A stretch of DNA of 63,861 nt, filler included, from Klebsormidium nitens (Eukaryota; Plantae; Klebsormidiophyceae), in the NCBI GenBank assembly GCA_000708835.1. It is 13 parts of 13 records of this genome, joined end to end, with 100 filler letters (N's around TTAATTAATTAA, not from the genome) between each part and the next. Parts side by side here need not be neighbours in the genome. Positions count along the whole stretch, not along the records: positions 8,793 to 17,603 come from DF238224.1; 12 more parts are not named here. One strand, 5' to 3'. A model generated the notes under the pieces. That model saw only the letters and a program-made list of their open reading frames with translations, was not told the DNA's origin and made no database searches. Made by a program: the position numbers and the translations under genes. The stretch's first letter is position 1; each line of letters starts with the position of its first letter. Positions 1 through 63,861 of this stretch are shown here, one piece after another.

Positions 1-42
1 AGAGAGCAGAGACCTGAATCCGGGAACAACAAGCCAAGTTGA

Positions 43-965
43 CTCCTATTCCGTGCTGAGACTGTCGACGAGGGACCTGCCGACTACAGGACACGTCATG
101 AAGCAAAAGGCCCATGCGCTTCAAGGCAACTTCGCCCTAGGGTAAGTGCTGACATCTCAACCATAACACATGCCAATCAACCGCACGAAGCACAAGATCC
201 CCGAACCGCCCAGGATCTTCATGATGTCACTCAGGAAATTGCGATTCCCTATGGCAAATCTTCCGCGCAAGCTCCTCTACAAGTCAATTCTGCCTCAGAC
301 CAATCCCAACCAGAATTAGACCTGGTAACTAAGTCAGTTGCCGGCGTCACGGGCACAGACGCAACCGACTCTCACTTCCAAGGGACAGTTAAAGATGGCG
401 ACCTCCTAGGTGACGACCCGGAAATGGCCCCCATCCCTGATATTTGGTCTGATCACAACACAATACAATATCTGCAAGATAATTGTCTCTACCCAAGCCA
501 CGCCAGCCTCAAGGAACGGGACCGAATACGGCGAAGGGCACAGAGCTACAGGTTTGAAAACCATGCTCTCATGAAGCTGACCAATGATGGTATCTTAAAA
601 CGAGTACCGGCGCCCGAAGATAGGGCAGCCTTAGTCGCCGACATACACCGGCAACTAGGTTACTTCGGTGTAAGAAGAACTTCCTCCCTCTTAGAACCCA
701 CACATTGGTGGGTCGGAATGTACGAACAAATCGCGCAGCTAGTAGCTAGCTGTCAAGTGTGCGATCGAGTAAAGACCGGTTTCAATATCAAAGATTCAGT
801 ACTCAAACCTCTGCCGATCATGGGTTTAGGGTACCGGTGGAGTTGCGACCGTTTGCGTGACCCACCGGGACCACTTCCCCCATCAGCAAGTGACTGGATA
901 TCTCTACATTATGGTCATAATAGAACACTTTTCGAAGTGGCTGGAATTAGTTCCACTTCCCGATA
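43..965 (+). pseudogene. Gypsy pol, linker and integrase N-terminal half (frameshift near 895, then interrupted by a MITE)
   Basis: The frame of ORF 424-966 is open from 43. After RWSCD...GPLPPSAS the conserved GYLYIMVIIEHFSKWLELVPLPD continues in another frame (ORF 857-1051) up to the insertion. Confidence 0.85.
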
Positions 966-1713
966 GGGCGGTAGCACGGCTAGGCGTCCAACTTTCGACA
1001 AGAGCGCGTTTATCAAAACTTCTCGGATTTCTATTTTTTATAGTTCGTTAGGACCGTCTTGCTTAGTACTATATGTTGGGCCGCGGCCGAGTTCCAAAAT
1101 GTGTCGCCTGGCAGCCGCGCGACGCGGCCGCAATTTTTCAAAACCACACGTGCCAATGTCGCGTGGTTCAGCGCACGGTGATTTTGAAAATTTCTGCCCG
1201 GTTTTGGGGGCGCACCAAGTAAAACCGACCCTAGGCTACGGCTGGAAACACTCACATTCACAAAATCATAAAGTGCCCGGTTGGTCGGACTTCCGCCCGG
1301 TAGACCATTTAGTGCCGAAACGGCGAGTGGTGACCAAAGGGTGACGTCGGACCAGATTTTTTCGATCAATGTGTCATTGGACGCGGATTTTGACAGGCTT
1401 TCCAACGAATCCTGAACCGGCCGATTCTGACAAGATCTCAAGAAGTTATTAGGTGCAATCAGTGGGTAAATCTGACAACTGCCGTTTGGACGCTCGGTTC
1501 ACCGGGCGCGACAATCCGGCCGCCGGCTGCTGACGTCATCGGCCGCGCGGCGCGACCCCACAGGTCGATAGTTCGATTCATGAAGTTGACATACAAACTT
1601 TACATCGCTACTTTTGGACAAAATGCCACCAAGCTACGGCCTTTTGAACTTCTGCTTCACTGTTTTTTCCAGTATGGAAGCTAAAAGCTGGACGCCTAGC
1701 CGTGCTACTGCCC
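966..1713. mobile_element. 748-bp non-autonomous TIR element (MITE) inserted in the gypsy integrase
   Basis: Left TIR GGGCGGTAGCACGGCTAGGCGTCCAACTTT (966-995) matches the reverse complement of the right end (1684-1713) at 28/30. GATA is duplicated at 962-965 and 1714-1717. Removing the element and one GATA restores LPD-NTSKETAKALL. Confidence 0.93.
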
Positions 1714-2649
1714 GATAACACTTCAAAAGAAACTGCAAAGGCCCTTCTTCAAGTCTGCACCCACTTTGGCGCACCTGCCGAAGTACTCACTGATCAGGGA
1801 CAGGAATTCCAAGGAGAATTTGACACCCTATGCAAGGAACTCCTGATTGATCATCGCGAAACCTCACGCGATCACCCTCAAGCTGACGGCCTCGCTGAAC
1901 GCGCAGTTCAAACAACTAAGCGAGCCGTGCGTAAGTATGTATTAACACATGCAGTTGATACCTGGGATAAGTGGATTCCTTGGATTGCCATGGGATACCG
2001 CATGTCAAAGAAAGAATCACTAGGAGACTATTCACCTTATTTCCTAATGTTTGGCAGACATCCCGTGGTAGGAGCAACCCTCCGAGAAATGGTCAACATA
2101 CCGCTTGACCTAGATAGCCCTGACACGTGGCACGAAGTCATAACTGCACGTGCAGAGGAGTTCAAGAAAGCTATACCCATAGCCTTCAACAACTTGCAAG
2201 CAGCGCAACACCGAGATACCTTATGGTATGCCAAAACCCGAACTGGCAACTGGTGCCCTAAAGTCAAAAGGTTCGAGGTAGGAGACCTTGTCTACCTGCG
2301 TCGCAGGAAAGTAGACACGCTCGACGTAAACGTCGGCCGCATTATTCTGAGAATAAAAGAGGTCCTGCCCAATGGCGTACTCAGGCTGCAAGGCAGAGAC
2401 GGCAAAACGGTCAAAGATCACGTTGAGAACTGTGCTCCGTGTCACAACCCAGCCATAGACCTCACAATGGACACTACACTTTCCGGATACGATGAGGACT
2501 GGGCCTGTCAGATTTGCAAAAAGACAAACCGACCTGCCAAAATGCTTATATGCGACTACTGTAGCGAAGGCTACCACATGGACTGTCTGGACCCACCAAT
2601 CTTGAGAATTCCGAAAGGAGATTGGTTTTGCCCACGATGCGCTTTATAA
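1714..2649 (+). CDS. Gypsy integrase core and C-terminal PHD finger (3' half of interrupted pol)
   Basis: ORF 1702-2649: HFGAPAEVLTDQGQEF, HPQADGLAERAVQT; ends CQIC-x10-CDYCSEGYHMDC-x13-FCPRC, the PHD C4-H-C3 spacing with the typical LDPP..IPKGDW segment. Confidence 0.9.
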   Translation, partial: DNTSKETAKALLQVCTHFGAPAEVLTDQGQEFQGEFDTLCKELLIDHRETSRDHPQADGLAERAVQTTKRAVRKYVLTHAVDTWDKWIPWIAMGYRMSKKESLGDYSPYFLMFGRHPVVGATLREMVNIPLDLDSPDTWHEVITARAEEFKKAIPIAFNNLQAAQHRDTLWYAKTRTGNWCPKVKRFEVGDLVYLRRRKVDTLDVNVGRIILRIKEVLPNGVLRLQGRDGKTVKDHVENCAPCHNPAIDLTMDTTLSGYDEDWACQICKKTNRPAKMLICDYCSEGYHMDCLDPPILRIPKGDWFCPRCAL

Positions 2650-2705
2650 TTTCAAAGCAAGAAAGGGGGCAACGTTTTAACTATGCTTTCACTTATGCAG
2701 GAAGC

Positions 2706-3124
2706 ATGGCGTCCAGCTCAACACAACCATCAGAATTAAAACAAGTTCAGGGTTCAGGTTGGGGCCCACCCCCAACTCCTGGTCTGGAAGATCTTCCACC
2801 TTCCTACACCCCGAACATATATTACGATCATCTTAAAAAGCTAGCCATTCAGGAGTGGGACGAATATTGGTGGCCCACTAAAAAGGTCCAACTCGCCTGG
2901 CGAATGGGACAATGGCGTAATCGAATCAAACAGCTAGTGCATAGCTACCGCACTTGGTATGCACTCATTGACCAGATGCACAGGGAATTGCTTGCACTGG
3001 AAAAGGACAACGATCTTGATCGCACACCGATCAGCGTGCGCCAGTATTTACTTGCCAAATGGCCGCGCACTGAGTTAAACGAAGTATTGGAGGAGTGCGC
3101 CGCGCATTTTCCCCAGGGAACCGT
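2706..3124 (+). CDS. Additional ORF downstream of pol, unknown function, truncated by contig end
   Basis: ATG at 2706, 57 nt after the pol stop; open for about 139 codons to the contig end; Trp-rich and predicted helical; no recognised motif. Confidence 0.45.
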
Positions 3125-3224
3125 NNNNNNNNNNNNNNNNNNNNNNNNNNNNNNNNNNNNNNNNNNNNTTAATTAATTAANNNNNNNNNNNNNNNNNNNN
3201 NNNNNNNNNNNNNNNNNNNNNNNN
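3125..3224. other. Artificial contig linker (N44-TTAATTAATTAA-N44); one of 12
   Basis: The same 100-bp linker occurs at 3125-3224, 8693-8792, 17604-17703, 21816-21915, 26379-26478, 29184-29283, 34010-34109, 36629-36728, 42987-43086, 55722-55821, 59611-59710 and 62516-62615. TTAATTAATTAA places stops in all six frames. Ordinary within-scaffold N gaps are at 7012-7315, 35434-35590 and 40542-40561. Confidence 0.97.
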
Positions 3225-3449
3225 TTAAGCGAATGCGTGCATTCGTCTTCGTCATTCTGCCGAAGTTTAGCACAAGCAGTTCGCATCTCTTCAGTAGCGC
3301 CTTTTCCCTTCGTGCATGATCCCCTTGCATGATCCCTAGCATTTGTCCTTCCTCACGGTTCTTTCGTCACCGTTGTGCTTTGCCAGCACATTTTCTTTCC
3401 TTTCATTCGCCGTTCCGTGATAGCTTCAACTTGATCCTCTCGTTCCTGC

Positions 3450-4316
3450 ATGAACGCAGAGGAGTTGGCCGCAGCAGAAGCTTTTGCGTCCAGCGTTCTG
3501 ATCGAACCAACCTCTCCAAAGGCCAACATGAGCAACCAGGATGGCACTGGTGGTTCCGCTGAAGCTACTCCAACAAATGGTCTCGAGGAAATGAAAGCTT
3601 TCCTCGCGAAAGCCCTGGCTGAGTCACAAGAAACTATGCTGGCAAGGATGAAGGAGGAGCTGTCTGCTTCCGTCTCAGCTTCTGTGCATGACGCTGTGTC
3701 ATCTAGCTCTGGCCTCACAGGAATCAAGAGACGTGCTGATGCAATCAAGAATGAAGGCATTAAGAAGCAGTTCGTCCCGATGGAGGAGTCCCTTCTCAGA
3801 ATGCAGGCTGTTCAGCAACCACTCCAAGCCTTAGCCAATGGCGAGATTGACTCCATTTCTCAGGATGACGCGGCGAAGATGACCGAGTACTTGGACGAAG
3901 GTATTGACATTGCTTCGAAACGCTTGCAGCACCTGGAAATTGCAGAGACTCAGGGTTGGCCTGTTGCAAAGAAGATGGAAGAAGGCCTCATGGTCCTGCA
4001 TCTTGATGAAGAGTCTCAGAAACGTCTCAAGAAGGCCAAGAAAGAGGTCAAGGAAGAAGAGAAGGAGAAAGAGAGCAAGAAGGCGAAGAAGACTGTGAAG
4101 CAGGCCCCTCGTCAGTTCTTCAGGAATCAGAGCTTCTTTCCTCGAGGAGGTTTTCACGGAGGTTTCCGTCGAGGAGGGGGGTTTCAGTGGGGTGCTGCTC
4201 CTAGGGCTGGAGGCCCGTGCCACCAGTGTGGAGGCCATGGTCACATCGCTGCTTACTGTCCTAACCGGGGTGTTGCAGCAGTGAATGCAGGCAGAGCAGG
4301 CCCTGCTCTCCAGTAG
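3450..4316 (+). CDS. DIRS ORF1, Gag-like protein with CCHC zinc knuckle
   Basis: 288 aa; helical and Lys/Glu-rich, then an RGG-rich tail and CHQCGGHGHIAAYC (C-x2-C-x4-H-x4-C). Confidence 0.85.
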   Translation: MNAEELAAAEAFASSVLIEPTSPKANMSNQDGTGGSAEATPTNGLEEMKAFLAKALAESQETMLARMKEELSASVSASVHDAVSSSSGLTGIKRRADAIKNEGIKKQFVPMEESLLRMQAVQQPLQALANGEIDSISQDDAAKMTEYLDEGIDIASKRLQHLEIAETQGWPVAKKMEEGLMVLHLDEESQKRLKKAKKEVKEEEKEKESKKAKKTVKQAPRQFFRNQSFFPRGGFHGGFRRGGGFQWGAAPRAGGPCHQCGGHGHIAAYCPNRGVAAVNAGRAGPALQ

Positions 4317-5230
4317 TCTTGCTGTTGGGATAGAGTTGCCTAGCTGCTAGGAGTTGCTAACTCTAGCTGTTGATTAGGCTTGGCTAGGACTGTGTTACTG
4401 ACATGCACGAACATTGTACCGTTTCATTATTGTGATCAGCATATGATTTTGACTCACAACGCTGTTCGTGTTCAGGACCTGTTGTCCACCGTCTTCCTGA
4501 TGCCATGCTATGGCTCTTCGGTCTTGCCAACCAAGTTCAACAAAAAGGGAGAGCCTCTTCCTTTTCATCCTCTGAATCTCTAAACCCTAGATTGCTTGCT
4601 AAGCAATCTTCAGCTTAATCTTGCAAGAGTTTCTTGCATGCAATTTTGAGTTCAGCTCGTTGCTAAAGAGCTCGAGGACCATTTACTTCAAAGTAATTCA
4701 ACTGAACGTTGATCTTGTTTGCAGCACGCAAAAATTATTTCAGTGGAAATGAGCAAAAACAGCTGGCTGCCAGGTGCATCTTGGCAGCCGCTTGTCCAAT
4801 TCTTCCCCGAACTGATCCACTTCCGCTCGAAGTGCTTCGAACTCTTCTAAGTTTGCAATCTAAGTGGAGATGATAGAAGCTCTGGTTGCCAACCAGGTTT
4901 GGCATTCATGCCCATAATGGGCCTCTGATCCACTTCTGTTGAAATGTGCTCTCATTGCTTGCAGCCTGCCAGGCTGTAGCATTTGGTGTATTCTTGCAGC
5001 CTGCTAGGCTGATTCGCAAAGAGCTTCTTTGCTGACGACTTAAGATTCCTACCTTCTCCCTGCACGGGCGATAGGTCGAACCAGAGCTTCTGGTTTCAAG
5101 GGACGTGATGATCTTGCTGAGATGTCTGGTGAAATCATTTATTTTCGCCAGTAGAGTTGGTGTATCCTAAGCGATCGCTGATCCCCCTACGTTTTTTCTT
5201 CTGCGAAGTGACTAACGCCTGGTTTCTTAT

Positions 5231-7443
5231 TTGTTTACAGCTGATCCTACTGCTGTTCATGAGTCTCTGGACCTGCTGTCCGAGCTCACTGATTCTGCCG
5301 AGTTCGAAGGCCCTAGGCCATCTGCTTCCTCCAAGCCTGCTGCTGCTGCGCCTGCTGACAAGTCCAAGTCTGAACCTTGGCTACGTAATCGTCTTCGCGA
5401 TCAGGCCAACTTCTGGAAGACTTTCTGCACGTCTGTCTTCGTCATCTCGCTCATCACGACTGGGTACCAGCTCCCCTGGGCCAATGGTTCTCCTCCTGGC
5501 CCTTATGCTCAGTCGAATCACCCTTCTGCCTCCCAATTTCCTCAATTCGTCTCGGATGCTGTAGCGTCTCTGATTGCGACTGGTGCTGCTATGGAGGTCT
5601 CTCAAAAACCTTTCATAGTCAGTCCTCTAGGGGTAGTCCCAAAGGGTCTAGACAAACTACGTCTCATTTTAGACTTGCGTTACGTCAATAGCTTTCTGAA
5701 AGTCGACAAGTTCAAGTACGAATCCATCAAGGAGGTCTCGAATCTTTGCAAGCTTGGAGATTTTCTCTTTACAGTCGACCTTAAGTCTGGATACCACCAC
5801 GTAGATATCCACCCAGAGTTTTGGCAGTTCCTAGGGTTCGAGTGGCAAGGCAAGTACTACGTGTTTTGCCAGCTTCCATTTGGTTTAGCCACCGCGTGCT
5901 ACGTCTTTACAAAGCTGATCAAGCAATTAGTTCAGCGTTGGCGCAAGCTTGGGATCCGGCTCATTCCTTACATTGACGACTTCTTCTTCGCAGCCAGCTC
6001 AGCTCAGGAGTTTACCTCTGTCCAAGCTCAGGTTCTAGCTGATTTTGCAAAAGCAGGTTTCGTGTTGTCGAAAGAGAAGTGTCAGTTGCAGAGGTCTCAC
6101 GTAGTCAAGTTTTTGGGCTTCGTAGTAGACACGCTTCACGGCAAATTCCATCTGTCTGCAACTGCCAAGGCTAAGCTCGCTTCAGCAATTTCTAGTTGCC
6201 TCGCCTCTTCTCGCATCCCAGCTAAAGTTCTAGCTAGAGTGACTGGTTTAGTCGTTTCTATGAGCTTCGTCACAGGACCAGTTGCCGGTCTTTTCACTAG
6301 GTTCTTGCACAGAGCGCTCGATTCTCGGTCTTCTTGGCGTAGCTTCATTACGTTAGACGACGATGCCCGGTTTGAGCTTCAGTTCTGGCAGCACTCTCTT
6401 TCGGACTTCTCGTCTCGACCGATCTGGAGGCCCTCTTCTTTGGTCCACATCCTGCAGTACGATGCTGGGGGTGACGGCTGGGGCGGTCATCTCACCCTTA
6501 ACGCCGTTCATCACCAGGCTCACGGATTCTGGGCCCCTAGCGAAGTCCACGGCCAGAAGTCATCCACGTGGCGTGAACTCGAGGGCCTCTTTCGCTTGCT
6601 TCAGTCGGTTGGCCATCTTTTGAAGGGGCATCGTGTGACTGCTCGGGGAGATGCCCTGAACGTTTTCTGGCTGCTGACAAAGGGTGGCTCGCGTGCTCCT
6701 CATTTGCATCAAATCTGCCTCAGGATCTTTCGCCTCTGTCGCACTCTTCAGATAGAGCTCAGCCCTGAGTGGGTACCCCGCGAGCAGAATCAGTTGGCAG
6801 ACAAGCTTTCGAAGCTCGTGGACGTCGACGATTTTGGTCTGCAGCCTGCAGTCTTTGAGAGCATTAGAGCAGAATTCGGCCCACTGCACGTGGACCGATT
6901 CGCGAGCGAGCACAATGCACTCTTACCCGAGTATTTCTCTGAGCTTTGGTCGCCGGCCTCAGCAGGTGCAAATGCGTTCTCGGTCCTGTGGTCTGGCCCA
7001 AAGAGCTACTGNNNNNNNNNNNNNNNNNNNNNNNNNNNNNNNNNNNNNNNNNNNNNNNNNNNNNNNNNNNNNNNNNNNNNNNNNNNNNNNNNNNNNNNNN
7101 NNNNNNNNNNNNNNNNNNNNNNNNNNNNNNNNNNNNNNNNNNNNNNNNNNNNNNNNNNNNNNNNNNNNNNNNNNNNNNNNNNNNNNNNNNNNNNNNNNNN
7201 NNNNNNNNNNNNNNNNNNNNNNNNNNNNNNNNNNNNNNNNNNNNNNNNNNNNNNNNNNNNNNNNNNNNNNNNNNNNNNNNNNNNNNNNNNNNNNNNNNNN
7301 NNNNNNNNNNNNNNNTTTCCGGCGTTTCCCTGGTGGAGCTTCCACTCTGCGCCCCGGCCGCGGTTCCGCGAGCGCGTTCTTCGGTCACGGTTTTCCCGAT
7401 TGCGCTGTTTGGGTCTTGGACGTGTCCTTTTCGGGATCGTCAG
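5231..7443 (+). CDS. DIRS reverse transcriptase, RNase H and methyltransferase-like (MT) domain; contains a 304-N gap
   Basis: RLILDLRYVN, DLKSGYHHV, LPFGL, YIDD (RT); YDAGGDGWGG, WRELEG, RGDALNV (RNase H); VDRFASEHN...GANAF (DIRS MT-like domain). After the gap, the frame PGRGSASAFFGHGFPDCAVWVLDVSF (frame of ORF 6834-7823) resembles the usual DIRS ORF2 tail. Confidence 0.9.
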
Positions 7444-7474
7444 GTGAGCTTAAGCCAGGCGTTAACCCCTTCTC

Positions 7475-8557
7475 TTGCTGCTTGCAGAGATCTTTTTGCA
7501 CGGGGACTGGAACCCCGAGTGCGCTGGTCTTCCGACCTCCGATTCTCAGATCACGGGCCTCCTTTCCGAACTCCGTTCGCTTGCCAGTTCCGCTCGCGCG
7601 AGCGGATCATTCCGCTCATACGCGGGTCCCTGGAAACATTTTAAGAACTGGTGTCTCTCGAAAGGCGTCCCTTGTCTCCCTGCTGCTCCTCTCACGGTCG
7701 CCCTTTATCTCACACTCCTACTCCGTTCTGCGAAGTCCCCCAGTCCAATCCTCACGTGTTCAGCGGCGATCTATTTACACCACTCTCTCGCCGGACTTCC
7801 GTCTCCCACTCAGCACTCTTTAGTGGCGATGGTTCGAGAGGTCGCCAAGCGTACACGTCTGTCAGGGCAGAACGTCAAGTCCCCTCTTCTGGCTTCTCAC
7901 GTTCGGCGTCTGTTCGACCTTTGGCGCTGGTCCCCAGGAGCGAATCTCCACACAGTCATGAAGCTGACTGCTGTTACTCTTTGTTTCACGGGGTTCTTGC
8001 GCTGCTCGGACCTGCTCACAGTTCAATGGGAGGAGATTCGTTTTCTCCCGTCCCACATGGAGTTGTTCATCGAAAAGTCTAAAACGGACCAGTATCGCGT
8101 CGGTCACTGGCTTCTGATTGCTCGGGTGTCTGGTCAGTACTGCCCGGTGAGCCTCACCGAGCACTTGATCCAGAGAGGCGAGTACTCCCGGTCGGGCTCC
8201 GGCGGGCTTATTCGTAATTGTACAATTACCCCTCTCCAGCAGTACATACGCAGGGAGCAGCCCTGCTACTCGACGGTGCTGAGCTGGTTCAAAGACGGAG
8301 TGCGGAGCATTGGCCTGGACCCGGCGAAGTACGGAACCCATTCCGGGCGTCGGGGCGGGGCTTCCCGGGCTGCGAACGTTGACGTGCCTGATCGCCTCTT
8401 CAAGCAGCACGGCCGGTGGCGGAGCGAACGAGCAAAGGACAGCTACGTCGTCGCCAAACTACAGGCGCGTCTTTCAGTTACGGCTAACCTTGGGTTACAG
8501 CCTGACGTGTCTTTAGCTGACGTGTGCGAGTTCGAGCAGGCGGCAGGACTCGCTTAG
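7475..8557 (+). CDS. DIRS tyrosine recombinase
   Basis: GFLRCSDL (catalytic R), KSKTDQ (K), HSGRRGGA (H-x2-R), HGRWRS and KDSY (H/W and catalytic Y); N-terminal SYAGPWKHFKNWC is typical of the YR binding domain. Confidence 0.95.
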   Translation: MLLAEIFLHGDWNPECAGLPTSDSQITGLLSELRSLASSARASGSFRSYAGPWKHFKNWCLSKGVPCLPAAPLTVALYLTLLLRSAKSPSPILTCSAAIYLHHSLAGLPSPTQHSLVAMVREVAKRTRLSGQNVKSPLLASHVRRLFDLWRWSPGANLHTVMKLTAVTLCFTGFLRCSDLLTVQWEEIRFLPSHMELFIEKSKTDQYRVGHWLLIARVSGQYCPVSLTEHLIQRGEYSRSGSGGLIRNCTITPLQQYIRREQPCYSTVLSWFKDGVRSIGLDPAKYGTHSGRRGGASRAANVDVPDRLFKQHGRWRSERAKDSYVVAKLQARLSVTANLGLQPDVSLADVCEFEQAAGLA

Positions 8558-9538
8558 TATTCTGCCTACCTCTGCCTCTACCTGTTCTGCAGTGCTTCCC
8601 CTTCGCGCTTCCCAAAGAAATTGTTCTTTGCGCCTTTCAATTGCGTTGCAATTGCATGCGAAGCTTGTTTGGCAATAGCAAACAAGAGAATTNNNNNNNN
8701 NNNNNNNNNNNNNNNNNNNNNNNNNNNNNNNNNNNNTTAATTAATTAANNNNNNNNNNNNNNNNNNNNNNNNNNNNNNNNNNNNNNNNNNNNGATCTTAT
8801 ATCTAGAAGCTTCGCATAAGAGTCTGAGTCTGCAGCGCGACGTGTCAGCCTAGAAGCTTCGGTGCTCGGCCGGCCATAAGCTTAGTCTCGAAAGCTTATC
8901 GGACGGTTCCCTCGCACGCGGTGCACGTGGGTCTTATCGGACGGTCACGCGGTGGAACAGTAACCCAGACACGTGTCGTGTAGTGATTCGATATATCAAA
9001 TAAGTCGATAGCGTATAATAACGGACGATGCGCGGCCGCGAGTTTGGCGCGCAGCCAGAAGTCGGTGCGCAGTCGTGCCGTTACATTATAACAGTTTTCG
9101 TCCAAAGTGTCGTGGGGTGCATGTAACGCTCCAAACGCACAGCGCGTTTAAATCCTGCTGAAACTCCCTAGGCGTACAGTATGCTGACCCATAAGCATCA
9201 CCAGCTCCCAAGGGTAGCAAGGAGCGGTCTAGGCGTGCCCCGTTGAATCACGGCATAGAGACCTCCATCAAAGAGCCCATCTTCGAGCTTCCCTGAAGCG
9301 CGATTGCACACTGTGCAGTGTACCAGCGTCGCTTGGATTTGGGCTGGAGGTCTTTGGCATTGCTTGGACACAGCAACGCTCCTTGCATCATTACCCAAAA
9401 GCGGACAAGTATTCAGCGGTACCAGGCATCGTAAGGTGCTTGGCGGCCACTGGATAGCCAGTTTACTCTGGTATTATTGCCATTTTATGCTTTTCTTGTT
9501 GTCCCCATTACATCACGGAGGCAATATTTTGGGCGCAT

Positions 9539-9853
9539 ATGGTAATAACTGTGCGTGACTGTATGGATGCATTGCTCACTATGTGTGTTATTGCGCTGAT
9601 CGTGCTCTCACTCATCGTTCTCCTCAACCGCCGCGAAGGCTTCATAGATGTAGATGGTACCGAGCGTGATGTGATACCGCTCAGGAAGGGGATGCGCTTT
9701 TTCCCTAAGAGGAGGTCCGATGCGGACACCGAAGGCCCACAGGCCTGTCGGACCATCTTGGGTGGTGGGTGGAGTTATGCAGGCTGGGAGCCAGCAGCTG
9801 ACAAACGAGATGGAGGCTTTTACAACTGCTTCCGAAAACATCGAAGGCGTTGA
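9539..9853 (+). CDS. Small membrane protein (N-terminal TM helix followed by REGF), NCLDV-like
   Basis: MDALLTMCVIALIVLSLIVLL-NRREGF; a TM helix followed by an E-G-F motif is a pattern I associate with small giant-virus membrane proteins. Start may be the ATG at 9563. Confidence 0.55.
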   Translation: MVITVRDCMDALLTMCVIALIVLSLIVLLNRREGFIDVDGTERDVIPLRKGMRFFPKRRSDADTEGPQACRTILGGGWSYAGWEPAADKRDGGFYNCFRKHRRR

Positions 9854-9860
9854 AGAGTAA

Positions 9861-10946
9861 TCAGTAGGAGACCGGGTCATAGTAGAGGCTAAAGCCGAGC
9901 TTAGCCAGCGCCTGTCGACCAACGAGTTCTGCATAGGGTGGGGGTATTGCTTGGGCAATGCTCTTGCCGGATGACAGCCAATCGATCTGCATAGCATCAG
10001 ACCACTCGGCAATGGTCCCACGCTTCTTGCCTGGCAGACCATAAACGGGAAAAAATCCGTCCAATGTTTGTGCGGTCGTGGCCGGAGGCGTGGCCGTGGC
10101 CGCCGGGCCACAGGCTGCAGGCCGTGCGTTTGTCTTGGGAGGTTGACCATCTTCTATGACCTCGACCGTATGCTTCAAGTCCCGCTCGATCTCTCCAATG
10201 GACCTGTATTTCACACCCGTAGGTGAAAAATAGTATAAGTCTGTAGTCCCGGCGCTCTTCCCACTCTTTCTCACTTGAAGCTTCTTTCGCCATTTATTCT
10301 CGGATGTTCCAATAAAGATTTGAAGAATGGGCAGCCTTTCGCCTTCCGACGGTAGCCTTTGACCTTCAGGCACAGACCTCACGCGACTTGCTTTTGGTGA
10401 TCTGTCTCCATGTGATTTCCCATTGTGGTCGCACTTGCGGTCCATCACCTCAAGGCCAAAGTTTGTCTCGAAGAGTCTGTGTCGAAATACCTTCAGTTTC
10501 GTGAACATGGTGCCACACAGCATCGTGGGGTTGTCGAGCTCATTGATTGCGCCATGCACGTTTTCGATAACATAGAGCTTGCCACTAGCACGGAGCTTCT
10601 CACGCGTCGGGGGAATGAGATTTACGTGGTTCCAAAGATGACCGTACCGCTCACGTTGTGCAGAAGGGATGATTCCCGTGTGGGCTTGGCAAGGCGGTGA
10701 CGACCAAACAAAGTCTGCTTGTGTGAGATCTGCATCCAAAGCAGACATCTGGATAAAAGGGAATGGGTATTCGGGCTGCGGTTGTATGTCACATCCGATC
10801 ACATCGAAACCAGCCATGAAAAGCCCCATGCTAACTCCACTGCCACCGCAATATAGGTCGATTGCGAGTGGGCGCCTGGGTTCCCCCGTTGGACTGATAG
10901 GAACGCAGCGCTCTCGGATGGAAGCCAAGCGTTCGTCCATTGTCAC
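9861..10946 (-). CDS. C5 cytosine DNA methyltransferase (phage-type) with an inserted methyl-CpG-binding domain (MBD)
   Basis: Motif I DLYCGGSG, motif IV SPPCQ, motif VI IENV, motif VIII FRHRLFE, C-terminal AMQIDW...QAIPPPY. Residues 219-257 (10176-10292), WRKKLQVRKSGKSAGTTDLYYFSPTGVKYRSIGEIERDL, align without gaps to the MBD core. ORF intact, 361 aa. Confidence 0.92.
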   Translation of the reverse strand: MTMDERLASIRERCVPISPTGEPRRPLAIDLYCGGSGVSMGLFMAGFDVIGCDIQPQPEYPFPFIQMSALDADLTQADFVWSSPPCQAHTGIIPSAQRERYGHLWNHVNLIPPTREKLRASGKLYVIENVHGAINELDNPTMLCGTMFTKLKVFRHRLFETNFGLEVMDRKCDHNGKSHGDRSPKASRVRSVPEGQRLPSEGERLPILQIFIGTSENKWRKKLQVRKSGKSAGTTDLYYFSPTGVKYRSIGEIERDLKHTVEVIEDGQPPKTNARPAACGPAATATPPATTAQTLDGFFPVYGLPGKKRGTIAEWSDAMQIDWLSSGKSIAQAIPPPYAELVGRQALAKLGFSLYYDPVSY

Positions 10947-11045
10947 TTCCGAGTGATAATCATGCGTGCTCGGAAAACGACCAGATGATACTCAGTCCAA
11001 TGCTTTCTGCAAGACTGGGAGGCAACACCTTCAGAACAGGATTTT

Positions 11046-11591
11046 TTGTCCGACACCAGCATGATGTTGCGCTGTGGTGTGCTGCCTCGCACCTGGTGGA
11101 AGATGCATAGTGTTTGCAGAAGAAGTTTCGACAGAAGGGGCTGCTGCACCTCCCAGCTAAAGGAGGACCAGTGGGTATACACCATCAAGTGCAACTCGAG
11201 ATTCTATGGAAGCACGCACTTGCTGGATTCTGTTCCCATGAGCTCCGTTGTAGCATTCGAGAAACCAGAGGTTGCAGAGCGCATGCGCAATGATCTCCAA
11301 TACATCACAGATTACCAACAAGGCCGATTGCCATCCTACTCCATAGACCTAGCCACATCTGTACATGAGAACCATGTGAACGCGCCACTTCCGAATGACT
11401 CCAAGCTGGAGGTATATCCGGTCATGCTAGGCTTTCTTGCCGGATATATAAACTCCAACTGCCTCGACCTAGACGTCATCATGGGTGACCCCGACGAAGG
11501 CACCAGCAAAATTGCAAGTTATCCTCGTTTTTCCGACAGGCGCGTGTGTGAAACCCATTTCGAACGCCTATTCAAATCAAAAAATGTCTAA
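11046..11591 (+). CDS. Hypothetical protein, divergent from the MTase
   Basis: Open 181-aa frame in a gene-dense contig, stopping 12 nt before the next ATG; no motif recognised. Confidence 0.55.
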   Translation: MSDTSMMLRCGVLPRTWWKMHSVCRRSFDRRGCCTSQLKEDQWVYTIKCNSRFYGSTHLLDSVPMSSVVAFEKPEVAERMRNDLQYITDYQQGRLPSYSIDLATSVHENHVNAPLPNDSKLEVYPVMLGFLAGYINSNCLDLDVIMGDPDEGTSKIASYPRFSDRRVCETHFERLFKSKNV

Positions 11592-11603
11592 GAATGTATC
11601 ATC

Positions 11604-11981
11604 ATGGTCTTTGGCAACGCAACAGATGCAGTCAACAGCGCACTGGGCTTTTGTGCTGCTGCTGGAACTACGCTCGGTCTCAGGTACACTTTGGCGCACA
11701 ACAGTACCGGTGCTGTGGCTTTTCTAGGCATTTCGATTGCATCGGATGGCTCAGTGTTGATGCAGTGGTTTGATATCACCTTGCTCAACGATGCACCTTG
11801 TTCAACAGACATCACTCCGTTCAGCTTCAAAGAGTTTGAAGGAAGCACGGATTCGGTTGCCAATTTCAAGGCCAATGGAGTGACACTCCTCCTCAATCCG
11901 CCCTCACCCTGGACCGTTGATGAGTTTCAGATCTTGAATTCGTACTTCCAAACGCCGGTAACACTGGGCTACCAAGCATAA
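11604..11981 (+). CDS. Hypothetical protein (125 aa, predicted beta-rich)
   Basis: ATG start, packed between co-oriented ORFs with 12- and 17-nt gaps. Confidence 0.6.
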   Translation: MVFGNATDAVNSALGFCAAAGTTLGLRYTLAHNSTGAVAFLGISIASDGSVLMQWFDITLLNDAPCSTDITPFSFKEFEGSTDSVANFKANGVTLLLNPPSPWTVDEFQILNSYFQTPVTLGYQA

Positions 11982-11998
11982 GTTCTTCATAATTCTCA

Positions 11999-12997
11999 AT
12001 GGCGCACAAGCTCTTCAAGAGCCACTTGCTGATAGACTCTTCCAACCGAAATGTGGCACTTTACCCGAGTGCTAGCTCCTACCAGATCACGCTCCCAGAA
12101 GTCATCAAGGACGTCGTGGGCATCACTCTCATCCAGTGCGCCTTCCCAAAGTCCCAACCAATCATCAACGACCAGGGTTGCTTCATCGATTTTCAAGAAC
12201 AGGGAAACCCAAGCATGTTCAGCATACGGTTGGACACGGGTAACGTCTCGAGTAAGACATTAATCTCTCTTCTGAATTCCGGTTTCTCTGGAGGACCTTG
12301 GACCAACACCTACGTGGCAGAAATCAATTCACTCACGAGCAAGCTGTCCATCACGGCCAACGGCGATGCCGCTGTACCCTTTCGGCTCCTCTTCCAAAGT
12401 GGTCCCAACGCTTCTGCCAGCCTGGCCAACATCCTTGGCTTCGCGGGCGAGGATTCCCCCTTTGCGTTAGTACAGACGGGGCAGCGGCACGTGAACCTTT
12501 CAGGGAGCCTCTTCTGCGACATTTCCATCGAGGAGCTTCCACGGAACGCCACGAAGCAGGTCATCTTCCGTCAGGGCGGAAGGATGGGCTTTCGCAACAT
12601 TGTTGCCCGCATCCCCCTCGATGTAAACGTTGGGCAGATCAAGTACCATGACGTGGATCAGTGCAACAAGCTCACAAACTACTTTGAGCCAACCAAGTTG
12701 GACAGGCTCACAGTCTCTCTCACGAATGACCAGGGCTTGCCGTACTTGCCTGACGGCTTGGATCACAGCATCATGTTTGAGGTCACTCAACTCGGCAGAA
12801 CTTGGACGCGAGAACCCAAGAAGAGACAGGGGGTGCAAAGCAGTTCCCTCCCCTCACCTTCCCAGGAAGTGCTGCACGTAACGGCTGAGGGTCCCAGGGA
12901 CAGAACGCGTGCGCCCATTGTGGCAGCAGCAGCCTTCTTGGGGTTGGGAGGAGCAGCTTATTACCTGCTGGGCAAAGAACCAAAGGAAGCGCTCTGA
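11999..12997 (+). CDS. Putative penton / minor capsid protein (single jelly-roll, NCLDV/Polinton-like-virus type) with C-terminal hydrophobic helix
   Basis: LIDSSNR..LYPSASSYQITLP..IKDVVGITL....FP at the N-terminus, then ILGF, ARIPL and LDRLTVSLTNDQG....DGLDHSIMFEV. This pattern resembles giant-virus penton-family proteins. Ends APIVAAAAFLGLGGAAYYLLGK. Confidence 0.55.
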   Translation: MAHKLFKSHLLIDSSNRNVALYPSASSYQITLPEVIKDVVGITLIQCAFPKSQPIINDQGCFIDFQEQGNPSMFSIRLDTGNVSSKTLISLLNSGFSGGPWTNTYVAEINSLTSKLSITANGDAAVPFRLLFQSGPNASASLANILGFAGEDSPFALVQTGQRHVNLSGSLFCDISIEELPRNATKQVIFRQGGRMGFRNIVARIPLDVNVGQIKYHDVDQCNKLTNYFEPTKLDRLTVSLTNDQGLPYLPDGLDHSIMFEVTQLGRTWTREPKKRQGVQSSSLPSPSQEVLHVTAEGPRDRTRAPIVAAAAFLGLGGAAYYLLGKEPKEAL

Positions 12998-13065
12998 CCG
13001 GCGCAATCGTTCAGAAAGCTTGTCAAAAAGAGTGACCCGTTACAAGGGCTGGAGCCCGCCCTTTG

Positions 13066-13650
13066 ATGTCAGATTACAATCAATTTCTCAATCAGTATGA
13101 AGATGCCCCGGAAGACGGGATAGGCAGTACGTTCCAATCCGTGCTGCCTACAAAGAATCTGATTGCAAATGTCGATGTGTCCCATCCGTCCCCGAATCCA
13201 CTGTTGGAAAACAATACAGTTGGGAGAGAGGTGGGTGATTACTTTGGCATCACGATTGGAGGCCCCTTGAGCTACCTGGGGTTCGCACCGGGGTCGGAGA
13301 GCAGCACGGCCAATCCTGGAGACACATATGTATTTGTGGGACAGGATCTCGGGGACAACGGGAGCAGCTGGTCCAAGATCCGGATCCCAATTCCTGCCGG
13401 ATGCATCGGTCCTGATAACCTCACCGCTGCCTCCGTCACCAGTGCAAAGCTTGCCCCTCAGACTACCATCAGGATCCAAAACAATGGGGACTCGGTAGAC
13501 CTGTCCTCAGATTCCGTGAACGCAATCATCTTTGGCAACAAAACGGACGGTGCATGGAGGTGCGTGGCTACGAAAGGGGCCATGCTCTTTCAATGCTATT
13601 CGGTGCCCGCGAGTGCTTGGATCACGTGTGGTGCATTTCAGAGCCCATAG
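13066..13650 (+). CDS. Putative virion fibre-like / structural protein
   Basis: ATG at 13066; SVTSAKLA segment and C-terminal IIFGNKTDGAWRC....MLFQ......W resemble fibre/tail-like proteins of large DNA viruses and phages. Confidence 0.4.
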   Translation: MSDYNQFLNQYEDAPEDGIGSTFQSVLPTKNLIANVDVSHPSPNPLLENNTVGREVGDYFGITIGGPLSYLGFAPGSESSTANPGDTYVFVGQDLGDNGSSWSKIRIPIPAGCIGPDNLTAASVTSAKLAPQTTIRIQNNGDSVDLSSDSVNAIIFGNKTDGAWRCVATKGAMLFQCYSVPASAWITCGAFQSP

Positions 13651-13683
13651 AAGCTCACCTTTGATGGAGCGACATAAGCCGCC

Positions 13684-14487
13684 TCAAATACCCGCTGAAA
13701 AGGTGTCTCTGAAGATCAGGTAATTGTTACCGTCAAACTCTGTCACGGAGAGGATTGCAAAGACAATCACCTTGAAAACCCCTCTGTGTTCCGAGAGAAC
13801 TTTTCGAAACACTGCAGCAACGTCCGCGGGTGGGTTATGCCAGGCACCGCAACCAAGTGCACCCAAGACCAGAGAGTCGTGCCCCTTGTCCACTCCCACC
13901 TGGAGTATTAGGCGTACCTTGTTCTCAAGGATCCTTCTGTCGGCTTCAGACAAATGACATTCCCCTCTACCATCTCCTGACGGATATTCGAGCTGCGGGT
14001 ACTTCAAACCAGGGCATGCAATGAAGTCCAGCTTGAATGGTCGCTCGAGGAATGCGTACTCGGCTGCCTCACTCGCCCTAAACACGGTGATGCCTGGGGA
14101 ATAGATTGCCTCGTTGGCAGCTATTGGATACAGACGGCCATTGTGTAGACTCGAGCAATAATTTGTCCGCCGAAATAGAGACTCCTCCTGAGCACCAGAG
14201 CCCGTTGCCACGCAGCCTCCCGGGAAACAGTCGTCTGCGAGGTTCAGGACCATGGGTCTGTATCCTTCCTCCTGCAACCGGCGTGCAGCCACTATGGTGT
14301 CCTCTTTTGATACTCTAATTTCCGTATCATCGTGCCTTTGCGGCGGTGATTGGTCAGGGCGGAGGATGTGCTTTTCGCACTTTGGCGGGCGTGCGAGCCT
14401 TTCTGAAATGCCTTTGGTTTCTTCCCAGACCTTGATGCGCACGTCCACGATGTGAGGTTTCTGGTTTCTCTTCTGCTCCATGAACAT
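13684..14487 (-). CDS. TIGR02452-family (bacterial-type PARG) macrodomain ADP-ribose glycohydrolase
   Basis: DTIVAARRL, VLNLAD..FPGG..ATGSGAQEESLFRRTN (PARG QEE signature), IYSPGITVFR, LVLGALGCGAWHNPP..VA..F. Confidence 0.88.
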   Translation of the reverse strand: MFMEQKRNQKPHIVDVRIKVWEETKGISERLARPPKCEKHILRPDQSPPQRHDDTEIRVSKEDTIVAARRLQEEGYRPMVLNLADDCFPGGCVATGSGAQEESLFRRTNYCSSLHNGRLYPIAANEAIYSPGITVFRASEAAEYAFLERPFKLDFIACPGLKYPQLEYPSGDGRGECHLSEADRRILENKVRLILQVGVDKGHDSLVLGALGCGAWHNPPADVAAVFRKVLSEHRGVFKVIVFAILSVTEFDGNNYLIFRDTFSAGI

Positions 14488-14597
14488 TGTGCAGGCTGTT
14501 AGTCAGTCGACCTTACTTTTATCCGACATTGAACGCACACGACGTTCTGCCACTGCGCTGAGGTTTGTCACCAGAGGATGCAGATTGTGTCCGCTAA

Positions 14598-14837
14598 ATG
14601 TCTCGCATTATTACCAGAGGCATGCCTCCTTCAAAGGGGTGCCAGAAGCCTTTGCTTTCAAGACTCGTTGAGAGGCTACTTGAGGACCGCGAACGTGCTT
14701 CAGAGCTGCAAAACGTGATTGAGAATCTGAAACGTGAGAATGAGAAGCTCAAACATGAAAAAGAGGCAGCCTTGAGGCAGAGTAGAGCTGAGGATGAGTG
14801 CTTGTCCTGCCAAGTCTTGAGCTGTAGGGTGCAGTGA
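14598..14837 (+). CDS. Small coiled-coil protein ending in a CaaX-like motif (CRVQ)
   Basis: 79 aa, heptad-like ELQNVIENLKRENEKLKHE; its stop overlaps the next start (GTGATG). Confidence 0.45.
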   Translation: MSRIITRGMPPSKGCQKPLLSRLVERLLEDRERASELQNVIENLKRENEKLKHEKEAALRQSRAEDECLSCQVLSCRVQ

Positions 14838-15028
14838 TGCGTTCTTTGGTACATTACAAGACTCATGACTCTCTAGAGGACATGGGTGTCTCTGCGTGGC
14901 TGCTCGCCAGGATGCGTGCGTACCTATTGGCAGCTGCTTCCAACAACTCCATAGTTCGAGACACAAACGTGGCGCTCACACTGGATTTGCACACGCAGCA
15001 GCAGCTATCCCCTGCTGACTATGCCTGA
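14834..15028 (+). CDS. Small hypothetical protein
   Basis: 64 aa; start overlaps the upstream stop codon. Confidence 0.35.
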   Translation: MMRSLVHYKTHDSLEDMGVSAWLLARMRAYLLAAASNNSIVRDTNVALTLDLHTQQQLSPADYA

Positions 15029-15307
15029 TTACTGGAAGTCCCCCATGAATTTACATGCGCCCTACCAATAGAGGGGTCATGGATAGCTTACAGAGATGGC
15101 AGCATCATCACCTACTATCGCGGAGACCTTGCAAAGGCCAAGAAGTACGCCATGCATCTGTGCCGTCCATGCACGCGTCAAAAAACGGTGCTTTCGCTGT
15201 CTTGTGTGATGAAGGAGGAAGGCCAGCGGCCCGCACGACAATGTATGTCTGGGATTTGTCCAATCCTATTGACCAGAGGAACTCAACAGAGGTCATGCCT
15301 CCTGGAC

Positions 15308-16135
15308 CTATGCAGTGGATTCTTTGAGCAACGCTTGTCCTATCAGTTTCAGCTCTGCCAGAGAGTACTTGTTGTCGGCTGCGGCCTTCCTAAAGAGCTC
15401 CGCTGCGCGCGCCTTGTCCTTGGCCACCCCTATGCCTCTGAGGTAGCACAGTCCCAGTCTGTACTGTGCCAGGACGTACCCCTGGTCGGCTGCCTTTGCA
15501 AAGAGCTCTGCAGCGCGCGCCTTGTTCTCGGCTACCCCGATGCTTTTGAGGTAGCACAGTCCTAGTCTGTAATCCGCCTCATCCTTGGGCACCTCGGTGC
15601 CTCTGAGGTAGCACAGTGCCAGTTCATACTCGGCCCAGGCGAAGCACCGCGACACTTCGTACTCCACCAGGATGAATCCCTCATAGTCCTCCTCGTCCTT
15701 GTCTTCAAAGGAGCGCGAATCCTGATTTAACCACCAATCTAGCCACCAACTGGTGGCCCCAGAAAACTTGAAGATCCCCCTCAAGCCGGCCTCCTTGGAC
15801 ACCTCATCCTCGTCCTCAGGGCCATTGGCGTAGCCGGCTTCCTGGAGGCGCCTAAATGTCATGGCAAACCCCCCATCGGCGGCCTTCCTCAAGAGCTCCA
15901 CTGCGCGCGCATAGTCCTGGACCACCCCACCGCCTGTTGTATAGTTAAGCCCCAAGAGCATTTGCGCTCTCCAATCCCACTTCTTAGCGGCCTTTTCGAG
16001 AGGCTCCACCAGACGTGCCTCGTCCTTGGGCATCTCATAGCAGCATCCCCCGAGATACTGGTCGTATTTGGCAGCAAACGTGGCAATCTTTTCCGCCAAT
16101 TCCATGATGCCCAAGCTTGTCTTCCTCCAGGGCAC
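15308..16135 (-). CDS. Sel1-like repeat protein
   Basis: Repeats AQMLLGLNYTTGGGVVQDYARAVELLRKAAD and AQYRLGLCYLRGIGVAKDKARAAELFRKAA; a 108-bp (36-aa) DNA repeat is visible at about 15400-15570. One repeat looks internally deleted (VPKDEA/DYRLG). Confidence 0.88.
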   Translation of the reverse strand: MPWRKTSLGIMELAEKIATFAAKYDQYLGGCCYEMPKDEARLVEPLEKAAKKWDWRAQMLLGLNYTTGGGVVQDYARAVELLRKAADGGFAMTFRRLQEAGYANGPEDEDEVSKEAGLRGIFKFSGATSWWLDWWLNQDSRSFEDKDEEDYEGFILVEYEVSRCFAWAEYELALCYLRGTEVPKDEADYRLGLCYLKSIGVAENKARAAELFAKAADQGYVLAQYRLGLCYLRGIGVAKDKARAAELFRKAAADNKYSLAELKLIGQALLKESTA

Positions 16136-16608
16136 AAACTTATGACCAGAGGCGCTCTACTTTGGAAAGAGATTGCTCCGCTGGAGGCTGGGCCATGTCA
16201 TCTTGGGCTCTTGAAGGTGACACTCTGGAGGCCTGCCCCTGCCACGTCATACACAAGTGCCAAGCATGACACGTTGGCGACAAGTTCCTGCCACGCTAGC
16301 AGAGTGACAGACAACTGCCAGTGGGATGGCAGAAGGGAATTCTAACTACCTGAAGCGGGTCCTTTTTAAGCCATTCACGACGGACGGTGGCAGAGAAGGC
16401 CCTCACAGGGTTGGGATCCCACCCGTAGAACGCCGGCGGTTTTGTAGACAGCTAAAGCCCGCCCGGAATGCGAAACGACGCCTACTCGAGCCGCTACAGA
16501 GCTCCCTGAGCTCCTCGTATGAGAAGAAGAGTCACCCAATCGTCTTTTACTGGCAGCAGGAGGGCGGGGAGGTTACACAAAGGTCGAAGCGAAGGTCTTT
16601 GAGGAACC

Positions 16609-16992
16609 TTGCTTGACCCAGGTAGGTCGGGCACCGGGATGGAATCATGGAGGGAAGACATCTTACAGCAGCTTGTGATGGCAAAGGAAGAACGAGATGC
16701 AGCGCTGCAAGAAAAGAAATTCTTGAAAGATGCATTGCTGGACGCGCTGAAAAAAAGTGCGGACACTGAGAAGCTGAGAGTCGAGTCGGAAGCTAGGCTC
16801 AAAGTGATGACAGCAGAGAATAGCACGCTGCAAGGAATGATCGAGGCAACAAGGAAAAGAGCAAGAGACTGCGTGGCTAGGGCACAGATCGCAAAGGAGC
16901 ACCATGTGTGGCTCATGCAACAGCAGATGGCTGATTCTGAAAAGAGTCGTTCACAACAGAAGATGGCAGACTGGTTGACACTAGGCGGATGA
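16609..16992 (+). CDS. Coiled-coil hypothetical protein
   Basis: 127-aa ORF (likely ATG at 16639 or 16648), continuous heptad-like E/K/L/A composition. Confidence 0.5.
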   Translation: MLDPGRSGTGMESWREDILQQLVMAKEERDAALQEKKFLKDALLDALKKSADTEKLRVESEARLKVMTAENSTLQGMIEATRKRARDCVARAQIAKEHHVWLMQQQMADSEKSRSQQKMADWLTLGG

Positions 16993-17085
16993 GAACTCCT
17001 GAGAAACCGGGATCTCTCATTGCATTGGAGTAGGAACTCTGTACACTGATTCAGGTCGGCACCAACTTGAAAACCACGTGGCATT

Positions 17086-17460
17086 CTACTCCTCACCTGC
17101 AACTTGCTCAGCAGTGCAGTATTTGGTGAGCATGTACCTCTCGAAGGATGCCCTGTTTTTCCATCCAACGTAACCACCCAGCGCACGTCTCTTCTCCAAT
17201 ATGGTTTGCAACACCAGATTCTGCATTGCCGTCACCTCCGCATCATTTGTGGGTGCCTTCTCTCGTGTTAGGCCGGGAGATACTGGGTCTGCCCTCACAT
17301 CCGCAATCTCGGTTGCAATCACTTTTTCGATTGCAATACATTCCATCGTTCTGTGTACACCATGTTCCTCGAGTGCCTCCCAGATGCCATCAGCTATGTC
17401 AAAAGCTAGCTGTTGTTTAGGGGCCGTGAGATCTTCGACGGTCCGGAACACATCATCCAT
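17086..17460 (-). CDS. Hypothetical protein (124 aa)
   Basis: ATG-initiated open frame, predicted helical; no motif recognised. Confidence 0.5.
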   Translation of the reverse strand: MDDVFRTVEDLTAPKQQLAFDIADGIWEALEEHGVHRTMECIAIEKVIATEIADVRADPVSPGLTREKAPTNDAEVTAMQNLVLQTILEKRRALGGYVGWKNRASFERYMLTKYCTAEQVAGEE

Positions 17461-17731
17461 TCAAGTTACTAATGCATGAGGCTAATATCCATGTTTCTAA
17501 GTACGTACGCACATGATATGTGGAACATGCTATGTGCTAAATGCATCCTGTGTACTCGAGGAGCGTCGAAGCCGAGCCCTCCGGATGAAGCGGCGCTGAA
17601 CAANNNNNNNNNNNNNNNNNNNNNNNNNNNNNNNNNNNNNNNNNNNNTTAATTAATTAANNNNNNNNNNNNNNNNNNNNNNNNNNNNNNNNNNNNNNNNN
17701 NNNCACAGATGGGGTCAGAAAACCCACCTCA

Positions 17732-18580
17732 TTAAGCATTGCCATTGCCAGACTGCTGCTGCCTGTACTTCATCTCCAGCTCTGCGAGCTTGATGTCCCG
17801 ATCTGCTTTATCTTTTGCAATGTCTCTCTGGAGCTGCAACATGTTCATCCCCATGCTTGCATACACCTCAGTAAACTTATCCATGCTCTGCGCTATGTCC
17901 CCAGCGCTGTCCCTCTTTCTTTTGATCTTGTTCCCATTGATGCCCGCCTCTGTTTTGAGCAACTGCGTGTGGGGACTGAAAACAGGCTTCTTCTCGACGC
18001 TTGGGGCTTTCTCCGGGGTTTCTTCTTGCTCCTCATTTTTCTCAGGGGTGGTGTTCGATTCTGCAGCTTTCTCCTCCTCCAGATCTACGTGCTCAACCGT
18101 ATCATCCTCGCTGAAGACACCATTGGCTTTTGTGCCTGCCCCTCCACTGCTGTCCCTTGCATTGGGAATGCCATTGACCTTGGGCACCCTGGACATGAAA
18201 GAAGCAAGCCTCTCAAAGTGATACCACGTGGAATTGACATTGCCGGTGCTCGTCTTCTTATTGTGCTCGGCCTTGTATCTGGATTTGAGCCCATCTATCT
18301 TGGTCCTGCACTGCTGCTCTGTATAGTGGATCAGGCCTTCTGGTAGCCTAGCATTGATCCCTTCTGTGACTATTTTCCAGCTATGCTTGCCCAAGTTACC
18401 CTGATTGATCCTCATGTACTCGGCGCCCCACTCACCAATGAGATTATCTATAATACCGACCGTCCATGTTGCAGTGGGTTCATTCTTTGATCGCTTTACA
18501 GCTGCTTCTGTTGCTACTGGAGCAGGTGCTGCAGCTGGAGCAGCTGAAACTTGAGCGGTTGGAGGCGTTAGATCCACCAT
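17732..18580 (-). CDS. Trihelix / Myb-SANT-like DNA-binding protein with C-terminal coiled coil
   Basis: WTVGIIDNLIGEWG...NLGKHSWKIV......TEQQCRTKIDGLKSRYKAE...STWYHFERL is the W/W/C-x-x-K pattern of the Myb/SANT-like trihelix domain. The C-terminal IAQSMDKFTEVY...LAELEMK resembles SIP1/ASIL-type trihelix factors. A branch point plus acceptor (CTAACTTGGCAG) lies just upstream of the ATG, suggesting a 5'UTR intron. Confidence 0.82.
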   Translation of the reverse strand: MVDLTPPTAQVSAAPAAAPAPVATEAAVKRSKNEPTATWTVGIIDNLIGEWGAEYMRINQGNLGKHSWKIVTEGINARLPEGLIHYTEQQCRTKIDGLKSRYKAEHNKKTSTGNVNSTWYHFERLASFMSRVPKVNGIPNARDSSGGAGTKANGVFSEDDTVEHVDLEEEKAAESNTTPEKNEEQEETPEKAPSVEKKPVFSPHTQLLKTEAGINGNKIKRKRDSAGDIAQSMDKFTEVYASMGMNMLQLQRDIAKDKADRDIKLAELEMKYRQQQSGNGNA

Positions 18581-19960
18581 GGCGCCCTTCCTGCCAAGTT
18601 AGTTCCCAGATCTAGCGATCTGCTTGCTTCAGTGCAGGCTTTGCAGGGGATGCCCCTCCCAGAGGTAGCTAAGCCTGCAATATTCACTGTACTTCGTTAT
18701 CTTCATGTTTTCAAACTGTACATCTGGCTGTACACCCTCCCTATAGCCTATGAAATCAACACGATATGCGAACCACAAGAGACGCAAGAACAGCCGCCAC
18801 AAGAAAAAGTATCCTGTGAATTTTCTTGCTGCCGGACTGACAAGAATCGGCGAAAATCGGCAAGAAGCCTGCAAGAAAAGAGAAAATCGGCCGAATTCCG
18901 GTAGGTGCGAATGCCCTATGAGCAAGGAGTTCAAGTTTGCTAGCACTGGCAGTACACTGTACTGTGTACAGTGGCTGGCAGAGGCGATGAGGAGGATTTA
19001 TCCCACGACCGGTTTTTGCGCTCAGCCATTTCGGCGTTGAGTATCAGTAAAGTTTCGGCGTCGAATCTTGTTGGCGACCCAGGCGTTGAATATATATTTT
19101 TATTCAATGCTCAGCGGTGGAATAAATGCGAGACCCTTACCAGGTTCGACGATGCATCGGAGTCCGGTCGTGAGATAAGTCGGTTACCCTTACTCGTGCT
19201 CGAGCATATCGAAGATTTCACGTCAAACTCGAGCTTCATATTCCACTCGGGCCTCGGAGGCCCTCGTGGAATATCCGCTCTCGTTCGACGCGAAACTTCG
19301 ATATTCTCTCGCACTCGTGGGATAACCTATACTTATTGCCCGGCCCGCAGAACATCTTATGCCTGAAACAGATGCAGGTAATGCCTTCTTGCTAACAATT
19401 GAAGAGCAAACTAATCTACGATGTGATACTGAACTTGCCTCTTGACCCACGCGGTCCACGATGGCCGGAAGCGTGGAACGAAGGACCGACTCTCGGTACC
19501 GGGAATGAGAAACTCAAGATTGACCACAATGTAGTGGTCGGTTGGCTCCACTTCACACCGGGAGGAACAACCCGATCAATGTAGATCTGGTTGAGGGTTT
19601 TAACTTGTTTTTCCAAGTCCGCAAACAGTGAACTGCACGGTCAGTCCAAAATCCTAATTCTACTTACGCCTTGAGCCTCGGTTGGATATTTGCAGCGATC
19701 TTTTGAGTCGATATGTACATGAACTTTCGCCCTAACACGACCTCCCGAGTAATATTTTCGACGGACGCTTTAAATGGCTGTAGATTCAGTTCGATACAAT
19801 TGACGTGAGGTACGATCCGTCACAAGATTCTGTCGCTAAATGCAAAATTGCCTGAGCGCGCGGCATCCAATCCGGCGGTTTCGACGATAAGCGAGAATTT
19901 ATGTAGAAACAGGGCAATATTGAGTCTAGTAACATCGATAGCTGAGAAGTTCAGTAACAA

Positions 19961-20845
19961 GTGGAGCTTTTAAGAGCAGAGAAGCGAAGCTTTAAGAAGC
20001 AGGTTGAAGCGGGGAATGGAAGTCGACAGTTCACGATGCCCGGGCAACTGATTGCCCCCTACTCTCTTCCCGCCGGGTACTACGAATCGAAAAGGTGGTT
20101 ACAGGAGGAAGGGGGCGAAGAGGCAGTCAAGCACAGCGCGACTTTGTGGTTTCTTGACACCTTTAATTTGTTTAACGACAACCTTCTCCATTGCTACCAT
20201 ATTGAGGGCAATCCACCTGCTTCAGACTTCATTCCCAAGAGCCCTTCCCAGTGTCGTGTGCCCGCGGCCATTCTGCAGACAGGGCTCTCCTCTCTCCTCG
20301 GCATCCCTCTCTCTTTTCCAGAGGCCAACCTTCCTGTTCAGGGGGCAGGATGCAGCGTGGTCAGGCAGAGCATTCGGATGGGGGTTCTGGTGGCTATGAT
20401 ATACGACCACATAGTGCCGTACAGCCCGCAGAGGAGTCAAGAGGATTGGCCTACCACAGTGAACATTCACTTCCCCCCCTACAGCGATGGGGAAGACCCC
20501 ACCCTGACGGAGGAGAGGGTGGCCTTTCTGATAGTGATGAGTCAAGGGGAGGCTCAACCAGACTGGGGGGACGGGGCTGGGGGGGGGACTGGGGGTGCCG
20601 GACCGGCGGCTGGGGGAATGAGGGGCAGGAGGAATCTTTACAAAGTGCCCATCTATCCAGGGCGGAAATCACTTTACCGCCTGCGGGGTTTCTTGCGCGT
20701 GAACAGGATCCTCTCTACAGGGAATCCTCCATCCATGACACCCCCCTCGCAGACTCCACATCTTGGTATTCCAATCCCTTCACTCTCCCTTCCCGACTTT
20801 GCTGCGATCCGTCTTTTCCAGAAGCGCCGCTGCTTCCATCCATGA
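19961..20845 (+). CDS. Hypothetical protein, possibly an exon or a degraded gene continuing in another frame to about 21048
   Basis: 294-codon open frame with GTG start; no motif recognised. Confidence 0.3.
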   Translation: MELLRAEKRSFKKQVEAGNGSRQFTMPGQLIAPYSLPAGYYESKRWLQEEGGEEAVKHSATLWFLDTFNLFNDNLLHCYHIEGNPPASDFIPKSPSQCRVPAAILQTGLSSLLGIPLSFPEANLPVQGAGCSVVRQSIRMGVLVAMIYDHIVPYSPQRSQEDWPTTVNIHFPPYSDGEDPTLTEERVAFLIVMSQGEAQPDWGDGAGGGTGGAGPAAGGMRGRRNLYKVPIYPGRKSLYRLRGFLRVNRILSTGNPPSMTPPSQTPHLGIPIPSLSLPDFAAIRLFQKRRCFHP

Positions 20846-21364
20846 TTTGGTTCCTGCTCAAGAGCGACCAAACGTCGCGGGGACATGGAACGGTTCGGAG
20901 CGGACCGAACGGGAATGCGACAGCCGACTGGTTCAGACGGACCTGGGAGGCCACATTTGGCGACACCCAGTCAGCCGTCGACCACTGTCGCCTTTTTCAC
21001 AGCGTGAGGATTTACTGCCATGAGCTTTGTTTGGTTTGGTCTCAGTGACCAAGTTTCAGTGAGTTGAGTATTTTGTTTAGGTGGTTGATTTGTTCTGTGC
21101 AAGTGGACATTCTACAGAGGCTTAGAGAAGCGCATGGGTTGTTCTGCCACCAATTGGCAATGGTGGAGAGAGACAAAGAAGCCCCTGAAGCTCTTTAGTT
21201 CGATTGCTAATACTCTTAAGCTTCTATCATGTATTCCGGTTCAGAGTGTATGTTAAACAAGGAGACCAGAATTTAGGGTGTCTCAAAGGGTGAGCTGCCA
21301 ACTATCATCTGGCAGGAGTTCCGGAAGGGATACCAATTGCCAGCTGGCAGAGGTTAACAAAACC

Positions 21365-21790
21365 CCCCACATTGTCCTTGTATGAACACATTGTTTTTGC
21401 ACAGGATTGGCAGAGGTTTTCATCGGAGAGACATTGCCATTTGCACCACCTTGGCGCGAATACATTTTTTTCAGAGTTCGCACCAGCTTATGGGGTAGTT
21501 GTTATTTTTTTCGCACTAGCCAATTTACCATGTTTTAAGGCCTGTTATCGACCTTTCGAGGCTGGTTGTGCATTTTCCTTCATTTCGCATTTTCGCACCA
21601 AGCCCAGAACTTAATCTCCTTTTTTTCTGCAATGGCCCTTTAAATGGATTATTTTAGTGCGGAGGAGAATGTCTCTACGGTAAACACATTGTCTTTGCAC
21701 AGGATTGGCAGCGATTTTTGAACACCTTGTCTTTGTACAGGACTGGAAGAGCTTTCTTAAACACATTGTCTCTGTACAGTACTGGCAAAG
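21365..21790 (-). repeat. Degenerate 38-39-bp repeats encoding a Cys-rich unit (LCQSCAKTMC-like) on the minus strand
   Basis: AAACACATTGTCTTTG(C/T)ACAGGA(T/C)TGG-like units at about 21386, 21682, 21720 and 21759. Confidence 0.6.
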
Positions 21791-22038
21791 GTTCACTGTG
21801 TGACGGCGGGGCTAGNNNNNNNNNNNNNNNNNNNNNNNNNNNNNNNNNNNNNNNNNNNNTTAATTAATTAANNNNNNNNNNNNNNNNNNNNNNNNNNNNN
21901 NNNNNNNNNNNNNNNAAATATACAAGAGGCCTATGAGCAATTTGGGAGCAACGAAGAAAGAGGTGATGGCAATGAGATGCAACTGCAGAGACTGTGGAAA
22001 GGAGAAAGCGTGAAAGAGAGATCATTTTTCAGAAGCTA

Positions 22039-25000
22039 TTAGGGAGCAAAGGGACTGGCATCGGATGATGTCTGCACCCCTGCTTCCAGGAGCTGTTCTT
22101 CCAAGGAACAAGCAGCTCTCACCTCCTGTGCACTGATGCTGATGCCGATGAGCTGGAAAAGGAGGAAGCCCTTGGGGCTGGCTTGGTCTCGGTGCTGCCT
22201 CAGGTACTCGCGCAGGCCCAAAGCAAAAGCGAGCAGAATGCGCGAGATGAACTTCTCCATGTCGTGCAGCCGGTTGTCGCGGAACTCTTGCAGGCCCGAA
22301 GCGTCACCCCGCACTGACGCGTACTCATCCCTATGCCTCTCCCTCAGTCGATTGATTGCCTGCCGCAGGATGTTCGTCCCAGGCTCCTTCTCGGTCGAGA
22401 AACTCAGGTAAAAGCTGTACTCGTGGCAGGATGCCTCGAGCACCGTGCGGGACTTCCCGCCTCCTGAAGGCCCGATGAGCGCAGTCGCGCGCGTTTGCAC
22501 CTGGTCCTGGCCCTTCCCCGATGCGTGCAGCTGCTTAATCTCCGCCAGCAGCGTCTGTGCGTTTGTTAGGCCAGGCTCGTTGCGCTCGGGAAGCTTCGTG
22601 AGCAGCAGGCTTGGGGAATTCCGAAAGTACGTGACAGGAACATCTCTCCTCGCACAGGGGTTGCTAGGGGGTGGGGGCCTCAGGTCAAGCTTTGGCTGCC
22701 CGTTCTTCTCTGGGGACACAAAGGCACGCTCCAGGATTTTGGTGACTTCCTCATCGACGCTGTCATTCCAGTCGTCATCGTCGCTCCTCCCTGCAAAATC
22801 AAAGGACACAATTGTGTGGACCCTCTTTGATGTGTGGCCCAAGGGCGCACGCAGACCTGAGCTGGCAGGGGTCAAGAGAAGAGAAGACTTATCATCTCAG
22901 TGATGCCTTTAATTCCATTTTGAACCGAGCAGTCTCCCTGAAAATATTTAGAGAGGAACTTGTGGCACCCATGTTACCAGCTCAATCGCAAGGGCAACAG
23001 GCGAGAGGCAATAGACAGCACAGCCATGCTGCAAATGAGGCGAATGACTTGCTTAGCACAACTCACGTCTGTATTCTCCCCGCATTGCGTCATGCATGGT
23101 TGTGTCTCCGGACGGGCCTGCAGCTGCACCAGTCTGCCTCGTTCCAGCAGCTGCACCAGAAGGGGGAGCACATCAGGCAGAGTTCCAGAGCCTGCTCTCC
23201 ATGCTGCTTTTGTCAACAGCAGCTGCACTGCCTAACATCCCTCTGCTTTGAAATTCTGGACGCCACCTAGTGCAGAATTTGGTCATGGAGCCAGGCAATT
23301 AAGCTCAAAGAGGAAATGTTCTGACAGCGGGTTTAGAGTTGCTCGAGAGAGTCAAGTCCCTGCTCTCATTACAGGTTCAGATGGATGTCTGCAATGCAAA
23401 ACCTATCAGATACCTACTGAGGCTTCAAAATGCAACTGGCTCTTTAAGAAAGCCCAAATATCCTGCAAAGGGTGCTTCAAGCAGTATGAGCAGCAACAGG
23501 TCCCAAGAGCTTATCTCCACAAGGCTTAGGAGCATGCATACAATCCAATGATCCAGCTCATGTTACGAGGGCAAGTCTGCCAGGTGCAGTCTGCCTTGTG
23601 CAAATCTGCCAACCCATGAAAGAAACAGTCAACGTCCTTGAAAGCGATCAGAAAAATGGCCAATTGATGAGGGAAAGGGCATATTGATGCTCAGAAGAAC
23701 AAGGTACACTTGAGACAAAGAGTGAAGCAGATGCTTCAGCAACCGCACATACCAGCCCTGCGTGTCCAAGACTGACGCCTCAGGCAAGGACACTCACCTC
23801 TCCCATAGTCAACATCTGGCATTTCCACGTCCCCTGAAGCGCCGGCGCCCTCGGTCCCTTTTCCTCGTGCAGCAGCTGGGGCAAAGAGAGGATGGGGTTC
23901 GCGGATGCATGTTCGTATGGAAAAAAGGCTGCCAGCCTTCCCCACGCTGTGCAATTTGGCAGGGTCTGCCAACCATCAAAATCTTTGAAGAGGAGCAGCA
24001 GGCAGCAGTCTAGGAACAAAATCCTCAGTGAGCGCCGCTGGTTCCTTTCTGATATGCTTAAAGAATGACAGACGAGAGTCTCAGGCAACTCAAATACCTT
24101 GGAGTGTCGGCCTTGATAATTGCCAGAGATGGCATGCTCAGCAATCTGCTAGTTTCCTGGATGTGCAGCGGCCATCCTGACAGACTGTTCCTGTCCATTT
24201 GTCGTGATTATTGTGGTTGCAATTCTTGTGGATCTCAGGCAAGCAAGCTTTCAAGCTTACCCCAGCCCAAGCAATAGAAAGATGCTGGCATAAAGTTTGC
24301 AAAATGATTTGACGGATGATGCTGAACTTCTTTTTATCCACCCTGACAAGACCTTCAGCGGGCAAACTGTTACGAGAACACCAAGACTGACCAAAAAGTC
24401 GTTTAGCAATGCCTTTTCGCAATCAGAGGCTGTGATGATCAACTTCCAGACCAAACACCCGCTCCAGGATTATGTGATCTTGTTCCTGCCTGACGGGTGA
24501 AACAACCCGAGAAGCAGAGGGACATGCGGCAAACTGGCAGCGACACACTGGAGGGGTGGCGTGGATCACCGCGTCTACCGTGAACCAGCGAGCTCCGGCA
24601 CTCTGCCCAATTGCAGGCATGCACGAGTGCTGTTGCTCAGAAATGACCAGAATCAAGCCCTTAATCTGCCAAGAAAAACCATGCATAGTCAACTACATAC
24701 CAGGCAGAGTTTACAGGCCAGCGCATCGTTTTCTTCCACATGCTCAAACGCTGGTTCATCACTTGAACAGACACCAATTCACCAAAGTGCTTAATCAGAC
24801 CTTTGTGCAATCTGAAAAATGCAAGCTACTGGTATTGTCACTCACCCTTAGAGGCTGTAAAGACATAATTACCAGCCTGAAGATCCTCTTCGTCTAAACA
24901 AGAAATCTCCTCGCCGTTCTGCAAAATTGCTATTTCCCCTTCTCCCCAACATGCCCTGTCTCTGATGAAGTCCAAAACTGCTATGCATCTGCGTGGTGCT

Positions 25001-25116
25001 TTCAGAGAACGACACTCGTTGGTGCCTCTTCGAAGGATCCGAATGAGGGCCGGCTGATTCAGGTTGGACGGCAGAGCAGAGCCTTTGCCATGAACTTCTT
25101 CCTCAGCATTTGCCAT
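22039..25116 (-). CDS. Probable Crinkler-like (CR) gene: N-terminal header domain plus P-loop NTPase; spliced and truncated by contig end
   Basis: Frame-consistent model join(25116-24846, 23965-23798, 22856 to about 22120) with GTGAGT donors and CAG acceptors. Exon 3 has ALIGPSGGGKSRTVLE...YSFYLSF (Walker A). Exon 1 ends ILQNGEEISCLDEEDLQAGNYVF, resembling ubiquitin-like CR headers. Confidence 0.5.
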
Positions 25117-25849
25117 TGCCTTTTATTTCCCACTATGAATACGGAAAGTGAAGCGAAGAGCCTGGTGTTTCTGAGTGGATACAAACATTCCTGAAGTGGG
25201 GGAGGGACGCCAGGAGCTCTTCAGCAGTAGCTCCGAGCCCCAATTCACGTTCACGAGCGCATTGCCAGATGGTCAATTGATTCACAGGCGGGCGCTGGGT
25301 CAAGTGGATGTGGGAGGCTGGTATGGGGGATTCATTGGTGACAGTCCTTGGGGCTCGCATTGCGTTCCCTCCATTGTCCGCTGGATGCGCGCTGGTGGAC
25401 ACCAGTCGATCCAGACTTGGCAAGTCTAGTACTTGTCCCCGATCGTCACTGTCAGTGTTGCCAAGGCTCTGAAGTCAGAACGTCCACCTCATCAACTAAC
25501 CATCTCAAATCCGGCAAAGAACCGGCCAATGTGAGGCGCCACGTGTCCCCCCCTTCCGTTTGAGCCGGTGGCCTCAGAAACTCCCGCTAGTGGACTGCGC
25601 ACTGATTGGCGCATCGCGAGACGAATTCATCGAACGGTCAAGGTTCGATGTAATTGAAGCACATCTTCGACGAAACGCACAGTTCCTTCCTTCTTTCCTG
25701 TTGGAACTCGGAGGAGCTTTTTTACAAGGCGCTCGGGCGCCATTCTTTTTCGTTCCCACCCGAACCCACCCTATAGATATTTTAACAAACGCTCTACGTT
25801 GACTCGACGACCAAACACTTCTAGCGTTCTCCCTACTACATCACAAAAA

Positions 25850-26378
25850 TTAACTCGATATAGGTCTTATTAAGATCTGAATAGAAGTGTACAAATCCTG
25901 TACGGAAACTGGTTGGGAATAAAACCTGTGTTGAGAACCATACGGAACTATACGGACCTATACGTGTAAGAAACCTATACGAATCCTATACCGATACTAC
26001 CATAGGTCCTATAGAATTCATCATATGGGAGCATTATAGGCTTTATACAGGGCCCCGCATGGGTTTTTTCCCGTTATAGACTAGTATATGGGCACGATAT
26101 AGGATTCGTTTGGCATTTGTATATATGTTATAAGGTCTTAACACGACGGAGTCATATGGATACCGGTTCGATACAGTTCCTATATGCAATTTGCACAGTC
26201 CACGTATAAAAGTTGTACCGGATTGACACGGGTTATATACAACATCTGCATGGGCTTTCGACCGTTATGGAAACATGTATATGCTCTATGCAGATTCCAA
26301 GTTGGATTTGTATATAAATCGCATAGAAAATGTACAGATCTTGTATAGCTTACATTCCATTTTGTCATCCGATTTGCC
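25850..26378. repeat. AT-rich region of short direct and inverted motifs (CTATACG/CCTATA family)
   Basis: CATACGGAACTATACGGACCTATACG...CCTATACGAATCCTATAC; ACGAATCCTATA (25979-25990) recurs inverted at 26098-26109. Confidence 0.5.
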
Positions 26379-29300
26379 NNNNNNNNNNNNNNNNNNNNNN
26401 NNNNNNNNNNNNNNNNNNNNNNTTAATTAATTAANNNNNNNNNNNNNNNNNNNNNNNNNNNNNNNNNNNNNNNNNNNNATACATCGTGACATCGTCGCTC
26501 AATCGGAAGATGACGAATCAGAGACAACCGGCTTCACTTCGACGTCCCAGTGCGATGCTCATGTGCTGCCACTTTACCGGAGACAAGGCTGACGTATATA
26601 TGCAGACGTCAGCCGAGTCACGAAGACCCGCTTCAGAGACCCGTTCAAAAATCAAGATTCCGGGCATGGGAGAGGGTGGAGAGCCAAGAAGGAAAGGCTT
26701 TGCAGGCGGCGGCTAGCCCAGCAGAGTGGCAGCCGGAATGGAGCGCTCTTAAGATAGAAGCTGCTTAAGAGGATGTGATCGCGGGGCCAGCTAGTATCCG
26801 GGGCGGAGATTGTGCTGACGTTTCTTACCAACCGCGTCTCCGTTCCGCTCTTTTGTAGACCACCGCCAGGATGGGTTTAAAACCGAGCGCATGGAATTTC
26901 CAATCGAGGCTAAAGCGTCTCGCAGCTTTGGGTTTTCCCAGGATCCTATAAGGCAACATACGTTAGTTCTTGCCGAACAGATTTAGGCGGAGTACGCCGA
27001 GCAAGAGCGAAGTCCGAAAAGCGGAAGGGCAAGCAGCTGCTAGAGTGGCAGCTACTAGCCAGTTTGACGTCGAGAGGATGGCTAGTAACCAGCAAGTAAT
27101 AACAACAGGGTCTTAGTCCACGGATCAAATCAGTAAATTAAAGCTGGCCGTCGACGCTGCACGGTCGACACCGTGGGGGCCCCGGCACGGTTGTTGGGAG
27201 GGCTGGGGTCGAATGAGGTGGGAAAGAACCACAAGTCAGGCTTCCCGGGCATAAACTACTTTGTCAGATTTATGCAAATGACGAGGCTCACGCCAGGGCG
27301 GTGCAAGCTTCGGGGGCGAGTTTTGGGTCCGGAATTGAGCACCGTTCGCGGATCAGCGAAACCTCGTCTCAGCAGCTGGGGCCACCGAGCTCCACTCGAC
27401 TTACTCAAAGAACGGGACAAGCTTCCAACCGACTGCGGGGACAGTTGTTTTGGCAACAGCGCAGCGCCCGCAAGCGGCGACGCGCTTTGTCAGCCGCAAT
27501 GTCCAGTATCGCCGCAGATGTAAAAGGGCCGGGCAGGTTCAAAGCTTTGAAAGGAGATGCGACGCGGCTGTCGAGTGTTAGCTCGACAAGTTTTAAGCAG
27601 GCCGCTTTGGCTACGGCTACGGCCGCGTGCTTTTCAGCCCATCCCGCCCCTTCCAGCGGGCCCGCTCTAGTTGCCCATTATCCCACCCGAATCCATCAAA
27701 CTCCTTCTCGAGCCGATCTTTTGACGCGGCAGACGGCACGCGGCCGCCTGCCCCGGCGAAAACCCCGCCACACCCTTGGGTCTCCGGCTTCTTGTCGGGG
27801 CTGCCGAGAATTGTTTGTATCATCACGGTGGACGGGCCATCGCCGGTTGATCCTTTCCCCCGACTGATCAGCAAGTTCACATTCTTTTCTGAAAGCTTCG
27901 TAGAGAACCTGAACCGGTCCGCCAAGTTGATATTCCCCATGTAATCAGCCACACAATCCATTTGGGCTCAAACGAGACGGCACACGTGGCCGGACTCTGA
28001 ACCGGGCGGTGGCTTAGACCTGATGACGGGGCAACTCTGCACAGATTCCGCCCGGAATAGCTGGCCCCATCGAATTCTCCATCATTCCGCCCGAAGAGGC
28101 GCCGCCACGACGCCTTTCTATCTATCCTCCACCTGTCCCTCCCCGTCCCTTCTTAGACCCTGGGTCTAAATCGTCATCTGTCACCCCGCTGACGCCAGCA
28201 TACGTCAGCCTCATCTTCTGTAGCTGAGCGGCAGCCGCCGGGGCAACTTATCTCCGTCAAAGGATGTCCAGAGCCGTCCGATTCTGCTCCGTGATCGTCC
28301 GATTGAGCGGTGACCCTGGAACCGTGGCTCGAAAACGTCCACAGCCCCCCGGCTGGACGTTCCTTATCTTGACCCGCCACTCTTTATGGCTGCTAGGTTT
28401 ACTTACAGGACTGAGCCTCGATTTACCAATCTCGACCGGTTATCCGTGACCCTCCAATTTGAAGAGGACGTCCTTGCTACTTATCAAGCGCATCCGTAAT
28501 CTTTCTTGGAAGATGCAAATTCAAAAACCACCGCCAACGAAGCAATCTCAGTGGATCAAAACCGCAAACGGGCGAAAATCTTGGCTGCTTTCCGCTCCGC
28601 CGGAGTCAGCTCCGGTCCTCATCACTTTTCTCTTTCCTTGCGCACTCCGTTTCGCACTCCGTACGTCCCAGACTATCATTCCGTCCGGTAGTGTCAGCGT
28701 ATCTTGTTTCTTGAAGCAGCTTGGCGGAGTTGTACTCAGACTGTCCGCACACCAGTTAAACACCGGCAAAAGAAGTGACATCCAGTTTCTGAGCTCATGC
28801 GGCGTGCATCTTCATCGGCAATATGGCTCAAGAAAAGCCATGGTCGGGAGCTGCTGACAGCGCGTCGAGGGATTGAAAGAGGCAGACTGTTTTGAAAGGA
28901 GGGTCTTTCTGGCTGAGCCGTTCTGATCACGCTCGGCGCTCTCAGCACACGCAGCCTCGCGCCTGCGGATACTACGTGCTTTTTTCCAATCTTTAAAAGT
29001 GGGTTGTCACTGATGCAGTTGAGCGAATACCATCTTTCATATTCGGCACTACATTGTCCGGCCGGTTGTCAAAAAGCGCACTACGATTTGCCCGGGGCCC
29101 GCAAGATACGGGGCTGTTCATCCAGCGGGGCCACGTCAAATGTACGGAATTGAACTGGCCAATGAAACAGGGGTGGTACATATNNNNNNNNNNNNNNNNN
29201 NNNNNNNNNNNNNNNNNNNNNNNNNNNTTAATTAATTAANNNNNNNNNNNNNNNNNNNNNNNNNNNNNNNNNNNNNNNNNNNNACAAATCGCTATAAGCT

Positions 29301-29795
29301 GCATATAGAGCGCAAAGTCGGCAACCATTGTTGAACTTTTTGAGGAGCTTTCTCCTACACTTCATGTTCACTCCTGCACACTATTCTATGGGCCTAGGTA
29401 CCGCGATACAAGCCAGTGGTCCAAGTCGGAAGTTCCGACTCAAGCCACAAGATTCAAAATTTACGGTTGCGCATACTCGGCGTTAGGCCGTCGGTACGGT
29501 TTCGCCGATAATCTCGGAATTTGACCGTTGCGCGATATGTCAGAAAACTTCGATTCATGAATCGGAGTACGGTTCCAAAATTCTATCGAGTACAACCGTT
29601 AGTCGGGAGTTCGAATTTTGTCCCGACGGGTGACGCCGTCGAGTGAATTCGTACACGATATCGAGACCGGATCGACACGGTCCTAATCCACCCTAGGTTG
29701 CCTGTGAAGCATGCAACGCAGCAAATTTTGAGGGCTTCAACAGGCAAGCGCTCTCGCCAGTCCTTGCCCGCCTTGATCTTGGCTTCCATGCCTGC

Positions 29796-32700
29796 TTACG
29801 CTCCAGACTCCTCCTCATATTCGAGGATGTCCAGCACCTTCATGAACTTCCTCTGTTTCTCGTCGGACTTGATGACGCGGCGCGGCTCAATGGCGATTTT
29901 GCCACGCTTTGCGTCATGCCCTTTGGAGGGGATTTTGGCCCTCGTTTCTGCCGCAAGGGCCGCCAGCTTAGCGAGCTTGATCAAAGGTGCAAGAGCTGCC
30001 ATTGTCACGATCTCTGGATACAGAGGAGGGCGGATGGTCTGTCGGTCGAAATTAAAATATGGGAGCCTTATAGGGGAGAACATGTCTGGGGTCAGTCCGC
30101 CGACAATAAAAAGCTTGGCGTGTGACCGGACTCGGGAAAGCAAGGTGACGTAAAGCATACTAGAGCAGAAGGCGTCTTTGACACAGATGACGACGTTGTC
30201 GCGAAGAGTGGCGCCCTCGCTGTTATGACCTGTCATGGCATATGCTAGTGCGAGAGAAAAAGTGGAACGAAGAACTTTGCACCGCAATGATAGATGTTCT
30301 CGAAGAGAGAGCGCCAAACTTCAACAAGCTTCCCTGTCCCTGTCAAAGAGACCCTAACAGCATCTAGACAGGAGCCCGTCTTGTACATCTGCAATGCCCG
30401 ACCTCCTCAATAGCCCAGTTGGCAGCCCCAATTGACAAGTCGATGTTCTGAGTGACGATGACCTTAGTCCCTAAAGCGACAGTCTGCAACAAGTCAAAGT
30501 CGGGATTTTCTGCCCAAGCTGCAACTCAGGGACGCCCTCTGCAAACGACGCACAAGAGACAGTTTTAAAAGCTCCCAAGTCAGGAAAGAGAAGTAAAAAC
30601 ACGGGGTGTTGTAGTAGGCGACCCGAGATCGGTGGCTACAGAGGATGGTTGTGTTAGCACCGACTTTCTGAAGAATCTCCGACTCTGAAATGTAACATCC
30701 AGACAATGAAGCATCAATCTCCTCCTGAGTGGGTCTCCTCTCCCTTATAGCGTCCAGAAAGCGAACAAAGGGCATATCAACATGATGCAATGAAATTCGA
30801 AGCCTGTGAGGATGGTCATGTACCTAAGCCATTGCCTTGCCAATGTGGCAAAGGCCGCAAACCTTGTCCTGATCAACCTTGTGGCGACACAGCGGGTAGC
30901 TAGGCGTGATGCTCAAAGAGGACAATCAGAAATCCTGTCAAGTGGGATCCTCAAACCGGTGACCGGGCCCCGTATGAAATTTATGAGGTCGAGCATGCGA
31001 GCATCCATCATCAAGAACTCGTCAATCAAATGGATCTGATTTGCAACAGGTTGTTGTGAGCCGTCGTATCGGGAAGAGTGGCTTAAAATATGCAGAGTGC
31101 TGAAAGGAGATGGAGAACTGACCGTGCACCGTCGTTGCCGATGGGCCAAGGCGAACACTAGCAGCTCGCGTGGTTGCACATAGCCCAACACGTCGCTCTT
31201 TCAAACTGAAATAGGAGTTCAGATTCTTAGTGACATAGGATTTCTGCTGCCAAAGCCACCCGAAACGATGTGCAAGCCACAAGACGCTGCAATGATGGGG
31301 TCAACAACCGCCTGCGGGTCGACATTGAGTTTGACCAACTCAAGGGCGTCAGGAGCAACCCCATAAAGACAATCAGCTATGGGCTCAGCGCCTGGCAGAA
31401 ATGCAAGGTCGTGCGGGGGGGCCCGCTGCATGAAAGAAAATGTGCCAGCATTGAGGGGGCACTTCTGAAGGATCTTGTTCACCAACTGCTGTCTGTGCTC
31501 TGCCCCTCAGCAATCAGGTTTCTGGTGGCATATGCATCCAAATGGGCCTCTGCGTTCTCTAAACTCGAGATCGAGCCGCAAAGCTGGCACTCGTAGAGGT
31601 AGGATTTGGTGAGATTATGGGGGGTGAGCAACTCTGCTTTGAAACGGAAAGGGTACTTCTGAAGGAGGACGTTGCATGACAAAGTATGCTTCTATCGGAT
31701 GAGAAGGATGGAAATCGGTGAAAAGCACTAAAGAAGAGTTGGCCAAGGGGTACACATATTGATCAAAAGCGTCGCGGCCGAGAGCACGAGGAGACTTTGA
31801 TGGAGACAGTACTTTCGAAAGTAATCGTATAATGCGGTCAATTCAAGAGACGAAGGCCGGGCGCAGTACTTGTCAATGGGATGAAGCACGGCGGACTTGT
31901 TGGAAGGGCCGGGGAGAACGATCTTGCTGCGCGAGCAGAAGGGGATGAATCAAAATGAGTAACTGAAACACTCCTTTCAATGATGGGAAACTCAAGCATG
32001 GACATTGCAGCTTCACAAGGGGAGACAGGCTTGGTGAGACAGAATGCAAAAACTGCTTGCAACGGCGTTTCAAAGACTTCGTGAAGACTAAGAGTTTTTG
32101 CGGACTGGGGATTAAGGTTCAAGGACCGAGAGAGTTCACCCGGGCCATGGCGTACTTGAGAAGGTAATGGGATCAAGCATTGCGGGTGATCCTATGCATA
32201 TGAATATGTGCAACCCAAAGCACAAGAACGACAGGGTGGTAAGAAACAACCTTCCTGTCTTCGTAGCGCGGGCGGTCTTTGCATCAAACCAAAAAAAGGC
32301 CTTGATGGGGAGCCCACGGAAAGCCGTATTTGCATGGTCTCTCCAATGGCAAGTGCCCTCAGCACAACAATGAGTCTTCTTGAAAATGACATACTGATGG
32401 AGCTCGGCGTTGGGGGTGTTGGGCTCACAAGTTTCGAAGGCTTTTATGCAAGGGTCGAAAGAACCAGACACGCAAGCACAAGTCTCATCAGTGACCCTAT
32501 CAATAATCCTTAAGAGCGACTTACAGAATAACATGGGCATGGTAGCTTCCGCGCTCTTGTATCTCGTACCGAATGACGTGATAAACACCTTTCTAAAGAC
32601 GCCACCCTCCAAACACATAACATGATCCTTCAAAAGCTTTGTGAGGCGATCACGAAAGTGGACAATGCACTCAACAAAAGAATCGTTTCATGAAGCATCA

Positions 32701-33834
32701 TCATCTCGAATGGCGGAAAAAAATCCTCAAGATCGAACATTTTGGCCCACCTTGATTGCGAGTGCTCGTCTGCCGTCAATGTGAGGAAGAAATGTGGCAT
32801 CCCCCCGGCATCCATATGCGCAAGAAGGTCTTATAGGTTTTTCTTGTGCCAAGGCTGGAGACCCAGCCATAGACGAAGGAATCTTGTGTTTTAAAACATG
32901 TTTCATGACCTCCTCCTCTAACGCAATACGATGATCGAGACAATATTTGTGAATGGCCTTGTCGTACGCAACATTCTTAGTGGTGTTCGGAAAGACAACT
33001 GCTTTGCTAACCTGATAGATTAGAAGCAGATAAGGGGGGTACAAATGAACACCAAGAACAGAGACTTCATGCGTCGTCTGAGATATTGCGAAAATTGGCC
33101 GGTGCTTTTGAAACGCCTCTATCAGAGGGGAACAAGAAGGGAAAGAGTGCAAATTCCAAGGTGAAATTGAACTTAGATATGACACCAGAGGGAGGAAGAC
33201 CCTGGTAATCAGTGCGAAGACGCTCCAGAACATAACCCTCTTTTGTCACAGGGGACCCCACTTCGAAAACGGTATTTATAGAGACACCATTATGAGATGC
33301 TGTCCAACTAAAGAATCCCAACGCAGTCATATAGGTCCCGACAAGGTCCCCGCTCATTGTTTAAAAAGGGCCACGTTCGCGTTTATTGACAATGATTTCA
33401 TTGACAACTTCTGAATCCAGCACAAAAAACACCATACTTAGAAGGAGGGTATTCGAAAATGATCAAATACTTGGAATACCGAGGATTCTCGCGAAAGTTC
33501 AATCCAAGCAGTGGGGATGTCATCCAAGTTTGAACATTCAAGCGTCTTGTCTCAAAGAAGCAAAGGCCCACCCAATAGAGAAGAGTCCTCCAAGGCCGTG
33601 TGCAAACTCTCGAACCGTCCGCACCATCTCAACGTTGACATCAACCAGAACGAGCATCTGAACGTGAAGAGGATGGATGTGTAAAAGTGATCCCATATAT
33701 CTAGGATGGAAAACGACGATTGACACACTAGCAGCAGAGTCCTTGGCACGAGTGACAAGCAAATCAACGTTCAGAAACAAAGATGAGGAACTTCTGCATG
33801 TGCGCGTTTGCAATGCCGTATGGGGAGTAGTCAC
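29796..33834 (-). mobile_element. Helitron Rep-helicase pseudogene (many stops and frameshifts)
   Basis: Rep: LEFALFPFLFP, motif 1 PHFFLTLT, motif 2 YEIQERGSYHAHVIL (HUH at 32533-32541), motif 3 HYLLKYAM (about 32152-32180). PIF1 helicase: IVSGGFGS, AASVRLG...TVHGQFSI, HLIDEFLMM, LAYAMTGHNSEGATL, LYVTLLSRVR. Confidence 0.9.
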
Positions 33835-33938
33835 CTAGAGACTTAACAGTAGAAAGTGCGGCATCAAGGACTCTCCAGAGCAACATGTCCACAGACGGCA
33901 CAACACATCATAGCAGTAAAGGCCAGAACACATACGCC

Positions 33939-34009
33939 TGTTGAAACACAGCATTGTTGAAAGTGATATTCATTCATGTTGAAACACAGCGTTGTGAAGT
34001 GATATCAAT
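33939..34009 (-). repeat. Two abutting 3' ends of the copia LTR family seen at 56041-56386
   Basis: TGTTGAAACACAGC(A/G)TTGT...AAGTGATAT at 33939-33976 and again at 33977-34009. Confidence 0.8.
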
Positions 34010-34109
34010 NNNNNNNNNNNNNNNNNNNNNNNNNNNNNNNNNNNNNNNNNNNNTTAATTAATTAANNNNNNNNNNNNNNNNNNNNNNNNNNNNNNNNNNN
34101 NNNNNNNNN

Positions 34110-34633
34110 TTGCGCAATGCACGCTTGCCGGGTTTACCGGCCTCCAGCGTTACAACCCTGCTTGCATGCACGAAGGAAATGGTACGTCGCAACCAATCGA
34201 CAGACTTGTTACCCGACTCTAGCCATGGAAGACCCAAGATGATGTCATACGTTACATCTGTAACGGTGAAATGTAGGTCCTCGGAGTACTCAGAACCGAC
34301 CGAAAATGGCACGGCTTGAGTAGTCCATTTGACCGGTTGCTGTGAACCGTTGGCTAGAGTTACGGGTTCCAAACTATCGTCAGACCGTAAACCGATGTTC
34401 AAACCACGCGCAAACTCAGATGACATCACAATATCAGAGCAACCGGAATCAATCAACACCCTGCATGCACGACCTAGTACTTGACCACGCAAGAAGATCA
34501 ACCGAGAAGATTTGGGTCCGGTAGGACCCGGTGTGGGTGGGGCAGCCTTGCGGTTCCTGGGGAGGGACTTGCGGTCCCTTGCAGTGCCACCAGTGGACGT
34601 CCCGGGACCGTCTACTGGGGCGTGAAGTTTTCC
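34110..34633 (-). CDS. Gypsy aspartic protease (start of pol, -1 frame relative to gag), truncated by contig end
   Basis: GKLHAPVDGP...LIFLRGQVLGRACRVLIDSGCSDIVMS...YDIILGLPWL. Confidence 0.88.
34590..34633 (-). promoter_or_regulatory. Putative -1 ribosomal frameshift signal (G GAA AAC plus downstream hairpin)
   Basis: Heptamer at 34627-34633, 8-nt spacer, hairpin CCAGTAGACGGTCCCGGGACGTCCACTGG (34590-34618); the -1 frame is open from the heptamer into the protease. Confidence 0.7.
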
Positions 34634-35433
34634 GAGCTGCGGGGCTCGGAGTCGAGGTCGATGAGATCGGGGTGGTCGGTGGAAGGCGCCTGGTGGTCAA
34701 TGTGGTTGACACCAGGGCGCTGCACAGGGGACTGGGTGTTAAGGGGGCAGTTAGTCGCAATGTGCCCGGTTTGCCTGCAACGGAAGCAACCACCAATCTT
34801 CCGTAACCGATCTCTCTCAGCATCGGTTAGCGGGGGCAGTCTGCGCCTCAGTGCATCAATCTCCATGGGAACAGGGTCAGCGACAGGGTTAGCAGGACGG
34901 GGAAGAATCGGGATTGGGTTAGTTGAATTGAACCGCCCTTTGGGCTGGCGGTCCAATCCGAACCCTGGGGTGAAGAGGGAGTCCATGCGGTCGGCCAGCT
35001 TGACCGCTTCGTCGAAGGTGCTCGGCTCGCGCATGGTAACTTCCATACGTGTGCGCGGCTTGAGTCCCCGGACGAAGCGGTCGAGCAGCTCCTCGTCGTG
35101 GACGTTGGGGATCTGCATGGATAATTCCTGGAATTTGTGAGCATAGGTTCTGACACTGCCTTCCTGTCTGAGGCTTGCCATCTTGTCTCTCGCATGGCGA
35201 GTGGCATTGACAGCCCGAAAACGCGCAATCAGCTCATCGTGAAAATACGACCAGTCCATCAACAGCTCGTGCTCGGGGGTGCGCTCCAGGCGCTGACATA
35301 TGAAGCGCCACCAAGTCTTAGCACCCCCCTCAAGCAAACCGGTCGCATACAACACCTGAGCATCTGCTGGAATGTGCATGCCCTGAAAATACCTCTCACA
35401 ATCGAACAAGAAGTTCTCCACTGTGCCCACAGT
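34612..35433 (-). CDS. Gypsy Gag (C-terminal part, intact copy) with CCHC knuckle
   Basis: ORF 34612-35430: LLEGGAKTWW, QEGSVRTY..KF, LLDRFVRGLKP, CFRCRQTGHIATNC. Confidence 0.9.
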   Translation of the reverse strand, partial: TVGTVENFLFDCERYFQGMHIPADAQVLYATGLLEGGAKTWWRFICQRLERTPEHELLMDWSYFHDELIARFRAVNATRHARDKMASLRQEGSVRTYAHKFQELSMQIPNVHDEELLDRFVRGLKPRTRMEVTMREPSTFDEAVKLADRMDSLFTPGFGLDRQPKGRFNSTNPIPILPRPANPVADPVPMEIDALRRRLPPLTDAERDRLRKIGGCFRCRQTGHIATNCPLNTQSPVQRPGVNHIDHQAPSTDHPDLIDLDSEPRSSENFTPQ

Positions 35434-35590
35434 NNNNNNNNNNNNNNNNNNNNNNNNNNNNNNNNNNNNNNNNNNNNNNNNNNNNNNNNNNNNNNNNNNN
35501 NNNNNNNNNNNNNNNNNNNNNNNNNNNNNNNNNNNNNNNNNNNNNNNNNNNNNNNNNNNNNNNNNNNNNNNNNNNNNNNNNNNNNNNNNN

Positions 35591-36243
35591 CTTCGTCGAA
35601 GGTGCTCGGCTCGCGCATGGTAACTTCCATGCGTGTGCGAGGCTTGAGTCCCCGGACGAAGCGGTCGAGCAGCTCCTCGTCGTGGACGTTGGGGATCTGC
35701 ATGGATAATTCCTGGAATTTGTGAGCATAGGTTCTGACACTGCCTTCCTGTCTGAGGCTTGCCATCTTGTCTCTCGCATGGCGAGTGGCATTGACAGCCC
35801 GAAAACGCGCAATCAGCTCATCGTGAAAATACGACCAGTCCATCAACAGCTCATGCTCGGGGGTACGCTCCAGGCGCTGACAGATAAAGCGCCATCAAGT
35901 CTTAGCACCCCCCTCAAGCAGACCGGTCGCATACAACACCTGAGCATCTGCTGGAATGTGCATGCCCTAAAAATACCTCTCACAATCGAACAAGAAGTTC
36001 TCCACTGTGCCCACAGTGGAGGAACCATAAGTTAAAGGGTTTGGGTTGGGGAAGCTTAAGCCTCCCCGTTACCTCCCGGTTCACAACCGGCTCGGGGTTC
36101 TGGGGTACCGGCTGAGGTACCGGCAGGGCTTCGTGCGCGGCCACAGGAGCTGCAGCTTGGAACTCCGCCAAGCGTCGCACCTCTCCTTGCAGCCCTGCCA
36201 CGAGGCCTGCCTGCTCCGTCAGCATCACAGCCGGGTCAACCAT
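35591..36243 (-). pseudogene. Gypsy gag, 5' copy with a frameshift and two premature stops
   Basis: MVDPAVMLTEQ...KLPQPKPFN then a shift to GSSTVGTVENFLFDCERYF; CAG>TAG and TGG>TGA relative to the second copy (35007-35433). Confidence 0.8.
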
Positions 36244-36527
36244 CTGTGGTTCTGTAATTGGATAGAAACAAAAATAATCCCGCTGATTGCATTTGCAGTT
36301 CGGTTGGCATGAGGCGATGAGGAATAAATTGTTAGATAGGCGCAGCATACAAATAAAATGACTGCAATTCTGTTCCTATCGAGCTAGCCTGGCTGCGAGG
36401 TTATGTCGCACGACAGACAGTTCAGTCATGGCTGCGCAGGACCTCCACCTTGATGGCTTGGGAAGGGGTTAGAGAGACCAGGACGGAGTGCTTGGTGAGT
36501 GGGAAGAGAGAGGGGAAGGATCGCTTC

Positions 36528-36539
36528 CTCGCAATACCA
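36528..36539 (-). promoter_or_regulatory. Primer-binding site TGGTATTGCGAG
   Basis: Lies 1 nt after the LTR terminal CA (36541) and begins TGG, complementary to a tRNA CCA end. Confidence 0.7.
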
Positions 36540-36728
36540 ATGTAATCGGGAGCTCCCTTAAGCTATATAAGGGATCCTGATTTCTCCAGTGGATGCGGAG
36601 AGAGCTAGTGTAGAGTTGAGAAAGATCTNNNNNNNNNNNNNNNNNNNNNNNNNNNNNNNNNNNNNNNNNNNNTTAATTAATTAANNNNNNNNNNNNNNNN
36701 NNNNNNNNNNNNNNNNNNNNNNNNNNNN

Positions 36729-38902
36729 TTCACGGAAGGCAGAGGGCGCCGTGCTTTGTGTGCGGTGACACGGGCCATCTGGGAGCGCAGTATTCGAAGC
36801 GGGTGGTGCCATCGGCAGTTGCTGCGCCCGCCCCGAGGGCGACGCAGAGTGTCAGCAGCGCAGAATTCGCGGAGTTTCAGGCATGGAAGATGTCTGCGCA
36901 GGCTGCGACGGCAGTTGGGGCGAGCGATGAGGAGGAAGAAGGGTCGGAGTGGGACGACCAAGAATACGAGTTAGGGGCGGTGGCGCTCCCGCTCGGTACG
37001 CCTGGGGTGGTCATGGCAGCGGCGGGCACGAAGGAAGGAGCGCACAAAGCTAGGGCAACCAGGGCCGCCAGGGCTCGGGGACCGGCCAAGGAGGGGCCTG
37101 GGGGGGAGGAAACAAAGGGTGCGGCGGGCTCAGCGGTGGGGACGGCGCAGATCGCAGGACCGGTGAACATAGCTGCGGCGGAGGCGCTAAAAGCGAGGCG
37201 AGACAAGGCAGCGGCAAAGGAGCGCCTGGTCAAGCTCCCGGATCACGGCCGTCAAGTGGCACCGCAGGGGCTTAACCGGCTGCCCAAGGGTTTTAAGGTG
37301 AAGGAAGCAGGCCCAGCCGGCAATGCCCCCCACGGTCAGCGCGCAGCAGCAGCGGAGGGGGTAATGCCTAACACCACGCGCCGTGCTGTCACAGGCGCCA
37401 CAAACCAGGTAGGACAGGCCGCGAGCAGGTGTGAGCAGCCTGGGTTGGTTGGTCACGGCTCCCTTGTCTCGGGCGAGGTGCGTCTGCCGGTGGCCCTGTT
37501 CCTGGACCTGGCTGAGAAAGCGGGCCTGGACCTGGCGACGGTTGCGTCCCTTACTCGGGATGGCCAGGTGCTGGGGGGCGAGCTGCCGGCCAGGGTGAGG
37601 GCAGGAAGGGCCCTGTCCCCAATCGCGCTAAAGGCGCGCAGGGCCAGGGAAGAACGTGCTGCGGAGGAGACTGGGGAGAGGCACGAAGCGATGGTGGGGC
37701 CCGTCGCGCAGCCGGCGTTGGCGGGCAGCGCAGCACGAGCAGAGAAAGGGCGCGAGCAGGAGGACCAAGCGCGGGAAGTCGCGTTTGCGGACGCAATCGC
37801 GTGGGCAGACGCTGCGGAGGCTGAGGAGCAGCCAGAGAGCTCGGCCATGGGGGCCGCCCGTATGCGCAGGCGCGCTGGGGGAGAGCGCCAAGGGGCTGAT
37901 GCAGATGCGGAGCTGGCGCGCGCCATGGCGGAGGAGGAGGAGGAAGGCGCAAGGGCAGCCTACCGGGCGCGCGCAGCCGCGGTGGACGAGGATGCGCGGG
38001 TAGCCAGGGAGCTGGTGGCGCAGGAGGCGCGCAAGCGGGGGGTGGACCAGGCAGCAGCGATGCGGGCGCAGGACCCGCAAGGCGCAACGGGTGGTGCGGC
38101 TGCAGGCGCCCCAGCAGCGGGGGCACCCAAGGGGAAGGGGAAGGTACAGCAAGGGGATCCCCCTTTGGTGCAGGTCCTGGCCTGGGAAAAGAAGTTAAGC
38201 ACAGGGGCATGGAGGGGCGCGGCCCAGCTGGCAGAGGTGGTGGTGACACCCAAGGAGGATGTGGTGGTGGCAGCCGCAACCCGGGCCCAGGCAATGGCCT
38301 GTTTCGCGGAGGGCAGGCCCCTCGTCAGCCCCTCAGAGCGCGAGCACGTGGAGGGGGTTCCGGACTGGGTAGATAACGCCACCAAGGTAGTGAAAGTGAT
38401 GACCACTAAGGGTTGGTGGGCCCCAGATCGGGTGTTGCTGGACGGAGGGAGTTTTTACTCCATGGCGGGGGCGCGGCTGAAGGCTCGGCTGGGGCTAACG
38501 GAGGCGGACATGGACACGGGTGGGCACCGGGTCCAAACAGCAATGGGCAAAGTGGAGGTGCTGCCGGGGGGTCTGACAAAGGAGCCAGTCCCAATAGTCT
38601 TAAACCCAGGTACTGCGGAAGAGTTGTGCTTGTTGGAAAAGCTAGCTTTCACCGGCTCAACGGGGTATGACCTGCTGATTGGCACGAGGGCTGCCTATCC
38701 AGCAGGTCTCTCAGTTGACCGGTGGACTGAGGAGGGAGTGTACCGGGTGAATTGGCGGACGGAGGGGGACAAGGTGGGCAAGCTTCCCATGAAGCTCCAC
38801 CAGGGGAAGCCAGGGGAGTGGGCAACTGTTGGGGGCAGGGGCGGGAAACGGCAGCAGAAGGGCGCGGCCAGTGTGGCCCTGGCCTGTTGCTTAACCAACT
38901 GA
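36729..38902 (+). pseudogene. Gag C-terminus (zinc knuckle), long Ala/Gly-rich linker and aspartic protease
   Basis: CFVCGDTGHLGAQY (last Cys changed to Tyr); RVLLDGGSFYSM (protease active-site variant) and GYDLLIG; in-frame TGA at 38900-38902. Confidence 0.8.
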
Positions 38903-38920
38903 ACGGCAGGGCCGGGTCGC

Positions 38921-40170
38921 TTGCCGGCATGGTTTGGGAGGCGCACGCAGGAAGGGGGAGTGACCCGGTCAGAAGGGGAGGGGGCGGCAAAGGAGACGCT
39001 GTCACCAGTGGAGCGAGTGGGGAGGCGCCTCGCTACAAGGTGGCCTAGGGGGCCACAGATTGATATTGCAGCAGAAGCTAAGCGCGCTGTGAGCGCCGCA
39101 GTGGGCACGCAGCGGAGAAAGCCGGGTAAACCTCCGCAAGGGGCCATTCCCCAGCTGGCAGGGTGTAAACCGTTGGACCAGCGCCTGGTGCCGGCGCTAC
39201 CTGGCGACCGGCCGCTACGGGTGCTGGAACTGTTTGCAGGGGTGGGGTCTGCCACACAGGCGCTGGCGCGGTTGGGGTACGAACTGGGGGAGTTTATTGC
39301 GTGCGAAGCGAGGGGGGCAGCCAGGGTGGTGCACGCTCACGCGTTAAGCGAGCTGGCGCGGGAGTTTCCCCAGACCGTTCGGGGCAGGGCGGGGGCCCAG
39401 CTGCATCACCGCTTCCCTCAGGACATCCGGCTGATCACGAGCCAAGCCCTTCGGGAGTTGGGACCCATTGACTTGGTGGTGGCCGGGTAGCCATGTCAAG
39501 GCAACAGCGCGGCAGGGAATGGGCTGGGGCTGGATGATGCGAGGAGCGGGCTCCTCAAAGAGTTGATGAGTGTTTTGAATGAGCTGCAGGCCCTCCACCA
39601 AGCCTGGGGACAGCCGATGGCCTACCTGATCGAGCACGTCGCCGCGGGCCATGACAAGCGACCCCGCGTGCGCGAGCACTTCGAGGCAGTTCGAGGTTTG
39701 CTGGGGCTCGAGGTGGTGTTGGACGCCGCGCAGCTGGGGTCCAGGGCTCACCGGTTGCGGGCCTGGTGGACCAACTTAGAAGGCGTCTCCTTGCTGCGGG
39801 AGGCGTTGGGTCAGCAGTTGCGGCCGCCAGGCTTGTTTGTCCACCAAGTCCTGGGGCGCAATCGCCGAGCCCGAAATCCCAAGTCAGCAGGTGTGGCGCC
39901 TTGGGCAAAGGTGGAGATCCCCGGCACGCCTCGTAGGGCGCTCAACACCTTCGTCAGCTACGGGGGGTCTTACGCATTCTCTCGGGGCGGAGGGGGGGTC
40001 CTCCGCTGCGGACGGCCAGGTCACGTTTGAGGAGCCCACAGCAGACGAACGTGCCCTGGCGATGGGGTTTCCACGTGAGTTTGGGAGCGCGCCGGGGATC
40101 TCAGAGTTGACCCGCAGGGAGCTGCTAGGGCAAGCTATGGATCTCAACTCCCTCATGTGGATCCTGGCAG
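38921..40170 (+). pseudogene. Retrotransposon-borne C5 cytosine methyltransferase (DNMT) domain
   Basis: Motif I VLELFAGVGS, motif II ACE, motif III PQDIR, motif IV VAG*PCQGNS (W to stop at 39488-39490), motif VI LIEHV, motif VIII AHRLRAWWTNL, then a frameshift near 40010 to EPTADERALAMGF...RELLGQAMD (motifs IX-X). Confidence 0.92.
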
Positions 40171-40460
40171 CTTGCCGCGAGGGCGGGCGCCGCCGCAAAG
40201 TCTCGCTGGGAGGGGACAGGGTAGTGGGCCCAGCTGGCAGCGAGACTGTGGGGCGCGCACGACAGAGCGTGGCAGGAGCTGGCGCTGAGGGGCGTGCAGA
40301 GCAGGGCGCTGCAAGGCGCGCGGCGGCTAGTGGTTGTGCGGGGCGCACCCGCAAGACGGCGCTGCGGGACAGCAGGGGTGGCAAGGCCCAGGTCGCGGCG
40401 GTGGGGGCAGCGGTGGGAGAAGGCACTGGCGCAGGGCTGCTGGCTGGGCAGGTGCCAAAA

Positions 40461-40730
40461 GAGCAGGGGGGTGCTCGCGGCGGGCCCAGCCGTGTGAGCC
40501 CCCCTGTCTCAGGCACCGGGCAGCCGGCGGTGGCGGCCGGANNNNNNNNNNNNNNNNNNNNAGCCGGCGGTGGCGGCCGGAGGGGAGGAGCAGGGGGGTG
40601 CTCGCGGCGGGCCCAGCGGTGTGAGCCCCCCTGTCTCAGGCACCAGGCAGCCGGCAGTGGCGGCTGGAGGGGAGGAGCAGGGGGGTGCTCGCGGCGGGCC
40701 CAGCCGTGTGAGCCCCCCTGCGTCAGGCAC
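40461..40730 (+). repeat. 87-bp tandem repeat (29 aa, EEQGGARGGPSxVSPPVSGTRQPAVAAGG) between DNMT and RT; copy number uncertain because of the N gap
   Basis: Units start at 40461, 40588 and 40675; each contains an imperfect inverted repeat CAGGGGGG(TG)CTC...GAGCCCCCCTG. Confidence 0.9.
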
Positions 40731-40732
40731 GG

Positions 40733-42230
40733 ATGCTGCGGGGTTGGCGGTGGCAGCAGGTGCAGGCCCTGTGAAGGGGTTGGAGCAGGATGGGTGGACG
40801 GTGGGAAGTCAGCTGGGAGAGGCTGACCGAGCGCAGGTGGCGGCGATAGTGGAGAAAAACAGGGACGTGTTTGCGTTTGGGTTGGGGGAGATCGGGGAGT
40901 TTAAATTGTTCGAGGTAGAGCTGAAGCTCAAGTCGGAGCAGCCCATCTTTGAGCGCAGGCGGAGGCACAACGCAAGGGAGTGGGAGCTGGTTGACGAGAG
41001 GTGTCGGGAATTAGAGGAGGCGGGGATAATCGAGGAGTGTGATAGTGACTTCGCGGCCAATTCGGTGATGGCGGCTAAAAAGGACCCTGAGGGGAACTGG
41101 AAGCTGGCGCGGTTCTGCACGGACCTGCGCGCCATCAACGAGCAGACGGCCCAGGACAGATATCCCATGCCCTTGCCAGAGGAGGTACTGGAAGGGTTGG
41201 GGCACGCGAAGTTCTACTCCACGATTGACATCCGGGGGGCGTTCCATCAGCTAGTGGTCAAGAAGGAGGACCGGAGGAAATTGGCCTTTTGGTCAAGTTC
41301 CAAGCTCTACTGCTGGAAGCGCTGTCCCTTTGGCGCCAGGAACGCCAGCGCCTGGTTCCAGAGGGCGATCGACCGCACGCTTCGGGGGCTGGAGTCGTTT
41401 GCCCGGAGCTTTGTGGATGACCTGCTGGTGGCAGGGGGGGAAACGGTCGAGGAGTACATGGGGTTGGTGCAGCGCGTGTTTGACCGGCTGCGGGAGGTGG
41501 GGCTTAAATGCCACCCGGAAAAGTGCTGCTTCGCTGCTGATTCAGTGGAGTATCTGGGGATGTGGTTGCGGCCAGGGATTGTCTCCCCTCAGGTTGCTAA
41601 GGTGGCGGCGATTGCGGCGCTCCCGCGCCCCACGGACGTCACGTCTGTCAGGGCCTTCTCCGGGGTGGTGAACTACTACCGCCAGTTTATTCTTGAGTGC
41701 AGCCGGCTGCAGGCGCCCCTCAATGCACTGACCAAGAAGGGGGCATTGTGGGAGTGGGGCGAGGCCCAGGAGGGAGCCTTTCAGGCGCTCAAGGAGGCGC
41801 TCCAAGGGGACCCTGTGTTGGTGCTGCCCAAGCGGGGCAGGCCTTTCCGCGTGCGCTGCGATTGGAGCAAGAAGGGCGTTGGAGGGGTGCTGCTGCAGGA
41901 GGATGACAAGGGGGTGGAACGGGTTGTTGCGTACGGCAGCCGGAGTTGCAATGGGGCAGAGTCAAGGTACAGCAGCTTCGAGGGGGAGCTGCTGGCGGCA
42001 GTCTATTTCGTACGACTGTGGCGCCAGTACCTGTACGGCGAGCGGTTCACGCTTGAGAGCGATCACCAGCCGCTCAAGTGGATCCTCACTAACAGCAAGC
42101 TGACACGCAAGATGGCCAGGTGGGCCTTGATGCTCAGTGAGTTCAGCTTCGAAGTTGTCCACAAGCCGGGGGTGGACAATGAAATGGATTGCCTTAGTCG
42201 TTTCCCTCAAGAGAGCACGGACGACTGCAC
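40733..42230 (+). CDS. Gypsy reverse transcriptase and RNase H
   Basis: RFCTDLRAIN, YPMP, STIDIRGAFHQ, CPFGARNA, FVDD (RT); VRCDWS, EGELLA, ESDHQPL, ARWALML, NEMDCLSR (RNase H). The frame shifts after about 42300; DVWEDAALL at 42866 marks the pre-integrase segment. Confidence 0.93.
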
Positions 42231-43086
42231 GGGGGTGCGCCAGGAGGGGGAGTTGGGGGACCAGTTCGTGTGGCCGGCAGCCTTGTGTTTAGCGTGGGCT
42301 CCCCTGACAAAGGGGGCGCGGTTTGCAGTGAGGGGACAGGGCGCAGCATCGGTGGCTGCGGCGGCAACGCCAGGAGGCGCGCGGCAGGGGCATGCAGAAC
42401 GAGGGGAGCAGTGCAGGGGGGCGCAGGTGAGGCGCCAGGCAGCGCCAGCAGGTGCGCGCCAGGAGAGCGCAGAGGCGCCAGTGTCTGGTGCCTCGCAGGG
42501 CAGCTGTGGGCCTGGGGAGCAGGCAAGAACATGTGATGGAGGAGTGCGCAGAGGAGGGGCAGGCGCTGGCGGGGCGCCAGAAGGGAGGACGCACGCTGGA
42601 GGGGTGCGCGCTGTGGCGGTGGGACGCACAAAGCGCGCGCAGACAAGCGCGGCGGGGCGCGCAGAACAGGGCGCTGGAGGGGCAAGAGCCGGTGGGGAGC
42701 GCGCTGAGGCTGCAGGACACTGTGGGGCGCGCACTGAGGCTGCAGGACGCCGCGGTGGCGACTCAAGGGGGAGTCTGGTGTCTGATCGGCGGGTGACAGC
42801 TGACGCAGCACTTGAGGCTGAGTGGGGAGGTCCCCACCCCGGGGGTGCAGGCGCAGGCAGCAGCTGACGTGTGGGAGGATGCGGCGCTTTTGGCGCTGCT
42901 CAGGGGAGGAGGGTACGCGCCCTCAGCTGAGCGTGCGGAGCAGGACCGCTTGCTTGTGACGTTTGGGCAATGGTTAAGTCTAACCGNNNNNNNNNNNNNN
43001 NNNNNNNNNNNNNNNNNNNNNNNNNNNNNNTTAATTAATTAANNNNNNNNNNNNNNNNNNNNNNNNNNNNNNNNNNNNNNNNNNNN

Positions 43087-44269
43087 CCGCGTTCCAGTAC
43101 ACCCCGAGCACTCTCTGCCCCACGCCACTGCACGGCGCCTCCACCACCCGTTGCCCCTTCTGAAATGACCGGTGGCTTGATTGCCGACGTTCCTGGAGCG
43201 CTTCCAATACCAGTTTGTGAACGCAAGCTGCACCAAAGCTCAAGCGGCCACGATCGCACGTGCAGCTCGGGTTCCCCAGCGTGTCCCAGTATACCGTCTC
43301 GAGCAAGGCGTTGCTCTCGGTGGGTCGCCCCAGAGGCTTTGGCCTCGCAGCGTTGTGATTCCACGCGGTCATCAAAAACACAGAGCTGCTGGAGCCCTCT
43401 TCGTCGATGCTGTAGAGTGCGCAATCGCCACTCATAAAGTTGGTCAGGAACCGACCAGCTTGAGCCACAAGCGTGAGCTGTCCGCCCGCATCTCGGGCTT
43501 CTTCTGAGTTGCATTGGGTCTGCAAGAGGGCAAGAACGTAGATCAGACACTTACAATTTCGAGGAGCTAAAGGAATGCGGCCCATAGGAGTTCAGACTTT
43601 GCTAAGCTGGTTAATCTGGAGATCCGGACGTCGCTGCTGATTGCTTGAAGCGTTGAGACTCTATCTCTTGCAAGTCCTTGACCAGCAATAAAAAGGTCTG
43701 CAAAAAGCACTCACCGGGTGTGGGGGGTTCCGTGGGATTTGTCCAGCCTGGCGCCGCCCCCTGTTCAAAGCAGCTTCGGCTGCAGACTTGATCCGCTTAC
43801 CGCCAGCTGACTCCATGCTCTTGGCATTCATCATTTGCAGCCGAATGACCTCTTCTCCAAGCAACACTCTCTGCTGGCGCCATGAGTCGGTCGAATCTGT
43901 ACGCGCGAACCAACTTACCTCTGCTGGACCCACCCATCCAGCTGGCGCGACGCTGATGCTGGTCTTTGCAACAAAGACCCTCCCCACCCAGCGCTCAATG
44001 CAAGCGATGCACACTGGCTGGCTCTTGCCGCTGCCTTTCACTTTGCCGGAGATGACGAATCCGGTGCGACCTGCTTGCTGAGATTTCCGAAAAGATATCT
44101 GGCATACTCCGTTTTTTGTAGAGAGTAGAGACTGTTTGCATATTGCACATTTGAAGGCAGTGGATTCCGCTGTAAGCAGCCGGGGGTCAATGACGTACTT
44201 TCCGGTGGAGACCTGTTTCCAGGAGGTTGGGCAGAACTTGGTCTGGCTGCATGATTCTACCCCTGTCAT
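43087..44269 (-). CDS. Spliced gene fragment with Cys-rich N-terminal exon and a SWIM zinc finger; possibly a KDZ/Zisupton-type or other SWIM transposase; truncated
   Basis: Exon 43661-44269 has CAIC...CIAC and a GTGAGT donor; the exon below about 43520 (TTGCAG acceptor) has PSCTCDRGRLSFGAACVHK (C-x-C-x9-C-x-H, SWIM). Confidence 0.5.
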
Positions 44270-45102
44270 GCTACCTGAGTAGGGCCGGGACTTGGCTCAA
44301 AGCTAGCTAGGGTGCCGAGCGGACCGGTTGAAAGTGATCTTGGCTTATGGCTGATGTGGAAATGATGAATTCGGAGCCCGTATCGGCCTTATATAGATGT
44401 CGCTAGACCTTGAAGGCTGCGTAAGAGTCACGGAGGTTCGGGACTGAACGTATATTGCGCCACGTATAGGCTCAGGGTGCGTTTACGTATATGAATAATC
44501 TACGCATTATCATATTTTGGCGCCTGACTCGTGCCGGATCAGCAGCCGGGGCGTCTAAAGTATAGGGTCACGTTGCTCAGTCCATCGAGGGGGGCGGTAA
44601 TGGAAAATCCTCTACGGTACCCGAATCCAAAGTCACGCTAAATATGCCGCTAAATTGCCTTAAAGCTCCGATCGCCGTCGATTCTCCCCGAGGGATATCT
44701 GGGCCGTTACTTTTATGCCATTCTTCAGATGGTTGGCCCCAACTGCATGAGTCAGGACCTTCCTATGGCAGTGGGTCACGGCCCACTTCCTCTGGTGCGC
44801 AGCACAGCGACTGAAACAGCTGCGAGTTTTCACGAGGGTCGTGAACGACAGCTCACCGCCTCGTGCTTCTTTGGGGGCAGCAACCAGGGCGCCCAGACAG
44901 GTGGATGTCGACCCAGTGTTGTTGTTAGGAGCATTTGGTAGAAATTCTTCGCGTCCAATGGCGGCTGAATTCTATCTGCTGCATTAAGGCGTTCAAGGAT
45001 TTGAGAGCAGACAAGGTCTGCATCCCTTCAATCAATTGCCACCGCTCGGTCCTTGAGCATTCAGCCGCGGCGTTGCATTGAATCTTTGTAAGAGCAGGAG
45101 AG

Positions 45103-48100
45103 ATGGTTGCCTGCGTAGCTTTACGATTGGGCGGCAGGTCTCCTGTGCCAACTTTGAGTGTCAGCTGCAATTGCTCCTCAAACCCTAATTTTCCTGCACC
45201 GTCATGCTCCTATCTTCTTGGACCCTGGGCCAATGGCTCGTCTGCATTGCAAGGTCAACAAACCAAAAGCACGCTTTACCAGTCCAGTCGGCCTTTTCTG
45301 CAAACACGGCAGGAGTTCACTGTTGAATTGGGCGCTTCGACCAGCGAGATTTCAAACTGGGGCAAACGAGCCAGAAGGAACAAGGATTACGGTCCGCTGC
45401 GGGTGACCAACGCATCACAAGAAGCCGAGCCTTCTGTCCAATCAAACCATTCAAACGGTCAAACCAGCGGGAACGGGGCCGCAAATGGTGCTGTCCACAA
45501 GCAGGCACTCAGCAGGGTGGAGTGGTGGAGAATTGACGGGCGAGGTGGTGTCCAGACTAGCTTAGAGAGCACCGAAGCTGGTCCTTCTCAGTCAAATGCA
45601 GTTGAGGACAGTGTAATGGGGCCGCGGGGGCGTACCGTGGGATGGATTAGGGAGGAGCATTCAGAAAACGGGAGGGCGAATGAGGAGGAGCTGTGGACAT
45701 GGCAAGCGGCGACGCAGACGCTGCATCTGAACGGGACCGCCATGCACGGGCGGTTGAAGAGTTGGAATAGCTGGGCGGAAGAAAGCAGAGAGGAGAGTGT
45801 TGTGAGCAGTGAAGGGTCGGGCGGCGCGGTTGTGACTCAGGGCTTGGTGAGCAGAAGTGTGACGTCAGGGAATGAAAGTAGCGTTTATGCGTCTGACAGC
45901 AGCCAAAATGGAGCGTTGAGGAGCAGTCAGAATGGGGCCAGTGGCAGCAGCAATGGGGTTAGTAAATTGGCGGGGAATGAGAATGGGTATGCAGGTAGCG
46001 TCCAGGCAGAGAATGGCCGTGCAGGTCGGGAGGCTCTGGGTGGCGGTCAGTCAACGAGCGACTCAGAAGGTGCGGTGGCTGGGGCTCATTCAGAAAACGA
46101 AGCTGGTTCAAAAAAGAAGTTGAAGAAGGACGGAAAGAAGGCTAAGAAAGCTGCGAAGGCGGCGCTTGAGAATGTAAAGAAGAAGGGGAAGAAGAAGAAG
46201 GGGAAGGGAGTGGCTCTGGAGGAAAGTGTCATGGAGGTCGCACAAACTTCCGAAGCGGAAGCGGCTGATAAGCCGCCGAGCAGTTTCGTGCATGTGAACG
46301 GCGTCCGAATGTATCCGGGCCCAGGTTACGTCGACCGGATGGAGAGCAAGTTTTCGGACGTCTTGACCAGTCTCTCGGAGGCGGTGAAACTTGACAAGCA
46401 GACAGACAGAGCGGCGGCGGTTGCGGAGCAACCGTCGCAGAACGGGGCCGCAAAGACGGAGCCCCCGGCAGAGAACCTGGAGGAGCGGTTGAGGGACTTG
46501 AGACGGAAAGCGATCGAGCATAAAGCGCGGCATGACGGGGAGAAGGGGACGCTGGTGGTGCCCACGAAGCAGCCAATCCTAGTTCTGATGCGACACGGGC
46601 AGAGCATGTGGAACGAGCTCAAGCTGTTCACTGGGTAAGTGGGCTTTGCTTGGTGGTTGGTTTCAAAATCCTACAGAATGCAGGCATCAGTGTCAGGGGC
46701 TGGCTTGAATGTATGGAAGCGATCTCAACTTTTTTCGCCTTCATGTGACAGGGGCAGGGTCCTGGGGTCTGCTTTACAGCGCTGTGCTTTGTAAGGACTC
46801 AACTTGAAGGCTTTTCTCTGTAGGATTACTGCCTTCATGTCTTGCTCATGGACTTTGTTCTTTGGGCGAGAAGGGCTTGACCAACTTCGTAAAACAGCTT
46901 TGCTTTTGATCGACATGTCCTTACGCATTGGTGCGACAGGTTAAGCGAGCCCTGGGTGTTCGTTTAGTGATGTATTTTCTAGAGAAAGCATCCTGAGTTA
47001 AAACTCAATTACATCTGATTTCTGGTTCCACTGGGCCTGAGGCAGTGACAGGGGCTACCTGGCTACTGGAGTTTTCAGTCGATGTTGATTGCATTTCGGA
47101 GTTCAAAGTTCAGTATTGAAGTCACAATTAGCGTCTATTGAGACTCGCGCGAAAAAAAGCTGGAACCAGGAACGAACCGTTTGACGTTGGAGCTTTTGGT
47201 GGCGTGCTTTATCGAAAGATGAAAGCGAAACGGTTCTGGATTTGTCATCCAATATCGCTGGTTTGTTGTCAAAGAGCGATTTAGACGACCTTGATCTTGT
47301 TACTGAGGGAAACCTCGCTCGTGCAGTGACGTGGACATCCCTCTGACGGAGAAGGGCGTGATGGAGGCCCTGTCCGGAGGGCGCACGATCAAGGACGTCG
47401 ACTTCGACATTGTCTTCACCAGCCGTCTGCTGCGTGCGAAGCAGACCGCCATGCTCGCGCTCACGCAGGCAAGGCCTTCGCCACCGTTAGCAGCAACGTT
47501 CGTCTTGCTAACCTCCCGTTAAACTGTCGTTGAGCTTTTGCTAAGCTCGTTCCCTCAAGCCATAAGACGTTTCTTGCTGTCAGATCCATGGTCTTGCGTT
47601 TACTGGGCCGTATGTTCAGAGCCGCAAAAAAAGGAAGATCTGCTCAAAGAGCGGCAATTCAGGCTTTTCCCCTCAGATCTTCCGTTTTGCGGGTTGGAAG
47701 GTTGCGCATGGTTGATCCCTGCCCTTTTTTGGGGGTTCTTAGTAATGCTTCCGTACAGCATAGATCGACCAAGCAGGGGCGAAGCTGATGCATATGAGTC
47801 AAGAGATGGAAGATCCATGACCTTGTCAGAGGTTGTTCCTGATCATTCTCAAGGCCGAACTCCGACTTTGTAGCCATGACTGAAGGAAGTTGCTGTCAAA
47901 ATGAAAGCTCATGTCCGTGTGACTTCATCAAGCAACGTATAAGGAAGCCGTTTTTGTTGCCCTGCAGAACTCGAGCCACGTGGTGCCCGTTCTCGTGCGC
48001 GGTGGCTACTACGGCAACGGCCGCATCGGCGACGGGAACCGGTTGCGGCTCCGCGAGGCGGCCATGTATGCGCTGGACAAGGCGGCCTGCAAGATGGTCC

Positions 48101-51100
48101 CCGTCTTTGCACACCCCGCGCTCAACGAGCGCTGCTATGGGGACCTGCAGGTGCGGCCGAATCTATCTTCTCTTATTTACGCAATTTCAAGTTTGGAGTC
48201 TGGCAAAAGATAAGTTGTGTTTTGCCAGCTGAGGCTAGGGGCCACTATCGATTTGCTTGCGCTCCTATGGGTGTTTTGATTCTACTGCTGTGGCGTGTAC
48301 TGTTCCCTGCTTGGAAGAAAGCTCGGGGAAAAGAGCCGTGGTTTATACCCTGATTTTCCGATGCCCGCGGTCCGTATATGCGTCTCGCCCTCCTTGCGTC
48401 CCTTTCTTCTCTGACTTCGATCCGGCTGGGAAGGTCTAGGAATGGCACCTCCATGTGCCATTCGTCCACTGTAGCCCCTGATGCCACGCCTTGCTGTCGT
48501 TATACTTCGAAGGATGTTTTTCGATAACTCTCGTAACAAGCAAATGCTCTGTCCTATTGATCTTGTTCTATTGGTTGTCGAGCACCAATCTGATACCGTC
48601 AGAAATGCTAATTTCATCCGTCTGACACTACGAGCTCCTTCGAACATAAGATCTTGACAAATCAGCATGTACGTTCGTTTGGCTAAGCGCATCACCGATA
48701 TCTGTTCACGAAGTGCTGATCTCCCCCTCGGGCCCACTCTACAGTAATACGTGCAGCATCGGTTATAGATTCTGTGCTCACTCTCGTCTCCGCTTCTGTC
48801 TGCGCTTTCTGGTTACTTGAACGTTCCACTTTTCATTTGGTACTGACGCCACTGAAGGAAGTGGCAAGAGTGTTCAGACTTTCGTTGGAAATTTGACCCT
48901 TCCCTTCCAGCCCCACGGGTTGCCTTGCCCCAACCCCGGGTTTTTTCAAGCGACTCAAAAATTTGCGGTCTTCGGCTTGCATTGTCTTCCGCCTATCTGT
49001 GTGCCTTGCTCACCGCATAGCTGGTCCATTTAGACCTTTGGCAATGATGTTGCGCCCCGTTTGAGACACGGCCGTGTCATTCGTTGGCTTGTCTGTTGAT
49101 GCCGAGTTTACCTTCCCGTGTTCTATGAAGAAAAGTTTGACCGAAAATTATCACTTCTGGTCAGTTGCCTGTTGATTGAGTTCTTTGTTTCCGCAGGCCT
49201 CTCTTTTCTTTGCTCCGTTTTCAGTCGTGCCTCTGAGTATACCGGATTGCGTTGTGAGGTGTCGAGCTGGGACTCTGAGTCTAGCCTCCATCCGTTCTAC
49301 CCGCAAGCAGCGGTGAGGAGTGGCTAGGACCCTAGTTGTGGCCCAACGAAGCTTCCTGCAAGCTTCTTCTTATCATAATACTGCTCTTTCATTCCTTATT
49401 AGAGCGCAAGATTCGGGTCGGGAGGCTTTGTAGTCTACTCTTGTTGTCACTCGGACAGATGGCAGTCACTCGTGCCATCTCTTGTGCTCTTAAGCAACGG
49501 CCCACTCCATATGGCTTTCGCTTTGGTTGGGCAAATGTAAGGTAGTATTATCGGAATGAGACTCTGCAACAGGCCCTATCGGTCATTTACTCTGGCCAGG
49601 CATCAGGCGATTCGGCCTGAAGCCAAGAGTTTACGAAGCTTTAAGGCATAGACCCCTGCTTTCAACGCCGTCTGCCGAAGTCCATTGCTTGGTTGAGAAG
49701 AATATCGCTGTCCGGAAGAGGGTGGCTGCCAAACGGCGATGATGCTTGCATTGGTTGGCACATGCCAAACTGCAGCTTCCTTAGAGATTGCTGAAGTCTT
49801 TAACGCTCGTGCAAGACTGATTGATGCCCTGCGTACGGGGCTATTCTTCATTGCGAAAAGGTTTTAATCCGAAATTGCATCGTATGTTTTGGGTCGGCTG
49901 ATCGTAAAAGAGTGAAGCTGCAAATCCAGCGCGTCCGTGCAGCCTGTGATAAGCTTCAGCTTTAGCCCTGCCGCTTGGTCTCGAAGGAAGATCATATAGA
50001 CTGGATCACTGGCTATATAATTTCTGCCCACTTCGATACTTCTGTGATGATGCGTGCTCCTTCAGGGCTTCTATGCTGCTTTTCAATATCTGTCGTCATC
50101 ATGGAGCGGGCAGTAAGCCGATCGGATGCTTACTTGACAGTCTTTCCACGAGTAAATCATAGCATAAAAACGGTTATAATTGCTGGAATGACGAGGAATT
50201 AGTATGTCAAGGCCGCACTTGAGCCTTTATTTCTGCCCGGCAGCCACTTGGCTTTCAACCGAGAGGAGGTGAGAAGGGGACGAGCACTTGGGGTGACACG
50301 AGGTGAGCCCTCATCATGTGTATTGTCGTTCTGACCTTCTGCGTTCTAGTGAGGCAGGAAGATCAATCCGCTGGTCAGGACGATCAAGGCAATGGGCGAA
50401 AGTCACAACGCCACCCTGCGGTTGTGGCCATCCCGATGCCACCCCTTCTTGGAGATTTCTTATGCCACCAAGTTCAGAGGGTCGGAAGCTAACTTTCTTG
50501 TCTGAGTCCTTGACTTGAGAAAGTGCGAAAGTGGCCAGGACGACAAAAGTCGAGGAGCATGGCAAATTTTGAGCGCCAATAGAATGTTTCCGGAACCAGA
50601 GCCCCGTTTATGAACATAGGTGAGCTGTTCTTAAGTTTTCAGAGAGGCATCCCTGCTCTAGCGCTCCCGGCCTTCAGTGCCCAAGTAGAGTCGCTCAAGA
50701 GCCTGGGGAGTGCTGAAGTCATCTTGCAGACGTTTGTCCATTGGCGGCCACTTTGGATTGGCCATGGTCCATGCGGGGCTATTATCCGGCATCCCTGAAC
50801 TGCTTTGAAACGTGTCCCTCTGCGAATGCCCACTTATTAAACGGTTGAGCAATTGGGGCGTCATTCATTGGTGTAAAAAATCGCAGGTCAAAAGCTAAGT
50901 GCTTCGTCAGTTCTCACACCTAATCTGGGGCGATGTCCAAGTTCTTGTTCGTTCGAACATTCAGGGCAGTGGTGGTGGCGTCATGCTTCGTATTGCGAAC
51001 ATGTCAGGTGCCCAGACCTGACAGCCATCGCTAAGTTCTTCAGGCACCGAAAGTTGCGAGCAAGGTGCTCCTCTGTCTATTCCAAGTCGTGCGTGAATGT

Positions 51101-53941
51101 GGTGGGTGCTGCTTGCCAAGATTGAAGCGAATCAAGGTCGTTCTGTGCAAGTCTGCACTTCAAGTCTGAAGCGGTCTTGTATACGACGGTCTATTTTGTA
51201 TTGGGTTCTCGTGCGGTTTGTTTTGCTTTAGCATACCCTTCCTACTGAGCTCTTTCGCAAGCTCTGCAAAACTCATCGGTCCAGGACCTTGGACGAAGAT
51301 TTGGAATGGCTTCCGTTTCGTTGGTTGGTCTATCGTGCATGAATTCGCCCGGCGAGTTCGCCCACGACTCGCTTCAGGACAGGATGCTGAGTCGTCCCAG
51401 CCACACAAAGCCGGTTCGTGCCATGGGATGACGTGGGCGCTTCCGATGGCTCAGTCCAGGTTACCGACACATGCGTCAATTAGCTCACGATAGTTTGTGG
51501 CCAGGACTGAAAAATGTATTGGCGATAGCATTTTGCTGGTGCCAAATGTTGATCACGATATCCGAAGCCGCAGCATATATTATGGCCGTGCAAATTCTGA
51601 CTGTTTATTGTTACTGTAGCAAGCCTTATATCGCCAGTTTGCGTTTGCGCAAGCTGAAAGGAACATCAGAACCGTTGTGCTGCGAGGATCCTTCCGGGTT
51701 TGGCGCACGTCATGGATCTGCTTACCTTTAAACCAGATTTTGGGAGTCGCACAATGACTTTTCCTGGTCTATCTAATCTGATCGGTGACAACGTTGTTTG
51801 AGAAGCGTGTCCGTCTGCAGCAGGTAGATTCCCGCCCTTTGTCGTACTCTATCTTCATATCCTGTTGGTTGAGTCATCGAGTGCCTCAAGTCTGCATCGT
51901 TTAGCCTTTCTTTTAGTTGGAAAGAGGTTTTCAAGTCATCGGCGGTTTGGAATATTCGAAAAGGGGTGATCACGCGGCTGGACGGCCAGGAAACGTCATA
52001 TTCCATTCCCAGGCATTCACAGATTGCGGCGACCCATCTGCAGGGCCTGAACAAGGAGGAGGCCGCCAAGGAGTTCGGCAAGGAGCTGGTGCAGCAGTGG
52101 CGGCGGAGCAACGACACATCGCCACCCGGCGGGGAGAGCCTCGTGGTAAGCTGGCCGTGCAAAAGTAGAACGTAGTTCTTTCCTTGTGCCTCTTTGTGGT
52201 TCCTGAATAAGCTCTTGCCTCCGAAAACCTCGTTATGGATAATTATAGAAGAAAAATCATTACCCCATTGGGGTAATTATTTAAGAAAGGCCAGCCTCCT
52301 GGATGCATGAGCTTGTGCTTTTTTAGCAAGTGTCGTTACTTCGTGACGGAGTTGCGGTTGACAGGCTTTTGCGAGTCGGTGTTCGTGGTTCAAGCAAGCA
52401 CGCAGAGACACTCTCTTGAAATGTCAGGTCAACAAAGCCCGCAGCTGGCGCCGCTACCGGTCTTCGTTGATAACGCCATCTTAGATGCTCTTTCGGCTTC
52501 TAAGCGTGCTCTTTGTTATCAAGCGCTTTGTTTGTTTGCTTCGGACTTTGGGGGTCCTTGTCCAGGAGCTGATTCACCTGACCGACAACAATTCGAGGGT
52601 TCATACGGCTATTCTCTTCAGATCAGCGAGACGCTAAACGGATGTGGATACTCGTTATCAACAAAACCCGGAATCACCCTTCCCTTAAACCACGTTGTCA
52701 AGGAAGAGGGTGACAAATCAAAATTGCGTGCTTTCCGAATACGGTCACTTCTCTGACTGGTAACTAGTACGGGCTTAAACCTTTGCGCGCCCTTTCGCCT
52801 GGCAGGACACGGCGCGGCGCGCCCGCAAGTACTACGTGGAGGTGATCGAGCCGCGGCTACGCGAGGGCAAGAACGTGCTGGTCGTGACGCACGGCAACGT
52901 CATGCGCGGCCTTATCGCGCACCTGGCCAACCTCGAGGAGGAGGAGATGCTCACGCTCGAGGTGGGCTGCGAAGCGTTTCCTCTTTCTAATCGTGCGGGT
53001 CCGGATTGTCAAGTCCTCTTAGGTCTTTCACAAGGTTAGAATTCTGTGCGAAGTGGGAAATCTTTCACCCTTTCTCTATCCCGTTCTCTCTTTGCTCTTC
53101 CTTCTTGGACGCTTTTAGGGTCTCTTGAGGGGTCATTGTGCGCACTGTTGTACATCCAGGAGCCTTTTTTCTTAATCTGCTTCATTTTGCGGGACCAGTT
53201 TGTCTTCCGTCGATCTGTCACGTTGGTTTCAATCAATATAGGCTCCTCGTAAAAGAAGCATCGGTAATCAGGATCCGGCAGTTACTAAACGTCCTGTGCT
53301 TGATGGGGCTTCGATCAAAAGAGAGGTAATGATTAAAGCTGGTTGGCCTTCGCTCTGCCCTCCCCGAAAACAGACCGCCCTTTTCTATGCCGGGCGGCGC
53401 TTTGACGTCACCATCTGAAAGGTGGTTCGGAGACGCTTGTGTGGTGAAAGGTGTTGAGTAACACCTGCAGCACTCCGATGTCTTCTCAATCCGCACAGCA
53501 TCAAAGCCGAGCTTGGTTCAGCTTCTCGAAAGCAACAGAAAGCGCAGACAGTCTTTCAAAACTGCACAGAAGCAAAAGGCAGCCTTCACTAAAGTTTCGA
53601 TCTGCCTCGTGCTTTTTCTCTGGAGGATGTGTCTCTGAAAAGGGAAAACACTCATTGCGAAGCAAGAGAAGATCGAGGGAGGGGAGAGCGGAAGATTTGG
53701 CGGACGCGCTTCATAACCACAACGAGCGCGTGGTCTCGGTGCTGACGTCATACTCTCTGCCTTACTGCAGATTTCAACGGCGTTTCCGTACGCATATGCG
53801 TTCAGCCGCGAGAGCGACGCTTACGCGCAGTGCTGTCTGATGAAGCCGATGGAGGACTTCATCACGGGGGAGCCCCTCGAAGATAAGCCCATGGGGCTGG
53901 CCTCCGTGCTGAAGAAGAAGAACTTTGACTCGCTCATTTGA
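45103..53941 (+). CDS. gpmA: 2,3-bisphosphoglycerate-dependent phosphoglycerate mutase (histidine phosphatase family), plant type, six exons, 761 aa
   Basis: join(45103-46634, 47327-47468, 47968-48150, 52044-52145, 52806-52961, 53771-53941) is frame-consistent. Motifs [50 protein letters not shown]....[15 protein letters not shown]. Intron 2 is GC-AG. Confidence 0.93.
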
Positions 53942-56027
53942 GGGGTCAAGGATGGGGTAAGGGAGGGTCTAGAGGTGGGGTTAAGGGCAGGGTTGCGCTA
54001 AGATTACCAAGTTTGGACCTGGTATGTGAGGGGTAAAGAAGGGTTTACAGGCGGGGTTGGCTTGGGAGGAACAAGCGGCTGGAGAGGGTCAAACTGCGAT
54101 GGAAGACAGTTGAAATCAGAGCGAGGGAGAGCGAGTCCCTTTCGAGCGTCGTCACTGTCCGCTGCGCAGCTGCCTGGCGGTTTTGTGACGTGCGCGACAC
54201 ATTTTTGCAGAGTAGAAGTCGCTCAACTCGAGCAGTGAGTCTAATTTTGGGCAGGTACTGAACATATGAGTGTTTGATACTCCTAAGCGAGAGTTGTTTC
54301 CTTATTAGCTTCTCTAAGGCTCAACGATCTTAATCTTAGCACGCCCCTTCACAGCTGGCTCCCTTCGTTTGTACATCCTTCAAACTGAAAGACGTAGTAG
54401 AGTTTGTGTCGTTGCGGGAACGAGACTCACTTATATAGCCCTGTTTCTCAATGTCTTGGCTTACACCGGCTTTGAATCATAACCCACTGAGACGAAGTCA
54501 TCACGGCTCTAAACTTAACAGACTTTGACATTCGTATCTTCTGCTTCCGTGCAAGTTACGGATCTGCCAATCATTGGAAGAGGGGAACTCGCGTTGTTGC
54601 TGCACTTGGCCTCCAACAAACGAGGGCCGCATGCACTCTTGGCATGTTTGCCATGGGCGCGGCGCGCCAATATGCCGTTTGTGTATGCGCGGCAAAACAA
54701 CTCAGGAGTCTTGATCGATGAGGAGTCATTGAGGGAATGCGGTCCCGCTCCTCTTCTAAGTTCGACAAATCTTGCAATCGTTGAGTATGACTCCAGCGGC
54801 ACTACTGCAATTCCAGATATTCCCCATTCCTCGGTTTCTAGCTGTGGGTTTTAATTCGATCTGTGGCGATACCACGTCCCAAGAATCAAGGTCCACATAT
54901 TGTATGTTACTTTTTGAACCGCATTAGATCTTCAGATGAGAGTGTGACTCGAACAGCTGGGTGATTCTGACGGTTCGCCTGTGAATGATGAATTTCCATG
55001 GGGCTCGGTAAGTTGGATTGTACGTACGCGCTTGAACATAAAAATGATGTGCTGATGCTGCAGCCGGGATGCACACTTGCGAGTACTATTTGCGTATCGG
55101 CCGCTTGGTTTTCGCCCTTTGCGTCTTATTTGCGGCCAATTTTCGTGTCCAGTGTCGTCCTACAAGATGTTCGGAGTTGCATCTACAATTGTTGGCTGCA
55201 TGGTTTGGCGATGGGACTCAGTTGTATCTCGGCTTCCGGGTTGTTCTCCGTCTCATCAAATAAGGTTTGTTAGAAAGTCTACTTGTAAGCTCTCACTAGT
55301 TTGAAGCCTGAGTGGTTCTGATGGTCGTACGTCCACGCTTTGAAGGATCTGGCACCGGCGCCTCGTCCGGGCCAGGCAACGGTCCGTATGCCAGACTAAC
55401 GCCACGTCCTTCTTTGCTAGACGGAACAGTCTAGTCTTGATAAGTTGCATCCACGCTTGGTTATAAGAGGCCAGCCGCTCGGATGTCACATTATAAGGAT
55501 TATCTGGCACCTAGCTTGCTTGATTGCCAACGGTCCACTTGTGCTGATGCCATTACTGTAAAACGCTCTCTGTACTTCTTTGTACTTGTATCCGGACAAC
55601 TGAGGGGTCACAAGGAGGAAACGCTAGAACTTTCCAATAGTTCTGCAAAAAGACGCCGTACGTAGACAACATGGCAACTCGTTCGCCACGATAACAATCG
55701 CATACCTGATCATATGCCATGNNNNNNNNNNNNNNNNNNNNNNNNNNNNNNNNNNNNNNNNNNNNTTAATTAATTAANNNNNNNNNNNNNNNNNNNNNNN
55801 NNNNNNNNNNNNNNNNNNNNNCCACCGATGCCTTCATTGACAAGAGAGAACCATAGGCTGATTTGCACCGCGTTTTGCCGATTCTCTTGCGGAAAGAAGG
55901 TGGTTTCTTTCTTTGCGGATTCCACGTGTTGCCTACTCAATGGCTCTAAGTGAATGAGACCGCTTCTTTACCAACGTCCGTCGCGACACGGAGAGCTTCC
56001 TTGGCTGATCCTTCCGCCCTAGCGCCG

Positions 56028-56040
56028 TAGGCCCAGAACC
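56028..56040 (-). promoter_or_regulatory. Half-tRNA(iMet)-type primer-binding site GGTTCTGGGCCTA
   Basis: Directly follows the LTR 3' end; 11/13 match to GGTTATGGGCCCA, the PBS type of copia elements primed by the tRNAiMet 5' half. Confidence 0.65.
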
Positions 56041-56386
56041 TATTGGAACACAGCGTTGTTGGAAGTAATATTCAATCTATCAAGTTCACACAATGTATAT
56101 GGAGTGTTCCGAGTCACGGCCTACGGTATCTCTAAGTCTACACTCTAGCCTGTGGACCGTCACCTAGTAAGTCCGAAATTTCACTCTATCCCGTACATCG
56201 ACGGCCATTATCGAACCTACACAATATCGACGGTTATCGCCAAGTCATTCGGGTGCGACGTTGTAACCGGCGCGCATTTTACCGTGTAATCGTAACTTCT
56301 AGTTACCGTCGAATTACCGTCGATGTCGTGATCCTAAAATCCTAGAATTCCCAAAAAATCGGTCCCTAAATGCCCGTACCTCAACA
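56041..56386 (-). repeat. Ty1/copia LTR, 346 bp
   Basis: Starts TGTTGAG after the PPT GTGAGTGGGAG (56387-56397); ends ...CTGTGTTCCAATA. Homologous to 59711-59791, 59792-60129, 60669-61016, 62480-62515 and 33939-34009. Confidence 0.88.
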
Positions 56387-56405
56387 CTCCCACTCACACT
56401 AATGA

Positions 56406-56558
56406 CTATGCAATTCCTATCTCGCTCTTGCACTTCTTGAACTTCCCCGGAGCCAGCGCCTTGGTCATGATCTCCGCCTTTATGTCCTCCGTCCTGCAGC
56501 ACGCGAATGCGTCCTCCTTGCGTGCCAGATGGCGCGCATGGTCTCTCATGTCTATCGA
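56406..56558 (-). pseudogene. Copia RNase H C-terminal remnant
   Basis: IDMRDHARHLARKEDAFACCRTEDIKAEIMTKALAPGKFKKCKSEIGIA* followed by PPT and LTR. Confidence 0.8.
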
Positions 56559-57258
56559 GCCTACAAAGGTCCTCGCTACATACGTAACGCTCTAATGCAA
56601 CATAGTCTACAATCACACTATAATCGAAAGCTACATCACGTCGCCAAAGTTCCGGTGGGTCTAACAAACTCTATCGAATGCAAGTCGTCGTAGAATGTAA
56701 AGTTTGCGCTAATGTAACGCTACAGTGAGAAATACTAGCAACGCTTCATCTAAGAATGGGGACAACTATCGAGTTGAAATATCCTATCCTTCATGGATGG
56801 TGGTCAAACGAGATGACGCCATGTTGGCGCGCGCACAAATATGCTGGCAGAATATGAGCCGTCGACCCGTCATCGCACGGTCAGAATGCGATTGCTATTG
56901 AAGGAATCGCCAGATATGCTGAATCAGGTTGCTACCAGGGGTACGAGATGCCAATCGGGTCTAGTTGGCGGTGTTTGATGAACGTCGATCGCTAAATCGA
57001 ACGGCTGTAGGCCGATGCAAAGGCGGTTTGGTTTGTGTAGGGCAACCAAGGACCGCGTATGTCGTCATGCAATGTAGGCCGGAGCCTGTGCGCGCGCATG
57101 TGCGAAGCCCGGGCCCGAGAACGCATGCGGTGTTGCGACAGCCGTGGCGGGTAGAGCCACGCGCTAGCTAGCTATGCGGTGCACGGCGCGTGCGCAACAC
57201 GCTCGACATACAGCGCACTCGACATCAACGGGCGTGACACAAGGAGGAGCTAGACAAG

Positions 57259-59355
57259 GTGGAAGGGCTTCTTCCGACGTCGCAAGTGTTTGAGAAAAGG
57301 CATAGGCTTCTTGGAAAGCAAGATAGCGGGGCCTCGAGCTCGGCAACGGCGGTGGCCTACGCGGCTACGGGTGGCAACTTTGCCGGCAAGGGCAAGGGTG
57401 GCCCGGGGAAGGCTTCCATGGCCTGCCACAAGTGTGGTAAGCTGGGGCACTTTGAAAGAGAGGGCCGGGCCGGGTGTCGTGAATCGGAGAAGCCCAAGTC
57501 GGAAATTAATGCTACATATGCAGTAGCCCGGACCACTTCAAGAGGGAATGCCCAAAGAAAGGGGGAACTGGGGGCCGGCAAGGGGTTGCATTGGTAGCGG
57601 GGGAAGGGGCGGAGACCGGAAGCTGGATTGTTAACTGGGGGGCTAGCCAACACATGATGGGGGTCAAGAGCTCGTTCTCAACGTTGGAGATGCTTGAGCC
57701 GGGGAATTGCGCAATCAAGTTTGGAAACAAGGGTTCTTTAAAGTAGCCGGGGTGGGCACGGTGGAGTTGCGATGCGAGACGCCGGAAGGTGAGCAAGTCA
57801 ACCTTCTTCGTGAGGTTGCCTATGTTCCGGGTGTGGCGGAGAACCTCTTCTCCGTCAAGAAAGCCACCGCGGTAGGAGCCGAGGTTGTGTTCCGTGGGAA
57901 GGTGTGCGAGGTTTCCACAGATGTAGAGGTTGTACTTCGAGCGGAGGAGAATGCGGAGAGCATGTCTGTGGTTTGCCAACCAAAGCCCACGTGGGAGGAC
58001 ACGTGCTTGCTCGTGAGGGAAGCGGAGAGCCCGGTGTTGTGGCACCGCAGGTTGGGGCACGCCGGGTACAAAAGCCTAGCCAAGATGGTTGAGGGGAACT
58101 CGGTCCGGGGTGGTGGAGTCAAAGCGGAGGCATTCCGGAACAGAAAAACGTCGGTGTGTGAGCCTTGCATCATCGGAAAGCACACGGGCCGTGAGCCCCT
58201 CCCCAAGGAGTCGGACTCCAAGGATAGCAAGAACTCCTACAGGTCGTGCAAATGGACATGTGCGGGCCCATGCCGGTGACGTCAAAGGGGGGAAGTAGGT
58301 ACTTGGCCACTTTCCTTGACGACTATAGCAAGCTTTCGCTGGTGCAACCAATGAAGCGGAAGAGCGACGTCACGGCGGTCAAGAAGAGCGTGTACGCCCG
58401 CTTGGAGTTGCCATCGGGGAAGAAAGTCAAGGGGGTGCAAACGGACGGGGCGGGAAGTCCGTCAACGAAGGAATGACGGCCCTCCTAAAGAACAGAGGGA
58501 CGGTGCACCGCACCACGGTGGGGCATTCTCCCGAACAAAACGTTCCGGCGTAGCGGCTGAACCGGACGCTCGAGGAAAGAGCGCGGGCTTTGCTAGAGGA
58601 CGCTGGGTGGGGGCCGGAGTTGTGGGCGGAAGTGATGGTGACGGCCAACTACACTAGGCACCGGTTTCTGGATCGAGCGTGCACGGCAATACCCCGTATG
58701 AGTTGTTCCACGGGGAGAAGCCAAACCTTAGCCACTTGCGGGTGTTTGGGGAGCAGGCCACATCCACGTGCCCAAGGGCAACCGGAAGAAGATGAAGCCT
58801 GTGAGCGAGCAAGGGGTGTTCTTGAGGTACGAGCCCATCTCCAAATTCTACCGGGTTCTTTGAGAGCAAAACGGAAGGATTTTGACTTCCCGCGATGTCA
58901 TCGTGGATGAGCGCGGGCCGTCCGTGATCGTTGAGCTTGGCTCCCATGCGGGGAAGGAGGAGGGGGGTGCTCGCGGCCCTAGTTGTCTGAGCCCCCCGAC
59001 TCGGATGGGTGTAGGGGCTAATCCTACGGGGGAGGCCGCCACTCAGCCTGGTGTAGGGGCTACTCCTAAGAGGGGGGGGGGACACCGGGAGCGAGAATGC
59101 CGTTGAGGGAGACGGCGCTCAAGAGGAGATGACAGAAAGATACCCCGCACGCGAAAGGCGGGCGCCCGCGGAGTGGTACCAGCGAATCTAGCGGCGGAAA
59201 CGGGGAAGCATCCCAAGGGGTCAGGGGAGCATTCGGAGCCTAAATGTATCAAGAAGATCCTTTGGAGCGACAGAGCTTGTCGCCCGACATGCGATGCCGG
59301 GAGAGAGGGGAGGGGTGAGTCTCCAAGAAAATGTTTGCGAGTAACAGGGGCGTGA
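57259..59355 (+). mobile_element. Ty1/copia internal fragment (gag knuckle, protease, integrase); RT-RNase H apparently deleted; frameshifts and stops
   Basis: CHKCGKLGH (knuckle), WIVNWGASQHM (degenerate DSGAS), LWHRRLGH...CEPCIIGK, MDMCGPM, FLDDYSK, PEQN..A*RLNRTL, LWAEV..TANY, SHLRVFG. Confidence 0.9.
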
Positions 59356-59710
59356 AGCAAATATGTCCTTTGAGTCCACATCTGTTTGGCTTGTATATAG
59401 ACGGGCTAGAAAATCTTATCTGTAGTAGCGAAAAACTGTTCGAACTCGGTGATTCTGATCAGCCGAATTACTATGTTATTAGGGTTCGACCCGTGTAGGG
59501 TTTGGATTAGTAAGCGCCGGCGTCCGTGCACGGCGGTTAGACGATCAAAACCTGTTAGAAGTATTTGCGCACTGCCACTCGGGCCATACTGGCGCCAGTG
59601 TGGCCCGAGTNNNNNNNNNNNNNNNNNNNNNNNNNNNNNNNNNNNNNNNNNNNNTTAATTAATTAANNNNNNNNNNNNNNNNNNNNNNNNNNNNNNNNNN
59701 NNNNNNNNNN

Positions 59711-60129
59711 GGCCGTGACTCGGAACACTCCATATACATTGTGTGAACTTGATTGATTGAATATCACTTCCAACAACGCTGTGTTTCAACATGCGGCGAT
59801 AACCGGTAGTTGGAGGTTGGCGGTTAAATTCGCGCGGGTTACAGCTTTACAACCGAATGACTTATTGAAATAACCGCCGTAATGAGTAGGTTCGATAATA
59901 GCCGTAGAAATTCAGATTTGCGCGAAACTTTCGAACTTGCTTATCAGCTGTCAACTGAGCCTACTAGACTATCAGTGTAGATCTAGATTAGGAGTGTGAC
60001 TCTACTTGAGTGAGTCTAGCATAGCACTCTGAGTAGATTGCTTCAGCGCCGCTAGACTCCGAACACTCGATGTGTATTGTGTGAATTTGATCATTTATCA
60101 TTCATTCCCAACAACAACGTGTTTCAACG
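59711..60129 (+). repeat. Young copia LTR 3' end (59711-59791) abutting an older, 5'-truncated LTR of the same lineage (59792-60129)
   Basis: 59711-59791 differs from the reverse complement of 56041-56121 at only about four positions; 59792-60129 shares CCGAATGACTT, GTAGGTTCGATAAT and ...GTGTTTCAAC but is much more diverged. Confidence 0.8.
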
Positions 60130-60668
60130 GGCAGGCTTTTGGTGCTATAAAGGAATCAACGCTATGCATTCTACTTTCCATAGTACTTGCCGATCCTCTT
60201 CCTTAGATTGCTGCTTTAAATCAGAGTTTGCGTGGTTGAGAACGTTATAATCACCGCTCCTGCTTTGGTCGTGGAAGCTTCAAGCGGGCAAGAAAACGCG
60301 GTCTCTCATTATCTGCAGCCATGTTTGCAGCTCGACGTTTTGAAAACGCCCAAAATGAACAGACAAAAAAACCGAACGCTGCTTGACGTAATTACCATTG
60401 GCGACATGTGGATAACCAACAACGTCTTCCTGATGCAGACTACAATCTTTGGACTCTACAGCCACCGCTTCAATCTACCACATGAGTTCGAAAATTTACC
60501 CGACTCATTCTTTTCGTAGGAGACCACGGGCAGCTAGCTACCCGCAGTATGCTAATGCCGGCAAAGCCAACCGTCGAGGATCTCAAGGACGTTATCAGTC
60601 CATCGAGTCATATCAGCGCTTCGCCTCGATGGGCCCGCATGCTTTTCATCACATGACGGTTTCGACAC

Positions 60669-61016
60669 TGTTGAAACACAACGTTGTAGAAAGTGATATT
60701 GAATCAAGCAAGTGCATAGGACGTATATGGAGTGTTCCGAGTCACGGCTTATCTTTGGGTCTACACCACTAGCCTAGTAGGTTCAATGGAGCGTCACTAT
60801 GTAAGTCCGAAAATTTCGCTTTATACCGTACATCGACGGCTATCGAACCCACTTCTTATCGACGATTATCGTAATAAATCATTCGGGTATCACCGTCGAA
60901 ACCTTAATTCCAAATTACCGTCGAACGACCGTCGACGTTTCCAGCGCCCAATCTCCAATTTGCGATTCTAAACCACCAGTTTGGGTTCCATGCGCCTATG
61001 CTCCTAAATCTCAACA
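60669..61016 (-). repeat. Copia LTR, 348 bp, complete TG...CA, no target-site duplication detected
   Basis: TGTTGAGATTTAGG...GTGTTTCAACA; internal blocks shared with 56041-56386 (GAGTGTTCCGAGTCACGGC, GTAAGTCCGAAATTTC, CCGTACATCGACGG). Flanks GACAC / AATAT differ. Confidence 0.85.
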
Positions 61017-62099
61017 AATATTGAAAAGATTCGATCAAATGGCTTAACCTTCCTCAACATCATTCGTGCCAGCAGGCCGACCAAAGAAGATATCGTGGAC
61101 ACTAGAGTACCTCGGGCACTGTTTAATCACCGAGGCAATTGCGTGGCTCATACCTTCCACTGCTTCCCATGCACACACAATGTTGACCTTCTGCATCTAA
61201 ATGCTTACATGTTGCGAAAGAACTTCCTCACAACCACAATTGCTCACGTCCCTCCTACCACAAAAAGCGAATCCAACTTAAGGTATTTAGATTGGGTTGC
61301 GTATCTTGGCTTCCATCCCCTCACCCAAATTGCACAGTGGCGCCAGAGTGATCATCACTGACAACATTGATATGGAGAAAGGGGCTTCGAATGGCAGCAC
61401 CGGCCCAGTAAAAAGCTTCATTACCGCCTTTGGAAACTGAACGAAATCCTAACGACAATGAACAGATTGCGGCCGCGCAAGCCTGCGCCATAGTTGACGA
61501 CTCAATTTGGATTGCAAGGCACCAACTTATCAAAAGTCACTTTCCCTCTGGCCCATGGCTACGCTTTACTAGCCACGGCTGCTAAAGTGCCACGATTGCG
61601 AGTAACGTTGTTTTCTTTTCCGGCAAGGGGTTTTGCCACGGGCTTTTGTTGCCATGCTAAGCAGGGTCACAGAAAGCAGTTTGCAAACATTGCAATGCCC
61701 CACAAACCGGCAAAGTTTTGACCATCCTCATTCTCGGCATTTCAGCCTCTACTTTCTTACTGAAACGTTCGACTAATATGTGCCAACATGGGAAGATTGA
61801 AGGCAACGCCAAAGCCTGATTTAGCTCTCGTCGAGGAGATGCTGAACCAGGAGATAAGGGAAACGCCAAATTCCGGAAAGCAGGCCGATTTGTGTTGAAA
61901 GCAAGCGCCTTTCAAGTAAGCACAATTATTAGGAATGAGTGCACACAACGTAATATTGTTTAAGGTCATAGCTAGGCCTCGGAATTAGCTAGCCTACCAC
62001 GGGTTCCGACCGTACCTACTAATTCACGGCCAATATGAATTGACGTTACGATCCACGGTTCACCAAAATTGTTCCACTCTTAATAAGAGCACTTTAGCC

Positions 62100-62515
62100 C
62101 ACCTTGTACCAATTTCTTCAATCGATATTCCATCTAACGGATGACTCAATTTGGTACCACACACTCGAAATCCGGACACTTTCAATCTATACCATCGATA
62201 CTTCATCTAATAGTTACTTTGAAGTGGTCCAAACATTGAATCGAGCCAATTCAAGGCGGCAATGATTTGGATCACCTCGGAACACGCATCCTACCGTCAA
62301 TGTGGGCAATAAAACTCGACTTCTCATTCGCGAATCGTACCGTCGATAATTGAATGTCAAACCTGAATCGAACGGCTACGAACAAACATAGAATATTAGG
62401 GCGTACTAAGCCTACGTACTAAGCATAGTATTCCGCCTAAATCCCAGCACTCCCCCACGCTCATGTCCTACGCAATACCGTTGAAACACAGCGTTGTTGG
62501 AAGTGATATTCAATC
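62100..62515 (-). mobile_element. Copia 3' end (last pol codons GIA*, PPT, diverged LTR) with another LTR 3' end abutting it
   Basis: Minus strand: ...GTGTTTCAAC (62480) | GGT ATT GCG TAG (62479-62468), PPT GTGGGGGAG (62450-62458), LTR start TGCTGGGATTTAGG (62449). The far end of this LTR is not resolved. Confidence 0.65.
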
Positions 62516-62755
62516 NNNNNNNNNNNNNNNNNNNNNNNNNNNNNNNNNNNNNNNNNNNNTTAATTAATTAANNNNNNNNNNNNNNNNNNNNNNNNNNNNN
62601 NNNNNNNNNNNNNNNGGTAAAGGATATACGTGCAGGTTCACCTATCTTGATCGTGAAGGATGGTGTTAGTACACCCACAGTCTCGAAGTATCATATGCAA
62701 GTGCTGTATGGATCCGGTAATGACGGAACAGCTTTCAGCTGTAGTGCAGAATAGT

Positions 62756-63861
62756 CGTGTGATTATGCATTTTGTTGGGCAAGCCGCTGGAACAGAAGTT
62801 GACTTCCTGTTCGACAGTGGCGCCAGTGCTAACTACGTTTCTAAAGCGTTTGCAACGTTGCATGGCTGAGTAATTTCTCCTTCGAAGTCAAACGTAGAGC
62901 TAGGTACTGGTTCTGTTGTACAGCCCCATGGAGAGGGTACTCTCCACATCCGTCTGGACGATTATTGCGAGAAGGTCAAGTGCCTTGTCATTGATATGCT
63001 GTCCGATTTTCAGGTGATATTGGGAGATGATTGGCTTACCAAAGTTGGCGCCATCTTTGACTTCGGAACGGCTCGTTGTACAGTCAAGAAGCATAACAGG
63101 AAGTATACAATGAAGTCGGCGACCAGGGCACAGCGTTACTTGCGCGCGAAGTGTCGGCGAGCGGACCATACGCTATCCGCTATGCAGGTGAAACGCGCGC
63201 TCTGGCGACGTGAACATATTCTGGCAATCCAATTGGCTGAACTTAAGTTGGACATGGATTTACATGCAGGTGTGCGACTGAAGGCCCTTCTGGAAGATTT
63301 TGCGGACGTCTTTCCGCCGGAACTACCTTCTGGACTACCGCCCGCGCGCTGAGTGGGACACTCGATTCCGATCGAGCCAGGTGCGCCGCCTCCCTTTCGA
63401 CCAATGTACAGGTTGAGTCCCGTTGAACTTCGGGAAGTTAAAGCTAAGTTGGCTGCTTGAGAAGGGTTTGGTTGAGCCGAGCTCGTCTCCGTATGGTGCT
63501 CCTATTCTGTTTGTAGCAAAGAAGGATTTTTCTCGTCGAATGGTTCAGGATTATCGTTATCTTAACAAGATTACGATTAAGAACCATTATCCGCTACCCA
63601 AAATTGACGATCTTCTGGATAGTATTTCTGGGTCGAGATACTTTAGTTCTCTGGACTTGACGTCTGGATACTATCAGATTCGAATCACGGACCAAGACGT
63701 GCCTAAGACGGCTTTTCGTAATCCGTTCGGGTTATATCAATTCAAGGTGTTAACCTTCGGGTTAAGTAACACTCCTGCAACGTTTCAGGTGGTTATGAAC
63801 GATATGCTCAAGGATTTCGTGAATTTGTTGTCATATATCTAGATGATATTCTGATCCACAG
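62756..63861 (+). pseudogene. Ty3/gypsy pol fragment (protease and RT), chromovirus-like, with stops and frameshifts
   Basis: FLFDSGASANYV (protease), FQVILGDDWL, PPELPSGLPP, SSSPYGAPILFV, DYRYLNK, YPLPKIDDLLD, SSLDLTSGYYQIR, KTAF, LTFGLSNTPATFQ, YLDDIL. Confidence 0.92.

What the first reader, a model, noticed from the sequence alone, without database searches (positions are those of the whole stretch)
9861..10946. C5 DNA methyltransferase with a built-in methyl-CpG-binding domain (writer-reader fusion) in virus-like DNA
Seen: an intact 361-aa ORF with all catalytic motifs of small phage-type C5 MTases (DLYCGGSG, PPCQ, ENV, RHR, AMQIDW, QAIPP). Between motif VIII and the C-terminal motifs, where the target-recognition region normally lies, residues 219-252 align gap-free to the MeCP2 MBD core. 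R226, D236, Y238, R248 and E252 correspond to MeCP2 R111, D121, Y123, R133 and E137. Established: those are the mCpG-recognition residues, and MBDs are known fused to glycosylase (MBD4), SET (SETDB1) and bromodomain proteins. I do not know of a described C5-MTase-MBD fusion. Inference: an enzyme that docks on methylated CpG and methylates nearby cytosines could spread or maintain methylation on the viral genome, mimic host methylation, or alter the host methylome.
Basis: partly seen in the sequence, partly recalled or inferred. Interest (0 to 1): 0.92.

Follow-up and report, generated by a model that had tools for sequence, protein, structure and literature searches.

The report
Cytosine methyltransferase with embedded methyl-CpG reader
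An unannotated gene in giant-virus-derived DNA of the alga Klebsormidium nitens encodes a small DNA cytosine methyltransferase with a complete methyl-CpG-binding domain spliced into it, a natural "read and write" methylation enzyme that I could not find described anywhere.

Summary
Window 9861-10946, minus strand, holds an intact ORF. Its likely start is the ATG at 10940, giving 359 codons.

- **Catalytic part:** a minimal phage-type C5 cytosine methyltransferase (phrog_363 E 1.6e-22; Foldseek to M.HaeIII, DNMT1, DNMT3).
- **Insert:** a complete MBD2/3-like methyl-CpG-binding domain (Pfam PF01429, 40 bits against a cut-off of 21). It lies between motif VIII and motifs IX-X, on two variable linkers.
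- **Insert evidence:** a profile of the insert hits only MBD structures (MBD2 6e-15). Its predicted fold superposes on MBD2 at 1.3-1.8 Å.
- **Key residues:** both arginine fingers, the Asp and the Tyr are invariant in all 8 full-length relatives.

The piece is identical to K. nitens scaffold DF238224.1, where this gene is not annotated. About ten related protein clusters exist, all unnamed. Where context is readable they lie on giant-virus-like contigs. They form one clade inside a family of roughly 210-aa phage and viral methyltransferases.

Most likely mechanism (inferred, not shown): the MBD docks on methylated CpG and holds the catalytic core within about a helical turn. That would copy or spread methylation.

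I found no published natural DNMT-MBD fusion. Pfam's PF00145 model misses this protein, so published DNMT censuses would have missed it too. It is a new variant of known kinds, and its activity is untested.

The parts
9861..10940 (-). Whole gene: 359 codons from the ATG at 10940 to the stop at 9861-9863. The mechanical ORF starts two codons upstream, at GTG 10946. It encodes a C5 cytosine methyltransferase with an embedded MBD.
   Evidence: ORF list and translation. The start was chosen by alignment with relatives. No gene is called here in DF238224.1.
10422..10940 (-). N-terminal catalytic part (aa 1-173, counted from the ATG). It holds motif I (SAM loop), motif IV with the Pro-Cys catalytic cysteine (codon 10689-10691), motif VI (ENV) and motif VIII (R-H-R).
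   Evidence: phrog_363 E 1.6e-22. Family profile against PDB C5 methyltransferases. Foldseek to 3g7u, M.HaeIII, MET1, DNMT1 and DNMT3. Cys, ENV and both Arg are invariant in 60 family members. Mean pairwise identity is 0.60 among 8 fusion members.
10332..10421 (-). Linker 1 (aa 174-203). It is variable in sequence and partly predicted as disordered.
   Evidence: pLDDT is below 50 at 182-190 in the full model. Mean pairwise identity is 0.29, and length is 23-30 aa across members.
10155..10331 (-). Methyl-CpG-binding domain (aa 204-262). It is MBD2/3-like and carries both arginine fingers, the Asp, the Tyr and the Glu.
   Evidence: Pfam PF01429, 40.3 bits. PDB MBD2 1.4e-8 for the single sequence and 6e-15 for the profile. 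AlphaFold and Foldseek show an MBD fold. The W, R, D, Y, Y, R, S, E and R columns are invariant.
10059..10154 (-). Linker 2 (aa 263-294). It is rich in Pro, Ala and Thr, of low complexity, and predicted as disordered.
   Evidence: pLDDT is below 50 at 275-293. Mean pairwise identity is 0.16, and length ranges from 6 to 47 aa among members.
9864..10058 (-). C-terminal catalytic part (aa 295-359). It holds the motif IX-X region (AMQIDW ... QAIPP) and returns to the methyltransferase core.
   Evidence: It aligns with the C-termini of the insert-free small methyltransferases. Mean pairwise identity is 0.61. Helices 311-348 have pLDDT 94-98.
11999..12997 (+). Neighbouring gene of the DUF5901 family. 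It ties the piece to giant-virus-like DNA and to K. nitens.
   Evidence: PF19254 E 3.4e-11. It is 99% identical to NCBI 'hypothetical protein KFL_012750010 [Klebsormidium nitens]'. Syntenic relatives are on contig L171.
11046..11591 (+). Neighbouring ORF of unknown function, divergent from the methyltransferase gene. It is conserved on the related contig L171.
   Evidence: tblastx gives 75% identity for 11160-11495 against L171 2030-2365. It has no Pfam family.
13063..13650 (+). Neighbouring ORF of unknown function, conserved on L171.
   Evidence: tblastx gives 83% identity for 13129-13668 against L171 7053-7592.
13684..14487 (-). Neighbouring gene for a microbial-type PARG / TIGR02452 (macro-like) protein.
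   Evidence: PF10021 E 1.2e-21. TIGR02452 E 5e-31.
15308..16135 (-). Neighbouring gene for a Sel1-repeat protein.
   Evidence: PF08238 E 1.1e-28. The direct DNA repeats at 15381-15968 are its repeat units.

Best explanation
**What it is.** Window 9861-10940 (minus strand) is an intact, unannotated gene on the 8.8-kb Klebsormidium nitens scaffold DF238224.1. This small scaffold carries giant-virus-type genes.

**Architecture (shown).**
- The product is a minimal phage-type C5 cytosine methyltransferase.
- A complete MBD2/3-like methyl-CpG-binding domain is inserted in its vestigial target-recognition loop, between motif VIII and motifs IX-X.
- The insert hangs on two variable, disordered linkers.

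**Mechanism (inferred).** The MBD docks on CpG sites that already carry 5-methylcytosine. The short tethers then keep the catalytic core within roughly one helical turn. Unmethylated cytosines on the opposite strand or at neighbouring sites would be methylated. Methylation would thus be copied after replication and spread locally, as a one-polypeptide read-write loop.

**Likely use (inferred).** The enzyme probably keeps the virus's own DNA, free or integrated, in a methylated state once methylation is seeded by this enzyme, by another viral C5 methyltransferase, or by the host.
For: **Shown**
- The ORF is intact and all catalytic motifs are present.
- Methyltransferase family: phrog_363 E 1.6e-22, matching aa 22-347 to only 166 profile positions, which implies an insert of about 160 aa.
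- About 1000 relatives of roughly 210-230 aa lack the insert.
- The fold matches C5 methyltransferases.
- The MBD is supported by Pfam, by single-sequence and profile searches of PDB, and by fold.
- The MBD contact residues are invariant in 8 full-length members that are only 39-70% identical overall.
- The Tyr of the MBD2-type pocket is kept.
- Conservation by region is 0.60 (catalytic N part), 0.29 (linker 1), 0.44 (MBD), 0.16 (linker 2) and 0.61 (C part). The MBD is therefore under constraint and the linkers are not.
- Linker 2 ranges from 6 to 47 aa and linker 1 from 23 to 30 aa. This limits the reach of the MBD to the neighbourhood of the active site.
- On catalytic-domain columns alone, the 11 insert-bearing sequences form one split, with 82 of 100 NJ bootstraps. 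This points to a single origin that was then retained.

**Viral setting**
- Relatives lie beside topoisomerase II, mRNA triphosphatase, capping enzyme, TBP and protein kinases.
- The window carries a DUF5901 gene and shares three syntenic genes with contig L171.
- K. nitens is reported to hold NCLDV core genes and methylated giant endogenous viral elements (PMC5294986; PMC12344493).

**Substrate availability**
- K. nitens has CG, CHG and CHH methylation (PMC5890265).
- The scaffold has CpG observed/expected 0.77 with TpG 1.23 and CpA 1.25, the signature left by CpG methylation.
- L171, a relative of this virus, carries a separate canonical C5 methyltransferase.
Against: - No activity, binding or expression data exist for any member.
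- The sequence specificity of the catalytic core is unknown, so it need not be CpG.
- The window's copy has serine at one motif-I position where at least 90% of 60 family members have glycine. This copy may be weakened.
- Two relatives carry one in-frame stop each. The intact L001 copy and the stopped L003 copy differ by 19 nonsynonymous and 9 synonymous codons. The gene is therefore dispensable, or decaying, in some lineages.
- Viral contigs L001 and L003 show no CpG depletion (observed/expected 1.12). That argues against long-standing heavy CpG methylation of those genomes.
- MBDs bind symmetric mCpG best. Preference for hemimethylated DNA is assumed here, not known.
- The relative orientation of the MBD and the active site in the model could not be inspected, because no coordinates or error map were available.
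Confidence: 0.55

Rival explanations
1. The MBD is a plain DNA clamp. It replaces the missing target-recognition domain of a minimal methyltransferase and only supplies general DNA affinity, or CpG recognition, without needing the methyl groups. Some MBD-family domains behave this way. The enzyme would then be an ordinary de novo viral methyltransferase.
For: The insert sits exactly where the target-recognition domain belongs. The parent family has only about 40-45 residues there. One member has a linker 2 of only 6 aa, which places the MBD right beside the catalytic cleft. From established knowledge, several MBD-family domains (MBD3, the TAM domains of BAZ2A/B, the SETDB MBDs) bind DNA with little or no methyl preference. 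The TAM and SETDB domains appear as weaker structural matches.
Against: All residues that make the methyl-specific contacts in MBD2 are identical here and invariant in the family. This includes the Tyr, which from established knowledge is replaced in the weakly selective MBD3. Sequence and fold are closest to MBD2, which selects for mCpG, and not to the TAM or SETDB types.
Confidence: 0.2
2. The enzyme is aimed at the host. The MBD would take the viral enzyme to the host's own methylated CpG, in gene bodies and transposons. There it would add further methylation to shut down host genes, competing mobile elements or resident viral elements during infection.
For: K. nitens carries CG methylation on active gene bodies and on silent transposons (PMC5890265). 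Free viral contigs with the gene show no CpG depletion, as expected if their own DNA is not the main substrate. Giant viruses do intervene in host 5mC: a viral TET acts in the Chlamydomonas punuivirus element (PMC13692296).
Against: There is no nuclear-localisation or chromatin-partner evidence. The reading rests on the same untested assumption of methyl-specific binding. It does not explain why a minimal enzyme with no other targeting module would suffice. The hosts of the metagenomic relatives are unknown.
Confidence: 0.15
3. This copy is a silent relic. The K. nitens gene would be a leftover of an endogenised or associated giant virus that is methylated, not transcribed and drifting. In that case only the family's free-virus members are functional.
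For: Viral-origin genes in K. nitens are reported as methylated and silent (PMC12344493). The scaffold is CpG-depleted compared with the related contig L171 (0.77 against 0.93). A near-invariant motif-I glycine is a serine here. Two relatives already carry stops.
Against: The ORF has 359 codons with no stop or frameshift. All other catalytic and MBD key residues are intact. Neighbouring ORFs are also intact and closely packed. This rival concerns only this copy. It does not contradict the mechanism proposed for the family.
Confidence: 0.4
4. The fusion is an assembly or gene-calling artefact, with the two domains belonging to different genes.
For: The scaffold is a short piece of a draft assembly.
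Against: The same architecture, in the same order and with the MBD flanked on both sides by methyltransferase motifs, occurs on independent contigs from at least seven samples in two repositories, at 39-70% identity. It is a single continuous ORF.
Confidence: 0.01

Closest known systems
Small (about 210-230 aa) phage-type C5 DNA methyltransferases (PHROG 363; 'DNA methyltransferase' of Mycobacterium, Gordonia and Streptomyces phages)
   Same: The catalytic core is the same, with motifs I, IV, VI, VIII and IX-X, at 40-57% identity over the matched parts. The closest insert-free members also occur on giant-virus-like contigs, for example P0009 beside zf-MYND and DUF5856 genes.
   Different: None of 323 cultured-phage records, 368 IMG/VR relatives or 274 metagenome relatives has the insert. 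They always match in two pieces around it. Their target sequences are unknown to me.
MBD2/MBD3-type methyl-CpG-binding domains of eukaryotes
   Same: About 50% identity over 46 residues. The contact residues are the same and the fold matches at rmsd 1.3-1.8 Å.
   Different: In known proteins the MBD is a terminal module of a non-catalytic chromatin adaptor (MBD1, MBD2, MBD3, MeCP2). It is also joined to a glycosylase (MBD4), a SET domain (SETDB1/2) or bromodomain proteins (BAZ2A/B). Here it is embedded inside a methyltransferase fold.
Plant chromomethylases (CMT3/ZMET2), where a reader domain is embedded in a C5 methyltransferase domain (from established knowledge, not tested here)
   Same: A reader module is inserted within the catalytic domain, so the mark that is read directs where methylation is written, as a self-reinforcing loop.
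   Different: CMT reads a histone mark (H3K9me2) through a chromodomain and a BAH domain, and its insertion point differs. Here the mark that is read would be 5mC itself, and the catalytic core is of the phage type.
DNMT1 with UHRF1 (maintenance methylation; from established knowledge)
   Same: The logic is to recognise methylated or hemimethylated CpG and methylate the partner strand.
   Different: Here it would be a single protein of about 40 kDa with an MBD. No preference for hemimethylated DNA is known for it.
DNA methyltransferase of vertebrate iridoviruses, which hypermethylates viral CpG
   Same: It is a giant-virus-encoded DNMT that methylates nearly all CpG of the viral genome: 96% of CpG in one fish iridovirus (PMC10899263).
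   Different: No reader domain is reported for it. I could not test whether it belongs to the same small-methyltransferase family. No named hit came back, and sequences of animal viruses were not to be fetched.
MBD captured by arthropod Copia retrotransposons (PMC6673714, cited in PMC11244446)
   Same: A selfish element has acquired a host-type MBD, presumably to interact with methylated DNA.
   Different: There the MBD is joined to retrotransposon proteins and is thought to guide integration. It is not joined to a methyltransferase.

Membership tests
C5 cytosine DNA methyltransferase | Motif IV Pro-Cys with the catalytic cysteine | tested here: met
   SPPCQ is present in the window. The Cys is invariant in 60 family members and in 8 fusion members.
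C5 cytosine DNA methyltransferase | Motif I SAM-binding glycine loop | tested here: inconclusive
   The motif is present. However, one position that is glycine in at least 90% of 60 members is serine in this copy. The effect on cofactor binding is unknown.
C5 cytosine DNA methyltransferase | Motif VI (ENV) and motif VIII (R-x-R) | tested here: met
   E, N, V and both Arg are invariant across 60 members, the window included.
C5 cytosine DNA methyltransferase | Match to the Pfam PF00145 model | tested here: not met
   There is no PF00145 hit even at E up to 10. Many insert-free relatives do hit it. phrog_363 matches at 1.6e-22 and the family profile hits C5 methyltransferase structures.
C5 cytosine DNA methyltransferase | Fold of the catalytic domain | tested here: met
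   The AlphaFold model has pLDDT 85.5. All top 50 Foldseek hits are C5 methyltransferases, and DNMT3 superposes at rmsd 4.0-5 Å over about 190 columns.
C5 cytosine DNA methyltransferase | Methyl transfer to cytosine C5 in DNA, and the target sequence | not testable with these tools
   No biochemical or methylome data were available.
Methyl-CpG-binding domain (PF01429) | Profile match above the curated threshold | tested here: met
   40.3 bits against 21. Relatives P0001-P0005, P0121 and P0128 also pass.
Methyl-CpG-binding domain (PF01429) | MBD fold (beta sheet plus helix) | tested here: met
   The model of the insert has pLDDT 83. Foldseek ranks 1-35 are all MBDs.
Methyl-CpG-binding domain (PF01429) | Two arginine fingers, Asp and Tyr that contact the mCpG | tested here: met
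   They are identical to MBD2 in the printed alignment and invariant in the family.
Methyl-CpG-binding domain (PF01429) | Selective binding of methylated CpG | not testable with these tools
   This is inferred from the residues only.
Giant virus (Nucleocytoviricota) or giant endogenous viral element | Hallmark genes near the gene (capsid, polymerase, packaging ATPase, topoisomerase II, capping enzymes) | tested here: inconclusive
   None lies in the 8.8-kb window itself, which has only DUF5901. Relatives' contigs carry topoisomerase II, mRNA triphosphatase, capping enzyme and TBP. K. nitens is reported to hold phycodnavirus-like core genes (PMC5294986).
Giant virus (Nucleocytoviricota) or giant endogenous viral element | Integration in a host chromosome | not testable with these tools
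   The scaffold is 8811 bp with no recognisable host gene. CpG depletion is only suggestive.
Restriction-modification system | A cognate endonuclease gene next to the methyltransferase | tested here: not met
   No nuclease family was found among the neighbours in the window or beside the relatives.
Maintenance methyltransferase (DNMT1-like in function) | Preference for hemimethylated CpG | not testable with these tools
   This is an inference from the architecture only.

The most novel reading that the evidence does not exclude
A family of giant viruses carries a self-contained, single-polypeptide maintenance methyltransferase. It would read 5mC through an MBD in the place of the target-recognition domain and rewrite it after replication. 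This would give the viral genome, free or integrated, heritable CpG methylation independent of the host's DNMT1/UHRF1 machinery. It would be the writing counterpart of the viral TET erasers recently described.
Probability: 0.3. Interest if true: 0.88.

Novelty: new variant of a known kind. Interest (0 to 1): 0.78.

Why it matters
**Why the architecture is unusual.** Reader-writer coupling is how methylation patterns are inherited. In known systems it needs large multi-domain enzymes or two proteins. A natural protein of about 40 kDa that joins a minimal C5 methyltransferase to an mCpG reader would be the simplest such module known.

**Why the location matters.** It sits in giant-virus DNA. Recent work shows that hosts and viruses contest 5mC there: hosts silence endogenous viral elements by methylation, and a viral TET erases it. 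A viral enzyme that recognises and extends methylation would add a third strategy.

**A practical point for surveys.** Censuses of eukaryotic and viral DNMTs use the PF00145 model. That model does not detect this protein, and the gene is not even annotated in the K. nitens assembly. The family has therefore been invisible.

**Possible wider use.** It could also interest people who build compact epigenome-editing or synthetic epigenetic-memory modules.

Tried and rejected
- **MBD-only homology search.** I searched the big protein collection with the MBD region alone. Only P0001 came back, because the tool relies on shared words and on length limits. This says nothing about the donor lineage of the MBD.
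- **IMG/VR and JGI metagenome scans for more fusion loci**. These scans show rarity, not absence.
- **IMG/VR scans with the DUF5901 and PARG-like neighbours**. They found nothing.
- **Synteny between the window and the relatives' loci**. Only the methyltransferase gene itself is shared.
- **A shared promoter motif upstream of the window's ten ORFs**. Nothing convincing appeared.
- **tRNAs and non-coding repeats**. None were found apart from the Sel1 repeat units.
- **Stop-codon reassignment as an explanation for the in-frame stops in two relatives**. I rejected this, because the same stop codons end ordinary genes on those contigs.
- **Midpoint-rooted monophyly test**. It was misleading because the root fell inside the clade, so I replaced it with an unrooted split test.
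- **Supplements of PMC12344493, searched for this scaffold**. It is not mentioned.
- **Literature.** Eight searches found no natural DNMT-MBD fusion.
- **Model geometry.** I could not inspect the relative placement of the MBD and the active site, because neither model coordinates nor the error map are exposed.
Full report
**1. The observation**

The ORF lies at 9861-10946 on the minus strand and has 361 codons from a GTG. Relatives start at the ATG two codons further in, at window 10940. The likely product is therefore 359 aa.

All quoted methyltransferase motifs are in the translation.

The evidence for the MBD is as follows.
- Pfam finds one family only: PF01429 (MBD) at aa 218-262, E 2.4e-10, 40.3 bits against a gathering score of 21.
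- phmmer against PDB returns 29 sequences, every one an MBD protein. MBD2 is best at 1.4e-8, with about 50% identity over 46 residues. MeCP2 scores about 5e-4.
- The MeCP2 match covers query 216-253 against chain 25-62 of 3c2i. The lengths are equal, so there is no net gap.
The start at residue 77 is my recollection, not a tool result.

**2. The methyltransferase half**

Pfam PF00145 does not match this protein, even at E up to 10, and NCBIfam has nothing. The assignment rests on other evidence.
- PHROG 363 ('DNA methyltransferase') matches at 1.6e-22. Protein residues 22-347 map to only 166 profile positions, which reveals an insert of about 160 residues.
- The large protein collection gives 1031 relatives, nearly all 205-260 aa. 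Many have a precomputed PF00145 hit and JGI's name 'DNA (cytosine-5)-methyltransferase 1'.
- A profile of 60 members hits solved C5 methyltransferases: 3g7u, DNMT2, M.HaeIII and M.HhaI.
- The AlphaFold model (mean pLDDT 85.5, pTM 0.70) has C5 methyltransferases as all of its top 50 Foldseek hits: prophage 3g7u, M.HaeIII, MET1, DNMT1 and DNMT3A/B.
- The catalytic Cys, ENV and both motif-VIII arginines are invariant in 60 members.

One caveat applies. At one motif-I position, at least 90% of members have glycine and this copy has serine.

**3. The insert is a complete MBD**

I cut out the insert from the window and seven relatives, using DNA references only (alignment A5).
- The profile of A5 hits 29 PDB sequences, all MBDs. 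The scores are MBD2 6e-15, MBD1 5e-13, MBD3 1.5e-12, Arabidopsis MBD5/6 1e-10, MeCP2 4e-8 and MBD4 8e-7.
- The predicted structure of the insert (pLDDT 83) has MBDs as its first 35 Foldseek hits. MBD2 superposes at rmsd 1.3-1.8 Å and 50-54% identity. The TAM domains of BAZ2A/B and the SETDB2 MBD follow.
- In the 8 full-length fusion proteins, the Trp, both arginine fingers, the Asp, the Tyr-Tyr pair, the Ser, the Glu and a further Arg are invariant. Overall identity to the window's protein is only 39-70%.
- From established knowledge, the Tyr kept here is the residue changed in the weakly methyl-selective MBD3.

**4. Where the insert sits**

The MBD lies after motif VIII (R-H-R) and before the AMQIDW/QAIPP region. 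In C5 methyltransferases this is the position of the target-recognition domain (established knowledge). The insert-free relatives have only about 40-45 residues there.

| Segment | Mean pairwise identity among 8 fusion proteins | Length |
|---|---|---|
| Catalytic N part | 0.60 | |
| Linker 1 | 0.29 | 23-30 aa |
| MBD | 0.44 | |
| Linker 2 | 0.16 | 6-47 aa |
| C part | 0.61 | |

Both linkers include stretches with pLDDT below 50. The MBD is thus a conserved module on short, unconstrained tethers, anchored at the edge of the DNA cleft.

**5. The family**

With HMMER over 1.84 billion representatives there are 3696 relatives at E up to 0.001. Only a handful carry the MBD.
- P0001 to P0005.
- P0121 (389 aa) and P0126 (337 aa).
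- P0139, which has a PF00145 hit plus a weak MBD hit.
- P0128, a fragment.
- P0122 and P0125, whose inserts are degenerate.

On catalytic-domain columns only, these 11 sequences form one split in a neighbour-joining tree, with 82 of 100 bootstraps. This fits a single insertion event that was then retained.

No fusion was found among 323 cultured-phage records, which are mostly actinophages and always match in two pieces. None was found among 368 IMG/VR relatives or 274 relatives in a capped JGI metagenome scan. No member has a name other than 'hypothetical protein'.

**6. Genomic setting of the relatives**

- P0002 (loci L001 and L002) lies between a protein kinase and topoisomerase II, with an ABC1 kinase nearby.
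- The near-identical virus type L003/L004 adds mRNA triphosphatase, a TBP-like gene, thioredoxin and a YqaJ nuclease.
- P0139 (L087) lies near a capping-enzyme gene and ubiquitin hydrolase genes.
- P0009, one of the closest insert-free relatives, is on a 47-kb contig with zf-MYND, DUF5856 and an N6/N4 methyltransferase.

These contigs look like those of giant viruses of eukaryotes, not of phages.

Two relatives are broken. The L003/L004 copy has one in-frame stop and no frameshift, at 97.3% nucleotide identity to the intact L001 copy. The L087 copy also has one in-frame stop and no frameshift. The stop codons involved also end ordinary genes on those contigs, so a changed genetic code is not indicated. 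L001 and L003 differ by 19 nonsynonymous and 9 synonymous codons, which suggests relaxed constraint in that pair.

**7. What the window is**

The DUF5901 neighbour (11999-12997) is 99% identical to NCBI 'hypothetical protein KFL_012750010 [Klebsormidium nitens]'. Its record, DF238224.1 of assembly GCA_000708835.1, is 8811 bp and is base-for-base identical to the piece 8793-17603.

That record has three gene models, two of them spliced. None covers the methyltransferase ORF, and no gene with this product is on record. The gene is therefore unannotated.

The piece is densely packed with intron-free ORFs on both strands.
- A DUF5901 gene.
- A microbial-type PARG / TIGR02452 gene.
- A Sel1-repeat gene.
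- ORFs with no assigned family.

Three of these ORFs are syntenic, at 75-83% identity, with contig L171 from an unrelated sequencing run. L171 carries a canonical 312-aa PF00145 methyltransferase instead, which is 25% identical to ours.

The literature sets the host context.
- Klebsormidium genomes and transcriptomes hold phycodnavirus-like NCLDV core genes (PMC5294986).
- K. nitens has giant endogenous viral elements whose genes are methylated (PMC12344493).
- Its methylome has CG methylation on gene bodies and transposons, plus CHG and CHH on silent elements (PMC5890265).

| Locus | CpG observed/expected | TpG | CpA |
|---|---|---|---|
| Window scaffold | 0.77 | 1.23 | 1.25 |
| L085 | 0.78 | 1.23 | 1.18 |
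| L171 | 0.93 | not reported | not reported |
| L084 | 1.01 | 0.99 | 1.10 |
| L001 and L003 | 1.12 | 0.93-0.94 | 0.94-0.95 |

The depletion in the K. nitens copy fits residence in a methylating genome. That is an inference, and integration itself cannot be shown from 8.8 kb.

**8. How it most likely works**

Shown so far are the architecture, the conservation pattern, the viral setting and a methylated host.

The mechanism is inferred. The MBD binds CpG sites that already carry 5mC. Tethers of 6-47 residues keep the catalytic core within roughly a helical turn. Cytosines on the partner strand or at neighbouring sites are then methylated. That would be a maintenance or spreading loop in one polypeptide.

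Two geometries are possible, and I could not separate them because model coordinates and the error map are not exposed.
- The MBD reads the major groove of the very site whose partner cytosine is flipped into the active site.
- The MBD reads a neighbouring site.

My preferred biological reading is that the enzyme keeps viral DNA methylated once seeded. Precedents are the near-complete CpG methylation of iridovirus genomes by a viral DNMT (PMC10899263) and the canonical C5 methyltransferase on the related contig L171.

Several points count against this reading.
- The core's target sequence is unknown.
- Contigs of the L001 type show no CpG depletion.
- The gene is broken in two lineages.

The rivals are set out in their own section: a methyl-independent clamp, host-directed methylation, and a silent relic for this particular copy.

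**9. Comparison with what is known, and novelty**

The parts are known: a small phage-type C5 methyltransferase and an MBD2/3-type MBD. The combination is not.

Eight full-text searches gave no natural DNMT-MBD fusion. Recent censuses state that viral and 'orphan' DNMTs lack companion domains. They searched with PF00145 (PMC11244446; PMC12344493), which does not detect this protein.

The nearest concepts are these.
- Plant chromomethylases, where a reader is embedded in the catalytic domain but reads a histone mark.
- DNMT1 with UHRF1.
- The MBD captured by arthropod Copia elements (PMC6673714).
- As a mirror image, the viral TET of the Chlamydomonas punuivirus element (PMC13692296).

I file it as a new variant of known kinds.

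**10. Limits and slips**

- No activity, binding or expression evidence exists for any member.
- The donor lineage of the MBD is unresolved, because the word-based search with the MBD region found only P0001.
- I did not compare the protein with the iridovirus DNMT. No named hit came back, and sequences of animal viruses were not to be fetched. That step is listed under referred steps.
- Slips: in my reasoning I recalled from memory a few short motif strings of well-known C5 methyltransferases. I also briefly considered what an earlier state of one codon of this gene might have been.
- My notes give the lengths of the called ORFs of the split relatives, as the tool printed them.

Noticed in passing
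window 8793-17603 (whole piece): The piece is base-for-base identical to NCBI DF238224.1 (8811 bp) of the Klebsormidium nitens assembly GCA_000708835.1. That record has only three gene models, two of them spliced. The sequence itself holds about ten closely packed continuous ORFs, so the eukaryotic gene models here look like artefacts on viral-type DNA.
   Followed up: yes
window 8793-17603: CpG observed/expected is 0.77, with TpG at 1.23 and CpA at 1.25. Depletion is strongest at 14793-16292 (0.62). The related contig L171 has 0.93, and viral contigs L001 and L003 have 1.12. This looks like methylation-driven decay in the alga's copy.
   Followed up: partly
window 13684-14487 (-): This is a microbial-type PARG / TIGR02452 macro-like gene in the viral-type scaffold (PF10021 1.2e-21; TIGR02452 5e-31). 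On locus L084, the gene next to the fusion methyltransferase (460-1488) has a weak match to an ADP-ribosyltransferase family (DRAT, 5e-4). There may be an ADP-ribosylation theme.
   Followed up: no
L171:158-1096 (+): A contig sharing three syntenic genes with the window carries a canonical full-length C5 methyltransferase (PF00145, 183 bits). It lies upstream of the shared genes, roughly where the window has the MBD fusion, and is only 25% identical to it. Relatives of this virus therefore carry different cytosine methyltransferases.
   Followed up: partly
L003:9239-10534 and L004:1064-2359; L087:6806-8230: Two lineages have the fusion gene interrupted by one in-frame stop each, with no frameshifts. 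L087 also has its ubiquitin-hydrolase gene called as two adjacent ORFs, so that contig may be a decaying element.
   Followed up: partly
proteins P0123 (453 aa) and P0124 (447 aa): These relatives match the query in four stretches, and their PF00145 hit lies in the second half. They appear to be tandem double methyltransferases of the same small family, without an MBD.
   Followed up: no
window 11999-12997 (+): The DUF5901 protein has only three relatives in the 5.8-billion-protein collection at E up to 0.001 (99%, 76% and 61% identity). This lineage of virus-like DNA is very thinly sampled.
   Followed up: partly
window 15381-15968: Direct repeats of 60-90 nt at 69-84% identity are the coding units of the Sel1-repeat gene (15308-16135, minus strand). 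They are not a non-coding array.
   Followed up: yes
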